61,520 nucleotides of DNA from an uncultured Syntrophaceae bacterium (GCA_964460245.1 CAYWTL010000003.1:1-61520), one strand, 5' to 3'; positions 1-61,520 are shown, counted from the stretch's first letter. The notes: generated by a model not told the origin, from the letters alone. Program-made: numbers and translations.

Positions 1-55
<55 letters not shown>

Positions 56-171
56 CCGAGGAAAACCTGAAAATGAAAGCAGCTTGAAAAGCAGCCGGAA
101 CGCTGGCCGGCCCGGCCTGCCGCTGCAAAATCCGAAATCGCAGTGGCATCTTAAACGATGTCCGCCCTTTG

Positions 172-1488
172 TCAAGGCTTTTTTCGCTTGACAGGCTTTT
201 TTCGCGACAGGCGGATCAGGATGGAACGCTCATGGCCGTTCAGGCCTTCCATATCGGCAAAGTGCGCGGCCTGCTTGCCGTATTTCGCCAGCGCCACCCG
301 GGAAAAGGAGATGATACCCGTTCTCTTGACGAAGTCGTACACGCCGAGCGGCGAAGCGAACCTTGCCGTTCCGGCGGTGGGCAGGATATGGTTGGGGCCG
401 GCCATGTAGTCCCCGATGGCCTCCGGCGTGTAGCCGCCCAGGAACACCGATCCTGCATGCCGGATCCGTTCCAGAAGCTGCACCGGCCGGTCGACAATCA
501 GTTCAAGGTGCTCCGGGGCGAAACGGTCGGCAATAACCGCGGCTTCGTCGAGGTCCCGGGTGACGACAACGGTCCCGAACGCGTCCAGAGCCCGAAGAGC
601 AATGGATTGCTTCGGCAGCAGGGCGGCCTGTTCCTGGACCTCGGCGATCACCTGCCGGGCCAGTTTTTCGTCGGGGGTCAGGAGGATCGCACTGGCCGTC
701 TCATCGTGCTCCGCCTGGGCAAGCAGGTCGGCGCCCACGAAGGCGGCGTCCGCCGTCCCGTCGGCGATGATCAGCACTTCGCTGGGACCGGCAATCATGT
801 CGATGGCCACCTCGCCGTGGACGATTTTTTTAGCCGCCGTCACATAGGCGTTTCCGGGGCCGACGATCTTGTCGACCCGCGGAACGGTTTCGGTGCCGTA
901 GGCGAGGGCCGCGATCGCCTGCGCGCCGCCGATCTTGAAAAAACGGGTCACCCCGCCCAGTTTCGCTGCGGCGGCAACCAGGGGGTTCAGGCGCCCCCTC
1001 TTTGCGGGGGACACGAGAATGATTTCCGCAACGCCGGCGATTTTCGCCGGGATGGCGGCCATCAGAACGGTCGACGGATACGCGGCGAGGCCGCCGGGGG
1101 CGTAAATGCCGACCCTGTCTAGCGGCAGCACACGCTGACCGAGCGTAATCCCTTCCTCGTCGCTGGAGATCCAGCCCTTCAGCTCCTGTTTCCGGTGGAA
1201 GGCCTCGATGCGGCCCGCCGCCAGCGAGAGGATTTTCACGTCCTTTCGAGGCGCCTCCGCAGCGGCCCGGCTCCACTCCTCGCCGGACACTTCGATGCCG
1301 CCGGCCGTCAACCCGGACTGGTCGAACTTTTCCGTGTAATCCAACAGGGCAGAATCTCCCCTGGCGGCCACATCGTTCACGATGGCCTTGACCGCGACCC
1401 CAATCGATTCCTCAGAATCCGCGCCACGCCGGGTGATCCGCCGGAACGTCTCCTCGAATGTCCATTCGCCGGTGAAAATGATGTTCAT
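172..1488 (-). CDS. hisD: histidinol dehydrogenase
   Basis: 438-aa ORF with full-length HisD-like sequence (..ALLDYTEKFD.., ..GPGNAYVTAAK.., ..AEHD..). ATG at 1488. Confidence 0.93.
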   Translation of the reverse strand: MNIIFTGEWTFEETFRRITRRGADSEESIGVAVKAIVNDVAARGDSALLDYTEKFDQSGLTAGGIEVSGEEWSRAAAEAPRKDVKILSLAAGRIEAFHRKQELKGWISSDEEGITLGQRVLPLDRVGIYAPGGLAAYPSTVLMAAIPAKIAGVAEIILVSPAKRGRLNPLVAAAAKLGGVTRFFKIGGAQAIAALAYGTETVPRVDKIVGPGNAYVTAAKKIVHGEVAIDMIAGPSEVLIIADGTADAAFVGADLLAQAEHDETASAILLTPDEKLARQVIAEVQEQAALLPKQSIALRALDAFGTVVVTRDLDEAAVIADRFAPEHLELIVDRPVQLLERIRHAGSVFLGGYTPEAIGDYMAGPNHILPTAGTARFASPLGVYDFVKRTGIISFSRVALAKYGKQAAHFADMEGLNGHERSILIRLSRKKPVKRKKP

Positions 1489-1491
1489 CGC

Positions 1492-2742
1492 TTATGCGCG
1501 GACCCTTTCGATATGCGCCCCAAGGGCGGACAGTTTCTTTTCGATGGCCTGATAGCCCCGGTCGATATGATACACCCGCGACAGTTCCGTCCGTCCTTTC
1601 GCCGCCAGCCCCGCCAGGATAAGAGATGCCGATGCACGCAGGTCCGTCGCCATGACCGGTGCACCCCGAAGTTCGGGAACCCCTTTCACGATGGCGCTTC
1701 GGCCCTGGATGACGATATCGGCCCCCATCCGCATCAGCTCGCTGACATGCATGAAGCGATTTTCAAAAACCGTTTCCGTGATCACGCTAAGTCCGTTGCC
1801 CAGGACCATGAGCGCCATCATCTGGGCCTGCAGGTCCGTGGCAAAGCCCGGATAAGGCTGTGTCTTGACGTCGGCGCTTCGAATGGTTTCACCGCCGGCG
1901 GCGCGAAGTCCTCCATCGATGGGCGTAATCTCCATGCCTGAATCCCTGAGCTTGTGGATGAGGGCTTCCATGTGCTGGGGGTTGCATCCCAGCAGCCGCA
2001 CGTCCCCGCCCGTCATGCCCGCGGCGATCATGAATGTTCCCGCCTCGATCCGATCCGGAATGATCGCGGCTTCGACCGGGTGGAGCCGTTCGACGCCGTC
2101 GATGGTGATCACGTCCGTTCCCGCCCCGGCGATCTTGGCCCCCATGCCGTTGAGCACATCGGCAAGGTTCGAGACTTCCGGCTCCTGAGCCGCGTTTCTC
2201 AGGACCGTCGTCCCTTTGGCCAAACAGGCCGCCATCATGATATTTTCCGTTCCGGTGACTGTGGAAATGTCAAAGTAGATGTTCGCGCCTCTCAATTGCC
2301 TGGCGCGGGCTTCGATGTAGCCATCCCTCAGCTCCACCTCCGCCCCCATGTCCTGAAGAGATTTGATGTGAAGGTTCACCGGCCGGGCGCCGATCGCACA
2401 GCCTCCGGGAAGCGAGACGCGGGCGACGCCCATCCTGGCGACGAGCGGTCCGAGCACCAGGATGGAGGCCCGCATGGTTTTCACGAGTTCGTAGGATGCC
2501 TCGGTGTGGGTGACGCGGGAGGCATTCACCCGTAGGGTCTCCTCGCCGGAAATGTCCACACCGAAACTGTCGAGAAGTTTTTTTACCGTCCGGATGTCCA
2601 TGAGGTCCGGAATGTTGTGATAGGTGCACCAGCCGTCCGTCAACAGGGAAGAGCACAGGATCGGAAGGGCGGCATTTTTCGCGCCGCTGATCCGGACTTC
2701 TCCGCATAGCCTTCGACCGCCCCAAATGATGATCTTATCCAT
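1492..2742 (-). CDS. murA: UDP-N-acetylglucosamine 1-carboxyvinyltransferase
   Basis: MurA-like throughout (MDKIIIWGG.. start, [16 protein letters not shown] active-site Cys loop). Start trimmed to ATG 2742, which overlaps the prmC stop by 8 nt. Confidence 0.93.
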
Positions 2743-3601
2743 GGGATCGTTGCTTCTTTCTGGCAGCAGCCACGCGGTTCCGGCCGGCATAGTCTCGGCG
2801 GAAGCGGATCGCTTCAAAACCGCCGGCTTGACGGAAAAGCGTTTCGGTTGCTTCTTTCTGTCCGGACCCGATCTCCAGCATGAGCCACCCCCCGCTCTTC
2901 AGGTAGCCGTCGCTTTTAAAAATAATTTCCCGGTGAAAGTCCATGCCGTCCGGACCGGCCCTGAGGGCGCACGAAGGTTCGTACCACTTTACGTCCGCCG
3001 GCAGGTCCTCGTACTCCGCTTCGGAAATATAGGGCGGATTGGAAACGATCATATCAAATTTTCCGGACAGAGGCGCAAATAAATTTCCCGCCAGAAATGC
3101 CATACGATTTTCAACGCCGGCGCGCCGGGCGTTGCGAACGGCGACAGCGACGGCTTCCGCGGAGATGTCCGTGGCGAAGACCCGGGCATTTTTCAATTCC
3201 GCCGCCAGCGTCACGCCGATCGCGCCGCTGCCCGTTCCCAGATCGAGAATTCGTGTATGGCCGGAATCGACTGTGTCCAGGACCTTCAGGCACTCCTCGA
3301 CCAGTATTTCCGTTTCGGGCCTCGGGATCAGGACCCGGCGATTCACCTCGAAGACGGCCGACCAGAATTCTTTCCGGCCGATGATGTAGGCGATCGGCTC
3401 GCCCTGACGTCGCCGTGAAACAACCTGAAGGAAGCGCTGAACTTCCGTTTCCGGAAGGCACGTGTCCGCGTTCGTGTACAGGTGCAGGCGGTCTCTCCCC
3501 AGGCAATGGGCCAGCAGGACTTCCGCATCCAGCCGGGGCGTCCGGCAACCCGCCGTTTCGAGATCCCGAACGGCCCGTTTGATCAATTCCCGGATTTTCA
3601 T
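2735..3601 (-). CDS. prmC: peptide chain release factor N5-glutamine methyltransferase
   Basis: 288 aa with the SAM motif LDLGTGSG and the NPPY catalytic motif. Lies directly downstream of prfA. Confidence 0.9.
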
Positions 3602-3613
3602 GCCGGTGTTCCT

Positions 3614-4681
<1,068 letters not shown>

Positions 4682-4920
4682 GGCGGCTCACGGAATCCAT
4701 CGGATGGACCAAATATCCGGCTGTGCTGTGAATGAAACGATCGGGGTGCATCGAATGGCGCAGTCGCCCTCCCCACCCGCAACCGGGAATGGGCGCCACG
4801 GAACATGCCTAAAGATGGGGGTTCGGTAGGGAAAGGGGCATGGAACAGGGAAAGAGCAACTTGGTTTTCTCCATAGCGGTATTTGCGGCCGGTCCGGAGT
4901 CTGAAAGCCGTGCGTCGCGT

Positions 4921-5139
4921 TCAGGCTCCGGTCTTCTTGTCCTTGCCGGCGTATTTTTTCTTGAAACGTTCCACGCGGCCGGCGGTGTCGATGATCTTCT
5001 GCTTCCCCGTCATGAAGGGATGGCACTGGGAGCAGATCTCCACTTTGATGTCCTTCTTCGTGGAGCGGGTTTCAATCACATTTCCGCATACGCAGGTGAT
5101 GGTGGTTGCCTCATATTCGGGATGAATGCCTTTTTTCAC
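4921..5139 (-). CDS. rpmE: 50S ribosomal protein L31 (Zn-ribbon type)
   Basis: 72 aa, MKKGIHPEY.. with CxC...CxxC. GTG start at 5139 with GGAGGG upstream. Confidence 0.92.
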
Positions 5140-5210
5140 GGTCTGTCTGCCCTCCTGAAATCCTTGAATCTTGCGATCGCGATGATCTGTATCATCGGAA
5201 TTAACTTCAT

Positions 5211-5240
5211 ATTATATCGTCATTTGAATAGAATATTCAA
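5211..5240 (-). promoter_or_regulatory. candidate sigma70 promoter for rpmE
   Basis: Minus strand reads TTGAAT (5240-5235), an 18-nt spacer, then TATAAT (5216-5211), about 70 nt upstream of rpmE. The -35 lies inside a TTGAATA-N3-TATTCAA palindrome just after the rho stop. Confidence 0.4.
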
Positions 5241-5250
5241 GAAAAATTAT

Positions 5251-6498
5251 TTACTGGTTCATGGAGTCCAGAAATATCTGGTTTGTTTCCGTTTTTCTGA
5301 TTTTGTCGATGATGAACTCCATGGCGTCCACCGGGTTCATTTCCTGGAGAAGCCTGCGCAGGATCCAGATCCGGTTCAGATTGTTCTTGGGGATCAGCAG
5401 TTCCTCCTTTCTGGTTCCGGACCGGGTCAGGTCGAAAGCGGGGAATACACGGCGGTCGGCAATGCGGCGGTCCAGATGCAGCTCCATATTGCCGGTTCCC
5501 TTGAATTCCTCGAAAATGACTTCATCCATTCGGCTTCCGGTGTCGATCAGCGCCGTGGAAATGATCGTCAGACTGCCGCCGTTTTCGATGTTCCGGGCGG
5601 CGCCGAAAAATCGCTTCGGCTTGTGCAGGGCATTGGAATCCACGCCACCGGACAGGACCTTGCCGCTGGGGGGGACGACGGTATTGTATGCCCGGGCCAG
5701 CCGGGTGATGCTGTCCAGGAGGATAACCACGTCCTTCCGGTGCTCCACCAGGCGTTTCGCCTTTTCAATGACCATCTCGGCGACCTGGACGTGGCGCGTT
5801 GCCGGTTCGTCGAAGGTGGAGGACACGACTTCCCCCTTTACGCTCCGTTGCATGTCCGTCACTTCCTCGGGGCGTTCGTCGATCAGAAGCACCATGAGCG
5901 TGACTTCCGGGTGATTGCGCGTGATGCTGTGGGCGATGTCCTGGAGCAGAACCGTTTTACCGGCCCGGGGCGGCGACACGATCAATCCACGCTGCCCTTT
6001 TCCGATCGGGGTGAAGAGGTCCATCACCCGGGTCGACAGGTTTTCCGGATCGCTTTCGAGGTTCAGCTTCCGGTCGGGGTAGAGGGGGGTGAGGTTGTCA
6101 AAGAGAATCTTGTCCCGGGATACGTCCGGAGGCTCAAAGTTGACTGAGTCGACTTTCAGGAGGGCGAAGTACTTCTCGCCCTCCTTTGGGGGCCTGACTT
6201 CACCGGAGACCGTGTCGCCTGTTCTGAGGCTGAACCGCCGGATCTGCGAGGGTGAAATATAGATGTCATCAGGGCTGGGCAGATAGTTGTAATCCACGGC
6301 GCGAAGGAAGCCGAAACCGTCAGGCAGAATTTCCAGGACGCCGGATCCCGATATCACCCCGTTTTTTTCCGCCTGGGCCTGCAGGATGGCAAAAATCAGT
6401 TCCTGTCTTCTCATGCCGCCTGCGCCCGGAACGTTCAGGTCTTTTGTCAGGTTGGCCAGTTCGCTGATGGGCAGTCTCTTGATGTCTTCAATGTTCAT
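5251..6498 (-). CDS. rho: transcription termination factor Rho
   Basis: 415 aa with N-terminal RNA-binding domain, Walker A (PPRAGKT) and the Rho ATPase core. Confidence 0.96.
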
Positions 6499-6755
6499 GG
6501 AATGAGTCCTTGTGGGATAATCGTGATCTCGCGGCCGGTTGTGATGAAATCGCCGGATCCGCGTGCAAATCTGATTTGACTTTAGTCTGGATTTCTCATT
6601 GGAGAGAATGGCGATTTTCTATCGCTATGACCGATATGGAAAATAGCGGATTTATCGGGTTGCTCGTTCGGGTTTTTGAAGCATTCCAAATCAGGAAGGA
6701 CTTGAATGACGCCTTTCAAACACGGCTGTCCTTTTATTATAGACCATTCCGTCTG

Positions 6756-7592
6756 TCAAGCACTTTTTACAGTGCACGTGGCCGGCTGATTGCCGCGCAG
6801 CATGATGAAGCTGAGGTGCCGGCCGGTTTGGCCCCTGTCCCGTCGATGTGAAAAGAAGAGGTCCTGTCGGCAGGATGTGCAAAGATCGGAGGAAAGGATG
6901 TTTTCCGCCCGGATGCCCCGGTCCAGGAGCTGGATTTTGTTCGCCAGCGGCAGATCCAGCATCCAGCGCTTCCGGTCCGGCATCCGGTCCAAGAAAGAGG
7001 CGCTTTGCGGGTGGCCGGCCAGTGCTTCGAAAACAGGTGAATCGACCTCATAGCAGCAGGGATTAATCGCCGGTCCGATCAGGGCAAGGATGTCTCGAGG
7101 GCTGGATGCGAACCGGTGGACGAATACATCAACGGTCTGTTCGGCTATCCTCAAGGCGGTGCCTTTCCAGCCGGCATGAACGGCTCCGATGACTTGCCGG
7201 ATCGGATCCGCCAGAAGGATCGGAACGCAGTCCGCCGTCTTGATGCACAGGGCGATGGCCGGACGATCGGTCACCACCGCGTCGATCTGCGGCGGCTCTT
7301 TGTCTCCTGAGGGAACCGGTTCCCGGTCGAGGATCCAGATGCCGTCCCCGTGAACCTGACGAATCGGCAGAAAAGTGCAGGGCGGAAAACCGAACGCGGA
7401 GGCGATCCGTTCGAAATTCTGTCGCACGCTGTCCGCATCGTCCCCTTCCCGGTCGCTGACGTTCAGGCTTGAAAACAACCCCTCGCTGACGCCGCCCCGC
7501 CGGGTGCAGAAAGCATGAATGAGAAAGTCGAAAGGTTCCAGAGAAGGGGCCTTCAGGTATTTCAGGGGACCTTTCCTGGTCATCCGGAGCAT
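6756..7592 (-). CDS. pgeF: YfiH/PgeF family (DUF152) peptidoglycan editing factor / purine nucleoside phosphorylase-like
   Basis: FCTRRGGVS, TADCVPI, HAGWKG and C..C....FFSHRRD motifs. The alternative ATG at 7583 forms an ATGA overlap with the rluD stop. Confidence 0.85.
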   Translation of the reverse strand: MLRMTRKGPLKYLKAPSLEPFDFLIHAFCTRRGGVSEGLFSSLNVSDREGDDADSVRQNFERIASAFGFPPCTFLPIRQVHGDGIWILDREPVPSGDKEPPQIDAVVTDRPAIALCIKTADCVPILLADPIRQVIGAVHAGWKGTALRIAEQTVDVFVHRFASSPRDILALIGPAINPCCYEVDSPVFEALAGHPQSASFLDRMPDRKRWMLDLPLANKIQLLDRGIRAENILSSDLCTSCRQDLFFSHRRDRGQTGRHLSFIMLRGNQPATCTVKSA

Positions 7593-8542
7593 CGCAGTGC
7601 CTCACAAAGACCGGCCATGTCCGCCGGCAGGGGAGATGTGAACGTCAGGGCATCTCCCCGAATGGGATGCGTGAAGCAAAGACGGATCGCGTGAAGCGCC
7701 TGCCGCTTCATGCCCTGCAAGGCCGCCCGCACGATCGGGTTTTCGACGGAGCGGGTTTTTTTTGCCCCGCCGTAAACGATGTCTCCCACGACCGGATGGC
7801 CCAGGGCATTCATGTGAACCCGGATCTGGTGTGTGCGTCCCGTCTCGATGTCCAGTTCGAGAAGCGTGGCCGCCTCGTATCGTTCGCAAACCCGCCAGTG
7901 CGTGACGGCCTCCTTGCCGCGCCGGCTTCGCGTGGACATCTTCTTCCGGTCCACCGGGTGCCTCCCCACGGGCAATTCGACGCTACCCCCGTCCTCCGTC
8001 GGATTTCCGTGCACCAGGGCCTGATAGGTTTTTCGGACCCCGCGGCTTTTGAATTGGTCCGTCAAGTTCTGGTGGGCTCTGTCCGATTTGGCGACGACCA
8101 GCAGGCCGGACGTGTCCTTGTCGAGGCGATGGACAATCCCGGGCCGCAGAACGCCCCCGATGCCGGAAAGATCGCGACAGTGAAAAAGGACCGCATTGAC
8201 AAGCGTGTCCCGGGGATGACCTGCCGCCGGGTGGACAACCATTCCCGCCGGCTTGTCGATCACCAGGATGGATTCATCTTCGTAAACGACGTTCAGGGGG
8301 ATTTCCTGCGGCTGCACGTCATGTACCGTCGCCTCCGGCGTTTCGATGCAAATGGTCTCGCCGGCTTTCAGCCGGCGGCTTGCCCTGGCCGGATGCATGC
8401 CGACACGGACGTGGCCGCCGTCGATGAGCCTGCGGATCTGCGCCCGGGAAAATGCGGTGCCGCGCCGCGTCAGGAAAAGATCCAGCCGCAGACCGCTTTC
8501 ATCCTCGCCGGCGACATATTTGCGTTGTTGCGGCACGTTCAT
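7580..8542 (-). CDS. rluD: RluA-family 23S rRNA pseudouridine synthase (RluD-like)
   Basis: S4-like N-terminus and catalytic HRLDKDTSGLL motif. Start placed at ATG 8542 (ATGA overlap with the selA stop); the ORF track starts it at 8560. Confidence 0.88.
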   Translation of the reverse strand: MNVPQQRKYVAGEDESGLRLDLFLTRRGTAFSRAQIRRLIDGGHVRVGMHPARASRRLKAGETICIETPEATVHDVQPQEIPLNVVYEDESILVIDKPAGMVVHPAAGHPRDTLVNAVLFHCRDLSGIGGVLRPGIVHRLDKDTSGLLVVAKSDRAHQNLTDQFKSRGVRKTYQALVHGNPTEDGGSVELPVGRHPVDRKKMSTRSRRGKEAVTHWRVCERYEAATLLELDIETGRTHQIRVHMNALGHPVVGDIVYGGAKKTRSVENPIVRAALQGMKRQALHAIRLCFTHPIRGDALTFTSPLPADMAGLCEALRCSG

Positions 8543-9954
8543 GACGACCGGAGTGTGCAAAAGCCCTGCTGGATCAATCCGAACTCCTCCCGCGTGATGG
8601 TCCTCAGGTCGAGAATCAGCTCGTCATCGGCGATCCTGGCGACAATCGGAACCGCCAGGCGCCGAAGGCGTGATTCGAGCCTGCTGGCCGTCATGGCATC
8701 GGAACGGACACTGATCAGGACCGTCGGAATTTCCTGGGTCGGCAGCGATCCGCCACCCGCCAGTGAAACTCCCTGCCGCAGGCGGAACGTAAATCCCTTC
8801 AGGTCCAACCGCCGCAGGCGGGCCTGCAGGGTCTTGGCCCTTATGGAAATGTCCCGGAGCGGAGCCGTCAGGGATTTCAGGGTCCGGATATCGGAAAACG
8901 CCTGCTCCGGGTTCAGATAGCGGATCAGGGTGGCTTCGAGGGCCGCAAGCGTCAGTTTGTCGATCCGAAGGGCGCGGTTCAGGGGATTTTTCTTGATTCG
9001 CTCCAGGATGTCCCGTTTCCCGAGGATGAGTCCCGCCTGTGGACCGCCCAGAAGCTTGTCTCCGCTGAAGGTGACGACATCGACGCCGGTCCGCAGCGCG
9101 TCGCCGACCGTCGGTTCACGGTCCAGGCCGTGCCGGTCGAGTCCTAACAGACAGCCGCTGCCCAGATCGTCCATGACCGGCACACGATATTTCTTTCCCA
9201 GCGCAACCAGTGCCGGCAAAGCGATGTCTTCTGTGAAGCCGATGATCCGGTAGTTGCTGGTGTGAACCTTGAGGATCAGGCCCGTCTTGTCCGAAAGGGC
9301 CTGCTCGTAATCTTTCAGATGCGTCCGGTTGGTTGTTCCCACTTCCCGCAGAAAGGCGCCGCTTTTCTCCATAACCTCCGGAATGCGGAACTCGCCGCCG
9401 ATTTCAATGAGCTCCCCCCGGGAAACGACGGCCTCCCTTCCGTCCGCCAGGGTGTTGATGACCAGCAGGACGGCCGCCGCGTTGTTGTTTACGACCAGGG
9501 CGTCTTCCGCGCCGGTCAGGCTGCGGAGAAGGTCCTGCACGTGATCGTAGCGGAGTCCGCGCTGGCCCTTTTCGAGGTCGAACTCCAGGTTGGAGTAGCC
9601 TTTGCCGATCTCGACGATCCTTTCCAGCGCTTCCGGACACAGCGGCGCCCGTCCGAGATTGGTGTGCAGGATAATTCCCGTGGCATTGATCACCCGGACC
9701 AGCCGGTACCGGGTCAGCGACTCCACTCTGCGAAGAACTTCATCCGCAACCCCCTCTGGCGAAGGCAGGCTCTTTTCGTTCGGTTTGCCGCCCGACGTGA
9801 GCAGGCGGTTTCGATGATTGTCCACGACCGTCCGGCATTCCGATTTCAGAATGTCCTTTGGAATTCCGAACGGGACATCCCGCTTCTCCAGGATTGCCAG
9901 TACTTCATCGATCTTGGGGAGATGTTTCAGCAGGTTCTTTGTGTCGTCGTCCAT
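8539..9954 (-). CDS. selA: L-seryl-tRNA(Sec) selenium transferase
   Basis: 471 aa, SelA-like over its full length (N-terminal ..LP.IDEVL.., PLP-fold core with FSGDKLLGGPQAG containing the PLP lysine). Confidence 0.9.
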   Translation of the reverse strand: MDDDTKNLLKHLPKIDEVLAILEKRDVPFGIPKDILKSECRTVVDNHRNRLLTSGGKPNEKSLPSPEGVADEVLRRVESLTRYRLVRVINATGIILHTNLGRAPLCPEALERIVEIGKGYSNLEFDLEKGQRGLRYDHVQDLLRSLTGAEDALVVNNNAAAVLLVINTLADGREAVVSRGELIEIGGEFRIPEVMEKSGAFLREVGTTNRTHLKDYEQALSDKTGLILKVHTSNYRIIGFTEDIALPALVALGKKYRVPVMDDLGSGCLLGLDRHGLDREPTVGDALRTGVDVVTFSGDKLLGGPQAGLILGKRDILERIKKNPLNRALRIDKLTLAALEATLIRYLNPEQAFSDIRTLKSLTAPLRDISIRAKTLQARLRRLDLKGFTFRLRQGVSLAGGGSLPTQEIPTVLISVRSDAMTASRLESRLRRLAVPIVARIADDELILDLRTITREEFGLIQQGFCTLRSS

Positions 9955-10009
9955 GCGCCATGCCGGATTCGCCGTGAAAAGGCGATTTTTTCAATCGGAA
10001 ATCCCGATC

Positions 10010-10038
10010 TTAATGCCTCAGGGGATGACTTGTGTCAA
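10010..10038 (-). promoter_or_regulatory. candidate sigma70 promoter for the selA-rluD-pgeF operon
   Basis: Minus strand reads TTGACA (10038-10033), a 17-nt spacer, then CATTAA (10015-10010). Confidence 0.3.
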
Positions 10039-10131
10039 GCGGTTATTCCTGGAGGAGCGGTCGCTCCCTTTCGCCGGAAGTCTTGAAATAAAACCAAGCA
10101 TGAAGTAAACCGTCGTTGAGGCGGAATTTTC

Positions 10132-10872
10132 ATGATCGTGCAACCCAAAGATGCGGCAACGGTCGTTCTCCTGCGAAATCCCCGCGGGCAGGACGGGGAG
10201 GGCTTCGAAGTCCTCATGGTGTTGCGGAACAGAACCAGCAGGTTCGTTCCCGGCTTCTACGTGTTTCCCGGCGGGGCCCTGGATGAGGCGGATTGCGCGC
10301 CGCATATGGAAGGATTCTGCAGCGGCTTGCGGGGCGAGCGGGCGCAGCGCCTCCTGGATCGATCCGCATCGCCCGCAAGAGCCCTGGGAGCATGGGTGGC
10401 GGGCATACGGGAAACCTTCGAAGAGGCGGGTCTGTTTCTGGCGTATCGGCAGGACGGCAGTCTGCTGTCTTTTCATGCCAACCGGACGGATCCGTTTCAT
10501 CGCTACCGGGATTTGCTGCGCCGGGGTAAAATGAGTTTCGCCGATCTGCTGCAGAAGGAGGCCCTCAAACTGGCCGCGGACCGGCTGCATTATTTTTCCC
10601 ACTGGGTCACGCCCTCGTTTTACCCGATCCGATACGATGTCCGTTTCTTCGTCGCCGAAGCGCCGGCGGGCCAGGAGGCCGTCCACGATGGCGGGGAATT
10701 GACGGAACATGCCTGGATCACGCCGCGGGATGCCCTCCGTTCTCATGAGGCGGGACGTTTCGACATGGTCTTTCCCACGGTGATGACGATGAAGGCCCTG
10801 TCCCAGTTCGGGACAATCCGTAAGGTGATTCAATCCACCCGGGGCAAGCGGATCGTCCTGGAATCGGGATGA
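10132..10872 (+). CDS. NUDIX hydrolase family protein
   Basis: 246 aa with a Nudix-box-like GIRETFEEAGLFL segment after PGG. Confidence 0.75.
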   Translation: MIVQPKDAATVVLLRNPRGQDGEGFEVLMVLRNRTSRFVPGFYVFPGGALDEADCAPHMEGFCSGLRGERAQRLLDRSASPARALGAWVAGIRETFEEAGLFLAYRQDGSLLSFHANRTDPFHRYRDLLRRGKMSFADLLQKEALKLAADRLHYFSHWVTPSFYPIRYDVRFFVAEAPAGQEAVHDGGELTEHAWITPRDALRSHEAGRFDMVFPTVMTMKALSQFGTIRKVIQSTRGKRIVLESG

Positions 10873-10873
10873 C

Positions 10874-11341
10874 TCACGGTCCGTCGTCCCAGACGATCAC
10901 CGGCGGCGTCGAAATGGAAACCCGGTTCCCGTCGAGCATCTTCACGGACACCTGGATGCCCGGCAGGGAATACCACGCACCCAGGGGATCCCCCCGGGGA
11001 TCCAGGATCGCGAATCCATAGAGCGAACGGTTCAGTTCAAGGGCCTTGGATTGCATGCACCGAATGGTTTCCCGAAAGGGGTCCGGAGCGGGGTTCATTT
11101 TTTCCCACTGCGTCGAATCCAGAACAAAACGCCGGTCGATGCCGATCACGGCATTGGGGCGGACTTCCGGACCGCTGTAATAATAGACCAGATCGGGGTC
11201 GATCCGATAATGTTCAAAGGCTTCCGTGACGGCCGGATCCGGTTTGATCATTCCGTAGTTTTCGCTGAACCGGCCCGAGAAGAAAAGGAAGTAGCCTGCC
11301 AGGATGGCGACCGTGACGACCAGGATGAGTTTCAGATCCAT
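10874..11341 (-). CDS. hypothetical membrane-anchored protein
   Basis: 155 aa with one N-terminal TM helix (LILVVTVAILAGYFLFF). Coding-like composition, and it fits tightly between neighbouring genes. Confidence 0.55.
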   Translation of the reverse strand: MDLKLILVVTVAILAGYFLFFSGRFSENYGMIKPDPAVTEAFEHYRIDPDLVYYYSGPEVRPNAVIGIDRRFVLDSTQWEKMNPAPDPFRETIRCMQSKALELNRSLYGFAILDPRGDPLGAWYSLPGIQVSVKMLDGNRVSISTPPVIVWDDGP

Positions 11342-11429
11342 TTCATTGGCCCATTTTCGATGCGTGATGCGAAGCGATTCCGGCCCTGTGGGTCATCGTC
11401 CGGCGAACGGGGCGGACCGGCCGTGCCCG

Positions 11430-12689
11430 TCATGATGGCTGCCGATCCCTGCAGAAGTCGCGGAAATTGTTCACCGCGACGAAGAATTCTCGCATCATGA
11501 TCACCCACTGATACCGACCCGCGGGCGTCAGGACGAAGTCGGGCGGTTCATAACGCAGTCCGCCGGCCAGCAGTAAGGCCAGGATGTCCGCCCAGAGATG
11601 CCGATAAAACTTCCCGCCGTACTTTTTTCGCATTGCCCCGGTGTCCAGCTTCATGCCGAAGAGTTTCATGAGAAAGTCGTAGCGGATGCGATCCCGGAGG
11701 CTGAAGTCCCGGGAGGCCATCAGGGGCGTCTCACCCCGTCCGGCCCGGTCGATGTATTGCCGGATGTTGAAGGTGTTCGCATAGCAGGTGCCGTTCAAAA
11801 ATCCGATGGAGCCGCTGCCCAGACCGGCATACTCGTCGTAATCGACGATATATTCGTCGATGAGGGTTCCTTTCTTGGAAAAGCACCAAGCCGATGAGAA
11901 CCGGTACGCCGGGATGAGCCCCGCAACGATCTGCCGGTAGAACTTTTCCTCCCGGCGGCTGTCCACCTGCCCGAGGGTTTTCTGGACCCTCTGCCGGGTG
12001 GCGTCCGATACCATCAGGGGATAGTAGGTGATCTGGTCCGTTCCGATATCCAGGAGCGTGTCCAGGTCGCGGCCGAGGGTCTCGGACCGCTGTGCGGGGA
12101 AATTGAAGATCATGTCGGCATTGAGGGTGTCGAAGACCCCCCGGATCCCCCTCAACCGGTCGCCGATCTCATCGCCGCTGCCGTATTTGTCGAAACGATC
12201 CATGTTCTTCAGGAGGCTGTTGTCGAAGCTTTGGACACCCACTGACAGGCGGTGCACGCCCGCCCGTTTGAGAGCGGCGATGTTTGTTTCGGTCAGGTGG
12301 TTCGGGTTGGTTTCGACGGACACCTCGCGGATGTCGAACCAATCACGGGCCGTTGTGAGGGTTTCCTCCAGTTCATCGATCAGGACGGTCGGTGTGCCGC
12401 CGCCGACGTAAATCCCCCCGAAATCGTATCCGCTTTCCCGGTAGATGCGGATTTCCCGTCGAAGCGCACGGAAGTAATCCCGGCAGAGCGTCTCGTCAAA
12501 AACGGTCCGGTTGAAGGAGCAGTAGGGGCACAGCTTTTCGCAGAAAGGGACATGAAGATAAAGCAGGCGGGGCTTTTCAACCACCGGCGGCGGGATCCGG
12601 GGGGCGGCGCCTTCTTCGAATTTCATGGCCCGCGCGAATTCGCGTCGCGCCGTCCATGTAATGATCCGGTTGATCAAGGAGATACCCAA
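11430..12689 (-). CDS. radical SAM protein, HemN/HemW-like (coproporphyrinogen-III oxidase family)
   Basis: CxxxCxxC cluster motif (FCEKLCPYCSF), then GGGTP and a HemN-like C-terminal domain. The start is uncertain: TTG at 12689 or ATG at 12626. Confidence 0.8.
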   Translation of the reverse strand: MGISLINRIITWTARREFARAMKFEEGAAPRIPPPVVEKPRLLYLHVPFCEKLCPYCSFNRTVFDETLCRDYFRALRREIRIYRESGYDFGGIYVGGGTPTVLIDELEETLTTARDWFDIREVSVETNPNHLTETNIAALKRAGVHRLSVGVQSFDNSLLKNMDRFDKYGSGDEIGDRLRGIRGVFDTLNADMIFNFPAQRSETLGRDLDTLLDIGTDQITYYPLMVSDATRQRVQKTLGQVDSRREEKFYRQIVAGLIPAYRFSSAWCFSKKGTLIDEYIVDYDEYAGLGSGSIGFLNGTCYANTFNIRQYIDRAGRGETPLMASRDFSLRDRIRYDFLMKLFGMKLDTGAMRKKYGGKFYRHLWADILALLLAGGLRYEPPDFVLTPAGRYQWVIMMREFFVAVNNFRDFCRDRQPS

Positions 12690-12802
12690 ACGAAATTTTC
12701 CGCATAGCTAACAGACCGGCGGGAAATTATCAAGGGTCATTCTCCCTTCGCCCATGCGTGCGAAGTGAGCCGGAGACAATCGGTCGCGAGGGCGGCGATC
12801 AC

Positions 12803-12831
12803 TTGAATTCGTGATGTGATGATGTTATAGA
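12803..12831 (+). promoter_or_regulatory. candidate sigma70 promoter for def
   Basis: TTGAAT (12803-12808), a 17-nt spacer, then TATAGA (12826-12831). Confidence 0.35.
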
Positions 12832-12868
12832 ACTGCGCAAATCCGTTCTGATGCGGAGGTTCATGGTC

Positions 12869-13432
12869 ATGCCCAAAAGAAAGGTTCTCGCGCTCTGGCG
12901 TGATGAGAAAATGAATGAGGAGGAGGCCCGGATCCTGAGGATGCCGTGCGCCGAGATTCCCGCGCCCTTCGACGCCGCCGGCAAGCGGGACATTCGGGTG
13001 CTGTTCGAGGCCTTCATGGAAAGGGACGACGCTTTGGGTCTGGCGGCCCCGCAGATCGGCATCAGCAGACGGGTGATCGCCTTCCGGAATAAAAATTTCG
13101 AGGAAAAGGGACGCCTGACCCGCGAGGAGGATTGCGAAGTGTTGGTCAATCCCCGGATCACGCAGACGCGGGGTGAGCCGGTGAAGGGTACGGAGGGCTG
13201 CCTGTCCTGTCCGGAAATTCAGGTCGAAATCTGCCGCTGGCCGGAAATCAAGGTCCGGGCCTTTGATCGTCACGGCCGGAAAATCAGCAAGCGGTACACC
13301 AACTTCCTTGCCCGCATCGTCCAGCACGAAATGGACCATCTGGACGGAAAGCTGATCGTGGACTATGACGGCACCGTCTACGTTCCCAAGAAAAACCGGG
13401 GCTTCTTCGACCGGTTGTTCCCGGTAAAATGA
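12869..13432 (+). CDS. def: peptide deformylase
   Basis: G.AAPQIG, EGCLSCP and HEMDH motifs. Start set to ATG 12869, 9 nt after GGAGG; the ORF opens at 12851. Confidence 0.9.
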   Translation: MPKRKVLALWRDEKMNEEEARILRMPCAEIPAPFDAAGKRDIRVLFEAFMERDDALGLAAPQIGISRRVIAFRNKNFEEKGRLTREEDCEVLVNPRITQTRGEPVKGTEGCLSCPEIQVEICRWPEIKVRAFDRHGRKISKRYTNFLARIVQHEMDHLDGKLIVDYDGTVYVPKKNRGFFDRLFPVK

Positions 13433-13435
13433 TCG

Positions 13436-14137
13436 TTAGATCGCCTTTCGCCAGGCCAGCCGCTGTTCCAACCAGCGGGAAAGCGTGGTGAAGGCAAAGC
13501 AGATCACGAAATAGACACAGGCAATAAAAAAGAATATTTCCGTGGGATAGATCATCGTCCGGTTGTTGACCTGCGTGGCCACGTGGGTCAGTTCGGAAAC
13601 CCCGACGATGAAGGCCAGCGAGGTGTCCTTGATCATGGAGACGAACTGGTTCACGAAGGAGGGGATCATGTTGCGGAGTGCCTGGGGCAGCACGACATAG
13701 ACCATTGCCTGGAAGGGTTTGAGCCCCGTCGAAAGAGCGGCCTCCGTTTGTCCCTTCGGGATTCCCTCGATTCCGGCCTGAATGATCTGGGACATGTAGG
13801 CCGAGGTGAAGAAGGTGAGTGCCATGATGACGGTCCAGCTTTCCGGCGTCGGTCCCCCCATGACCCACGGAAGCAGGAAGTACATCCAGAAAATGACCAT
13901 CAGAAGCGGAATCCCGCGTATTGCATTGACCACGGCAAGCGTCGCGTAACGGATGAGCCGGTTGCGGGAGACGCACAGTAGCCCGAGAGCCAGACCGCCC
14001 ACGAAGGAGAAGATCAGCCCCATCAGCGCGAGGTAGAGCGTCAGCATCAGCCCGCCCATCGGGCCGCTGGGGTATCGGCCGATCATAAAGTGGGTGATGT
14101 TGGTCCAGATCACGCCGAAGTCGAAGCCGGTTTCCAT
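13436..14137 (-). CDS. polar amino-acid ABC transporter permease
   Basis: 233 aa, multi-TM, HisM/GlnP-type EAA-loop region (..EAALSTGL..). Confidence 0.88.
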   Translation of the reverse strand: METGFDFGVIWTNITHFMIGRYPSGPMGGLMLTLYLALMGLIFSFVGGLALGLLCVSRNRLIRYATLAVVNAIRGIPLLMVIFWMYFLLPWVMGGPTPESWTVIMALTFFTSAYMSQIIQAGIEGIPKGQTEAALSTGLKPFQAMVYVVLPQALRNMIPSFVNQFVSMIKDTSLAFIVGVSELTHVATQVNNRTMIYPTEIFFFIACVYFVICFAFTTLSRWLEQRLAWRKAI

Positions 14138-14139
14138 GC

Positions 14140-14847
14140 CTATCGCACCCCCATGGGATTCAGGATGCGCTTGCTGTAGAGGGTCACCATCCAGGTAATC
14201 AAGAGGGAAAGTCCCAGGTAAACCAGCGTTGCCGCCGTGAAGGCCTCGAACCCCTTGAAAGTGTAGGCCTCCACCTGCCGGGCCTGATAGGTCAGTTCGG
14301 CCACGCCGATGGTCATCGCCAGCGAGGAGTTCTTGGTCAGGTTCAGAAACTGGTTGATCAGCGGCGGGATGGTCAGCCGCACGGCCTGGGGCAGGATGAT
14401 GTAATACATGGAGCGAAGGTAGGAGAAACCAGAGCTGCGCGCCGCCTCCATCTGCTCCTTCGGAATGGAACGCACACCGGAGCGGATATCCTCGGCGATA
14501 AAGGCAGAAGTGTAGATCGTCAGAGCAATGACGGCCGCGGCAAATTCGAAATTCATGCTGTTGAGCCAGTCATTCGCCGCTGTCGGAAGGATCTTGTAGG
14601 AACCGAAATACCAGAAGAAGATCTGGACCAGCAGAGGTGTGTTGCGGAAAAACTCCAGATAGGCGTGGGAAAACCACAGGAGCGGCCTGACGTTGCTCAT
14701 CCGCAGAACAGCGATCAGCAGGCCGAGGAGAAAGGAGAGGACCACCGATATGGCGGAAAGCTCCAGAGTAACCCTCAGTCCGGAGACCAGCCAGTCAAAA
14801 TACTGCCCGGAGGTTATGACAGACCAGTCAAACTTGTAGTTCAGCAC
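14140..14847 (-). CDS. polar amino-acid ABC transporter permease
   Basis: 235 aa, a paralogue of the adjacent permease (..EAARSSGFS..). Confidence 0.88.
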   Translation of the reverse strand: MLNYKFDWSVITSGQYFDWLVSGLRVTLELSAISVVLSFLLGLLIAVLRMSNVRPLLWFSHAYLEFFRNTPLLVQIFFWYFGSYKILPTAANDWLNSMNFEFAAAVIALTIYTSAFIAEDIRSGVRSIPKEQMEAARSSGFSYLRSMYYIILPQAVRLTIPPLINQFLNLTKNSSLAMTIGVAELTYQARQVEAYTFKGFEAFTAATLVYLGLSLLITWMVTLYSKRILNPMGVR

Positions 14848-14865
14848 GTTAAAATCGATCCCGAT

Positions 14866-14910
14866 GAAAGCGGTCCTATCCCGGCACAGCGCCGAAACAG
14901 GACCGCTTTC
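14866..14910 (-). other. intercistronic perfect 12-bp stem-loop between the binding-protein and permease genes
   Basis: GAAAGCGGTCCT (14866-14877) pairs perfectly with AGGACCGCTTTC (14899-14910). The 21-nt loop contains an inner CGGC/GCCG hairpin. A T-run follows on the plus strand. Confidence 0.6.
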
Positions 14911-14988
14911 TCTTTTTTCGCTTTTGCCGGAAACATCACATCCGCCTTCACAGGCAGAGGCGCTGTTTCACGCACACCTGGCATAACG

Positions 14989-15801
14989 CTACTGGGCCTT
15001 GATCCTGAAGGTCCGCTGCAGCGGTGTGTCCGTCTTGGGGCCAAACCATTTCGTGAAGATTTTCGCCGCTTCGCCGCTCTTCTCCATCTCCAGGAGCGTC
15101 GCATTGACGAAATCGAGCAGCGCCTTGTCCCCCTTGCGGATGCCCAGTCCGTAGGGTTCGTCGGATATCCGGATATCCGGAATCTCGAAGGCCTCTTTGT
15201 TCGGCGCCTTGCCGAGAAGCCCCGCCAGCATCGATTCGTCCGTCGTCACAGCCACAACCTTGCCCTGCTGCAGGGCCAAGAAGGCCGACGGATAGTCGTC
15301 GAAAGACAGGATCGTTGCGGAGGGAACGGCCTTTTTCACGTTCTGCTCAGAGGTGGACCCCTTTGCCGTTCCGATCTTCTTGCCTTCCAGGTCGGCGAGC
15401 TTTTTCACCGAACCCTTTTTCGTCAGGAACTTCTGACCCGTGAGGAAGTAGGTGTAGCTGAAGTCGATCTGTTTCGCCCGCTCCTGGGTGATCGTCATGG
15501 TGGCCGCGACGAGGTCGATATTGCCGGCCATGAGCTGGGGCATGCGGGTCGCCGAGGTAACGGCCTTGATTTCGAGCTTCACGCCCATCCGCTTGGCGAT
15601 CGCCTTGCAGAAATCGACGTCGTACCCGATGATCGCCCGGGTTTTTTCATCGATGAAACCGAAGGGCGGAGCGGAATCTTTCACACCCGCAACCAGCACA
15701 CCCTTCTTCTTGATTTCAGCCAGGGTATCGCCCGCCCAGGCCGCCCCTTCCAAACCTGCCGCAAACACCAGTGCCAAAAAAAAGATCCCGAATTTCCTCA
15801 T
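14989..15801 (-). CDS. amino-acid ABC transporter substrate-binding protein
   Basis: 270 aa with a signal peptide (FFLALVFAAGLEGAAWA) and a family-3 periplasmic binding fold. Confidence 0.88.
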   Translation of the reverse strand: MRKFGIFFLALVFAAGLEGAAWAGDTLAEIKKKGVLVAGVKDSAPPFGFIDEKTRAIIGYDVDFCKAIAKRMGVKLEIKAVTSATRMPQLMAGNIDLVAATMTITQERAKQIDFSYTYFLTGQKFLTKKGSVKKLADLEGKKIGTAKGSTSEQNVKKAVPSATILSFDDYPSAFLALQQGKVVAVTTDESMLAGLLGKAPNKEAFEIPDIRISDEPYGLGIRKGDKALLDFVNATLLEMEKSGEAAKIFTKWFGPKTDTPLQRTFRIKAQ

Positions 15802-15826
15802 ACTGAATTACCTCCTTGTTTGAATG

Positions 15827-16561
15827 TTATTGCATCGGTGACAGAATTTCCTTCAGGAAGAGCTTGGCCCTTTCATGCCGGGGGTTCCTGAAGAACTCCT
15901 CGGGCGGCGCCTCTTCCAGAATCACGCCAAAGTCGATAAAGGCCACGCGGTCAGCCACTTCCCGGGCAAAACCCATCTCGTGGGTGACCACAATCAGGGT
16001 CATGCCTGTATGGGCCAGGCCCTGCATGACCTGGAGCACCTCCCCGATCATCTCCGGGTCGAGCGCCGATGTCGGTTCGTCGAAAAGCATGATTTTGGGC
16101 TTCATGGCGAGCCCCCGGGCAATGGCGACCCGCTGCTGCTGCCCGCCGGAGAGCTGCGACGGGTAGGCGTCCCGCTTCTCGGCGAGGCCGACCCGCTCCA
16201 GGAGGGCCGTCGCCTGTTCCTCCGCTTCTTTTTTCTGGAGCTTTCTGATCTTGATCGGCGCCAGGGTGATGTTCTTGAGGACGCTCAGATGGGGATAGAG
16301 GTTGAACTGCTGGAAGACGAATCCGATCTCGGCGCGGAGCTGGTTGATATCGGTTTTCGGATCGGAAATATCTTTCCCGTCCACAACCAGCTTTCCCTTA
16401 TGAATGGGTTCGAGCTTGTTGATGGCACGGATCAGGGTGGATTTTCCGGAACCGGAGGGGCCGCACACGACGACCACCTCTCCCTGCTTGACCCGGAGGT
16501 TGACATCGTTCAGGACGTGCAGATCTTTAAACCATTTGTGAACTCCGTGAAACTGGATCAT
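15827..16561 (-). CDS. amino-acid ABC transporter ATP-binding protein
   Basis: Walker [10 protein letters not shown], signature [13 protein letters not shown], Walker [12 protein letters not shown]. Start trimmed to ATG 16561 (MIQFHGV..). Confidence 0.92.
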
Positions 16562-16828
16562 GAACGGCTCCCGTTCGTCGGGTTGATCTTTCGAATTCGC
16601 GAGGACCTGCCTATACAGCACATTTCGCAAAAGATCAATGCAATTCCTGCAAATCGGTTGACTGCATTCCAATCCAGGCAAGGATCGCGCTCCGTCTCGC
16701 ATACGCTTTTCCGCCTTGAAATCTCCCGGCGTTTATAGTACCCATGAAGACAATGGGGTGTATCCCGCGTCCGGTCCCCGTAGGCGGGCGCGGAACGATG
16801 GCCAATCAGACACTCAAGGAGATGCCCG

Positions 16829-17152
16829 ATGCTGAAAGTTCAATGCGCGGACTGCGGGAGGTCCTTCATCTGGACGGATGAAATGCCCCTGACGGGAAAA
16901 TGCCCCACTGTGGACTGCGAGTGGATCTATGACGTTCGCCGGGAACTGAAAAAAAGCGTCACGAGGCGGGAAGACGAGGCGCACCATGTCATTCGCTGTC
17001 CCCGCTGCAACGAGCCCGTTGCCGCGAAAGTGACGGTCTGCGAACACTGCGGTGAAGTGATCATCGGCTCGAGAACCTTCAAGAAAAAATACCTGTTGCT
17101 TGCCGTGGCGGTTGCGCTCATCGTTCTGTCCCTGGTGTTCTACTCCCGTTGA
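16829..17152 (+). CDS. hypothetical double zinc-ribbon protein with C-terminal TM anchor
   Basis: 107 aa with four CxxC-type pairs (CADC, CPTVDC, CPRC, CEHC) and a terminal helix LLLAVAVALIVLSLVF. AAGGAG SD lies 8 nt upstream. Confidence 0.6.
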   Translation: MLKVQCADCGRSFIWTDEMPLTGKCPTVDCEWIYDVRRELKKSVTRREDEAHHVIRCPRCNEPVAAKVTVCEHCGEVIIGSRTFKKKYLLLAVAVALIVLSLVFYSR

Positions 17153-17200
17153 CGGCCGCTTCCGCATCAACATCCGTAATGTGTTTTTCCGGAGAAGATC

Positions 17201-18322
17201 ATGAAAAGAACGCCCCTTTATGACCGCCATGTCGCGCTGGGAGCGAAAATGATCGATTTTGGCGGCTGGGAGATGCCGGTTCAATACACCGGCGTCATCG
17301 AAGAGCATCACGCCACTCGAACCGGCGCGGGTCTCTTCGACATCTGCCACATGGGAGAGATCGAAATCAGGGGCCCGCAGGCGCTGGATCTCCTGCAGAG
17401 GGTGATGAGCCGCAACCTGAACAGGCAGGAGACCGGCCAGATGAAGCTCAGTGTCCTGACCAACGAGCAGGGCGGGATCATCGATGACGTGACGGTCTAC
17501 AAACTGGCCGAGGACCGCTATTGGGTCGTCACGAACGCGGCCACGAAGGACAAGGATCTCCGGTGGATTCAGCACCAGATGCAGGAGGGAGCCTTTGCCG
17601 GAGCGGACATTGTCGACCGGACGGATGAGCTCGGCAAGATCGATTTGCAGGGTCCCCGGGCGCAGCGCATCCTTCAATCGCAAGCGGATGCGGATCCGGG
17701 GACTTTAAAATTCTATCACGCCATGCAGGCGACGGTGGCCGGAGTTCCCTCTCTGGTTTCACACAGCGGGTATACCGGCGAGGACGGCTTTGAGATTTAC
17801 GCAGACAGCCGCCGGATCGGGACCGTCTGGGACGGACTGATGGAAGCGGGCGCCGAATCGGGATTGAAAGCCGTTGGGCTGGGTGCGCGGGACACGCTTC
17901 GCCTGGAAGCGGGCATGATGCTTTACGGCCATGAGATGTGCGAAACCATCTCACCCTACGAGGTGGTTTATGGGTGGCTGGTCGACTTGGAAAAGGATTT
18001 TGTCGGCCGTGACGCTCTGGACCGGCAAAGGAAACGCGGGGTCGCCCGCAAGCTGGTGGGTTTTGAAATGGCTGAAAGGGGCATTGCCCGGTCGGGTTAC
18101 AAGATCTTCAAATACGGCCGTGAAATCGGAGAGGTCACATCCGGCACCTTCGCCCCCACATTGAACCGGGCCGTCGGTTTTGCCTTTCTTCCCGTCCAGT
18201 ATGCGGAACCGCAAACGGAATTGGAAATCCGGATTCGGGAGCGCCCGGTCAAGGCCAGGGTGGTCACGATCCCCTTTTACAGAAAGTGCGACAAACACAT
18301 TTTTTACAATGTCTTTATCTGA
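17201..18322 (+). CDS. gcvT: glycine cleavage system aminomethyltransferase (T protein)
   Basis: 373 aa, MKRTPLYD.H..LGAKM.DFGGWEMPVQY, typical of GcvT. Confidence 0.94.
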   Translation: MKRTPLYDRHVALGAKMIDFGGWEMPVQYTGVIEEHHATRTGAGLFDICHMGEIEIRGPQALDLLQRVMSRNLNRQETGQMKLSVLTNEQGGIIDDVTVYKLAEDRYWVVTNAATKDKDLRWIQHQMQEGAFAGADIVDRTDELGKIDLQGPRAQRILQSQADADPGTLKFYHAMQATVAGVPSLVSHSGYTGEDGFEIYADSRRIGTVWDGLMEAGAESGLKAVGLGARDTLRLEAGMMLYGHEMCETISPYEVVYGWLVDLEKDFVGRDALDRQRKRGVARKLVGFEMAERGIARSGYKIFKYGREIGEVTSGTFAPTLNRAVGFAFLPVQYAEPQTELEIRIRERPVKARVVTIPFYRKCDKHIFYNVFI

Positions 18323-18339
18323 TCTGAAGGGAGCCTGAC

Positions 18340-18738
18340 ATGTCCAAGAAAAACCCGGTCGACCGGAAATATTCCAAGGATCACGAATGGGCGCGGGATG
18401 ATGGAGACGGGGCGGTCACCGTCGGTATCACGGATTACGCTCAGGAGATGCTGACGGACATCGTTTTCGTGGAATTGCCAACTGTCGGGAAGGTTGTTAG
18501 ACAGATGGACCCATTCGCCGTGGTGGAGTCTGTCAAATCCGTTTCCGATGTCTATGCCCCGGTCGGAGGTGAGGTGATCCAGGTCAATACGAACCTGGAA
18601 ACCCGGCCGGAGCTGGTCAATCAGGATGCCTTCGGCGAGGGATGGATTGCCCGGATTCGAATGCATCAGCCGGAAGATCTGCAGGGGCTGATGGACGCCG
18701 CCGCTTACGAGGCGCTGATCCGGGAAGAGAAGCAATAG
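18340..18738 (+). CDS. gcvH: glycine cleavage system H protein
   Basis: 132 aa with lipoyl-lysine motif VESVKSVSDVYAP. Confidence 0.94.
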   Translation: MSKKNPVDRKYSKDHEWARDDGDGAVTVGITDYAQEMLTDIVFVELPTVGKVVRQMDPFAVVESVKSVSDVYAPVGGEVIQVNTNLETRPELVNQDAFGEGWIARIRMHQPEDLQGLMDAAAYEALIREEKQ

Positions 18739-18770
18739 ACCATGTGAAAGCGCGGAGAAGGAACCGTCCG

Positions 18771-20096
18771 ATGGATTACACCCCCCATACCCCGGAAGAA
18801 ATCAAACGGATGATGAGCGCCATCGGCATCGCCTCGGTGGAGGCGCTTTTTGCGGACATTCCAGAGAAATACAGGCTGAATCGTCTGTTGGATCTGCCGC
18901 CGCCCTCGTCCGAACAGGAAATTTCAGGGCTGATGAAGGACTTTGCCGCCCGGAACCTTGTTCCTTCAGTCATCCTGAAAGGTGCGGGCGCCTACCATCA
19001 CTACATTCCCGCCGTGGTTGGGCATGTGATTTCGCGCTCCGAATTCTACACTGCCTATACCCCATACCAGGCTGAAATCAGCCAGGGCATCCTCCAGGCC
19101 ATCTATGAATACCAGACCATGATTGCCGGGCTGACGGGCATGCAGGTGGCCAATGCATCCATGTACGACGGCGCTTCCGCGATGGCGGAAGCGGCCGTGC
19201 TCGCCGCCAAAACACTGAACCGCAACCGCATCGCTGTCCTGCGCTCCGTCCATCCCGAATACCGGCAGGTGCTGAAAACGTATGCCTGGTCCAACGGATA
19301 TGAAGTGCTTGATATTCCCCACGGGCCGAGCGGACAACTGGATCGTAAGGCTCTCGCGGAGAGTGTCGATCGGCAAACGGCGGCCGTTCTGGTTCAGTCG
19401 CCCAATTTCTTCGGTGTCATTGAGGATACGGCCGCGATCGCAGCTCTCGTCCACGATCAGGGCGCATTGCTGGTTTCCGGCTTTGCAGAAGCCACCTCGC
19501 TGGGGATCCTGAAACCGCCCGGCGAGATGGGGGCGGATTTTGTGGTCGGGGAAGGACAGGCTTTCGGCAACCCCCTGAACTACGGCGGGCCCTACCTGGG
19601 AATCTTTGCCGCCACCGAGAAGTTCCTGCGGAAGATTCCCGGCCGTCTTGCGGGGGCAACCGTCGATCAGGAGGGGAAGCGCGGTTACGTCCTGACCCTG
19701 CAGACGAGAGAGCAGCACATCCGGCGGGAGAGGGCTACATCCAACATCTGCTCCAACGAGGCGCTCTGCGCCCTCGCTGCCGCCGTCTATCTCGTCAGTC
19801 TGGGGAAGAATCTCAGAAAACTGGCGGTCCTCAACGTTCGGAAAACTCAGTATCTGATGAAACGGCTGCTGCAAATTCCGGGATGGCAGCCGATTTTTAC
19901 AGGCCCGGTCTACAACGAGTTCGCTGTCCGCTGCCCGGACCCTCAGGCGGCCAACCGGAAGCTGCAGGGGGAGGGAATCATCGGTGGGTATGAGCTGGGG
20001 AAGGATTACCCGGAGTGGGAGGATGGTCTCCTCATCTGCGCCACGGAAATGCTGGCAAAAGAAGACATGGACCGCGTGGCAGAAATTCTGAGTTGA
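18771..20096 (+). CDS. gcvPA: glycine dehydrogenase (decarboxylating) subunit 1
   Basis: Starts MDYTPHTPEE.., GcvPA-like throughout. Start trimmed from 18642 to ATG 18771. Confidence 0.92.
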   Translation: MDYTPHTPEEIKRMMSAIGIASVEALFADIPEKYRLNRLLDLPPPSSEQEISGLMKDFAARNLVPSVILKGAGAYHHYIPAVVGHVISRSEFYTAYTPYQAEISQGILQAIYEYQTMIAGLTGMQVANASMYDGASAMAEAAVLAAKTLNRNRIAVLRSVHPEYRQVLKTYAWSNGYEVLDIPHGPSGQLDRKALAESVDRQTAAVLVQSPNFFGVIEDTAAIAALVHDQGALLVSGFAEATSLGILKPPGEMGADFVVGEGQAFGNPLNYGGPYLGIFAATEKFLRKIPGRLAGATVDQEGKRGYVLTLQTREQHIRRERATSNICSNEALCALAAAVYLVSLGKNLRKLAVLNVRKTQYLMKRLLQIPGWQPIFTGPVYNEFAVRCPDPQAANRKLQGEGIIGGYELGKDYPEWEDGLLICATEMLAKEDMDRVAEILS

Positions 20097-20162
20097 ATGT
20101 CCGTCAGCCCTCACCGCCGAGCCGGGATCGCGAGATCACTTCGCTGTAAAGAAAATCATTCT

Positions 20163-20209
20163 AGAAAAAAAGAAAGCCCCATCCCTTGGCCATCCGCGGA
20201 ACGGGGCTT
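20163..20209 (-). terminator. Rho-independent terminator after the H1-like gene
   Basis: Minus strand forms AAGCCCC...GGGGCUU, extendable with GGA/UCC, followed by UUUCUUUUUUUCUAG. Confidence 0.55.
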
Positions 20210-20249
20210 AAAATTGCATCTGATCTGGACGTCAGAAACGGCGCCGTAG

Positions 20250-20516
20250 CTATTTTTTTGCCCGGGCTGCTTTCTTGACTGCCGTTTTCTTTACGGCTGC
20301 CTTTGCCGGTGCTGCTTTTTTCGCGGCAGGCTTTTTTGCCGCGGCTGCTTTTGCCGCCGGTTTGGCCTTCGCTTTTGCCGGAGCTGCTTTCTTTGCGGCT
20401 GCCTTTGCCGGCACTGCTTTTTTCACGGCAGGCTTTTTTGCCGCGGCTGCTTTTGCCGCCGGTTTGGCCTTCGCTTTTTTCGGGACCGCTTTTACAGCTT
20501 TCTTTGCAATTGCCAT
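20250..20516 (-). CDS. histone H1-like Lys/Ala-rich DNA-binding protein (no signal peptide)
   Basis: MAIAKKAVKAVPKKAKAKPAAKAAAAKKPA.. about 88 aa. Start at ATG 20516 with GGAGG about 10 nt upstream; the ORF track starts at 20567. Confidence 0.75.
   Translation of the reverse strand: MAIAKKAVKAVPKKAKAKPAAKAAAAKKPAVKKAVPAKAAAKKAAPAKAKAKPAAKAAAAKKPAAKKAAPAKAAVKKTAVKKAARAKK
20300..20478. repeat. in-frame tandem duplication inside the H1-like gene (102-bp period)
   Basis: The 52-nt string ggcaggcttttttgccgcggctgcttttgccgccggtttggccttcgctttt occurs identically at 20325-20376 and 20427-20478. The flanks are similar back to 20300 and 20402. Confidence 0.9.
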
Positions 20517-20580
20517 TTGTGACGCCTCCTTTGTTGAATTTGTGCTTGTTTCAAACGGCCGAATCACCCTTCCTTCTTCT

Positions 20581-20608
20581 ATTATACATGCAAAAATATT
20601 TTTATCAA
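20581..20608 (-). promoter_or_regulatory. near-consensus sigma70 promoter for the H1-like gene
   Basis: Minus strand reads TTGATA (20608-20603), a 16-nt AT-rich spacer ending in TG, then TATAAT (20586-20581). Confidence 0.5.
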
Positions 20609-20612
20609 GAAA

Positions 20613-21497
20613 TTATCGGGCCGGTGTCGGGCCGGGGACGAGATCAAAGAATTCCCGAATGACCGCTGTCGTCTCCGCGGGTTTTTCCATGGGAATCAAA
20701 TGACCCGCGTCACGGATCAGCCGGTGGACGGCATTCGGGAACAGGGAGGCAATTTTTTTCAGATCGATGAAGTGCCGGTTGTCGCTCTTTTCCCCTTCCA
20801 GCACCAGTACGGGGCAGGTCACCTGCGGCAGCAGCGGCCATGGATCGTATTGGACGCCGCCCATGAAGAGAGCCGCCTCCCGCCTGGGCGAGCAGGTCAG
20901 CTCGAGTCCGCCGCCCGGCCTGTCCTTCATGCCGTGCTGAAGGTAAAGGGACAGCATCTCATCGTCCCAGGGTTTGAAGAGGGATCGCGATTGCAGATAG
21001 TTCCGGGCTTCGGATGCATCCCTCCATTGGTTCCGGCGCCGGATCGATTTTGCCGCCAGGGGATGATCGTTGACCTTGATGGCGGCATTGTAAAAATCGC
21101 GGGGAAGGAAGATCGGTTCGATGAGAACCATTGCGGCCGGCTTCAGGCCGTACCGGGCCGACGCGATGGTAAGAACCGTCGCTCCCATGGAGTGTCCCAC
21201 CAAAAAGGGACTCCGTACCTTCAGCGCGCCGCAGAATTCGCCGAGGTCTTCCGCAAGGGTCATCCAGTTCAGGCCGCCCGCGTCAGGGTCTGACTCGCGG
21301 TGGTCGCAAAAGTAAGGAGCAATCACCCGGCAGGATGAAGACAATGACCGGGCGATGGGATGCCAGAGCCAGGGCAGGAATCCGGTTGCATGGAGCATCA
21401 CCATCGTCGGCCCCCTTCCTTCGTAGAAGAGGTATGTCAGGAGGGTGTCACCGATGTTCTGGGTGAGAATGCTCGGATTCTCTTTTGTCTTCTGCAT
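20613..21497 (-). CDS. alpha/beta hydrolase fold protein
   Basis: HG-type oxyanion region (MLHATGF) and nucleophile elbow GHSMGA. Start trimmed to ATG 21497, 10 nt after the upstream stop. Confidence 0.8.
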   Translation of the reverse strand: MQKTKENPSILTQNIGDTLLTYLFYEGRGPTMVMLHATGFLPWLWHPIARSLSSSCRVIAPYFCDHRESDPDAGGLNWMTLAEDLGEFCGALKVRSPFLVGHSMGATVLTIASARYGLKPAAMVLIEPIFLPRDFYNAAIKVNDHPLAAKSIRRRNQWRDASEARNYLQSRSLFKPWDDEMLSLYLQHGMKDRPGGGLELTCSPRREAALFMGGVQYDPWPLLPQVTCPVLVLEGEKSDNRHFIDLKKIASLFPNAVHRLIRDAGHLIPMEKPAETTAVIREFFDLVPGPTPAR

Positions 21498-21507
21498 GGA
21501 TGCTGCC

Positions 21508-22173
21508 TCAGGATGTCCAGACCGTGAAATCGTCCAGTCCGGCCCGCTCTCGTTCAAAGCGGTTCACCGGCGCGCTTTCTTCGGGATAGCCGAGAGCCGT
21601 GCCGATGACGATGAGGTGATCATCAGGGATCGGCAGCAGCGATCGCAGCAGTTCCGGGTAACTGACGGCCACGGCCATGATGCAGGTCCCCAGTCCTCTG
21701 CTGTGTGCCAGCAGACAGACCGTCTGAAGGATCAGGCCGGCATCAAGGGTGGCATAGGGAAGAGCGATGTCTTTCGATGTCGTCCATACCAGCAGGACCG
21801 GGGCATCGAAGAGGCCGAACATTTCCACCGTATAGTCCATGCGCGCCGCGTGGTTCTCCCGCGCGATCGACAGGGCTGCCAAGACGCTCTTCCCGATTCC
21901 GTTGTAGCGCTTTTTCAGTCCATCCGGCCAGATTTCGGTCGGTTGAATTTCCGGTGACGGCAGCGCGCCGCTGGCGATTCGATTCCGGCTCTCTCGTTTG
22001 AAGTCGTTCAGGGCGTTCCCGGTCACAATATGGATTCTCCAGGATTGGGTGTTTCCCCAGGAAGGCGACCATCGCGCGGCATCGAGAATTTCACGGATGA
22101 CGCTTTCCGGAACGGTGTCCGGCTTGAATTTGCGAATGCTTCTCCTCTTTCTGACGGCCGTCAGGACATCCAT
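21508..22173 (-). CDS. nitroreductase family protein
   Basis: 221 aa with the canonical N-terminus ..RRSIRKF.. and PS..N.Q.W. Confidence 0.85.
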   Translation of the reverse strand: MDVLTAVRKRRSIRKFKPDTVPESVIREILDAARWSPSWGNTQSWRIHIVTGNALNDFKRESRNRIASGALPSPEIQPTEIWPDGLKKRYNGIGKSVLAALSIARENHAARMDYTVEMFGLFDAPVLLVWTTSKDIALPYATLDAGLILQTVCLLAHSRGLGTCIMAVAVSYPELLRSLLPIPDDHLIVIGTALGYPEESAPVNRFERERAGLDDFTVWTS

Positions 22174-22252
22174 GGGCTCCTCCGGGTGAAATGGATAAAA
22201 GAAGGTTGCGCGGTTCTCGCTCTTTTTTCGGTGACTCGGGGATCGCTTTGCT

Positions 22253-22384
22253 CAGGGTGACAAAGAAGATCGAGTCTTTCCGTAGGACGAGCCTGAGCAA
22301 GGGTTCGTCCGGGTCCGCTTTCGACAGTGCTGCCGCATAATCCTTCAGGTTGGCAATGTTGCTCCGGTTGATCCGGAGAATCAC
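22253..22384 (-). pseudogene. possible remnant of the C-terminal half of a PDZ domain (HtrA/Ctp-like)
   Basis: The frame reads ..QDVILRINRSNIANLKDYAAALSKADPDEPLLRLVLRKDSIFFVTL. There is no ATG, GTG or TTG between the upstream stop (22484-22486) and GTG 22384. The tail runs 83 nt into the nitroreductase gene. Confidence 0.25.
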
Positions 22385-22425
22385 ATCCTGCGGCGGTGAC
22401 GCATATTCGCGGCCATCCTTTCCCC

Positions 22426-22893
22426 TCAGCCTCCCGCTGTCTGCGTAAACGCCGTATTGCCGTAGAGGTACTCGACCTTCTCCTTATGACGCATCTCCTG
22501 CCGGGCCATGCCGATAAGCATATCCTTGACTTCGCCGTCCGGATGCATCTTGGCGAGGTCCTCGTAGAATTTAGCGGCGTTGAGTTCCTTGTTGGCGGCA
22601 ATCAGGTACACCTCGCGGGTTCGGACATCCTTGCCGATTTCTGGTTTTTTCTCCTGCTCGGCGATCTTGTAATCAACGGGAGCGTCCATGGCAAGGGATG
22701 CCCCGCGGAAACCGCCGTCCCGGTACTTCACCAGATAGGCCTTGTGCTGTTTTTCTTCCTGCGCCAGGAATTTCAAAGTATCCTTGGCCTCCTTGTCCTC
22801 CACGAGGCTGCAGAGCTCCATGTAAGATTCGTAGGCCTCCTCTTCATTCTTGATGGCCAGTGCAATCAAAGATTCAAGGGTCATGTTTTTCAT
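22426..22893 (-). CDS. rubrerythrin/ferritin-like diiron protein (no rubredoxin domain)
   Basis: 155 aa with paired E...ExxH motifs (EEEAY..EEKQH; ..E..QEMRH). Confidence 0.8.
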   Translation of the reverse strand: MKNMTLESLIALAIKNEEEAYESYMELCSLVEDKEAKDTLKFLAQEEKQHKAYLVKYRDGGFRGASLAMDAPVDYKIAEQEKKPEIGKDVRTREVYLIAANKELNAAKFYEDLAKMHPDGEVKDMLIGMARQEMRHKEKVEYLYGNTAFTQTAGG

Positions 22894-22955
22894 CGATCGC
22901 GCCTCCTAAAAGATTTACCACACACAAGCCCATTCCCGATGGGCCGTCAGACACC

Positions 22956-23162
22956 TCAGGTGCCGCCGTAGCCGATGGTGACACAATCTCCATCCACGAT
23001 CACCGGAACCTGCCGTTTGCCGCCGGAACGTTTCAGCATTTCCTCCAGCTTCGCAGGATTCGATTTGACATCCACGTAGATGGCCCTGTCGCTATAGGCC
23101 GACCTGGCTTGATCCGTGTGGGGTCAGCCGGCCTTTCCGTAAATGATCACTGTGTCCGTCAT
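22956..23162 (-). CDS. glutaredoxin/NrdH-like thioredoxin-fold selenoprotein; in-frame TGA at 23124-23126 read as Sec
   Basis: Hand translation gives MTDTVIIYGKAG-U-PHTDQARSAYSDRAIYVDVKSNPAKLEEMLKRSGGKRQVPVIVDGDCVTIGYGGT-stop. TGA replaces the first Cys of the CxxC/T motif. A Grx-like VP...GG end is present. GGAGGG lies 7 nt before ATG 23162, directly after the upstream stop. Confidence 0.7.
23072..23121 (-). promoter_or_regulatory. candidate bacterial SECIS hairpin downstream of the UGA
   Basis: Hand fold: CCAC/GUGG, GGAU/AUCU, GCC/GGC, then an apical GUCG-GCCUAUAG-CGAC. The apical stem begins about 20 nt after the UGA and the loop starts with G. Confidence 0.35.
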
Positions 23163-23175
23163 GGGAAGTCCCTCC

Positions 23176-23661
23176 TCAATAATCCGTCAGGTGCGAAAGC
23201 CCTCGCTCTCCAACCAGAATGATCCTTGTATGTGTCAGCCGACTGGCGATCACCTTTGCGGTCGCCTGCATCACCTTGTATCCCAGTTCGCAGTCGTCGT
23301 TCATCAGCGCTCTCAGCTTGGCGGCATCCAGGGCGATTAACTTCGTCCGGTCGATGCAGAGGGCCCCCAGGGTGTACACATAGGGCTCAACGACAGCCGA
23401 CCAGCCCATGGATTCCCCCTTGGTGATCATGTCTACAGTAATCTGCATGGGCGGCTGCTGCGGCCCCATGTAATTTTCCATGACCATGACCACTTTGCCC
23501 TCCTTACACATGAAGAGGCTACGGGCAGGGTCTCCCTTTTTGTACATCTGGGCTCCCGCTTCGTAGGTTTCTTCCACCGCGATCGTGGCCAGCTTCTTCA
23601 ATTGTGCGTCCGTGAATCCCTTGAAAAAAACGTATTCCTTGAGAGAGCCTGCTGAAACCAT
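23176..23661 (-). CDS. stand-alone cyclic-nucleotide-binding (cNMP/CAP effector) domain protein
   Basis: 161 aa with FF.GF....L..L....E..Y..G..+...GD and a beta-roll. No HTH or other output domain. Confidence 0.75.
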   Translation of the reverse strand: MVSAGSLKEYVFFKGFTDAQLKKLATIAVEETYEAGAQMYKKGDPARSLFMCKEGKVVMVMENYMGPQQPPMQITVDMITKGESMGWSAVVEPYVYTLGALCIDRTKLIALDAAKLRALMNDDCELGYKVMQATAKVIASRLTHTRIILVGERGLSHLTDY

Positions 23662-23874
23662 TTTTGTTTACCTCCTTGTTTCAATCTTGAGCGACGGAGG
23701 CAGTTTCCCTCCTCCGGACATTTCAAGAATCGTAAACATAACAGGCTTTGCCGATGATTTCCACAGAAAAGAACAATTAAAACGCATAAAATCATTGCTC
23801 GATCGGAAAAAATAACTTAGAATTCCAACCCAGCGGCAATGCACGCGGCGTTGCCGACGAAAGGGTGAGAGCGG

Positions 23875-25236
23875 ATGAAGAGAAAAAGCACCGCGGTCGT
23901 TTTCAGCGTGTTGATTTTCCTGTTGTCGGGATGTTTCAGTTCGCATCAGACCATCCGGGACATTCGGGAGCTGAAACAGGACCACGCATTTTATCTCGGC
24001 CGGATGGACCCGGATGCCCTGAAGATCGATCCGGCGGAACAAGAGGGAATGGACCGTCATTACAACGGTCTGTTTTTCTCTCCCTGGCACCGGGAGAAGC
24101 CGGCATGCAGCTTCGAAGACCTTGCCGTCGAATTCAGAAAATACGGCCGGAACCTCGGGTACGGGGAAAACGGCAGAAAGCACTCCCGGCAGTGGTTGAA
24201 AAAGCTGACCTTAAACGCCCGCCTCGAGGCCTATCCGGACCGTGGCGAGCCGGCCATCACCATCCGCCCTACCTCATTGCGGGCGCTCCCGACAAAGCGG
24301 CCTCATTTCAGCACATTCAACCGAGGTGGACGGGGATATCCCTTTGACAATCTCCAGGTTTCCGCCGTTACGGTCAATACCCCCGTTTACATCACTCATG
24401 TCACGCGGGACAGGGCGTGGGTTTTTGCCGAAGCGGGCTTCTATTTCGGATGGGTCCCGGCGGGGGATGTGGCCCTTGTGGACGACGGTTTCATGAAAAG
24501 CTGGGAGCGCGGCCGGTACGCGGTGGTGATCCGGGACAAGACACCTCTGTATGACGCGCAGGGCCGTTTTCTGTTTCGGGCGCCGCTGGGCGCCATATTC
24601 CCGAAAGTGAGCGACGGGCAAGGGCGGCTGGATATCCTGGCCGCCGTTTCGGATGACAGCCGCAGGGCCGTACTGAAGGACGTCTCGGTTTCGAGAAGTT
24701 CGGCCGCGCCGAAGCCCCTCGAAGTGACGGCTGAGAACATGGCCGGCATCGCCAACGAGCTGATCAATGAACCTTACGGTTGGGGGGGGATTCACGGCAA
24801 CCGGGACTGCTCGGCGATGGTCCGGGATCTGTTTGCGCCCTTCGGTATCTGGCTGCCCAGAAATTCAGCCCATCAGGCCCAGCAGGGTGGAAGTTTCATC
24901 GATCTGAACGATCTCTCTGCGGATGAGAAAGAAAGGGTGATTCTGGCTCAGGGCATTCCCTATCTCACGCTGCTCTGGCGCCCGGGCCACATCATGCTTT
25001 ACATCGGTTCTCATGAGGGCGAGCCCCTGGTGTTTCACAACATGTGGGGCATCAGCACGAGGAATCTGCTGGGCCGAAGGGGCAAGCGGATTGTCGGTCA
25101 TGCGGCCATCACCACCCTCCACCCGGGCCGTGAACTGTTCGGTTACGACGCCGCCTCGGCGGATCTCCAGAAAAATATCATCGGCATGACGCTGCTGGTC
25201 AGGCCGTCCGGCCTCGCCGCCATGCCCGGTTCCTGA
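23875..25236 (+). CDS. NlpC/P60 family lipoprotein with N-terminal SH3b-like domains
   Basis: Lipobox LLSGC. C-terminal papain-like catalytic region DCSAMVRDLF...GH. YkfC-like architecture (recognition from memory of the family). Confidence 0.8.
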   Translation: MKRKSTAVVFSVLIFLLSGCFSSHQTIRDIRELKQDHAFYLGRMDPDALKIDPAEQEGMDRHYNGLFFSPWHREKPACSFEDLAVEFRKYGRNLGYGENGRKHSRQWLKKLTLNARLEAYPDRGEPAITIRPTSLRALPTKRPHFSTFNRGGRGYPFDNLQVSAVTVNTPVYITHVTRDRAWVFAEAGFYFGWVPAGDVALVDDGFMKSWERGRYAVVIRDKTPLYDAQGRFLFRAPLGAIFPKVSDGQGRLDILAAVSDDSRRAVLKDVSVSRSSAAPKPLEVTAENMAGIANELINEPYGWGGIHGNRDCSAMVRDLFAPFGIWLPRNSAHQAQQGGSFIDLNDLSADEKERVILAQGIPYLTLLWRPGHIMLYIGSHEGEPLVFHNMWGISTRNLLGRRGKRIVGHAAITTLHPGRELFGYDAASADLQKNIIGMTLLVRPSGLAAMPGS

Positions 25237-25237
25237 T

Positions 25238-25819
25238 TCATTTTCCGAACGCGCGACGGGCCGTCTCTTCCGCCTGGCTTACTCCCCGGATGCCGTAAAA
25301 CACGGCCTTTCTGATGCGGCTCACATCCTTCGCCGCGCCAGACGCCGAGGCCGTGAAAACCAGATCTCCCGTCCCGTGGCGACGCTCGATCCGCCTGATC
25401 GAGCCGATATCCTCTTCTCCATAGGCATCGACATACGTTCTGTCGCCTGCGGTAATGATCAGGCAGCGCCGGTCCGTAATGGCATAGACCGTCCGGTTCG
25501 CCCTTCGGTACGCCAGGCCGGGGAGGGCCATCAGGACGAGCCCCATCAGGATGAAAACTAACCCGAACAGTGGCCAGAAGCCAAGGGGGTTCTCTCCGGA
25601 GAAATCGGGCATGCGGAAGCCGAGGGCGGACGCTATCCAGTAAATGGCAAATGCGATCCAGGGAACGCCCAGGATGAAGATGGGCAGCGTCTGCAGGGCA
25701 AAACGGCGGGGATCGGGTCTTCCGGACCAGAGGAGGCGCTCTTCCGGTTGGAGGACCGATTGGGCGATGCGCCGGGTTTTCCCGCTGCTGTCTTCCGGCA
25801 TGGCGGATCCTGTTATCAT
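25238..25819 (-). CDS. membrane protein with C-terminal bacterial PH-like domain
   Basis: 193 aa with two TM helices, then ..YAITDRRCLI...GDLVF.. ATG 25819 forms an ATGA overlap with the tlpA-like stop. Confidence 0.6.
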   Translation of the reverse strand: MITGSAMPEDSSGKTRRIAQSVLQPEERLLWSGRPDPRRFALQTLPIFILGVPWIAFAIYWIASALGFRMPDFSGENPLGFWPLFGLVFILMGLVLMALPGLAYRRANRTVYAITDRRCLIITAGDRTYVDAYGEEDIGSIRRIERRHGTGDLVFTASASGAAKDVSRIRKAVFYGIRGVSQAEETARRAFGK

Positions 25820-26340
25820 TGCGGAGAGCCGGAAAAAAGGCCGCTCAGCAGATCGTCGATGGCCTGATACTGGCGTGAGAGGATGCGGCCTTCCCGGTCG
25901 ATGAGGATCATGGAGGGCACACCCACGATCCGGTAAGCTTCGGCAACGCGGCCGGTGTCATCCAGGAGCACCTTGTAGGGAAGCTGGTATTTCTCCGCGA
26001 ATCGGGAGACCTTGTCGCCGGATTCCTGAATATTGACATTGGCGACAACCAGTCCACGCCCGGCATAGGCCTCGTGGATTTTCCTGTAACGGGGAAGTTC
26101 CGAACGGCAGGTTGCGCACCAGGTGGTGGAGAAAATGAGCAGAACCGGTTTTCCCCGCTGCTCGCTTAGGAGAAACTTCCCGCCGCTGAGGTCCTTCAGC
26201 ATGAAGTCCTGGGCCTTTCCTTCGGCCGTCTTCGTTGTTACCGGTGCTTGCGGCGCCTCCGTGCACGACAGCATTGCCAGGATCATCAGCGCAGCACAGC
26301 CGAGCCGAACTTCATGCGCCCTTTTTTTTCTTCTTGTCAT
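25816..26340 (-). CDS. TlpA/ResA-like periplasmic thiol:disulfide oxidoreductase
   Basis: 174 aa from ATG 26340, with a signal/lipobox-like N-terminus (MLSC) and WCATC active site. The upstream 146 aa of the listed ORF is an open shadow frame across ccdA. Confidence 0.85.
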   Translation of the reverse strand: MTRRKKRAHEVRLGCAALMILAMLSCTEAPQAPVTTKTAEGKAQDFMLKDLSGGKFLLSEQRGKPVLLIFSTTWCATCRSELPRYRKIHEAYAGRGLVVANVNIQESGDKVSRFAEKYQLPYKVLLDDTGRVAEAYRIVGVPSMILIDREGRILSRQYQAIDDLLSGLFSGSPQ

Positions 26341-26345
26341 GATTT

Positions 26346-27062
26346 TTATCCCCACATGATACCGGCTTGAATCAGAAAATACTCCCCCGCTCCGATCATG
26401 ATCCAGCCGAAAATGCGGCTGACCCGCGTCATCCACATGCCCGACCGGGGCATGCTGGCCAGCATTCCGGCGGACGTGCCGAGAATGATCAGAAGGGTTC
26501 CCATCCCGAAGGCAAAAACGAACAGCAGGGTCGCGGCGAAAAACAGGTTCTGCTGGGTGGCGACGTAGCCGAGGAGAACGGCAAGAACCGGCGCCGTGCA
26601 GGGACCCATGACGAGGCCCGATGCCATGCCGACCAGAAAACCGGCGATGTTCCCGCCCTTGTTTTCCTGAGGCTGCAGCCGCGCGATGAACTGCGGGGTT
26701 CGAACGGGCAGGGTGAAGACGTCCAGCATGGCCAAGCCCATGAGAATGCAGACGTTGGCCATGATCAGATAAGTCCAAGGATTGGACTGGAGCTGGCCGA
26801 AGAGCTTGCCCGACAAAGCGGCGATCGCGCCGAGGGCCGTGTAGGTGACGGCCATGCCGAGGACGTAGATGATGGAAAGTCTGAAACCTCTGAGTTTCGA
26901 GCCGCCGCCGTGGGCGCCGATAAAGGCGATGGTGATGGGCGCAACGGGGTAGACACAGGGGGTAAAGCTGACCAGGACGCCGCCGAGATAAACAGCCGCA
27001 TAGGCCAGCAGCGATGAGCCCTGGAGGTAACCGGAGAGTCCCTGGATAAATTGATCGATCAC
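26346..27062 (-). CDS. ccdA: cytochrome c biogenesis / thiol-reductant transfer protein CcdA (DsbD transmembrane family)
   Basis: 238 aa, six TM helices, conserved Cys in TPCVYP and GPCTAP. Confidence 0.88.
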   Translation of the reverse strand: MIDQFIQGLSGYLQGSSLLAYAAVYLGGVLVSFTPCVYPVAPITIAFIGAHGGGSKLRGFRLSIIYVLGMAVTYTALGAIAALSGKLFGQLQSNPWTYLIMANVCILMGLAMLDVFTLPVRTPQFIARLQPQENKGGNIAGFLVGMASGLVMGPCTAPVLAVLLGYVATQQNLFFAATLLFVFAFGMGTLLIILGTSAGMLASMPRSGMWMTRVSRIFGWIMIGAGEYFLIQAGIMWG

Positions 27063-27076
27063 CGGAATCCTCCTCT

Positions 27077-27787
27077 TCAGGTCTTTCCCGGACCGGCCCC
27101 GGCGTCCGTTTTTACGGCCGGGTGGGTCTTGTGGTACTTTTCAAACCATTTCTGGCCCAGGTAATAGGCCAGGCCGAAAAATACGAGGCTGACCGCTGTA
27201 ATGATCAGAAAAGCCCCATTGTTCTCGTTCCGGACGCAACTTCCCTGGATCGACAGGATGATCGTGCCCAGCAGCCTGCCCACGGTGGCGATGATCAGAA
27301 AGGTCCTGGTTTTGATGTGGCTGAGTCCCAGGATATAGCAGAGGGCGTCCTTGGGGAAGCCGGGAATCAGAAAAAGCAGAAAAGCGACAAAGGGTCCCTG
27401 ATGGGCCATGATACGGTCGTACCGTGCGATCACTTTCGGGCTGACGAATTTCTCCACGAAGGGAAGGCCGAATGTCCTTGCCAGTCCGAAGGCCAGCCAG
27501 GAACCGAGGGTCAGTCCGATGGTGGAGTAGAGCGCGCCCGGAACGATCCCGTAAATATAGCCGCCGATGAAGCCGGTTACTTCGCCGGGAATCGGGGCGA
27601 GAATGACCTGGAGAATCTGGATGCCGATGAAAACGACGACGGAAAGCGGACCGAAGGAGTCCAGAAACGGAATGATCTTGGCCCGATCGGAGAGGAAACC
27701 GGACAGGTTGTAGTGCTGGAACAGGAAAATGCCCGTGGCGATGATCAAAAGGAGGACGACGAGTTTCAGGATGTCTTTTCGGTTCAT
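27077..27787 (-). CDS. TVP38/TMEM64 (DedA/SNARE-associated) family membrane protein
   Basis: 236 aa, multi-TM, with the characteristic PGE..G...G motif region. Confidence 0.8.
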   Translation of the reverse strand: MNRKDILKLVVLLLIIATGIFLFQHYNLSGFLSDRAKIIPFLDSFGPLSVVVFIGIQILQVILAPIPGEVTGFIGGYIYGIVPGALYSTIGLTLGSWLAFGLARTFGLPFVEKFVSPKVIARYDRIMAHQGPFVAFLLFLIPGFPKDALCYILGLSHIKTRTFLIIATVGRLLGTIILSIQGSCVRNENNGAFLIITAVSLVFFGLAYYLGQKWFEKYHKTHPAVKTDAGAGPGKT

Positions 27788-27869
27788 TAAGCCCCGGGGG
27801 TGTGCTTCCGTGATGCACGTCTCATATCACAAAACAGGGGTTTTATGAACAGGATTCAAGAATGAGGAC

Positions 27870-27911
27870 AAAAAAAACGGGGCACGCTGTGGAACAGCGT
27901 GCCCCGTTTTC
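27870..27911. terminator. bidirectional Rho-independent terminator
   Basis: Perfect 14-bp stem ACGGGGCACGCTGT / ACAGCGTGCCCCGT (27877-27890 / 27894-27907), flanked by an A8 run and TTTT. On the minus strand it gives a U8 tail after the 27931 gene. Confidence 0.8.
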
Positions 27912-27930
27912 AGAACGTTGAAATGGCTGG

Positions 27931-28248
27931 TTATTTCTTTTCCGGTGCGGGCTTATCCGCGGGGGCCTTGACCTCTTTCGCCGCTTCCGGCGCTGCTTCC
28001 TTTGCTGCTTCCTTCTTGACCTTCTTGGTCTTCTTCACTTTCTTCACTTTCTTGGCCTTCTTCACGTCAGCCGCCTTCGCGTCCGCCTTCGCTTCAGCCT
28101 TCTTCACCGCTTCAGCCGCCGGCGCCTTCACATCCGCCGCCTTCACTTCCGGAGCTTTCGGGGCCGGGGCCGGAGCCGCCTGCTGCGCAAACGCGGAAGT
28201 CGTGAAAAGGAATGCCAAACCGATCACCAATACTGCTAAACGCTTCAT
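27931..28248 (-). CDS. secreted Lys/Ala/Pro/Glu-rich low-complexity protein
   Basis: Sec signal MKRLAVLVIGLAFLFTTSAFA|QQ, then KAPEVKAADVKAP..KKAKKVKKVKKTKKVKKEAAKEAAPEAAKEVKAPADKPAPEKK. AGGAGG SD is present. Confidence 0.75.
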   Translation of the reverse strand: MKRLAVLVIGLAFLFTTSAFAQQAAPAPAPKAPEVKAADVKAPAAEAVKKAEAKADAKAADVKKAKKVKKVKKTKKVKKEAAKEAAPEAAKEVKAPADKPAPEKK

Positions 28249-28287
28249 TTGAACTACCTCCTGTAAGTTTTAGTTGAATTCAGGAAA

Positions 28288-28303
28288 AGCAAACGACGTA
28301 CCA
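28288..28303 (-). promoter_or_regulatory. sigma54 (-24/-12) promoter upstream of the secreted Lys-rich gene
   Basis: Minus strand reads TGGTACG-TCGT-TTGCT, against the consensus TGGCACG-N4-TTGCW, with GG-N10-GC spacing. The -12 element lies about 40 nt upstream of ATG 28248. Confidence 0.6.
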
Positions 28304-28458
28304 GAAATGCACCGGACGGGCGAACATTGGACAACTGACCGATATCAAAAGGCAATATCAGAGAAAAATATTTTATGGAGGAACCACGCAACCCGGGGAG
28401 GTTGGTATGAATGGGGTATTAATCCCCATCCCTTGGGGAGTTTTTCATCTTGCCGCTG

Positions 28459-28752
28459 CTATTTCATTTTCTTTTCGCCTTCGCCCGCGATGTACGGCTT
28501 GTACTTTTCCTTTTTTTCCGCCGTGCTGCCGGGTTGGGATGCGTCCACCGCCGACTTGTTTTTCAGGATCCGGGATGTCAGCCTGGGCTGGTTTGTCTCG
28601 TCCTGCACGCTGACTGCCGCAGGCGGAGGTTCCTGGGCCGTCCGGAAGGCGCCTTCGCGCTGCTGCGTGAAGTCCGCACCGTCAATATTCCCGGAGGACA
28701 GGATGACGAGCGGCAGGCCGATCAGAATCAAAGAAATCAGAACTTTTCCCAT
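28459..28752 (-). CDS. hypothetical small exported protein
   Basis: Starts MGKVLISLILIGLPLVILSS at ATG 28752, with a hydrophilic Lys/Glu-rich tail. Begins 20 nt downstream of the preceding gene. Confidence 0.5.
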   Translation of the reverse strand: MGKVLISLILIGLPLVILSSGNIDGADFTQQREGAFRTAQEPPPAAVSVQDETNQPRLTSRILKNKSAVDASQPGSTAEKKEKYKPYIAGEGEKKMK

Positions 28753-28772
28753 ATTCACAAGCCCCCCATCGT

Positions 28773-29426
28773 TCAAATCACGTTTTGTGTCGTCAGCGTC
28801 AGGGAATCCACAGGGATATCGTAATAGAAGGAATCCGGTCCGGCATCCCAGACGATCCGGATATCGTAATTGCCGTCGGCCATGTCGTACAGATGCAGCG
28901 CAGCGGACGGGCCGACGGGCGCAGAAAGCTGGTTGGCTCCCCAGGAGGTTGCCGGTCCGGGGACGACGTAAACAGCGACGATCGTCGCGCCGCCGGACCG
29001 GTTGATGATCTTCAGCGATCCCGTAAAGCTTGAATCATAGGCATAGAGATCATAGATGACGTTCTCTCGAATGGGGACGTCGTAACTGTAGGCCGAGTAT
29101 TCGCTGTACTGACCGATGACCTTTGCTCGGGCGTCGTAGAGTCCCGCGGCGATGTCCACGATGTCGGCGGATGCGAGGCTTGAAAGCGGTCCGTACAGGA
29201 GGTTGGGGCCCCAGGACGAGCTGTCCGCGGGCGAAAGGTAGAAGAAATCGATCACCACAGTGCTCCCGTTGATTAGCCTGAGCGTTCCGGTGCCGTCGCC
29301 GTAATAGCCGCCGTCATGATGGTGATGGTAATCGTCGTCATCGTCGTGGCACCCGGTGCCGAGGACGGCTAGTCCGAGGCAGATTGCCGCCGTCAGCAGG
29401 AAAAATTTGAGCTTCGCCGGTTTCAT
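28773..29426 (-). CDS. hypothetical lipoprotein with an internal two-fold domain duplication and an Asp5-Tyr-His4 tract
   Basis: Lipobox LGTGC followed by HDDDDDYHHHHDGGYY. Two ~75-aa repeats: (L.LIN.S...I......P...SWG.N.L..P......D...G.YD.R). Strong SD GGAGGGGGA before ATG 29426. Confidence 0.65.
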   Translation of the reverse strand: MKPAKLKFFLLTAAICLGLAVLGTGCHDDDDDYHHHHDGGYYGDGTGTLRLINGSTVVIDFFYLSPADSSSWGPNLLYGPLSSLASADIVDIAAGLYDARAKVIGQYSEYSAYSYDVPIRENVIYDLYAYDSSFTGSLKIINRSGGATIVAVYVVPGPATSWGANQLSAPVGPSAALHLYDMADGNYDIRIVWDAGPDSFYYDIPVDSLTLTTQNVI

Positions 29427-29846
29427 CCTTCCCCCTCCATTCACATCGCTGGCTTTCGCCTCGTTGGGGCGGTTCAGGCCCGTGAAATCATAAAAACGGG
29501 CTCAGACCCGATCATCTTTCTTGCTTTTTGCAGTTCCTCCGTCGGCGCCGCAAAGACGGCTTCTTCACGATCGTGATAGAATCATACTGTCCGAAAAAAA
29601 TCAATCCTCAAAAAAATACATCAACCGCACGATTCGTCTGCAAGACACATTGATCCCGGCTATCGGCTGCCCATGCGCAAATGCATTGCCGGAATTACTT
29701 GCGGAATCGATTTCTGCTGATAACAGCATAAACGTACGCAATCCCTTCGCTAAATAAAAGGGCAGGTCCCTCTTTCCGTTTCAAAAAGGCTTGAATAATA
29801 TACAATTCTGGACGTCATGGAAACTTCATCCAGCGCGGGCTCGCAT

Positions 29847-29996
29847 CTATCGTCTTCCCTCGTATCCGCCGAATCCGCCATCCATGTCAGGCCTGTCCCG
29901 GTCGCTTCTTTCATGGCCTTCAATGGGTATCGAACATCCGCCAAGGGTTACTAGCATCAAGACCCATGCCACTCCCAAGATGATTGCCCGTTTCAT
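29847..29996 (-). CDS. hypothetical small lipoprotein (49 aa)
   Basis: MKRAIILGVAWVLMLVTLGGC lipobox, with GGGAGAG SD before ATG 29996. Confidence 0.45.
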   Translation of the reverse strand: MKRAIILGVAWVLMLVTLGGCSIPIEGHERSDRDRPDMDGGFGGYEGRR

Positions 29997-30050
29997 CTCT
30001 CTCCCGTCTTTGTTGCGTTGGTTCCTTCCGATGATCCTGGCGCGAAATGC

Positions 30051-30091
30051 ACAAAAACGCAACCCCGCTTCTGTTTGAGAAATGGGGCTGC
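30051..30091 (-). terminator. Rho-independent terminator after the 30195-30725 gene
   Basis: Minus strand forms GCAGCCCC..(16-nt loop)..GGGGUUGC followed by GUUUUUGUG. Confidence 0.5.
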
Positions 30092-30194
30092 GTTCGTCAG
30101 TCCATAAGACCCTCATGTCGATTCGAAGGGTACCGGAATGAAATTTGTGACAATGTCACGAATCTGCGGTTACATCTGGTTTTTTCAAGCTTCT

Positions 30195-30725
30195 CTATGT
30201 CCCGGGGGGGTGTCCGACACCGGGAAGCGGGTGAGGAGAACCGCCCCCCGGCCTCCCGCCGGGACCCCGGCCGGGAGGCCGGCCACCCTGATGGACCGGT
30301 GATCGTCCAGGGGGTTGACGCCAGCCGGGAGGATAGCCTTTTTTGCCATAATGAATGTGGTTCGGATGCCAGGGACGATTACCCCAGATCCGTTTATCGT
30401 AACGGTGCCTCCAATCGGGAGGCAATTTTTTATGCCATGCCGGATACCCGCGGTAATAGACCCATCCCCGATCGTAATATCTGGAACGGTACCAGTGCTC
30501 GCCGTGATGTCTCCACCACCATCCGCTTCGGAAAAATATCTCCTCCGGAACGTCGGGGACAACGTACACGCCAGTTCCCGGCAAAATAACGACACTGGGT
30601 GGTCCGACGAACGGAATCGGCGGGGGCGGCGGTACATTAATATGAATGCTGACCTGCGCCAGTGACAGGACGGGCGAAGCAATAATCCCACCCAGCAGCA
30701 TGGCTGCAAATAATAGTTTCTTCAT
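30195..30725 (-). CDS. hypothetical secreted Trp/Arg/Tyr/Pro/Gly-rich protein
   Basis: Signal peptide MKKLLFAAMLLGGIIASPVLSLA|Q. Then a PPPPP stretch, GWWWRHHGEHWYRSRYYDRGWVYYRGYPAWH, and a Pro/Gly/Arg tail. AGGAGG SD is present. Confidence 0.65.
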   Translation of the reverse strand: MKKLLFAAMLLGGIIASPVLSLAQVSIHINVPPPPPIPFVGPPSVVILPGTGVYVVPDVPEEIFFRSGWWWRHHGEHWYRSRYYDRGWVYYRGYPAWHKKLPPDWRHRYDKRIWGNRPWHPNHIHYGKKGYPPGWRQPPGRSPVHQGGRPPGRGPGGRPGGGSPHPLPGVGHPPGT

Positions 30726-30775
30726 GGTTATCCTCCTTTCACGGTGTGCTGTGCAATCTGGAATGCTGCAATAAA

Positions 30776-30804
30776 AATATGCCTCTGTTCCGTTGAAAAG
30801 TCAA
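30776..30804 (-). promoter_or_regulatory. candidate sigma70 promoter for the 30195-30725 gene
   Basis: Minus strand reads TTGACT (30804-30799), a 17-nt spacer, then CATATT (30781-30776). Confidence 0.3.
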
Positions 30805-31006
30805 CCATCGTGCCGGGGCAGTGTGACATCCGGATTGTCGGATCAATCTATTGAATGCGATCGGAAACAGCATCGCATCAAACTGCAGCGTCAAGCACCG
30901 AAGGAAGCAATGGCGTGCGACTTTGATTTTCGTGCCTACAACACGGCCTGGAAATGGAAATGAAGCCTGTTTTACAAACGATCAGGATCGGGCCCGTCCG
31001 GCGCAA

Positions 31007-33250
31007 TCAAAAGTAGTATGGGGTTTGTTTCGTCCATTTGCTCTTGGGATACCGGCTGTGAAGCATCTTGAATGCCTGTCTGGAGTAGATCGTCGTATCC
31101 TTGTCGGTGCAGCCGTGTCGCGTGGAACGGACCGCCAGGTGAAGGGCATGGGGAATGCGCGGATCGCCGCCTTTCTTCTCCGCCCATTTCAATGCGACAT
31201 CCGTCAGGTAGTTTGGACCCGACGCGATTTGTCTCAGGTCTTGAAGTTCGCGCTTCGCCAGCTCGATTTCGGACCGACTCAGAAAAAGGGGATAAAGGTT
31301 CTTTCTCTTGTCCGGGGCCTTCATTACGGGCTGCCCGTTCGACTCGGCAGGGGAGGCGCTGGCCGATATCAACTCCCGTTTCGGTGAACACCACCAGTTT
31401 CTGCGATAGCTGTCGATTGTACCGTCGGGGATACCGCGCCCGATGTTGGCCGTCACATTCGGCTTCATGGCCGGATACTGCAGCATCAGATAGGCGGAAA
31501 GGAAACGTCTTTCTTCTGCGGATCCGGCCTTCGCCAGATCGGATAGCAGCTTCTTCGCTTCCGGAAAAAAAGGGGATAGGACGGGAACCGCGTCCAAGAC
31601 CGCCGAATCGTTGCCGGTTACGGCAGCCCTGGCAAATGCCGCCACGGCGAGATTCTTTCGGATCTCCTTGCCCATCGCTTGATCCGTAGCCAGCCTTCTC
31701 AACAGGTCAAGCGGCATGTATTCATTGATGACGATCTCCGCATCCGTGTCGAGATACCTGAACTTTTCATATTTTGAAACGTCCTGGCGCTGCAGGTTCT
31801 GAGTGCAGTCTTCGATGGCATACCCGATGCAAACCGGGCTTCGCTGGGCGTACCGGACGAACTCGCCCACATCGGAGCTGGTCCTGAATCTGAGGCCGCG
31901 GAACAGGTTCCCGTCAGCCGGAGAAAATTTTATTTTTTTCTCTGCATACAGGCGATCCAGGCTCTTCCTGGCCTCGGAATGTTTTCCGGATTCCGCCAGC
32001 AGCCGGATCCGATGATACTGCGCGGACGGGTATGCCGGTGAACCGGCCTTGATTTTGGCCGCGGCGGACAGGAGCGACGGCGTCTCCGGATGATCGGGGG
32101 AGATTTTCGAGATGGCCGCGACCAGCCAGGCAGGCTTCGATGTCTCTCTCCATTTCCTCAAGGCGTGTTCCAGGGATTGCCGGCTCTCATCCTGCACGGT
32201 GAGGATCCAGTCGGTAAGATCGTCGATCTTTCTGGCCGCCATCCGGGTCTGATGATCCATCTTTTTGAGCATGTAACTGTACTCTTTCCAGTATCTGAAC
32301 ATCTCCCCGCCCGGGTTTCTTCCGGTGAGGGCCCGGGCGAGGCCGTACGTGTATTCCGCGGGTTTCGACATGGCCCTGGCATAACCGAGGAGATCCCGGG
32401 CGGGCTGATGATGTTGCGTCAGGGTTTTGTCTTCCAGGATGGATTGCAGAATCGACTCCGCCCTGGCCATGGCGCTGACATTGACCGTCCGGCCTTCCGA
32501 GTTCACGGTGGCTTCCCTCACAAATGCCCTGGCCGCAAGGTAGCCGGACAATCCGCTCCACGGCGAGGATCTGTCCCCGGCGATCCTTTCAAAGAGCTCG
32601 CCCGCCTTGACAAAATCCCCGGCGTAGAAATGCGCTGCGGCAATCTGGTAGTCCCGGTCATGCCGGAGCAGTTTGTCCATCGTCTTGTCTACAGGGGCCG
32701 GGATATGACGGCCTCTCTCGCAATTGGAGAAGACCGTGTCCTGGCCCCGCGCCCATTCCGCGACTTCCGCACTTTCTCTGCCGAACTTTCCGATACGCTC
32801 CCTGAGCGTGTTGACGGCGGACTGGAAAGCGCCGGAATGGCAATTCAGATAAGCATCATGCCCGTCCTTTACCTCGTATCGGAATATGCCGTCCCAATAA
32901 TAGCCTCTCAAGCGCTCCGGAGTCCCGGCTTTGACGAGGGTGCCGCGGAGTTCCACCCATTGTTTGAACCAGTTTTTCCCGCCGGCGTCCGTTTCGCCGC
33001 CGCCTATAGTGAGCATGGCCTGCTGTTCCTCCGGTCCCATGCCCAGCCCTTCCAGATACCGGTATGCCGGGACAAGATAGTAGCTTTTGTAGGATGAATG
33101 AATGACCCCGACGTTTCCCCGGATCATCTCATCGGAGGCAACATGGGTGAACAGCGCCTCGGGAAAAAATGGACCGCACGAAAAGACCGCGTCAGCGCCA
33201 AAAGTGATCAACAGCACCACCGAGGAAACGAAAAAAAATCTTGCCATCAT
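31007..33250 (-). CDS. large conserved-hypothetical exported protein (about 747 aa) with helical-repeat-like regions
   Basis: N-terminal hydrophobic anchor MMARFFFVSSVVLLITFG, then CGPFFP. TPR-like stretches follow, and the C-terminus reads ..HALHLAVRSTRHGC..SRQAFKMLHSRYPKSKWTKQTPYYF. Start placed at ATG 33250 (ATGA overlap with the upstream stop). Confidence 0.7.
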   Translation of the reverse strand: MMARFFFVSSVVLLITFGADAVFSCGPFFPEALFTHVASDEMIRGNVGVIHSSYKSYYLVPAYRYLEGLGMGPEEQQAMLTIGGGETDAGGKNWFKQWVELRGTLVKAGTPERLRGYYWDGIFRYEVKDGHDAYLNCHSGAFQSAVNTLRERIGKFGRESAEVAEWARGQDTVFSNCERGRHIPAPVDKTMDKLLRHDRDYQIAAAHFYAGDFVKAGELFERIAGDRSSPWSGLSGYLAARAFVREATVNSEGRTVNVSAMARAESILQSILEDKTLTQHHQPARDLLGYARAMSKPAEYTYGLARALTGRNPGGEMFRYWKEYSYMLKKMDHQTRMAARKIDDLTDWILTVQDESRQSLEHALRKWRETSKPAWLVAAISKISPDHPETPSLLSAAAKIKAGSPAYPSAQYHRIRLLAESGKHSEARKSLDRLYAEKKIKFSPADGNLFRGLRFRTSSDVGEFVRYAQRSPVCIGYAIEDCTQNLQRQDVSKYEKFRYLDTDAEIVINEYMPLDLLRRLATDQAMGKEIRKNLAVAAFARAAVTGNDSAVLDAVPVLSPFFPEAKKLLSDLAKAGSAEERRFLSAYLMLQYPAMKPNVTANIGRGIPDGTIDSYRRNWWCSPKRELISASASPAESNGQPVMKAPDKRKNLYPLFLSRSEIELAKRELQDLRQIASGPNYLTDVALKWAEKKGGDPRIPHALHLAVRSTRHGCTDKDTTIYSRQAFKMLHSRYPKSKWTKQTPYYF

Positions 33251-34020
33251 TGCCATTTTTCGATCTCCCGATAGACATCGCTCAATTTTTCCGCGCTCCA
33301 CCCGGTCGGGGAAAAAACGTACACCCTTTTTCCCCTGGTCAGCCGCCCCACCGGCTCATCGGTGGAGATTCCGATGCTTGCCCGGCACATCGATTCGGCG
33401 AAGCCACCGTCCGCTTCGAGACGCCTCAGGATCGCGGGACCTTCAGGCCCCATCCTGAAAACCATGGGCACGGCTTCATCCACGGGCAGGCCTGCAAGCC
33501 ACCGGTCATGCATGCACCAGGAGGCGAGCGCGGTTATCGACAGAGGAACGCTTTCCGGGAGTTTTTTCCGGATTGCGAACAGCAGTTCCCTGTAAAATCG
33601 GCGTTCCGAAACGCGCGCGTCGAAATCGATCTGGACACGGTCCGGACGGGCCGCTTCGGCCACATACCCGATGATTTCCGCCGCTTCTTCTCTGAACGGA
33701 CCGGGTTCCGACTTTCTGTCGGTCTCGAGCCTGATCACCGCGATTCGTCGTGTCTTGGCAGGAAACTTGAGAGGCTGTCGCCTGGGGAAAACTTTCAGCC
33801 GGCCATCATGTATTCTGATCGTCCCCGCCAGGAATGCGATCGCCGCCTTGCCGGGATCGAGGCGGCTTAAATCTTCCGGACGCTCCCATGCCCAGAGGAT
33901 GATTCTTTGTGTCTGCGGCAGCCTTTTCCCTTCCGCGTAAGCAGATGAGCATCCGAGTGAAAGCGTGAGGAACAACAAAAGAAAGCACGTCTTCGAAAGA
34001 TTTTTCGATGGTATCGCCAC
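33247..34020 (-). CDS. hypothetical lipoprotein (possibly TIM-barrel/DUF3142-like; family assignment unverified)
   Basis: GTG start at 34020 with GGGGGA SD. Lipobox LSLGCSS. 257 aa, translationally coupled to the 747-aa gene. Confidence 0.65.
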   Translation of the reverse strand: MAIPSKNLSKTCFLLLFLTLSLGCSSAYAEGKRLPQTQRIILWAWERPEDLSRLDPGKAAIAFLAGTIRIHDGRLKVFPRRQPLKFPAKTRRIAVIRLETDRKSEPGPFREEAAEIIGYVAEAARPDRVQIDFDARVSERRFYRELLFAIRKKLPESVPLSITALASWCMHDRWLAGLPVDEAVPMVFRMGPEGPAILRRLEADGGFAESMCRASIGISTDEPVGRLTRGKRVYVFSPTGWSAEKLSDVYREIEKWQ

Positions 34021-34091
34021 GGCATTTCCCCCATGTCCCGCAGGCGGATGATGGCTGAGAATCCCTATTGCTGCCGTCGCAGTATATGCAG

Positions 34092-34120
34092 TATATAAGG
34101 CGGGAACATTCCGGGGTCAA
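34092..34120 (-). promoter_or_regulatory. candidate sigma70 promoter for the 34020-31007 two-gene operon
   Basis: Minus strand reads TTGACC (34120-34115), a 17-nt spacer, then TATATA (34097-34092). An ATATACTGC direct repeat follows. Confidence 0.35.
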
Positions 34121-34492
34121 GGGGAAGACTCCCGGGCGGGTGCTTGAGGGAAGGACGGCAGGAGAATGAAAATGGCGAATAGAACGTCAGTACTGGAAAA
34201 GGCCGGGATCGGTAACCGGAGTGCGCATCCGGACAGTGTGGATCATTGATTCTCCCTGTTTTTTATTGCAAAATAGTTGTTCTGTAGTATCAGGATAGAA
34301 CATCCGTTGCGATTTACCCCAGGGAGTATGAACGGATGTCGTTGATTTTGAAGGCATGAATATGGGACCCGAAAATGCATACCACTGTCGAATGGAGCAG
34401 TCTGTCGGGTTCCCGACACGGCAATCCGCAGTGTGCTCACCTTGGCAATTGCCGGGGGCAATAACCAGAACGGCCCGTGGAGAGAGGGTGTC

Positions 34493-34972
34493 ATGAAAAA
34501 CGAATGGCAGGACGTACTCGATAGATTTCATTATGGAATATACCTGGTCACCGTCTCATCCCCGGAAGGACAGAATGGCATGATCGTCTCCTGGGTTACC
34601 CAGTGTTCCCATGAGCCGCCTTTGGTTGCGATGGCTATCAGGAAAAACAGGCTGGCCCATGAACAGATCCTGAAATCAAGGAAATTTTGCCTCAATGTCC
34701 TCCCTATGGGTTTTATCAGTAAGATCAAACAGTTTAAAATTTCAGACTGGAAGAAAAAATTCGAGGCATTCCAGTACGAATTATCGCCGAACGGCCATCC
34801 GTTGCTTGACGATTGCATCGGATATCTGGACTTTGCGCTGGTGAGCACGGTCGACACGGGGGATCATTCATTGTTTATCGGAAGAATCGAAGCAGGCGCC
34901 GTTCGAGAAGCCGGCAAAGGCATGGCGCTGTCAACCGCCGACTATCACGGCGTATATCGAGGATCAAAATAA
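34493..34972 (+). CDS. flavin reductase-like (FMN-binding split-barrel) protein
   Basis: ..YGIYLVTV...G..NGMIVSWVTQCSHEPPLVAMAI.. typical of the family. Start trimmed to ATG 34493 after GGAGAGAGGG. Confidence 0.82.
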   Translation: MKNEWQDVLDRFHYGIYLVTVSSPEGQNGMIVSWVTQCSHEPPLVAMAIRKNRLAHEQILKSRKFCLNVLPMGFISKIKQFKISDWKKKFEAFQYELSPNGHPLLDDCIGYLDFALVSTVDTGDHSLFIGRIEAGAVREAGKGMALSTADYHGVYRGSK

Positions 34973-35084
34973 GCGGATGATGCCCGTCATGGACGGTATT
35001 CAAAATCGGGCTTGTCCATCATCGTTTAGAGCTCTCTTGAATGATAGCGTCTGTGAAAGATTCTCCTGGACCAATTTTCTGATT

Positions 35085-35378
35085 TCATCCGCCAGGTGAA
35101 CCGCTTCGAAGCCATACCCGGGTCTGCTGTACAGCCAGGATCAATATTCCCAGGCCGATCAGTTCGAACAAGTACAGTACCTTTATCACGTCCTCGTATT
35201 CCGGATCACCCCAGAAAACAGCTATGAAGATCAACATGAAGCCGTTCCAAACCCCGGCAACGACCCACCACAGGACCAGCCATGCCACGCCTCTGGACCG
35301 GATCCGGGCGCAAGCCCAGTCTTTCTTCCACATCCAGGGAGCATCTGCCGACAGCGCCTTTTTAAAACTGTCCTTCAT
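35085..35378 (-). CDS. small two-TM membrane protein, possibly the N-terminal remnant of a longer gene
   Basis: MKDSFKKALSADAPWMWKKDWACARIRS followed by two TM helices. It ends 9 aa after the second helix. Low-GC flank of tRNA-Leu. Confidence 0.35.
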   Translation of the reverse strand: MKDSFKKALSADAPWMWKKDWACARIRSRGVAWLVLWWVVAGVWNGFMLIFIAVFWGDPEYEDVIKVLYLFELIGLGILILAVQQTRVWLRSGSPGG

Positions 35379-35580
35379 ACGCTCGCTCGATCCCGGAATC
35401 TTGCCGAGGTGATCCTGCAATGTTCATCTCGTCATTCCGCATGACTCTCGAAAACATTTTATCATGAATTTCAAGAAGTTGTACACCGGCAACCTGGGGG
35501 TTTTCCTCGATCGTTTCATACATTCCTTTGAGCCAACTCCGTCGAATCTCTGTATTGTTTAGGCACATTTGCACCCTGCC

Positions 35581-35618
35581 AAAATAGAAAAGGCGCAACC
35601 TTCTGAGATTACGCCTTC
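35581..35618 (-). terminator. putative terminator after tRNA-Leu
   Basis: Minus strand forms AAGGCG..(16-nt loop)..CGCCUU followed by UUCUAUUUU. Confidence 0.35.
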
Positions 35619-35629
35619 TTCCATCATTA

Positions 35630-35716
35630 TGGTGCCGAAGCCGGGATTTGAACCCGGACAGGCGTACACCCACTAGACCCTGAACCTAGCGCGTCTACCA
35701 ATTCCGCCACTTCGGC
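35630..35716 (-). tRNA. tRNA-Leu (anticodon CAG), long variable arm, encoded CCA
   Basis: Reverse complement reads GCCGAAGTGGCGGAATTGGTAGACGCG CTAGG-TTCAGGG-TCTAG TGGGTGTACGCCTGTC CGGGTTCAAATCCCGG CTTCGGCACCA. Confidence 0.93.
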
Positions 35717-35727
35717 AATTTTCTGAA

Positions 35728-35757
35728 TATCTACACCGATCAGAGCAGCCTTGTCAA
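35728..35757 (-). promoter_or_regulatory. candidate sigma70 promoter for tRNA-Leu
   Basis: Minus strand reads TTGACA (35757-35752), an 18-nt spacer, then TAGATA (35733-35728), about 12 nt before the mature 5' end. Confidence 0.4.
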
Positions 35758-35837
35758 GCAAAATTGAGCTTGAAATTAAATCTGATAATGCTATGTTAGC
35801 GCGCCCAAGGCAAAACAGAGCCATTCAGAAAGAAGCG

Positions 35838-36770
35838 ATGAAAGTTTTTCGACACTTGGACCACATACCCGGGGAATTCAGGGGAGCCATCGCGACGATC
35901 GGAAATTTCGACGGGGTCCATCTCGGGCATCGGCATATCTTTGCACAGATCGTGGCGGAAGCCGCCCGGAACGGCTGCAAGTCAGTCGTGATCACCTTTG
36001 AACCGCACCCGAAGAGGATCCTTAATCCTGAGATCCGGCCCTTCTATCTGATTACGTCGCTCGAAGAAAAGATCGGAAGGATTGCGGAAACGGGCGTCGA
36101 TGGCCTCGTCATCATCCGTTTCAACCGGGAATTTTCGCAGACGACGGCGAAGGATTTCATCTGCTCCGTTCTCTGGGATAAACTGCGGATCCGGAAACTG
36201 TTCATTGGACACGACTACACCTTCGGCAAGGGCAGGGAGGGGAATGAGACCTACCTGGCCGCCTTCGGAGAGCGGCTGGGGTTCGAAGTCGAGGTCATCG
36301 GCGCCTTCCGGGCGAGCGATGAAATTATCAGCAGCACCCTAACACGGGACACCATCCTTGCCGGAGATGTCGGGAAAGCTGCCCGTTTGCTCGGCCGGCC
36401 CTACAGCGTCAGTGGCTTGGTGGTTGAGGGGCACCGGCGCGGGCGAAATCTCGGCTTTCCAACCGCGAATGTCAAACCGGAGAAGGATCTGCTTCCTGCC
36501 CGTGGGATTTACGCCGTCCGTGCGATTCTGGCGGGAAAAACATACGGCGGCGTCCTGAATATCGGATTCAATCCAACCTTTTCCGACGCGGCGCTTTCCG
36601 TCGAGGTCTATCTCCTCGATTTCAACAAGGACATCTACGGGGAACGCCTGGAGATCCTCTTCATCGAGCGGATTCGGGACGAGATCAAGTTCGACGGACC
36701 GGTGCAGCTCATCGAACAGATCCGGCGGGATGTAGAGAAGGCGAGCGTGATCCTGTCCGGCGACCACTGA
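35838..36770 (+). CDS. ribF: bifunctional riboflavin kinase / FMN adenylyltransferase
   Basis: IGNFDGVHLGH nucleotidyltransferase motif and C-terminal kinase domain (GFPTAN..,..E..L.DF). Start trimmed to ATG 35838. Confidence 0.92.
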   Translation: MKVFRHLDHIPGEFRGAIATIGNFDGVHLGHRHIFAQIVAEAARNGCKSVVITFEPHPKRILNPEIRPFYLITSLEEKIGRIAETGVDGLVIIRFNREFSQTTAKDFICSVLWDKLRIRKLFIGHDYTFGKGREGNETYLAAFGERLGFEVEVIGAFRASDEIISSTLTRDTILAGDVGKAARLLGRPYSVSGLVVEGHRRGRNLGFPTANVKPEKDLLPARGIYAVRAILAGKTYGGVLNIGFNPTFSDAALSVEVYLLDFNKDIYGERLEILFIERIRDEIKFDGPVQLIEQIRRDVEKASVILSGDH

Positions 36771-36781
36771 ACATTCCCGTT

Positions 36782-37474
36782 ATGCTGATCCATGATTTGC
36801 ACCGATGGGATGTCACTTACCGTGAAGCCGTCGCCATTCAGCGGGACCTTTGCGGAAAACTGATCCTTCAGGGCGGGTTAGACCGGGACGCCCCGGCACT
36901 GATTGCCGGGGCGGATGTTTCCTACGGGAAGGACAGCGACCTGTTTTTTGCCGCCGTGGTGCTGCTGACCTATCCGGACCTGGTGGTGGTCGAAGAAAGG
37001 CATGCGGTCGAAAAGGCCCCTTTTCCCTATATCCCCGGACTGCTGAGCTTCCGTGAAGGCCCGGCTCTTCTGAAGGCCTTTGCCTGCCTGGAACGCAATC
37101 CCGATCTGGTCATCTTCGACGGGCAGGGCATCGCGCACCCGAGGGGTTTCGGCCTGGCTTCGCATATGGGGCTGTTTCTGGATGTTCCCGCGATCGGCTG
37201 TGGGAAAAGTCGGCTGGTCGGTCACCACGGGGACGTGGGAAACGGAAGGGGGGATCGCGTTCCGCTTGTCTACGACGGGCGGACGGTCGGAACGGTCCTG
37301 CGCAGCCGGCCCGGGGTCAAACCCGTCTTTGTGTCGCCGGGTCACAGGATCGGCCTGGACGACTCCGTTTCGGTTGTCCTGAACTGCTGCCGCGGTTATC
37401 GTTTGCCCGAGCCGGTACGAAAAGCGCACCGGACCGTGAACCGGCTGCGCCAGACCTGGCAGGGCGCCTCGTAG
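36782..37474 (+). CDS. nfi: endonuclease V
   Basis: 230 aa with ..AGADVSY.., PYIPGLLSFREGP and DGQGIAHPR motifs. Confidence 0.9.
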   Translation: MLIHDLHRWDVTYREAVAIQRDLCGKLILQGGLDRDAPALIAGADVSYGKDSDLFFAAVVLLTYPDLVVVEERHAVEKAPFPYIPGLLSFREGPALLKAFACLERNPDLVIFDGQGIAHPRGFGLASHMGLFLDVPAIGCGKSRLVGHHGDVGNGRGDRVPLVYDGRTVGTVLRSRPGVKPVFVSPGHRIGLDDSVSVVLNCCRGYRLPEPVRKAHRTVNRLRQTWQGAS

Positions 37475-37491
37475 CAACCTGCGTGGGCCCG

Positions 37492-40400
37492 CTACCTGCC
37501 CAGGATCACTTCTCCCGTGTCGGTGAAAAGCTTCGCCGGAAGCTGGAAGATGTTCTTGAAAATTTCGAAGATGCCCCTGGACATGGACTTGACGGGAACG
37601 ACCGTCGCCTCGACGTCGTCGACGGGGCCCTTCAGTTCGAAGTAGACGGAAATGAAGTTTCTGTTTTTGTCGGTCAGGATCCAGCCGACGACCGGAATCA
37701 GGCTGACCACCTTGTCCACGGTCTGCAGGGGCTGCACGCCGACTGTGGTGTCAAAGACCTCCATCTTTCCAATATCCAGATTCCCCACCGCCACCAGGTT
37801 CATGGCATCGCTTTTCACCAGCAAATCCCGGGTGGACATGATTCCGTCCTTGAAAGAGAGCGTCGCGGTGATGCGGTTGTACGGCATGCCGCCGCTGGCC
37901 ATATCGGGAAGCTGGAATTTCAGCAGCTGGGAGACATTGAGGATGGAGAAAATCTTGGAGAGGGCGGAGAATTTTTTCAGTGTCCCCTTGTCCATCTGGA
38001 CCCGGACGTTTCCCAGGATGGTTTTCTTCAGTTCCCCCTCCTGGTCTCCTTTGGCCGTCAGGTCGCCCTGCGCGGACAGTGCCCCGGTAATCAATCCTTC
38101 CTTGATGTCGAAAAGCTGAAAGCACTGTTCAAGGGTCAGCTTGTCCAGCTTGAAGCTGGTTTGATAGCGGGGTGCATCTCCGTTGGTCAGGTCGATGCGG
38201 CTTTTCCCGCTGATGCTGCCCCCCAGCGCCAGGAATTCGCTGTCATCGAGGTAGAGGATGTTCTCCTCCAGCGTCACCGCGGATTTCAGATTTCGAAAGG
38301 GAATCTTGTCGATCCTGCCGGCATCAACGCTCAAATCGGCTTTCAGCCTGATTCTCGGGGCGGATGCCTTCTTTTTCCGGATCGAATCCAGTTGCGCCAG
38401 AATCAGCACGTCGCTTGAATCCAGATAAGGAGAAGCAAGCGTCATGTCGATTTTCGGCCGGTCCAGATCGGCAATCAACCCCTTGACATTCAGGATGGAG
38501 TCGTTGATTTGAAACACCATCGATGAGATGTGAAGATCGCTTTTTTGGAACGTTGCATGGCCGCGTACGTTTTTCAGCCGTACGGTCTGTTTCGGGTGAC
38601 GCAGACCGATGTCCGCGACATCCAGATCGGGACATGAGAAGGTCAGAGCGTAGGCCGGTTTTTTCATGTCGGTCAGGATGCCCTGCAGCAAAATCGGGGA
38701 GCCTCCAAGCTGAACGTGGAGCTGGGATGTTTCGATGCGGTTGCCCCGGAGGCGGATACTCCCGTGCACATGGGTGACCGGTTTCACGAAATCGGACGGT
38801 TCGAAAGAGGCCCCCGCGAGCAGTACGTCACCGTTCCAGCGCCAATCGGCCGCGTTGCCCGGCGTGCCCTCCGCCCGGACGGATGCCTGAATCTGCCCCT
38901 GAGGCCTGAACCCGCGCAGCCGCGGCAGCATGGGGGCGACATCCTCCATCCGGACCGCGTTCGTGCGAAAATCCAGGATGATTCTTTTCCTGCCCGAATG
39001 CCGGTACTTCAGGGAACCGTCCAGCGCCAGGGGAGCGAGTTCGTAATGCATTTCGGACAGGGTGGTTTCCCGAACATTCAGATTACCCTTGAAGGACAGC
39101 CTGCTGGGCTTGCCGGCCGGCTTGTTGATCATGTCCGCATAGCCGTAGGCGGCGGATGACAGATCCCAGACGGCATTCAGATTGTAGTTGTCCGTGTAGC
39201 CGTTCCCGGAAAGGTGGAGCGTGGATTTTCCCTCATAAAAAACGTCGTCCTCCAGTTCCCCCTGGAAGAGCCAGGCCACCTCTCCCGCCGTCGGGGTCAG
39301 GGTCATCGTGAAAGGGTAGCGCGTCGGCGACTCCAGGCAGTAGTCGGTCAGCTTGCCTTCCAGGCTGAAAGGGGATTCACCAAATCGACCCTTCATGTCG
39401 CGCAGGATGAAATCCGCTCCCTTGAGTTCCAGAATTCCGGAGATGCCGCTGAATTCCGGGATGTCCGGTCCGTACTTCAAAAGCCCCCCTTCCGCGCTGC
39501 CCCGGATGTAAAGCACGTTGGCGTTGTCGCCCTTTTCCATGTGGGCGATCTGGCTGACCCGGCCGTAGAGGCGCCCCTCGTCCAACCGGTAATTTCCACC
39601 CTTGATTTTCTGTTCGATAAAATCGGCCACGTCTTTGGGAATCACTCCGTAGGGGATATAGTGGCTGTAGGATTCCCAGGGGATCGGGGTCGTCACGGCC
39701 CTTGCATCGATGAGTAGATCGTCCATATGGAGATCCTTCAGCAGGCAGCTTCCCCTGACGTTCACGCCGTCGACATTGACGTCCAGCTTCTCCACCGCGA
39801 GGTCCCGCCGGTCGAATCTCATTTCGTAGCGGGCCTCGACGATCCGGGGGTTCAGGGGCGCATGGAATATGGGGGCGTAATCGAAGTTCAGGTTGCGAAT
39901 GGTCATGGTTCCGCTGGAGCTGAATTCATGGAAGTTTCCACGGTAGCGTGCATCCACGTCCAGTTGGCCGGTGATTTTTTTGAAGGGGACGTACCGGCTG
40001 TAATATGGCCAGTACCAGCCGGCGTTCAGGAGTTCCGCGCGAACGGACGTGTCGATGCGGCTGTCCAGGATCGGTTCCGCACTCCCTGAGAGATTGAGCG
40101 TTCCCGCAAGCGCAAGCTTGCCGGACCCGGATTCGTCGACGACGTTTGCACTGATCCGGAAGGCCGCCTTCCGGCCCCGTTCCGGGTGATCGATGCGGAG
40201 GTCCAGATTTTCGAGAGATGTAGTCAATCCTTCGGGGATGATCCACCGGTCCGTAAAAGAAACCTGTCCGTTTTTGACGACGATCCGGCCGTTCTTCAAG
40301 GAAATCCGGTTTTTCTTTTCTTCGAAGAGATCGCCGATGTTGAAGATGCCGGAGCGGTCCCGGATCAGATGGATGCGCGGGTTCTCCATCTCAATCCGGC

Positions 40401-40719
40401 GCAGGACGACGTTTTTCTTCAGCAGGGGCAGGACGTCAATCTTGAAAGTGATCCGGTCGGCGGTGATGAAATCGGATGCGCCGTCCCGCTCCCGAATGAC
40501 GACCCCGGTGAAGGTGAAGGTGGGCCGAAGACGGAATGACAGCGAACCTTCCCGGTATAGAACCTCCCGGTCGAGGGCGGTCCGCACCGAGCGGAGCAGA
40601 TCTTCCCGGTGGGTGTCCAGGTTCAGCAAACGGGTGGCGATCATGCCGGCCAGTGCGGCCAGTGCCAGCGTGACCACCGCGGCGGTCAGGAGAAGGGAAA
40701 TTTTTTTCTTTTTTGTCAT
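37492..40719 (-). CDS. AsmA/YhdP-like (AsmA family, DUF3971-type) large envelope protein
   Basis: 1075 aa with an N-terminal TM anchor, a long beta-rich body and an AsmA-like C-terminal region. Confidence 0.8.
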   Translation of the reverse strand: MTKKKKISLLLTAAVVTLALAALAGMIATRLLNLDTHREDLLRSVRTALDREVLYREGSLSFRLRPTFTFTGVVIRERDGASDFITADRITFKIDVLPLLKKNVVLRRIEMENPRIHLIRDRSGIFNIGDLFEEKKNRISLKNGRIVVKNGQVSFTDRWIIPEGLTTSLENLDLRIDHPERGRKAAFRISANVVDESGSGKLALAGTLNLSGSAEPILDSRIDTSVRAELLNAGWYWPYYSRYVPFKKITGQLDVDARYRGNFHEFSSSGTMTIRNLNFDYAPIFHAPLNPRIVEARYEMRFDRRDLAVEKLDVNVDGVNVRGSCLLKDLHMDDLLIDARAVTTPIPWESYSHYIPYGVIPKDVADFIEQKIKGGNYRLDEGRLYGRVSQIAHMEKGDNANVLYIRGSAEGGLLKYGPDIPEFSGISGILELKGADFILRDMKGRFGESPFSLEGKLTDYCLESPTRYPFTMTLTPTAGEVAWLFQGELEDDVFYEGKSTLHLSGNGYTDNYNLNAVWDLSSAAYGYADMINKPAGKPSRLSFKGNLNVRETTLSEMHYELAPLALDGSLKYRHSGRKRIILDFRTNAVRMEDVAPMLPRLRGFRPQGQIQASVRAEGTPGNAADWRWNGDVLLAGASFEPSDFVKPVTHVHGSIRLRGNRIETSQLHVQLGGSPILLQGILTDMKKPAYALTFSCPDLDVADIGLRHPKQTVRLKNVRGHATFQKSDLHISSMVFQINDSILNVKGLIADLDRPKIDMTLASPYLDSSDVLILAQLDSIRKKKASAPRIRLKADLSVDAGRIDKIPFRNLKSAVTLEENILYLDDSEFLALGGSISGKSRIDLTNGDAPRYQTSFKLDKLTLEQCFQLFDIKEGLITGALSAQGDLTAKGDQEGELKKTILGNVRVQMDKGTLKKFSALSKIFSILNVSQLLKFQLPDMASGGMPYNRITATLSFKDGIMSTRDLLVKSDAMNLVAVGNLDIGKMEVFDTTVGVQPLQTVDKVVSLIPVVGWILTDKNRNFISVYFELKGPVDDVEATVVPVKSMSRGIFEIFKNIFQLPAKLFTDTGEVILGR

Positions 40720-40782
40720 CTTGTCCGGTTGACGCGTTTCGACACACGGAATGAGCGTTTCCTTCCGGTCCCCGGGAGCGGT

Positions 40783-41355
40783 TCAGGGCCGTTGATAGCG
40801 CGACATGATCTCGCTTCGGGTCAGCACGGCGTCGACGCGATCCGCATGGGCCAGGATATTTTCCCGCCCGCCCTCTTCCCGGTCGATCAGGGCGATCACG
40901 CGGTCGATGGCCAGACCCGCCTCCCTGACCCGCTCGATGGCCGTGATCGTGGAGCCGCCTGTGGTAATGACGTCGTCGATGATGACGACCCTTTCACCGG
41001 GCTGCACATTCCCTTCGAGGGCCGAACGGGTTCCGTGCTCTTTCACGTCTTTCCGGACAACGAACGACTTGATCGGCTTCCCCTTCTGATAGGAGATCAC
41101 CGCCAGGGCGTTGGCGATCGGATCGGCGCCGAGAGTCAGGCCGCCGGCGGCCGTGACATCGGCGTCGGCAAGCATCGAGAAGACGATTTCGCCGATCAGG
41201 TTCATGCCCTCCGGGTCCAGGGTGGTCGGCTTGCAGTTGAAGTAATAGTTGCTGGTCCTGCCGGAAGCCAGTGTGAACGGCGGGTCGTTCCGGTATTTGA
41301 AGGATTTTTCAATAATGATGTCGGAGAGTCTCTGTTTCATTTCGCGGATGTTCAT
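40783..41355 (-). CDS. pyrE: orotate phosphoribosyltransferase
   Basis: PRPP-binding motif VVIIDDVITTGGS. Start trimmed to ATG 41355 (MNIREMK..). Confidence 0.9.
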   Translation of the reverse strand: MNIREMKQRLSDIIIEKSFKYRNDPPFTLASGRTSNYYFNCKPTTLDPEGMNLIGEIVFSMLADADVTAAGGLTLGADPIANALAVISYQKGKPIKSFVVRKDVKEHGTRSALEGNVQPGERVVIIDDVITTGGSTITAIERVREAGLAIDRVIALIDREEGGRENILAHADRVDAVLTRSEIMSRYQRP

Positions 41356-41372
41356 CGGTCTTACCGCCCTTC

Positions 41373-42107
41373 CTATGAAATGGGGTCGTCTTCTTTCAGG
41401 ATAAACTTCACCGGCACGTCGACCCACATGGATACGGGTTTGCCCATTCTCCGCCCCGGATCGAATTTCCAGCGCCGGACCGCTTCCAGGGCCGACCGGT
41501 CCAGCGACGCATATCCGGAAGACTTCTTGATCGAGAGATTTTCCACCCGCCCGTCGGCGGCGATCTCGGCGATGAGAAGGACCATCCCTGCATATCCTCT
41601 CGATCGGGCGACGGCGGGATAAACGGGAGGCGCATTTTCAAGGTATTGAGGGGTGGCTGCAGCGGTCGATTCGTTTGCTGCGGATCGATCCGAACCCCCG
41701 GGTTGCCGCTTTCCCTCCGGCCCGTCGGCCAACAGTCCGCTGCCGCCAGCGAGGCCGACAGGCAGATGCAGGCTCACGATCCGAATGTCCGTCATTCGCG
41801 ACGTTTCCCGAGCCCGGTCTTCCGTCCTGTCGAGCCTTCGCCACGCCGCCTCGAGAGGGGAAACCGCTGAAGCGTGCGATGGGCGCCCGACGTTTTTCCG
41901 GATTCCGGCGACAGCCGGCTCCGGTGGTGATTGCGCTTTCGTGGAGACCCAGGCAACTTGAAGCACTCGGGGCTCTTCGTCCCGGCGGCGGTGGTCCGGC
42001 TTGGCGAAGGAGATGGAAAAGATGAGAAGTCCGGCCAGGACGGCATGCAGGGCAACAGAGGCACAGGCTGACCGGAAGGCATCCCTATGTTGGGGAAACG
42101 CTTTCAT
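41373..42107 (-). CDS. tonB: energy transducer TonB family protein
   Basis: N-terminal TM, Pro/Glu-rich linker, and C-terminal TonB domain (..PPVYPAVARSRGYAGMVLL...DG.V....I..SSGY..LD..ALEAV..WKF.P). Confidence 0.82.
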   Translation of the reverse strand: MKAFPQHRDAFRSACASVALHAVLAGLLIFSISFAKPDHRRRDEEPRVLQVAWVSTKAQSPPEPAVAGIRKNVGRPSHASAVSPLEAAWRRLDRTEDRARETSRMTDIRIVSLHLPVGLAGGSGLLADGPEGKRQPGGSDRSAANESTAAATPQYLENAPPVYPAVARSRGYAGMVLLIAEIAADGRVENLSIKKSSGYASLDRSALEAVRRWKFDPGRRMGKPVSMWVDVPVKFILKEDDPIS

Positions 42108-44511
42108 CTGCGGATCCTATCAACTTTTCCAGAACCCGGATCGCCTCGACGCCGTCCTTGGCGTAGAATGCCCCGAGTGAATCGGCATAGGCTTGCGTCA
42201 CGACCGCCCCGCCGAGCAGGAATTGCCCGTGCAGACCGGCCTGACGGGCCCGGGCGATCACCTCGTGCATCCGGACCATGGTTGTCGTCATCAGGGCGGA
42301 CAGCCCCACAACATCGGGCTTTCGTTTCTTCATCGCGGCGAGGATGGTCCGTGCGGGGATATCCTTGCCCAGATCGATCACCGTGTATCCGTGGTTTCTC
42401 ATCATCAGGGCGACGATGTTTTTGCCGATGTCGTGAATATCCCCTTCCACGGTGGCCAGCAGAACCGTGCCCCGCTGCCGCCGCGGCGTGTTTTGCCGAA
42501 GCTTCGGCCCGAGATGTCCGACGCCCGCGCGCATCGCTTCCGCACCTGCAATCAACTGGGGCAGGAAATATGATTTCCTGTCAAACCGCTTTCCCACCTC
42601 GATAATTGCTGGAATCATGACTTCATCCATCAGATCGGCGGCCCCTGTCCCGGCGGCAAGCGCCTGATCGATCAGCGAAACGATGTCTTCACGGTTTCCC
42701 TCCAGGATCGCCTGCCGGACTCTGCCGTTCGGATCAACCGCGACCGCGGCAGCTGTACCGGACGCCGTTTGCGCTGCGCCTGCGAAGTGCCGAATGTAGG
42801 ACGCCGCGTCCCGGTCCCGCTGCGTGAGCACGTCCCCGGCCCGACGGACATTCATCAGTTCCTCACTTGCCGGGTTGGCGATGGCCATGGTTAGACCCAG
42901 AGACTGCGCCATTGCCAGGAATGTCGCATTGATCCACCGGCGCTCCGGCATGCCGAAGGAGACGTTGGACAGTCCCAGGATCGTCCTGCACCCGAATTTC
43001 GAGGCGCACCACTGCACGGTTTTCAAAGTTTCCGCAGCGGCCCGGGGATGGGAGGCGATGGTCATGACCAGCCCGTCCACGACAAAATCGTCTTTTGTCA
43101 GACCGTGGCGCCGCGCTTTCCGGCTGACCTCGCGGATGATGTCGATCCTCCTTGCCGCCGTTTCAGGGATCTCCCCGTCGGTCAGCGGCAGCAGGATGAA
43201 CATGGCGCCGTACTTGGCGGCCAGCGGCAGCAGTTTCCGCATCTTTTCCGCCTCGCCGGAAATGGAGTTGATCAGCGCCCGACCCGGATAGTGGCGGAGA
43301 GCCGCGGCGATCGTTTCCACCCGGGGTGAATCGATCACCAGGGGCAACGCGGTGGCGGCGGACATGAGGCCGATCACTTGCCGGATGGTCTTGACTTCGT
43401 CGATACCGGGCGCCCCCACATTAACGTCCAGCAGATCGGCGCCCTGTCGTTCCTGCTCACCGGCCATTTGTCGGACCAGGGTCATTTTCCCTTCTCGCAG
43501 CTCCTGCTGGAGGATTATTTTGCCGGTCGGGTTGATCCGCTCCCCGACGATCATCAGGGGTTTGTCCGGATCCAGGACCCGGTGATGGCGGGACGAGCTG
43601 ACCGCGCTGACAGACCGGAGGCGGGGGAGCAGCGGGCTGGTTTTTGCGAGAGACCGCTTCAGGGCGGCGATGTGCTCCGGTGTGGTCCCGCAGCACCCGC
43701 CGATCAGGTTGACGCCGGCCTCGGCAAGAGATTTCCCGAAGGCGGCGAAGTCCGGCGGCGACATATCGAAGAACGTCTCCCGGCCGGCCAGCCTGGGCAT
43801 TCCCGCGTTGGGTTTGGCGACCAGGGGGACGGTGGCCAGGGGTTTCATGGCGGCGATCAGGGGGATCATGCCCTCCGGTCCAGTTGAGCAGTTGCACCCC
43901 ACGGCATCGGCGCCGAGGCTCTGCAGCGTGATGAGGGCGGTCACCGGATCGGTGCCGTTGAGCGTCCGCGCTTCTTTCTCGTAGGTCATGGTGACCATCG
44001 TGAAAAGATCGGCGCTTTCGCGGACGGCGAGCAGGGCCGCCCGCGCCTCCTGAATGTCCATCATGGTTTCGATGACGAACAGATCGACGCCGCCCTCCCG
44101 AAGCCCCAGGACTTGTTCCTTGAAGAGATCGACCGCCCGCTCGAATTCAAGGTCGCCGAAGGGTTCGATGAAACGGCCTGAAGGCCCGATATCCCCGGCC
44201 ACAAGTGCCCTTTTCCCCACGGCAGCCTTTGCCAGCCGGGCCAGATCCCGGTTGACCCCGCGGACATCTTCGATCCCGTATTCGCCGAGCTTCAGGCGGT
44301 TGGCCCCAAAAGTGCTGGCGTACACAATCTCCGAACCGGCCTCCGCGTACGCCCGGTGGATCGCCTGGATGACCTCGGGGTTCCCGATACACCACGCCTC
44401 CGGGCAGACGCCGGAAGGCATCCCGCACCGCTGCAGCTCGGTGCCCGTCGCCCCGTCCAGGAGCAGGATCTTTTTTTGCAGCAGGCCGGTGATCTTCGCT
44501 TTTTTCGTCAA
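42085..44511 (-). CDS. metH: methionine synthase core (homocysteine-binding, pterin-binding, B12-binding modules) lacking the activation domain
   Basis: 808 aa: Hcy S-methyltransferase N-terminus (..LDGATGTEL.., GGCCGTTP), pterin-binding barrel, and DxHxxG B12 motif (GDIHDIGKN). TTG start at 44511. Confidence 0.88.
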   Translation of the reverse strand: MTKKAKITGLLQKKILLLDGATGTELQRCGMPSGVCPEAWCIGNPEVIQAIHRAYAEAGSEIVYASTFGANRLKLGEYGIEDVRGVNRDLARLAKAAVGKRALVAGDIGPSGRFIEPFGDLEFERAVDLFKEQVLGLREGGVDLFVIETMMDIQEARAALLAVRESADLFTMVTMTYEKEARTLNGTDPVTALITLQSLGADAVGCNCSTGPEGMIPLIAAMKPLATVPLVAKPNAGMPRLAGRETFFDMSPPDFAAFGKSLAEAGVNLIGGCCGTTPEHIAALKRSLAKTSPLLPRLRSVSAVSSSRHHRVLDPDKPLMIVGERINPTGKIILQQELREGKMTLVRQMAGEQERQGADLLDVNVGAPGIDEVKTIRQVIGLMSAATALPLVIDSPRVETIAAALRHYPGRALINSISGEAEKMRKLLPLAAKYGAMFILLPLTDGEIPETAARRIDIIREVSRKARRHGLTKDDFVVDGLVMTIASHPRAAAETLKTVQWCASKFGCRTILGLSNVSFGMPERRWINATFLAMAQSLGLTMAIANPASEELMNVRRAGDVLTQRDRDAASYIRHFAGAAQTASGTAAAVAVDPNGRVRQAILEGNREDIVSLIDQALAAGTGAADLMDEVMIPAIIEVGKRFDRKSYFLPQLIAGAEAMRAGVGHLGPKLRQNTPRRQRGTVLLATVEGDIHDIGKNIVALMMRNHGYTVIDLGKDIPARTILAAMKKRKPDVVGLSALMTTTMVRMHEVIARARQAGLHGQFLLGGAVVTQAYADSLGAFYAKDGVEAIRVLEKLIGSADESVSPT

Positions 44512-44686
44512 TGTGCCTCTCTCCTGTTCAGTGTTCCGTCCGATCGGAAAGCGCTGAGGTTCACCGCCACCGCCGCTGCCGTCTGGGACCGCCGTGGGTG
44601 ACGGGGTGAACCGGCGGCCTCTTCACTCCGGTTTTCATGTCTGTGATCGGGTAACCCTTCATCACGGGAGCGGATTTTCGTTTCCC

Positions 44687-45307
44687 TCAGGCGACAATGC
44701 CCGTGATCGCCGTGACCGATTTCTCCGGGATGAGGATGCAGTGATCCGTAATGGTCACACCGATCCGTTCCAGGTCCAGAAGGCGGTGCATGACCCGCTG
44801 GCTTTCCAGCGGCAGATCGCCGTAGCCGGCGGAGTAGCGTGCGGGCAGCAGCTTCCTGCATTCTCGGCGCAGGGTCTGGTTGGCAAAGCCCATGATCCAG
44901 TCCAGTGCCGCATCGGTGATCTCGCTGGCCGCGGCATCCAGGACCACCCCGCGGGTCATGTTGCGGCCCCCCGCGTCGGCCTGGATCGCCCGCATGATTT
45001 CCGGGCCGGCCGTCGCCGCCATCAGGAGCGCCTCGTCGCATTCGCCGAGGAATTTGAAAAGCCTGATGCTCTCCAAAACCGCACCGTCGGGAAAGGCGAT
45101 GATTGCGCTTCCCTGCCTGTGCACGTGCAGCCGCAGGGCCGCGCCACGCAGACGGATCAGCGAAAGGGCCCTGTCGATGGAGGCCTCCGTCTCCGTCTTC
45201 TCCCGCTGGGAAAGGCCGGTCACGCCTCGCCGGTATCCCAGGCGACGGTAAATCGCCTCGTAAGGAGTCGTCACGGTGATGGCGTCGAAGTAGCGGACAG
45301 GACCCAT
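44687..45307 (-). CDS. stand-alone methionine synthase reactivation (AdoMet-binding) domain-like protein
   Basis: 206 aa with ..RYSAGYGD.PL..Q....LL...IGV......L+.PEKSV.AI.G, resembling the MetH activation module. Lies immediately upstream of the metH core. Confidence 0.7.
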   Translation of the reverse strand: MGPVRYFDAITVTTPYEAIYRRLGYRRGVTGLSQREKTETEASIDRALSLIRLRGAALRLHVHRQGSAIIAFPDGAVLESIRLFKFLGECDEALLMAATAGPEIMRAIQADAGGRNMTRGVVLDAAASEITDAALDWIMGFANQTLRRECRKLLPARYSAGYGDLPLESQRVMHRLLDLERIGVTITDHCILIPEKSVTAITGIVA

Positions 45308-45330
45308 GCGTCAGGAACCGAATCGGTGAA

Positions 45331-46416
45331 TCATGCCCTCAGCAGGTTAGCCACCCGGTCTCCCATTTCCGCGGTGCCGACCAGTGTGGTCCCTTCATGA
45401 TAAATGTCCCGGGTCCGGAAACCCTCCTGCAGGGCCTGCCGCACGGCCGATTCGATGCGGGACGCCGCGTCGGGCCTGCCGAAGGAGTGCCGGAACATCA
45501 TGGCGACAGACAGGATCGTGGCCAGCGGGTTGGCCACATCCCGTCCGGCAATGTCCGGGGCGGAGCCGTGGATCGGTTCATACAGGGCATGGAAACCACC
45601 GAGGCTTGCCGAGGGCAGCATGCCGATGGATCCGGTCAGCATGGCCGCTTCGTCGCTGAGGATGTCCCCAAACAGGTTGGTCGTCACGATGACATCGAAC
45701 TGTGCGGGGTTTCCGATGAGCTGCATGGCGCAATTGTCCACATACATGTGACGCAGCTCGATCTCCGGATGGTCCCGGCCGACCTCCATCACCACGTCCC
45801 GCCAGAGCTGCGAGGCTTCCAGGACATTGGCCTTGTCCACGGATGCGACTTTTCCACGGCGCTTCCCCGCCATCGCGAAGGCGATTCTGGCGATGCGCCG
45901 GATTTCCTCCTCCGTATAGACCATCGTATTGATTCCCACGCGCTGCCCACCCTGGACCTGCACGCCCCGGGGCCTGCCGAAATAGATGTCGCCCGTCAGT
46001 TCCCGGATGATCAGGATGTCGATGCCCTGAATCAGGTTCCGTTTCAGGGGGGAGGCATCCAGGAGATCGTCGAAGACGGTGACGGGCCTAAGGTTGGCGA
46101 AGAGGCCGAGCTTTTCCCGCAATCCCAGCAGCGCCCGTTCGGGCCGGACACTGTAGTCCAGGGATTCCCACTTCGGTCCGCCCACGGCGCCGAGCAGTAC
46201 GGCATCGCTGGCAAGCGCCAGATCCAGGCTCTCTTCCGGGAACGGCGTTCCGCAGGCATCGTAGGCCGCACCCCCGATCAGGCCTTCCCTGAGGTCGAGA
46301 TGCACCTCCAGACCCGCCGCAACGATCTTCATGACCTTGACGGCTTCGCGGACGATCTCCATGCCGATCCCGTCTCCGGGAAGGACGCAGATTTTATTAA
46401 TTTTCTTCTCCGACAT
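45331..46416 (-). CDS. leuB: 3-isopropylmalate dehydrogenase
   Basis: 361 aa with ..LPGDGIG.E.. and the [25 protein letters not shown] signature. Confidence 0.94.
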
Positions 46417-46440
46417 TGGTGATGGTTCCGAAGCCGCCCG

Positions 46441-46944
46441 CTATGCCGGCATCCGGCCTCCCTTCGCGATGTGCTTCATCAGCCCGCCGTCTTGGATCAG
46501 CTCCTGCATGAACGGCGGGATGGGCTGCACGCGGATCGGTTCCTTTTCCGTCATCGCCAGCATGATTTTCCCCTCATCCCCGTCCACTGCGATTTCCTGG
46601 CCGTCTGCGGTCTCGTCGAAAAGCGTCTTCGATTCGAAGATGGGCAGGCCCATGTTGAAGGCGTTCCGATAGAAGATCCGGGCGAAACTCCTGGCGATCA
46701 CGCAGCTGATTCCGGCTGCCCGAATGGCGATCGGAGCGTGCTCCCGGGAGGAGCCGCAGCCGAAATTCTTGCCGGCCACGATGATGTCCCCGGGCCGCAC
46801 TTTCCCGGCGAAATCCGGGTCCGCGTCCTCCATGCAGTGAGCCGCCAGGAACGCAGGATCGATTGAATTGATGTAGCGCGCCGGAATGATCTGATCGGTG
46901 TTGACATGATCCCCGAATTTCCACACCCTTCCCTTGAATTTCAT
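46441..46944 (-). CDS. leuD: 3-isopropylmalate dehydratase small subunit
   Basis: 167 aa from ATG 46944 ([21 protein letters not shown]), with [17 protein letters not shown] overlap with the leuC stop. Confidence 0.9.
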
Positions 46945-48218
46945 AATGGCGGTACCCCCTTCAGGTCGTTCGGACCAGCGATCCGGCCCAGGACCGCGGA
47001 GGCCGCGGCAACGGCCGGATTGGCCAGGAAGACTTCGCTCCCCGGATGGCCCATGCGTCCCACGAAGTTCCGGTTCGTCGTGGCCACCGCCCGTTCCCCC
47101 TCGGCCAGGATGCCCATGTGGCCGCCCAGGCACGGGCCGCAGGTCGGCGGGCCGATAACGGCCCCCGCGTCGAGGAAGATGTCGAACAATCCCTCCGTCA
47201 TGGCCGTCCGGTAAATCTCGGGTGTCGCCGGGATGACGATCAGCCGGACGTAGGGGGCGACGGTTCGGTTTTTCAGGATATGGGCTGCAATCCGCAAATC
47301 TTCGATCCGCCCGTTCGTGCAGGAGCCGATGAACACCTGGTCGATCTTGATGGAGCCGACCTGGCTGATCCCCCGGACATTCGAGGGCAGGTGGGGAAAG
47401 GCCACCTGGGGTTCGATCGCGCCGACGTCGATCTCCAGAACGGAGGTATAGGCGGCGTCGGGGTCGGACTCATAAAAGGTGAACTCCCGCTCCGCCCGGT
47501 AGCGGACATAATCCCGGGTGACCTCGTCGGGGATGAAAATGCCGTTTTTGGCCCCCGCCTCGATGACCATGTTGGCGATGGTGAAGCGGTCGGCCATGGT
47601 CAGATCGCGAACCGCCTCGCCGGTGAATTCCATCGCCCGGTAGGTGGCGCCGTCCACGCCGATCCGGCCGATGACATGAAGGATCAGATCCTTGCCGAAT
47701 ACCCAGGGTTTCCGCGCTCCCCGTAAAACGACCTTCATCGTTTCCGGAACCTTGAACCACAACTCTCCCGTCAGCATGGCGGCGGCCAGGTCCGTGCTGC
47801 CCACGCCCGTGGCAAAGGCCCCGAGCGCGCCGTATGTACAGGTATGGCTGTCGGCGCCGATCGCCAGGTCGCCGGGGACGACAATGCCCTGCTCCGGCAG
47901 GAGGGCGTGGCAAACGCCGGTCCTCCCGCCCTCATAGTAGCGGCCGAGCTTGTGCTCGCGGGCAAAATCCCGGAGAATTTTGCTGTTTGTGGCGGACTGG
48001 ATATCCTTGTTTGGCGTGAAATGGTCGGGCACGATCACGACCTTGTTGCGGTCGAAGACCCTGCGGCCTCCGGCCTTTCTGAATTCCGCAATGGCGAGAG
48101 GGGCCGTCACGTCATGCCCCATCGCGATATCCACCTGCGCGTTGATCAGCATTCCCGGATGAACCGTATCGAGTCCCGCGTGCTTCGCCAGGATCTTTTC
48201 CGTGATCGTCATGCCCAT
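46941..48218 (-). CDS. leuC: 3-isopropylmalate dehydratase large subunit
   Basis: 425 aa, aconitase-family, with Fe-S Cys ligands (GSCTNGR, ..CGPCLG). Confidence 0.92.
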
Positions 48219-48445
48219 GCCGCCCGTCTCCCCTATTTCTCAATGGGGCATTCATACGCCATTATGTCTTTTTATTCAATGGCGAAGTCGCAAAGGGGTT
48301 CCCGCGGCAATGGACCGGTCCCGGCCTATTTGCCGGTCCGGATCTTCGCAAAGGATGTTTTAAACGGTGATGGCGCCTCATCGGCAGGATTCGAGTCAGC
48401 GTATTATCAGGGGTCTTTTCCCCGGGAATGTGATAAGGTTGCATC

Positions 48446-49015
48446 GTGAACGATGGTCATATTCCGGAGGTGAGCATGCATGCGTCCGATCTTGAAAAAT
48501 ACTGTGAAAAGGCCCGGCAGGCGGGCGCCACCCAAGCCAAAGTCATCCATCCGTGCACAGTCGTTACGGCGCCGTGGGTCCGGCTCAAATGTCTCCACGG
48601 CTGCCCGTACCGGCACCGCTACAGTTGCCCGCCGGAGACTCCCACTCCTGCGGAGATGAGGGAAACCCTCGATTCGTACCGCCGCGCCATCCTGTTTCAC
48701 GTGGAGGCGCCCTATTCCAGGGAGCGGACGAAAAACATGGTTGTCTACCTGGACGGGCTGGTCAAACTGGAGGGTGAACTTTTCAAGGACGGCTATTACA
48801 AGGCCTTTGTCCTGTTGGCGGGTCCCTGCGTGCTGTGTAAGGAATGCGGCAAGGCGGAAGGGGTTCCCTGCCGTCTGCCCGAGAAGTCCAGGCCGTCGAT
48901 GGAGGCCTGCGGCATCGATGTCTACCAGACCGCGCGCAACAACGGCTTTTTCATTGAGCCCTTGAGGGAAAAATCGGAGACGCAGAACCTCTATTGCCTC
49001 ATGCTGGTCGACTGA
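48446..49015 (+). CDS. DUF2284-type predicted metal-binding protein
   Basis: 189 aa with Cys-rich motifs (C..GC...YSCPP ... GPC.LC..C) characteristic of that family as I recall it. Confidence 0.7.
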   Translation: MNDGHIPEVSMHASDLEKYCEKARQAGATQAKVIHPCTVVTAPWVRLKCLHGCPYRHRYSCPPETPTPAEMRETLDSYRRAILFHVEAPYSRERTKNMVVYLDGLVKLEGELFKDGYYKAFVLLAGPCVLCKECGKAEGVPCRLPEKSRPSMEACGIDVYQTARNNGFFIEPLREKSETQNLYCLMLVD

Positions 49016-49138
49016 GGGGCCGCCGTTTTCCGGGGAATCCCTGCGGAAATCCTTCCCCTCAGACCGGCGGCAGCAGCAACTTTTCTTGGATCAAAACATG
49101 TAATGATCGCACCGTAACGAAGATGAGGAGGTTGAGCC

Positions 49139-49477
49139 ATGATCAGAGGCACAGTGACAAGCCAGGGCATTTATGCAGACGGGAAAGACATCTGCATCAT
49201 CATCATCTCCAGGGGAACCTCGGCGCCCCTCCCTCACCGGCATGGAGAAAAGAAAAAGATCTATCTCAATATTGGCAATGAAACGTATAAAGCAGGCGTC
49301 CATGAAACCATCAACGGGGGGATCTGGCTGTCATCCGTTCTGTTCAGGGAAGGTCTGAAAAGAGAGAAGAAAAGGTTGGTCGACGCGCTGGCCGAGGTTC
49401 ATATTTTCAGGGGAGACAAAATCACATTGACCCCTGACGAGAGCGGCGATTTCGTTCTTGAATTGTTTGAGGAATAA
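49139..49477 (+). CDS. hypothetical protein (112 aa, no recognisable family)
   Basis: GAGGAGG SD lies 8 nt before ATG 49139. Locally lower GC, convergent with the efflux operon. Confidence 0.5.
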   Translation: MIRGTVTSQGIYADGKDICIIIISRGTSAPLPHRHGEKKKIYLNIGNETYKAGVHETINGGIWLSSVLFREGLKREKKRLVDALAEVHIFRGDKITLTPDESGDFVLELFEE

Positions 49478-49499
49478 GCGAGCGGGCGGCGGCATGTTC

Positions 49500-50729
49500 T
49501 TATTCATAGCGCAGGGCATCGATGGGATTGAGCAGGGATGCTTTGTAGGCGGGATAAAAGCCGAAGAAGATGCCCACCAGCCCCGAAAAGCCAAAAGCCA
49601 GCATAACGGCCAGGGGTGAAACGACCGTCGACCAGCCGGCCAGCGCCGTCAGGATCTTGGAGCCCGTGATCCCGGCGATGATGCCCGCCACGCCCCCGAT
49701 CAGCGACAGGGTCAGTGCCTCGATGATGAACTGGAGGCGGATGTCCCAGGTCTTGGCGCCGACGGCCATGCGGATGCCGATCTCGCGGGTCCGCTCCGTG
49801 ACGGACACGAGCATGATGTTCATGATGCCGATCCCCCCCACCAGCAGGGAGACTGAGGCGATCGCTCCGAGCAAGAGCGCCATGACGCGGGTGGACTGCT
49901 CGGCGACCTGCATCATCTGCGTGAGGTTCCTCACGGTGAAATCGTCCTCCTGCCGTGCGCCGATCCGGTGGCGCTGCCTCAGGAGTTCCGTAATCTGCTC
50001 TTCGGCCGCCGCCAAATCCTCGCTGCTTCTCGCCTTCACGGCAATGTCCCGAACCATTCCCGCGAAGGGCGTGCCGAAAATCTTCTTCTGCGCCGTCGAA
50101 ATGGGGATGAGGATTGTGTCGTCCTGATCCTGCCCCACGGGGGACTGGCCCTTCTTCTCGAGCACGCCGACCACGGTGAAGGGGACCTTCTTGATCCGGA
50201 TGATCTGGCCGACGGAGTCCATGCCGCCGAAGAGGTTGTCCGCCACCGTCTGGCCGAGGATGCAGACCTTCATCGCGTTGCGCACGTCCTGGTCCGTGAA
50301 GGATTTCCCGGCGGAAAGGGTCCAATCGCGTACGTTCAGTACGCCCGGCGTAGTCCCGATCACCCCCGTGGACCAGTTCTGGTTGCCGTAGACGATCTGC
50401 GCCGCGCCCCGGTGGCTGGGGGCCACATCGGCGACGGCCGGGCATTCCCTGGCGATCGCCTCCGCGTCGTCCCGCGTCAGGGTGGACTGGGTGCCGCTGC
50501 CCATGCGAATGCCGCCGGAGGTGCTGCTCCCCGGCAGGATGATCAGCAGGTTGCTGCCCACGCTGGAGATCTGCTGGGAGATCCGCTGGCTGGCGCCGGT
50601 CCCGACGGCGAGCATGGTGATCACCGCACCCACGCCGATGATGATGCCCAGCATGGTTAGGGCGGATCGCATCTTGTTGACCCGCAGGGCCCGAAAGGAG
50701 ATCTTGAAGGTGGACGGGATGTTGATCAT
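49500..50729 (-). CDS. MacB-like ABC transporter permease (FtsX family with periplasmic MacB core domain)
   Basis: 409 aa with four TM helices and a large loop after TM1. Confidence 0.88.
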
Positions 50730-51418
50730 GACGGTTTCGTCCTCTCGTCGCTCACGATCTTTCCGTCCAGGAACCGGACGGTCCGCTTGCTGTAGGCGGC
50801 GATGTCCGGCTCGTGGGTCACCAGCAGGATCGTGATCCCCGCATCTTCGTTGAGCCTCACGAAAAGCTCCATGATCTCGATACTGGTTTTCGTGTCCAGG
50901 TTTCCCGTGGGTTCGTCGGCCAGGATCAGGGGCGCCTGATTGACCAGGGCTCGAGCGATGGCGACGCGCTGCTGCTGGCCGCCGGACAGCTGGTTCGGAT
51001 TGTGGTCCTCGCGCCCTTCCAGACCCAGCGCTCTCAGGGAATCCATCGCGCGCTGCCGCCGCTCTTTCGGGGTGAAACCGTTGTAGAGCATCGGCAGTTC
51101 GACGTTTTCCAGGGCCGAGGTGCGCGGCAGCAGGTTGAATCCCTGGAAAACGAATCCGATCTTCCGGTTGCGGATTTCCGCCAGTTCGTCGCGCCCCCTG
51201 CGGCCGATTTCGATGCCTTCCAGAAGATATCGTCCGCTGGTCGGCTCGTCGAGGCAGCCGATCACGTTCATGAAGGTGGATTTTCCCGAACCGGAAGGTC
51301 CCATAATGGCGACGAATTCCCCATTGGCGACGCTCAAGGAAACATCGTCCAGCGCATGGACGGTGGTGTCGCCCACTTCGTAAATCTTCATGAGATTGTT
51401 CGTTTCGATCAGTGCCAT
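50726..51418 (-). CDS. MacB/LolD-type ABC transporter ATP-binding protein
   Basis: Walker [36 protein letters not shown]. Confidence 0.92.
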
Positions 51419-51420
51419 GG

Positions 51421-52647
51421 TTACCTGAAGAAACCCGGACTGCCGGGACGGCCTGCGACTGCCTGCGTGTTCTTGGAGTTCCCGACCGCCTCGACGATCG
51501 CGTCGTCCCCCTCCTTCAGGTCGCCGGCGGCGATCTCCGTGTAGCTGCCGTCGCTGATGCCCGGGGTCACGGGCACGCGCTTCGGCTTGTTATTCTCGAG
51601 GATCCAGAGGCCCTGGGTCCTGCGCCCGGGAGCGTCTTTGCCGGCTTCCGGTTTTTTCGGCGTTGCGCCGGCCTTCCCCTTTTCCCCGGCTTTCTCCACC
51701 GTCCATTTGAAGCGCAGCGCGGTGTTCGGGATTTTCAGGACGCCCTGTTTCTGGTCGATGACGATGGTGACATTGGCGGTCATGCCCGGCTTCAGCTTGA
51801 ATTCCGGGTTGTCCACCTTGATGACGACCACGTAGGTGACAACGTTCGAGACGGTTGTCGGGGCGCTTCTGATTTCCGAAACTTTTCCGCTGAAAACGAT
51901 GTCCGGGTAGGCATCCACGGAAAACTGCACCGGCTGCCCCACGACGATCTTGCCGATGTCCGCCTCGTCGATGTTGGTGTCGATCTGCATCTGTGTCAGA
52001 TCCTGGGCAATGTTGAACAGGGTCGGGGTCTGGAAACTCGCCGCCACGGTTTGGCCGACATCGACGTTTCGAGAGATGACCATGCCGTCCACCGGCGAGA
52101 GGATCCTCGTGTACTGCAGGTTGGTTCTGGCCAACTGCAGGGCCGCCCGGGCCTGCTCAACCTGGGCCTTGCCGACGTTCACCTGGGCTTTGGCCGACTG
52201 GTAGTTCGTTTCCGACGTGTCTAGGTCGCTTCTGGCAATGAAGTTTCGCTCGAAGAGGGTCCGGTTCCGCTCCAGGGTTCTTTTCGCATCCAGCAGGGAC
52301 GCCTCGGATTTCTCCACGTTTGCGGCCGCCGACTGGAGATTGGCCCGGGCCTGTTCCACCTGGGCCTGAAATACTGCCGGGTCGATCTGGGCCAGCGGCT
52401 GGCCTTTCTTGACGATGGAATTGAAGTCCACGAAGAGCTGTTTGATCGTTCCGGAAACCTGGGTGCCCACAAGCACCGTCGTCACCGCGTTCATGGTCCC
52501 GGTGGCCGTCACGGACGCGCGGAGGTCCCCCTTCGTGACCTTTTCCGTCCGGAATTTCACCCCGTTTGCCTTGTTCTTGAAGAGGAAAAATCCGCCGAGG
52601 GCGAGGATGAGAATCAGCCCCGCCGCAATGATCACCTTCTTTTTCAT
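51421..52647 (-). CDS. efflux periplasmic adaptor (MacA/HlyD family)
   Basis: Starts [15 protein letters not shown].. at ATG 52647 (ATGA overlap with the tolC stop). Lipoyl, coiled-coil and beta-barrel regions follow. Confidence 0.88.
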
Positions 52648-53948
52648 TTCTCCCCCGTTGCCTTGTCCATGCTCGCCTGCGCCACCCGGTAATCGTAGAG
52701 CGCCGCATTGTACGAGGTCTTCGCGTTGCTTTCCGCCACGAGCGCATCCGTCACCTCGATCGGGCTTCCCACTCCCGAGGCATAGCGGCCGTTGGCCAGT
52801 TCCAGGTTCTCCATGGCCTGCCGGACGGAGATTTCCGCCGTGACGATCCGGTCCGCCGCCTCCCGCAGATTCAGCCAGGCCTGCTGGACGTCCAGATAAA
52901 CGCTCTGGCGGAGCGCCTCTTCGTTGGCCTTGAGCACCTCGAGATTGGCGCGCGCCTCGTCGATCTGGTATTTGGTGGACAGACCGCTGAAGATCGGAAT
53001 GTTCAGGGTGGCGCCGACATTCCAGCCGCGATCCAGCGGGAAACTGTCCCCGCCCCAACCGTAGCTGGCGTTGCCCGTTACGTAGGGATAATAGCCTTTT
53101 TTCTCGTAAGCGACGGTCTCTTCCAGGGCTTTTTCCTTCACGATGACGGCCTGAAGATCCGGCCGGCGATCAAAGGCCTTCTTCAGCGCCGCCTCGAAAT
53201 CCACATCTGCATGCGGGAAGGCAAGGCTGTCCTGAATTTCAAAATCCGGCGCCTCCGGCAGCCCCAGGGCGTTGTTCAGCGACACCCGTGCCAATCGAAA
53301 GGCGTTCTCCGCCTTGAGCAGACTCAGCTTTGCGTTGGAGAGGTCGACTTCAGCCTTCGTGACGTCGAATTTCGGCTTCACGCCGATTTCAAAAAAACCT
53401 TTCGCGCGGCTTAGATGCTGCTCGTATTGCGCCACCACCTCCCGGCCCACGTCCCGGTTCCGCCGGGCCTGAAGAAGCCCATAGTAGGATTTCTTGACAC
53501 CGAAGACCACCAGGGATTTCACGTCCTCGTAATCGGCGCGGGACGAGTCCAGATTGAGGCTCTGAATTTTCACCTGCGCGGCGGTTTTGCCGAAGTCAAA
53601 AAGGTTCTGACTGAGCGCAATCGTGGAATTGGTTGCGTCGTAGGCGCCTTCACCGTTTGCCGAGAACCGCCCCGACGTCGTTGCGTAGGGGGAGATCCGG
53701 TTGTATCCCACGGAACCGCTCAACTGGGGAAAGTATCCCGATCTGGCCTGGCCGACCCGGCTCTCGCCCGCTTTCAGGGTGCCGGCCGCCGACAGAATCG
53801 AAGGGTGGTTTTTCAGGGCAATGTCGACGCACTGCTGAATGTCCAGCGTTTCGCCTTTTTTTATCCGGTCTCCCGCCCCTGCCGTGAAGGGCAGGATCAG
53901 CCCGGTCAGCGCCAACAGCAGGATCATTGTTTTGATCTTGATCTTCAT
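52644..53948 (-). CDS. tolC: TolC-family outer membrane efflux protein
   Basis: 434 aa with a signal peptide and two OEP repeats. Confidence 0.88.
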   Translation of the reverse strand: MKIKIKTMILLLALTGLILPFTAGAGDRIKKGETLDIQQCVDIALKNHPSILSAAGTLKAGESRVGQARSGYFPQLSGSVGYNRISPYATTSGRFSANGEGAYDATNSTIALSQNLFDFGKTAAQVKIQSLNLDSSRADYEDVKSLVVFGVKKSYYGLLQARRNRDVGREVVAQYEQHLSRAKGFFEIGVKPKFDVTKAEVDLSNAKLSLLKAENAFRLARVSLNNALGLPEAPDFEIQDSLAFPHADVDFEAALKKAFDRRPDLQAVIVKEKALEETVAYEKKGYYPYVTGNASYGWGGDSFPLDRGWNVGATLNIPIFSGLSTKYQIDEARANLEVLKANEEALRQSVYLDVQQAWLNLREAADRIVTAEISVRQAMENLELANGRYASGVGSPIEVTDALVAESNAKTSYNAALYDYRVAQASMDKATGEK

Positions 53949-54162
53949 TTAAGGATTTCACTCAATTGTTGCGTACAATAAATGTTATGCCTCGCCGATC
54001 CAGCCGTAAAATATCGTCGGAACGCTATCACTTTCACTGACGCTTAACAACCGGACATATCATTTGTCACTGACACCATTTCATGTCAAGATAATCTGTT
54101 CCGAACATCGGAAAGCAGGTTTCTTCCGCGCGGAAGGCTGCCTGCTGTGATCCGGTGCGGGT

Positions 54163-54197
54163 AAAACAAAGCCCGGGGAGCTTCCCCGGGCTCTTTT
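54163..54197. terminator. bidirectional Rho-independent terminator after the Spy/ZraP-like gene
   Basis: 10-bp stem AGCCCGGGGA / TCCCCGGGCT (54170-54179 / 54183-54192). On the minus strand it is followed by UUGUUUU, and on the plus strand by CUUUUG. Confidence 0.7.
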
Positions 54198-54216
54198 GCA
54201 TGATTTCAAACGAAGG

Positions 54217-54738
54217 TTACCAGTTGCTCCGCGGGCCTGGGCCGGGACCAAATCCCGAACCGCCGGGACCGCCGATACACGGGCCGCCCATGCCGAAGCC
54301 TCCCCGCCCGCCATAGGCTTGCGCCTTGGTGCGCTGTTCCGGCGTCAGCAGGGTGAATACGGCCAGCCGATGACTGGTCCGCTTATCCTCGAGCTGATCC
54401 CTAAGTGCCCGGATTTCCTTCTGCACCGCCAGGATTTTGTTCTGGTCCGGACTGGCTTGCAGCCAGAGCAGCTTCAGTTCGGCGCGCTTGCTGAACATCT
54501 TGTCGCGCAGGGGCGTGACTTCTTTAAGATGGGCGTCGCGCAGGGATTTGATCTTTTCCGTCTGCTCCGCCGTCAGGTTCAGTTGGGCTGCGGCGGGAAT
54601 CGGTCCCGAACCCGGATTGTAGCATTGGCGACCGCCGTGTCCTCGGCCCCAACCGCCCCCGGGCCCGAAGGCGAAGGCCGTTGAAGCCAGGGCTGCGGAA
54701 ATCAGCACAGCCGCAAAAACCATCGACACTTTCTTCAT
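54217..54738 (-). CDS. Spy/CpxP/ZraP-family periplasmic chaperone / metal-stress protein
   Basis: Signal peptide, Gly-rich ends (GPGGGWGRGHGG; GGRGGFGMGGP), and two LTxxQ motifs (LNLTAEQ, LLTPEQ). Confidence 0.8.
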   Translation of the reverse strand: MKKVSMVFAAVLISAALASTAFAFGPGGGWGRGHGGRQCYNPGSGPIPAAAQLNLTAEQTEKIKSLRDAHLKEVTPLRDKMFSKRAELKLLWLQASPDQNKILAVQKEIRALRDQLEDKRTSHRLAVFTLLTPEQRTKAQAYGGRGGFGMGGPCIGGPGGSGFGPGPGPRSNW

Positions 54739-54788
54739 TTTTCATTCTCCTTTCAGAATTGATTGTTCTTTTGTTTGCTTCTGTCTAT

Positions 54789-54804
54789 AGCAACGGGCAT
54801 GCCA
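54789..54804 (-). promoter_or_regulatory. sigma54 (-24/-12) promoter of the Spy/ZraP-like gene
   Basis: Minus strand reads TGGCATG-CCCG-TTGCT with GG-N10-GC spacing, about 50 nt upstream of ATG 54738. It faces a divergent HK plus sigma54-activator pair. Confidence 0.7.
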
Positions 54805-55103
54805 GCTTCATGATATTCCGCCTGCAAAGAGCCGGCAGAGACGTGAAAAATACGCTCTCCAAATACCGTATAATTTTTAACTGTCCGTGATGAAAAGCGA
54901 ATCATCGAAGCTATTCCATTACATATCAACAAAAACAATCCCGGTCCTTTTCTCTCAGTGGCGTTCAGGAACCAGATGAAGATCAAAAAAACTGTATCGT
55001 AAATATCCACTTGTGGTATGCAGTTGGATAATAAGTATTCAAATCATCATCAATTGTTTAGGTTTTGCCAAGGAGATTTTTTCATCGGTCACTTTGCAAG
55101 GCT

Positions 55104-56864
55104 ATGATTAAAAAACCCGCTAAACTCCACAGCAAGCGCTGGATTGGGGTATCGCCCTGGATCATCATCGGGGCGGTGTTCATTCTGGTCCCCATCTTCA
55201 TGTTCATGACCCAGCAGAGCCTCAACCGCCAGCGTGACCACACCACGAAGCTTCTCGTGGAAAAAGGCGCCGCGCTGATCCGTTCCTTCGAGGCGGGCGT
55301 GAGAACCGGTGTCGGCCTTCACTGGGGGCATTTCCAATTGCAGAAGCTCCTCATGGAAACGGCGCGGCAGCCAGATATCGACTACCTGATCGTGACGGAT
55401 GTCAAGGGCGTGATTCTGGCCGACAGCGATCCCTCGCTGATCGGTGAAAGCTACGGAACGGACCTCGATCTCGAAAGCATCTCCCGTTCGACGGACCCCC
55501 GGTGGCGAAGGGTGCCCAACACGGAGGGGGCCGATACCTTTGAAATCTACCGCCAGTTCAAACCGGCGCAGGAAGATGCCCAGGCCTTTCAAGACCGGTT
55601 CCGGCCGGATCGGAACTTCTCGCCGCGCCGGGAAGCCGCCGCGGTTCATTCGGAAGGCCTGGTCATTTTCGTCGGTCTGGATATGGGGCCTGTGGAGACC
55701 GCCCGCAGGGAGGACAATCGCCATACCATCATGATGGCGGCGGTTTTTCTGATCATTTGCATGTCCGGCATCCTTTCCCTCATGCTGGCCCAGGGCTACC
55801 GCTCCGCGCAGACATCGCTGTCGCGGGTCCGGGCCTTTTCGGACAACCTGGTCAAGCACATGCCGATAGGGCTCGCGGCCGTCGACGGATCCGGACGGAT
55901 CACCGCCTTCAATGAAACCGCAGCGGCGATCCTTCGCCAGACCGCCGCGGGCGCCGTCGGCCGGGACGCAGAAGCGACGCTTCCCGCGGACTTTCAAGAT
56001 CTTCTCCGGGAGGCGGTCCCGGAAAGGGGCGTCATCGAAAAGGAGATCGATTGCAGAATGGCGGAGGGGCCGCCGGTCCCGCTGGATGTCATTGCCACGG
56101 TACTGGAAGGCGAAGGGGGGGGGCAAGAAAGGGTGGTGCTGTTCCGGGACGTCACGGAGATCCGCCAATTGAAGGGCGAGATCGCCCGAAGACAGCGCCT
56201 CGCCTCGCTCGGCAGCTTGGCAGCCGGCGTGGCACACGAGATCCGGAACCCGCTAAGCTCCATCAAGGGATTCGCGACCTACTTCAAGGAAAGGTACCGG
56301 GACAACCCCGAGGACGGCAGAACCGCGGATATCATGGTTCAGGAAGTGGACCGCTTGAACCGGGTGATCGGGCAACTGCTGGACTACGCCCGGCCCATGA
56401 CCATGAACCGGCAGTCGACCCCCGTCCAGATGATCGTCCGGCATGCCCTGCGGATGATCGAAAGCGAGGCACGCGAGAAGGGGATTTCCGTCTCGGCAGA
56501 CCTGCCGGAGGATGTGGTGCCCCTCAACATCGATCCGGACCGGATCAAGCAGGTGCTCCTCAACCTCTTTCTGAACGCCCTGGGAGCCATGCAAGCGGGT
56601 GGGATGCTTTCCGTAATTCTGTCGGGGCAGCCGGACCGGTTCGTCCGTCTGGAAGTGCGGGACACGGGGACGGGGATCGATGCAAAAGACATCGAACGGA
56701 TCTTCGACCCCTACTTTACCACGAAGCCGTCCGGAACCGGCCTGGGACTCGCCATCGTGCAGAAGATCGTCGAAGCCCACGGCGGGGCCGTCCACGCGGC
56801 CAGCGTTCCCGGCAGGGGCACAACCGTTTCGGTTCTGCTTCCCCGTTCCGAGGAAAGGGCATGA
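55104..56864 (+). CDS. membrane sensor histidine kinase (ZraS/AtoS-like: periplasmic loop, PAS, HisKA, HATPase)
   Basis: Two TM helices flank a ~170-aa loop. H-box HEIRNPLSSI; N/G boxes LNLFLNAL, DTGTGI, GTGLGLAIV. Start set to ATG 55104; the ORF track starts at TTG 55065. Confidence 0.88.
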   Translation: MIKKPAKLHSKRWIGVSPWIIIGAVFILVPIFMFMTQQSLNRQRDHTTKLLVEKGAALIRSFEAGVRTGVGLHWGHFQLQKLLMETARQPDIDYLIVTDVKGVILADSDPSLIGESYGTDLDLESISRSTDPRWRRVPNTEGADTFEIYRQFKPAQEDAQAFQDRFRPDRNFSPRREAAAVHSEGLVIFVGLDMGPVETARREDNRHTIMMAAVFLIICMSGILSLMLAQGYRSAQTSLSRVRAFSDNLVKHMPIGLAAVDGSGRITAFNETAAAILRQTAAGAVGRDAEATLPADFQDLLREAVPERGVIEKEIDCRMAEGPPVPLDVIATVLEGEGGGQERVVLFRDVTEIRQLKGEIARRQRLASLGSLAAGVAHEIRNPLSSIKGFATYFKERYRDNPEDGRTADIMVQEVDRLNRVIGQLLDYARPMTMNRQSTPVQMIVRHALRMIESEAREKGISVSADLPEDVVPLNIDPDRIKQVLLNLFLNALGAMQAGGMLSVILSGQPDRFVRLEVRDTGTGIDAKDIERIFDPYFTTKPSGTGLGLAIVQKIVEAHGGAVHAASVPGRGTTVSVLLPRSEERA

Positions 56865-57015
56865 GAAGCGGAAGGAGGCTTTCGCCCCGATAGAATTCAT
56901 TTTTGCCGCCTGTGCGGATTCAAACGGGAGATATGCCCTCCATCCCGTTGTGCGCGCCGATCCGCGAAGAATATGAATTGACAGGGGTGGATATCATGGA
57001 AGGGGTGATCGGATT

Positions 57016-58374
57016 ATGACGAACAAGAAAACGATTCTGGTGGTGGATGACGACCTCGCCCACCGCACCATGCTCAAGACGCTGCTGTCCGGATGGGGCT
57101 ACAGCGTCACGGCGGCTGGCGACGGCGACGAGGCGGTCGCGCAGGTTCATGAAAGGCCCTTCGACCTGATCCTCATGGATGTCCGGATGATGAAGGTTTC
57201 GGGGCTTACGGCCCTTGCCGAGATCAAGGCCTTCAACCCCGCCATTCCCGTGGTCATCATGACGGCCTACGCATCCGTGGAAACCGCAAAGGAAGCCCTG
57301 AAAAAAGGGGCTTACGACTACCTGACCAAACCGCTGGACTTCGATGAGCTGCGCCTGATCATGGAGCGCGCCATGGAACACCGCCATCTGAAGGAGGAAA
57401 ACCGCCGGCTTCGGGAGAGCCTGGGCATCCGGTTCGATCCACGGAGCCTCATCGGACGGTCCCGGGCCATGACCGCCCTGATGGAGACGGTGGCGCAAGT
57501 GGCGCCCTCCGAGGCAACCGTCATGATCACGGGCGAATCCGGAACGGGCAAGGAGATGATTGCCGGGGCGATCCATTACAACAGCCTGCGCAAGGATGGC
57601 CCCTTCGTGAAGATCAACTGCGCCGCGATTACGGAAACCCTGCTGGAATCCGAGCTCTTCGGGCACGAGAAGGGTTCCTTCACCGGCGCCGACCGCCGCA
57701 AGGAGGGAAAATTCCGCCAGGCCGAAGGCGGCAGCATCTTTCTCGATGAAGTGAGCGAAATGTCCCTGGGCATGCAGGTCAAGCTGCTCCGGGTCCTGCA
57801 GGAACGGGAGCTGACCCGAGTGGGCGGGGACGATGTGATTCGGGTGAATGTGCGGGTGATCGCGGCCACGAACCGCAACCTTCTCCAGGACCTCGCGGCG
57901 GGACGCTTTCGGGAAGATCTCTACTACCGCCTGAACGTCGTCACGCTGCACCTTCCGCCGCTTCGGGAGCGCCGGGAGGACATCCCGCTGCTGGCGCAGC
58001 ATTTCCTGGCCCATTTTACCGAAATCAACCACAAGGCGATCAAGGGATTTACCCCGCAAGCGATGGACCGACTGTTGCGGTACGAATGGCCGGGAAATGT
58101 CCGGGAGCTGATGAATGCCGTGGAGCGGGGCGTCGTGCTGTCGCGGTCCGAGTACCTCGATGAGACGGAACTGCCGCTCCTCTCTGCTGATGAGGGTTCA
58201 GCCGGCAGGATGCAAATGCCGTCGCCGGGCGAAGCCTCGCTGGGCGAAATGGAGAAGACCACGATCCTCAAGACCCTGGAAGCCGCCGATGGCAATAAAA
58301 GCGAGGCCGCTCGCCGGCTGGGCATTACCCGGCGCACCCTGCACCAGAAGCTGAAAAAATGGGGGATGATGTAG
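57016..58374 (+). CDS. sigma54-dependent response regulator (NtrC/ZraR family bEBP)
   Basis: Receiver domain (VVDDD..D..MP), AAA+ with GESGTGKE and the GSFTGA sigma54-contact loop, and a C-terminal Fis-type HTH. Confidence 0.93.
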   Translation: MTNKKTILVVDDDLAHRTMLKTLLSGWGYSVTAAGDGDEAVAQVHERPFDLILMDVRMMKVSGLTALAEIKAFNPAIPVVIMTAYASVETAKEALKKGAYDYLTKPLDFDELRLIMERAMEHRHLKEENRRLRESLGIRFDPRSLIGRSRAMTALMETVAQVAPSEATVMITGESGTGKEMIAGAIHYNSLRKDGPFVKINCAAITETLLESELFGHEKGSFTGADRRKEGKFRQAEGGSIFLDEVSEMSLGMQVKLLRVLQERELTRVGGDDVIRVNVRVIAATNRNLLQDLAAGRFREDLYYRLNVVTLHLPPLRERREDIPLLAQHFLAHFTEINHKAIKGFTPQAMDRLLRYEWPGNVRELMNAVERGVVLSRSEYLDETELPLLSADEGSAGRMQMPSPGEASLGEMEKTTILKTLEAADGNKSEAARRLGITRRTLHQKLKKWGMM

Positions 58375-58411
58375 CGTCGCGGCGGACCTTTCATGAAGAC
58401 GGAACCCGGAC

Positions 58412-59344
58412 ATGCGAGATGTGAAGTACCGAGAAACGTTCCATAAAACCTTCCTGACGGCCATTTTTTGCCTCTGCTTCGTCAGCCTTCTGGGATGTGG
58501 TCTGATGTACTTCAGGCAGGAAAGTGTGATCTTCTATCCCGAGGTCCTTCCCACCGGCTTTCCGTTCTCCTTTCCGGATCGCTTTGAGGAGCTAACTTGG
58601 CCGGTCGAGGGCGCGGTGATCAGCGCGCTGCACTTCAAGGCGGAAAAGTCGAAGGGCACTGTCCTCTATTTCCACGGCAATGCGGGCAGCCTGAGGAGCT
58701 GGGGTGCGATCGCCCCGGATTTCACGGAACGCGGCTATGATGTGCTCATTCCGGACTACCGGGGGTTCGGGAAAAGCACGGGCCGGATCCGCAGTGAAGA
58801 AATGCTGTTACGGGACGCGGCGGTTGCCTACGAACATCTCCGGAAGGCCTATCCGGAAAACCGGATCATCCTCTACGGGCGGTCCATCGGCACCGGGCTG
58901 GCCGTTTACCTCGCGGCGGCAAACCGGCCGCGCATGGTGATCCTGGAGTCCCCCTATTACAGTCTTCTGGATCTGGCTGCCTACCACTACCCACTGGTCC
59001 CCCGGCCTTTGCTGCGCCTCCTGCATCGCTACCCCCTTCGGACGGACCAGTGGATTGCGACTGTGAGGTGCCCGGTTTATCTTTTTCACGGCGAACGGGA
59101 TGAAATCATTCCCCATTCGTCCAGTGTAAGGCTTCTCCCCCTGATCCGGTCCGAGCGCATGCTGACCACGATCCCGTTCGGCGGACACAACGACTTGGGC
59201 GAACATGACCTGTATCAACGGAAACTGGATCAGATACTGAGAGGGGTCGAATCGGGCGAGAAAGATGATGCGTCGCATGGCGGAGCAGGATCCGCTCCCG
59301 GGAAGGCGGAAGCCGGCCGGATGGAGGTGATGAAGGAATCATGA
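58412..59344 (+). CDS. membrane-anchored alpha/beta hydrolase (S9/S33-like)
   Basis: N-terminal TM, HGNAG oxyanion region, GRSIGTG nucleophile elbow, later D and H. Its stop overlaps the etfB ATG (ATGA). Confidence 0.8.
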   Translation: MRDVKYRETFHKTFLTAIFCLCFVSLLGCGLMYFRQESVIFYPEVLPTGFPFSFPDRFEELTWPVEGAVISALHFKAEKSKGTVLYFHGNAGSLRSWGAIAPDFTERGYDVLIPDYRGFGKSTGRIRSEEMLLRDAAVAYEHLRKAYPENRIILYGRSIGTGLAVYLAAANRPRMVILESPYYSLLDLAAYHYPLVPRPLLRLLHRYPLRTDQWIATVRCPVYLFHGERDEIIPHSSSVRLLPLIRSERMLTTIPFGGHNDLGEHDLYQRKLDQILRGVESGEKDDASHGGAGSAPGKAEAGRMEVMKES

Positions 59345-60117
59345 AATTGCTCGTCTGTGTCAGGCAGGTTCCCGATCCCGAATATCCGCTCCGAATCGAC
59401 GCTTCCCGAAAGTGGATCGAACCGCTACCGCGGGAGCGATACCGGATGAACCGCTATGATGAATTTGCTCTTGAGGAGGCCCTTCGCATCCGCGAGGCTT
59501 TTCCGGGCACCCGCATCGAAGCGCTCTCCGTAGGTCCGAAGAGAGCCGCCGGGACGGTGGAACGGGCTCTGGCAATGGGCGCGGACGAGGGTATCCACAT
59601 TCTCCTGGGTGACGAGCGCTACCGGATGCCCCAAGAAACGGCCGCGCTGATCGCCGCACATGCCGGGAGCGAGAACTATGACCTCATCCTGGCGGGAGTG
59701 ATGGCCGAAGATGACATGCAGGGCCAGGTTGGACCGATGATTGCGGCCCTGCTCGGCTATCCCTGGTCCACGGCAGTGATGTCCCAGAAACTCGCGCCGG
59801 ATGACCGTCGCATCGATGTGGAGCGGGAACTGGAGGGCGGACGGCGGGAGGCCGTTGCCCTGTCGCTGCCGGCCCTGCTGACGGTGCAGTCAGGCATCAA
59901 CCATCCCCGTTACCCGGCGCTTTCCCACGTGCTGCGGGCGAGATCACAGCCTCTGACCACGATCGACGAAAGAGCAATCGCGCCGCCGGAGGCCTGCGAG
60001 TCCGTGGTGTGCCTAGAGGAGCCGGTGCCTGCGGCCTCATGCACCTTTCTGACCGGCAGCGGGGAGCAAAAAGCGGGAGAGCTCGTACGGCTGTTGCGGG
60101 AGATGGCATTGTTATGA
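59341..60117 (+). CDS. etfB: electron transfer flavoprotein beta subunit
   Basis: 258 aa, MKLLVCVRQVPD.. typical EtfB/FixA. Confidence 0.9.
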   Translation: MKLLVCVRQVPDPEYPLRIDASRKWIEPLPRERYRMNRYDEFALEEALRIREAFPGTRIEALSVGPKRAAGTVERALAMGADEGIHILLGDERYRMPQETAALIAAHAGSENYDLILAGVMAEDDMQGQVGPMIAALLGYPWSTAVMSQKLAPDDRRIDVERELEGGRREAVALSLPALLTVQSGINHPRYPALSHVLRARSQPLTTIDERAIAPPEACESVVCLEEPVPAASCTFLTGSGEQKAGELVRLLREMALL

Positions 60118-61184
60118 GGATGTGCGGTCCAAAGCGAATCCTGGTGGTGTCCGAGCGGATGGAAGGTGCAATCCGGCCGGTGACCCTCGAGACCATTGCG
60201 TTTGCGCGCCGGCTCGCCGGCAGGCATTCCGCCGCCATTCAAATCGTCGTGCCCGGCGGGGACGTCCGGGATCTCGCAGGCGAATTGGCGGACCGGACGG
60301 GCCTCGATGCCATCGCACTCGAGGCGGAGAGCCTGGATCCTTACAACGCCGAGACCTGGCAGCAGGCTCTGACCGCGCTGATCCGGGAGCGGAAACCATC
60401 GCATATCTGCATTCCCCACACGTCCCGAGGCTGCGATTTCGCGCCGGCTCTCGCCGCCGGGATCAGGGCATCCTGCATCACCGCCGTCGAGGGCATCTGT
60501 GACGATCCGGATTCCCCGACCTTTGTCCGCTCGATTTTCAACGGGAGGATGCGGATGCGGGCACGTGCCGACCGGGACATCACCGTTCTGACCGTTCTGC
60601 CGGGCGCTTTCCCGGCCGAATCTCTCCCGGATCCGCTTCCTGAAAAACGGAAGGCGGCGGTGGAAATCCTGCAACTGAAGGCTTCCCCCCGGCGAACCCG
60701 TGCGCTCGGCATCCTGGCCGCAGGCGAGGAGAACCTCGACCTGGCTCTTGCCGATACGATCGTATCCGCGGGCCGTGGAATCGGAGGGGAGGAAAACCTT
60801 GCGCTGATCCGGCAACTGGCCGGCCTCTTTTCGAAGTCCGCCGTCGGCTGTTCGCGGACGGTCTGCGATCGCGGCTGGCTGGGTTACGCGCATCAGATCG
60901 GCCAAACGGGGAAAACGGTGTCTCCGAAACTCTACATCGCCTGCGGAATTTCCGGGGCTACGCAGCATGTGGCGGGCATGCGCGGATCGAATTACGTTGT
61001 TGCGATCAACACGGACCCCGGCGCGGCGATTTTTCGGGCGGCCCACGTCGGGATCGTGGAAGACCTGAAGACGTTCATCCCGTTGGTTGTCGACCGCTCC
61101 CGTCCTTTTTCCGGGAGTCCCGTCACAACCGGTGATTCCGGAACCGCGGCCACTGGAGGGAATGCGACCGGGATGGGATCATGA
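60114..61184 (+). CDS. etfA: electron transfer flavoprotein alpha subunit
   Basis: Start at ATG 60114 (ATGA overlap with the etfB stop). The C-terminal FAD-binding region has ..VSPKLYIACGISGATQH..G. A Gly/Thr-rich C-terminal tail follows. Confidence 0.88.
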   Translation: MRMCGPKRILVVSERMEGAIRPVTLETIAFARRLAGRHSAAIQIVVPGGDVRDLAGELADRTGLDAIALEAESLDPYNAETWQQALTALIRERKPSHICIPHTSRGCDFAPALAAGIRASCITAVEGICDDPDSPTFVRSIFNGRMRMRARADRDITVLTVLPGAFPAESLPDPLPEKRKAAVEILQLKASPRRTRALGILAAGEENLDLALADTIVSAGRGIGGEENLALIRQLAGLFSKSAVGCSRTVCDRGWLGYAHQIGQTGKTVSPKLYIACGISGATQHVAGMRGSNYVVAINTDPGAAIFRAAHVGIVEDLKTFIPLVVDRSRPFSGSPVTTGDSGTAATGGNATGMGS

Positions 61185-61520
61185 CGTGCCGGGAGCGGAT
61201 GCCTCAGGTTGGCCGACGGTCACGCAGGGGAAACAAAGGATCACCTCCGTGCCGGCGCCGGGCCGGCTGCGAATGTCCATCCGGCCGCCGTGGATTTTCA
61301 TGATGTCCTGCACGATCGCGAGCCCCAGCCCGCGCAGCCCTTCATCGGTATGGGTGCTGAAGAAAGGCTCGCAGATTTTTTCCAGCAGTGCCGCCGGGAT
61401 GCCCGGCCCGTTGTCCGCGACCGCGACGGCAACCTCCTGACACGGCTTTTCGGCGGAGGCGGAAAGGACGATCTCGCCGCCCCCCGGCATGGCTTCCACG
61501 GCATTCTGGACCAGATTGAA
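61179..61520 (-). CDS. sensor histidine kinase, C-terminal HATPase part only (continues beyond the window end)
   Basis: ..NLVQNAVEAMP.. DNGPGIP .. GLGLAIV .. HGG motifs. Its 3' end overlaps the etfA stop by 6 nt in convergent orientation. Confidence 0.8.
   Translation of the reverse strand, partial: FNLVQNAVEAMPGGGEIVLSASAEKPCQEVAVAVADNGPGIPAALLEKICEPFFSTHTDEGLRGLGLAIVQDIMKIHGGRMDIRSRPGAGTEVILCFPCVTVGQPEASAPGTS

Follow-up and report, generated by a model that had tools for sequence, protein, structure and literature searches.

Selenoproteins related to the glutaredoxin (Grx) family are already on record. Table 1 of a 2026 review lists a 'Distant Grx-like protein 1' with the motif UxxT and two selenocysteine (Sec, U) residues, and credits it to the GOS study of Zhang & Gladyshev 2008 (PMC13188914). 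In a text search of the 2008 paper, Table 2 has 'Grx-like' selenoproteins, without the string 'distant Grx-like 1'; the tie of the family to the study therefore rests on the citation in the review. Clostridial Sec-Grx proteins, with the motif UxxC, likewise carry Sec at the nucleophilic position (PMC13188914).

In glutaredoxins the GG motif lines the active-site groove. For the yeast monothiol protein Grx5, Tamarit et al. reportedly described in J Biol Chem in 2003 the pair Cys60 and Cys117, with a semi-conserved Cys right after the GG. Mammalian thioredoxin reductase (TrxR) has a C-terminal Gly-Cys-Sec-Gly tail through which electrons pass into and out of a buried redox centre. The UXX-star families are said to have been named by Haft & Tolstoy in mSystems in 2025.

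We have analysed a stretch of 61,520 nucleotides from an uncultured Syntrophaceae bacterium, referred to here as the window. A gene on its minus strand, at 22947-23162, very probably encodes a double-Sec protein of Grx fold belonging to UXX-star family 1. A sequence-only reading of this DNA had proposed a hidden selenoprotein here, and the gene very probably does encode a genuine one. It is not a new one, since it falls within the NCBIfam family NF041114 and matches the published catalogue entry with UxxT and two Sec (PMC13188914). The window gene belongs, as an ordinary member, to a curated NCBIfam equivalog the two-Sec architecture of which was already known.

With UXX-star family 1, or Distant Grx-like protein 1, the window protein shares a length of ~70 aa, the glutaredoxin fold, the N-terminal UxxT, two Sec, one of them three residues before the stop (U-x-x-stop), and a score well above the HMM cutoff. 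There is no substantive difference; specific to the window are a non-conserved Cys60 and a weakened first SECIS hairpin. The U-P-H-T of the window protein has His where most members carry Tyr or Phe. The fold, the position of the active site after β1, the VPV cis-Pro and the GG are held in common with classical Grx and NrdH (E. coli Grx3, 1FOV and 3GRX; NrdH, 1H75), but the dithiol CxxC of those proteins is replaced by UxxT, with Thr at the resolving position. Moreover, the chain ends 4 residues past the GG, without the Grx C-terminal helix and the GSH-binding 'GGxdD' segment. The clostridial Sec-Grx differs in having UxxC where the window protein has UxxT.

Grx5 provides a working analogy, in that an active-site nucleophile is accompanied by a second redox residue past the GG that is able to bond with it intramolecularly. 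However, Grx5 carries the motif CGFS, is a binder of Fe-S clusters, retains the C-terminal helices and relies on Cys, whereas the window protein has Sec at both places and ends after the second of them; we do not claim membership. TrxR is alike in having a Sec in the penultimate region of a flexible, Gly-flanked tail, with the SECIS necessarily beyond the stop codon. It differs as a 55-kDa flavoenzyme with a eukaryotic 3'-UTR SECIS, where the window protein has 71 residues and a bacterial-type hairpin 17 nt after the UGA.

Gene structure

The gene model, with the two predicted Sec codons, is as follows.

23170-23177, minus strand: Shine-Dalgarno sequence GAGGAGGG, 7 nt 5' of the ATG (from the sequence)
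22947-23162, minus strand: corrected coding sequence, MTDTVIIYGKAG-U-PHTDQARSAYSDRAIYVDVKSNPAKLEEMLKRSGGKRQVPVIVDGDCVTIGYGGT-U-GV-stop, 71 codons plus stop (sequence, NF041114, PF00462 and homologues)
23124-23126, minus strand: Sec codon 1 (codon 13), replacing the nucleophilic Cys in the motif U-P-H-T (codons 13-16)
22956-22958, minus strand: Sec codon 2, codon 69, earlier taken as the stop (TGA conserved in homologues)
22947-22949, minus strand: true stop TGA, three codons past Sec codon 2 (sequence; stop codon in homologues)

The minus-strand reading on which the proposal was built is reproduced exactly: ATG at 23162-23160, MTDTVIIYGKAG, TGA at 23126-23124, PHTDQARSAYSDRAIYVDVKSNPAKLEEMLKRSGGKRQVPVIVDGDCVTIGYGGT and TGA at 22958-22956. 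From the ATG at 23162 this amounts to 12 codons, the first TGA, 55 codons and the second TGA. The in-frame TGA at 23126-23124 is codon 13, so Sec would occupy the nucleophilic-Cys position of a UxxT motif, U-P-H-T, as had been suggested, and the cis-Pro (VPV) and GG features are both found in the translated protein. The end of the gene at 22956, by contrast, was misplaced. The frame runs on as TGA-GGT-GTC-TGA, putting the true stop at 22949-22947, and the corrected gene is 216 nt in length with the C-terminus GGT-U-G-V-stop (where GGT is Gly-Gly-Thr). Thus the first Sec and the Grx/NrdH-like fold of the original call are retained, while the second TGA becomes a Sec codon instead of a stop.

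The Shine-Dalgarno sequence GAGGAGGG (23177-23170) comes directly after the TGA stop (23178-23176) of the upstream cNMP-binding gene, in agreement with the earlier description. A cNMP-Grx fusion read across that TGA is ruled out, as the two genes lie in different frames. The gene is indeed hidden from a stop-to-stop ORF track, which lists only a 39-aa GTG fragment (22956-23075, minus strand) and the plus-strand ORF 22860-23222.

At codon 60 (22983-22985, minus strand; DGD-C-VTIGY) a Cys is found in the window protein, where its relatives carry Lys, Asn or Arg. This would be a third potential redox residue, unique to the window protein among the sequences examined.

Family membership and fold

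With Cys standing in for both Sec residues, the 71-residue protein scores 110.1 bits against NF041114, 'UXX-star selenoprotein family 1', over model positions 1-70 of 70; the curated cutoff is 72 bits. Placing X at both Sec positions lowers the score to 96.8 bits, which is above the cutoff. A 68-residue version with Cys for the first TGA gives 101.3 bits and covers only model positions 1-67 of 70. Adding U/C-G-V fills positions 68-70 and takes the score from 101.3 to 110.1 bits. The 68-residue reading, with its Cys stand-in, also matches Pfam PF00462 (Glutaredoxin) with 31.8 bits over residues 5-61. Profile comparison with the UGA read as Sec, which the sequence-only reading had proposed as a check, therefore returns the Grx fold through PF00462 and the UXX-star family through NF041114. 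The two halves of the gene score jointly as a single glutaredoxin domain and in NF041114, and the TGA is kept in ~60 homologues; the arrangement is thus not due to chance.

Scores against related families lie far below their curated cutoffs: 32.0 against 90 bits for Grx3 (TIGR02181), 16.5 against 131 for NrdH (TIGR02194, PRK10329) and 30.5 against 88.55 bits for YruB (TIGR02196). One homologue in the databases (P0031) already bears the NCBI name 'UXX-star selenoprotein family 1'.

For the fold we have used the AlphaFold model of a homologue (P0001) that is 76% identical to the window protein and has Trp at both Sec sites. This has a pLDDT of 85.4 and a beta-alpha-beta-alpha-beta-beta core, and its top PDB matches in Foldseek are all Grx or NrdH. 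In the model no helix follows β4, and the C-terminal tail is of low confidence (pLDDT 43-70).

Conservation of the two UGA codons

In a protein search 38 relatives were retrieved. Many of them are translated with TGA as Trp, reading 'G-W-PYT ... GG(T/S)-W-GV'; a second set, with Cys at position 13, ends in 'GYGGT', and a third consists of fragments of 39-42 residues that start after position 13. These three patterns (Trp, early end and fragment) are the expected output of a mis-annotated gene with two UGA codons. Entries with Trp at both Sec positions (P0001, P0002, P0006-P0020, P0023 and P0025) come mostly from short ENA metagenome contigs. Evidently the gene caller chose a code with TGA as Trp for these entries, so that they are mis-annotated systematically.

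When one genome per species was scanned, 245 stretches matched; from these, 80 loci in 80 other genomes were taken, with 83 gene copies. The loci are mostly from Syntrophales or Syntrophaceae MAGs, with some from Nitrospirae and Thermodesulfovibrionales. Of the copies, 68 are of the window type; a sister subfamily is set apart by an insertion of 13 residues.

All 83/83 copies have TGA as their C-terminal codon; L052 has TGG at the aligned place, with the first TGA three codons later. L052 (~5-214) reads ...GGS-W-GV-TGA, which may reflect a true replacement of Sec by Trp or an assembly error of one base. In window-type copies the codon after Sec 2 encodes Gly by GGC (27), GGG (25), GGA (7) or GGT (5), and the next encodes Val by GTG (27), GTA (19), GTC (10) or GTT (7). 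Variation in these two codons across the 68 copies is thus almost wholly at the third position. The third codon after Sec 2 is a stop in 68/68, being TAA in 28, TGA in 26 and TAG in 14. An invariant TGA followed by Gly-Val codons that vary at the wobble position and then by mixed stops is what one would expect of translation that runs past the second TGA to a stop three codons on, and not of a stop at that TGA.

At codon 13, ~60 window-type copies have TGA and 9 have TGT or TGC, within a protein that is strongly conserved on both sides. This alternation of TGA with Cys makes it a classic Sec/Cys pair. It also bears out the expectation that homologues would have Sec or Cys at the aligned first UGA and that the two halves would occur together. 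The usual argument from such a pair is missing for Sec 2, as there is no Cys orthologue at the C-terminal position among the 83 copies.

Two loci carry tandem duplicates of the UXX-star gene ~425 bp apart, at ~5588-5800 and 6013-6225 in L016 and at ~5640-5850 and 6060-6270 in L080. Both TGA codons are present in each of these copies, as is a separate hairpin in the 3' UTR. No second copy of the family turned up when the window was scanned for one, nor did other long ORF pairs linked through a single TGA yield a further convincing selenoprotein candidate.

Hairpins downstream of the UGA codons

The criteria for a bacterial SECIS (bSECIS) quoted in the review are an apical loop of 3-9 nt, an upper stem of 4-16 bp, a G in the first two loop positions, a spacing of 16-37 nt between UGA and loop, and a minimum free energy (MFE) of -7.5 kcal/mol or below (PMC13188914). 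The elements considered in the window are these.

22927-22945, minus strand: SECIS-2, GGCCCAU-CGGGA-AUGGGCU, 7-bp stem (fold and family covariation)
23096-23110, minus strand: SECIS-1 candidate A, AAGCC-AGGUC-GGCCU (family covariation and codon bias; weak in the window)
23083-23108, minus strand: SECIS-1 candidate B, GCC-AG-GUCG[GCCUAUAG]CGAC-AG-GGC, overlapping A (fold of the window)

SECIS-2 lies in the 3' UTR. In the window its 5-nt loop CGGGA starts 17 nt past Sec codon 2, the hairpin has ΔG = -9.9 kcal/mol, and it falls within all of the quoted bSECIS limits. Every homologue has a hairpin of 6-9 bp at the same offset from its C-terminal UGA. In an alignment of 53 sequences compensatory changes are found in 7/7 pairs, and 87% of the cells are paired; with the partner column slid, only 22-40% are. 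For covariation the alignment scores 0.628 and shuffled alignments 0.265, 0/500 of which reach 0.628, with 0.03-0.16 for the slid controls. One loop G is invariant, and no run of U follows the hairpin. RNAalifold independently predicts the same helix.

The hairpin after the first UGA, SECIS-1, lies inside the coding sequence. The family consensus for candidate A is (A)GGCC-AGGUC-GGCC(U), with a 5-bp stem and a loop 18 nt after the UGA, and its upper helix is 96% paired across the family. Pair 21/27 is C-G in 46 sequences and U-A in 9 and is never unpaired; its columns are synonymous third positions, with Ala GCC changing to GCU and Ser UCG to UCA. Pair 18/30 occurs as five pair types. The Arg codon that supplies the GG of the loop is NGG in 57/58 Sec forms and AGG in 42, whereas a second conserved Arg of these genes, taken as a control, has NGG in 38/68 and AGG in 11 (Fisher p = 4e-9 for NGG and 2e-10 for AGG). 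In the family 62% of members lie at or below -7.5 kcal/mol. In the window, candidate A is reduced to 3 bp, an A.C mismatch and 1 bp, and its ΔG of -3.5 to -4.3 kcal/mol is above that criterion; in strength it ranks 49/55, and the closest relative (L002) is last. Thus the 'imperfect hairpin' of the sequence-only reading is real across the family, as judged by covariation and codon bias, but weak in the window gene itself.

Candidate B folds to -12.1 kcal/mol in the window, with an 8-nt loop that starts with G and a spacing of 24 nt, which agrees with the numeric bSECIS criteria. The window and its relatives L001 and L002 rank 5, 4 and 8 of 55 in its strength. We have rejected this long-range MFE structure as the SECIS of the family, as its covariation is below that of shuffled controls; a SECIS specific to the clade is a possibility. 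Searches of Rfam, at gathering thresholds for the whole window and permissively for 22850-23200, found no SECIS or other relevant RNA family. After either UGA there stands, at a spacing like that of a bSECIS, a hairpin whose apical loop has G-G/U at its start.

Sec machinery and gene neighbourhood

The surrounding genes that bear on the argument are the following.

8539-9954, minus strand: selA, L-seryl-tRNA(Sec) selenium transferase (TIGR00474, 594.6 bits, cutoff 267.9; PF03841)
23176-23661, minus strand: stand-alone cNMP-binding-domain protein, 161 aa, upstream neighbour (PF00027)
22426-22893, minus strand: rubrerythrin/ferritin-like diiron protein, 155 aa, downstream neighbour (PF02915)

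The presence of selA in the same window had been pointed out, and it is found at 8539-9954 (minus strand), with 594.6 bits for TIGR00474, 13.2 kb from the selenoprotein gene. It speaks for Sec-tRNA being made by the organism. Within the 61.5-kb window none of selB, selC and selD was found. The tRNA scans of the window gave only tRNA-Leu(CAG) at 35630-35716 (minus strand) and a truncated tRNA at 1-55 (minus strand), neither of which is tRNA-Sec. The truncated tRNA, at the window edge, scores 38.6 bits in Rfam and is cut at its 3' end.

Neighbouring genes across the 80 loci were grouped by unbiased clustering. A cNMP gene is immediately upstream in 28/80 loci and a rubrerythrin-like gene immediately downstream in 16/80, in each case always on the same strand; a divergent NlpC/P60 gene is found at 27 window-type loci. 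A subclade of Syntrophales conserves the same-strand cassette of three genes, for the cNMP-binding protein, the UXX-star selenoprotein and the rubrerythrin-like diiron protein, and in that clade the selenoprotein is probably co-expressed with the two flanking genes. The rubrerythrin-like neighbour has two ExxH motifs and is without a rubredoxin domain.

A contig of a Syntrophales MAG (L002, JAXDBM010000041) shows synteny with the window at ~90% DNA identity, the value for L001 being 84%. The cNMP protein is 97-98% identical to the L001 and L002 copies, compared with 79-86% for the selenoprotein. The blastn alignment with L001 is split at 22179-22425, where ~245 bp between the nitroreductase and rubrerythrin-like genes are unaligned, whereas the same stretch is essentially continuous in the alignment to L002. 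This may be a small indel in an intergenic or overlapping-ORF region.

The sister subfamily (L031, L044, L047, L048, L058, L060, L063, L067, L068, L072, L073, L077, L078 and L079) has the motif YGTxT-[C/U]-PFC, thus CxxC or UxxC, and its 13-residue insertion lies ahead of the tail (...GFAGDVSLRGGVPIFGGT-U-xV). Its gene is near position 6000 in most of these loci. It scores 90.6 bits against NF041114, above the cutoff but over residues 5-67 only. In 14/14 loci its same-strand neighbour is a gene for the arsenite efflux transporter ACR3 (TIGR00832, 370 bits), and ACR3 is near none of the 66 window-type loci.

Elsewhere in the window, 25816-26778 (minus strand) encodes a ResA/TlpA-like thiol-disulfide oxidoreductase with a weak match to the 'WAxxUGC' selenoprotein family (58 bits, cutoff 300). 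We have rejected it as a selenoprotein, since its motif has Cys (...TTWCATC...) and it is therefore the Cys form. At 20250-20567 (minus strand) there is a 105-residue ORF made almost entirely of Ala/Lys/Pro repeats (AKKAVKAVPKKAKAKPAAKAAAAKK...), the product of which has the look of a basic protein, either similar to histone H1 or DNA-binding.

Discussion

By analogy with bacterial Sec decoding, SelB-GTP-Sec-tRNA(Sec) would bind each hairpin as the ribosome reaches the UGA, and both UGA codons would be recoded, the hairpin for the second site acting from just beyond the stop codon. That the first UGA alone is recoded, so that the protein would end at the TGA 22958-22956 and the downstream hairpin would be a terminator or a regulatory element of the next gene, strikes us as very unlikely. 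TGA is a normal stop in this genome, as for the upstream cNMP gene, and the shorter protein would be in keeping with the lack of a Cys orthologue at the C-terminal position. Yet the codon is TGA throughout, never TAA or TAG, when the stop three codons further on uses all three, and the Gly-Val codons vary at the wobble position only, implying selection on the translated peptide. The hairpin has its invariant loop G, a fixed, bSECIS-like spacing from the TGA and no following U-run, NF041114 extends over the three extra residues with the gain from 101.3 to 110.1 bits, and the published catalogue gives two Sec (PMC13188914). It is hardly credible that there is no selenoprotein here at all, the sequence being instead a nonsense pseudogene, a 12-codon leader followed by a 39-codon GTG ORF, or a gene in an alternative code with UGA as Trp or Gly. 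The many homologue entries translated with TGA as Trp ('GW-PYT ... GGTWGV') and the 39-aa fragment shown by the ORF finder would be accommodated by such readings. However, in dozens of species TGA stands at the same two codons, flanked by sequence under purifying selection, the alternative to it at position 13 is Cys and not Trp, and TGA is an ordinary stop for the neighbours and, in 26/68 copies, for the UXX-star gene itself. Furthermore, selA is present and covarying RNA hairpins lie downstream of both UGA codons.

Within the double-Sec protein, Sec13 would be the nucleophile, and Thr sits where a classical Grx keeps its resolving Cys. There is no resolving residue of a CxxC, there is no C-terminal Grx helix, and the chain ends just past the GG, which together point to Sec69 as the partner of Sec13. 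On this model Sec69, carried on a flexible tail, would act as the resolving residue, forming an intramolecular Sec13-Sec69 diselenide, or a selenenylsulfide in the Cys13 orthologues, and the protein would work as a low-potential redox shuttle. We advance resolution of Sec13 by Sec69 through a diselenide, making such a shuttle, as a tentative proposal that we regard as having nearly an even chance of being right. The two Sec residues of the same gene might instead form a pair of ligands for a metal or metalloid, such as As(III), Hg or another soft metal, so that the protein would serve as a chaperone or buffer and not as an oxidoreductase. Metal or metalloid binding is suggested in the review (PMC13188914), and the sister subfamily stands beside the arsenite efflux gene in all 14 of its loci; that gene is, however, near 0/66 window-type loci, where the cNMP-binding and rubrerythrin-like diiron neighbours point to redox or oxidative stress, and a thiol-disulfide oxidoreductase is what the fold and the placing of Sec13 correspond to. 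We therefore consider a ligand pair unlikely, if by no means far-fetched.

Returning to the redox shuttle, one might extend it to the cassette as a whole, as a module for peroxide or oxygen detoxification in which the Sec13-Sec69 protein replaces rubredoxin as the direct electron donor to the diiron peroxidase. This is speculative, and we think it improbable. On the same speculative reading SECIS-2, which lies between the stop at 22947 and the ATG at 22893, could also couple translation of the rubrerythrin-like gene to the availability of selenium.

What was known before of the existence and architecture of the family is unchanged by the window gene. Its value is in annotation: standard ORF callers miss the gene, give a 39-residue fragment or apply the wrong genetic code, and a pipeline that recognises the first UGA may still stop three residues early and so lose the second Sec. 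It also illustrates, in little space, the use of two SECIS elements by a single 216-nt gene, the first within the coding sequence and the second in the 3' UTR. The neighbourhoods may guide functional work on the family, by way of the cNMP/rubrerythrin-like cassette for the window type and of ACR3 for the subfamily with the insertion.
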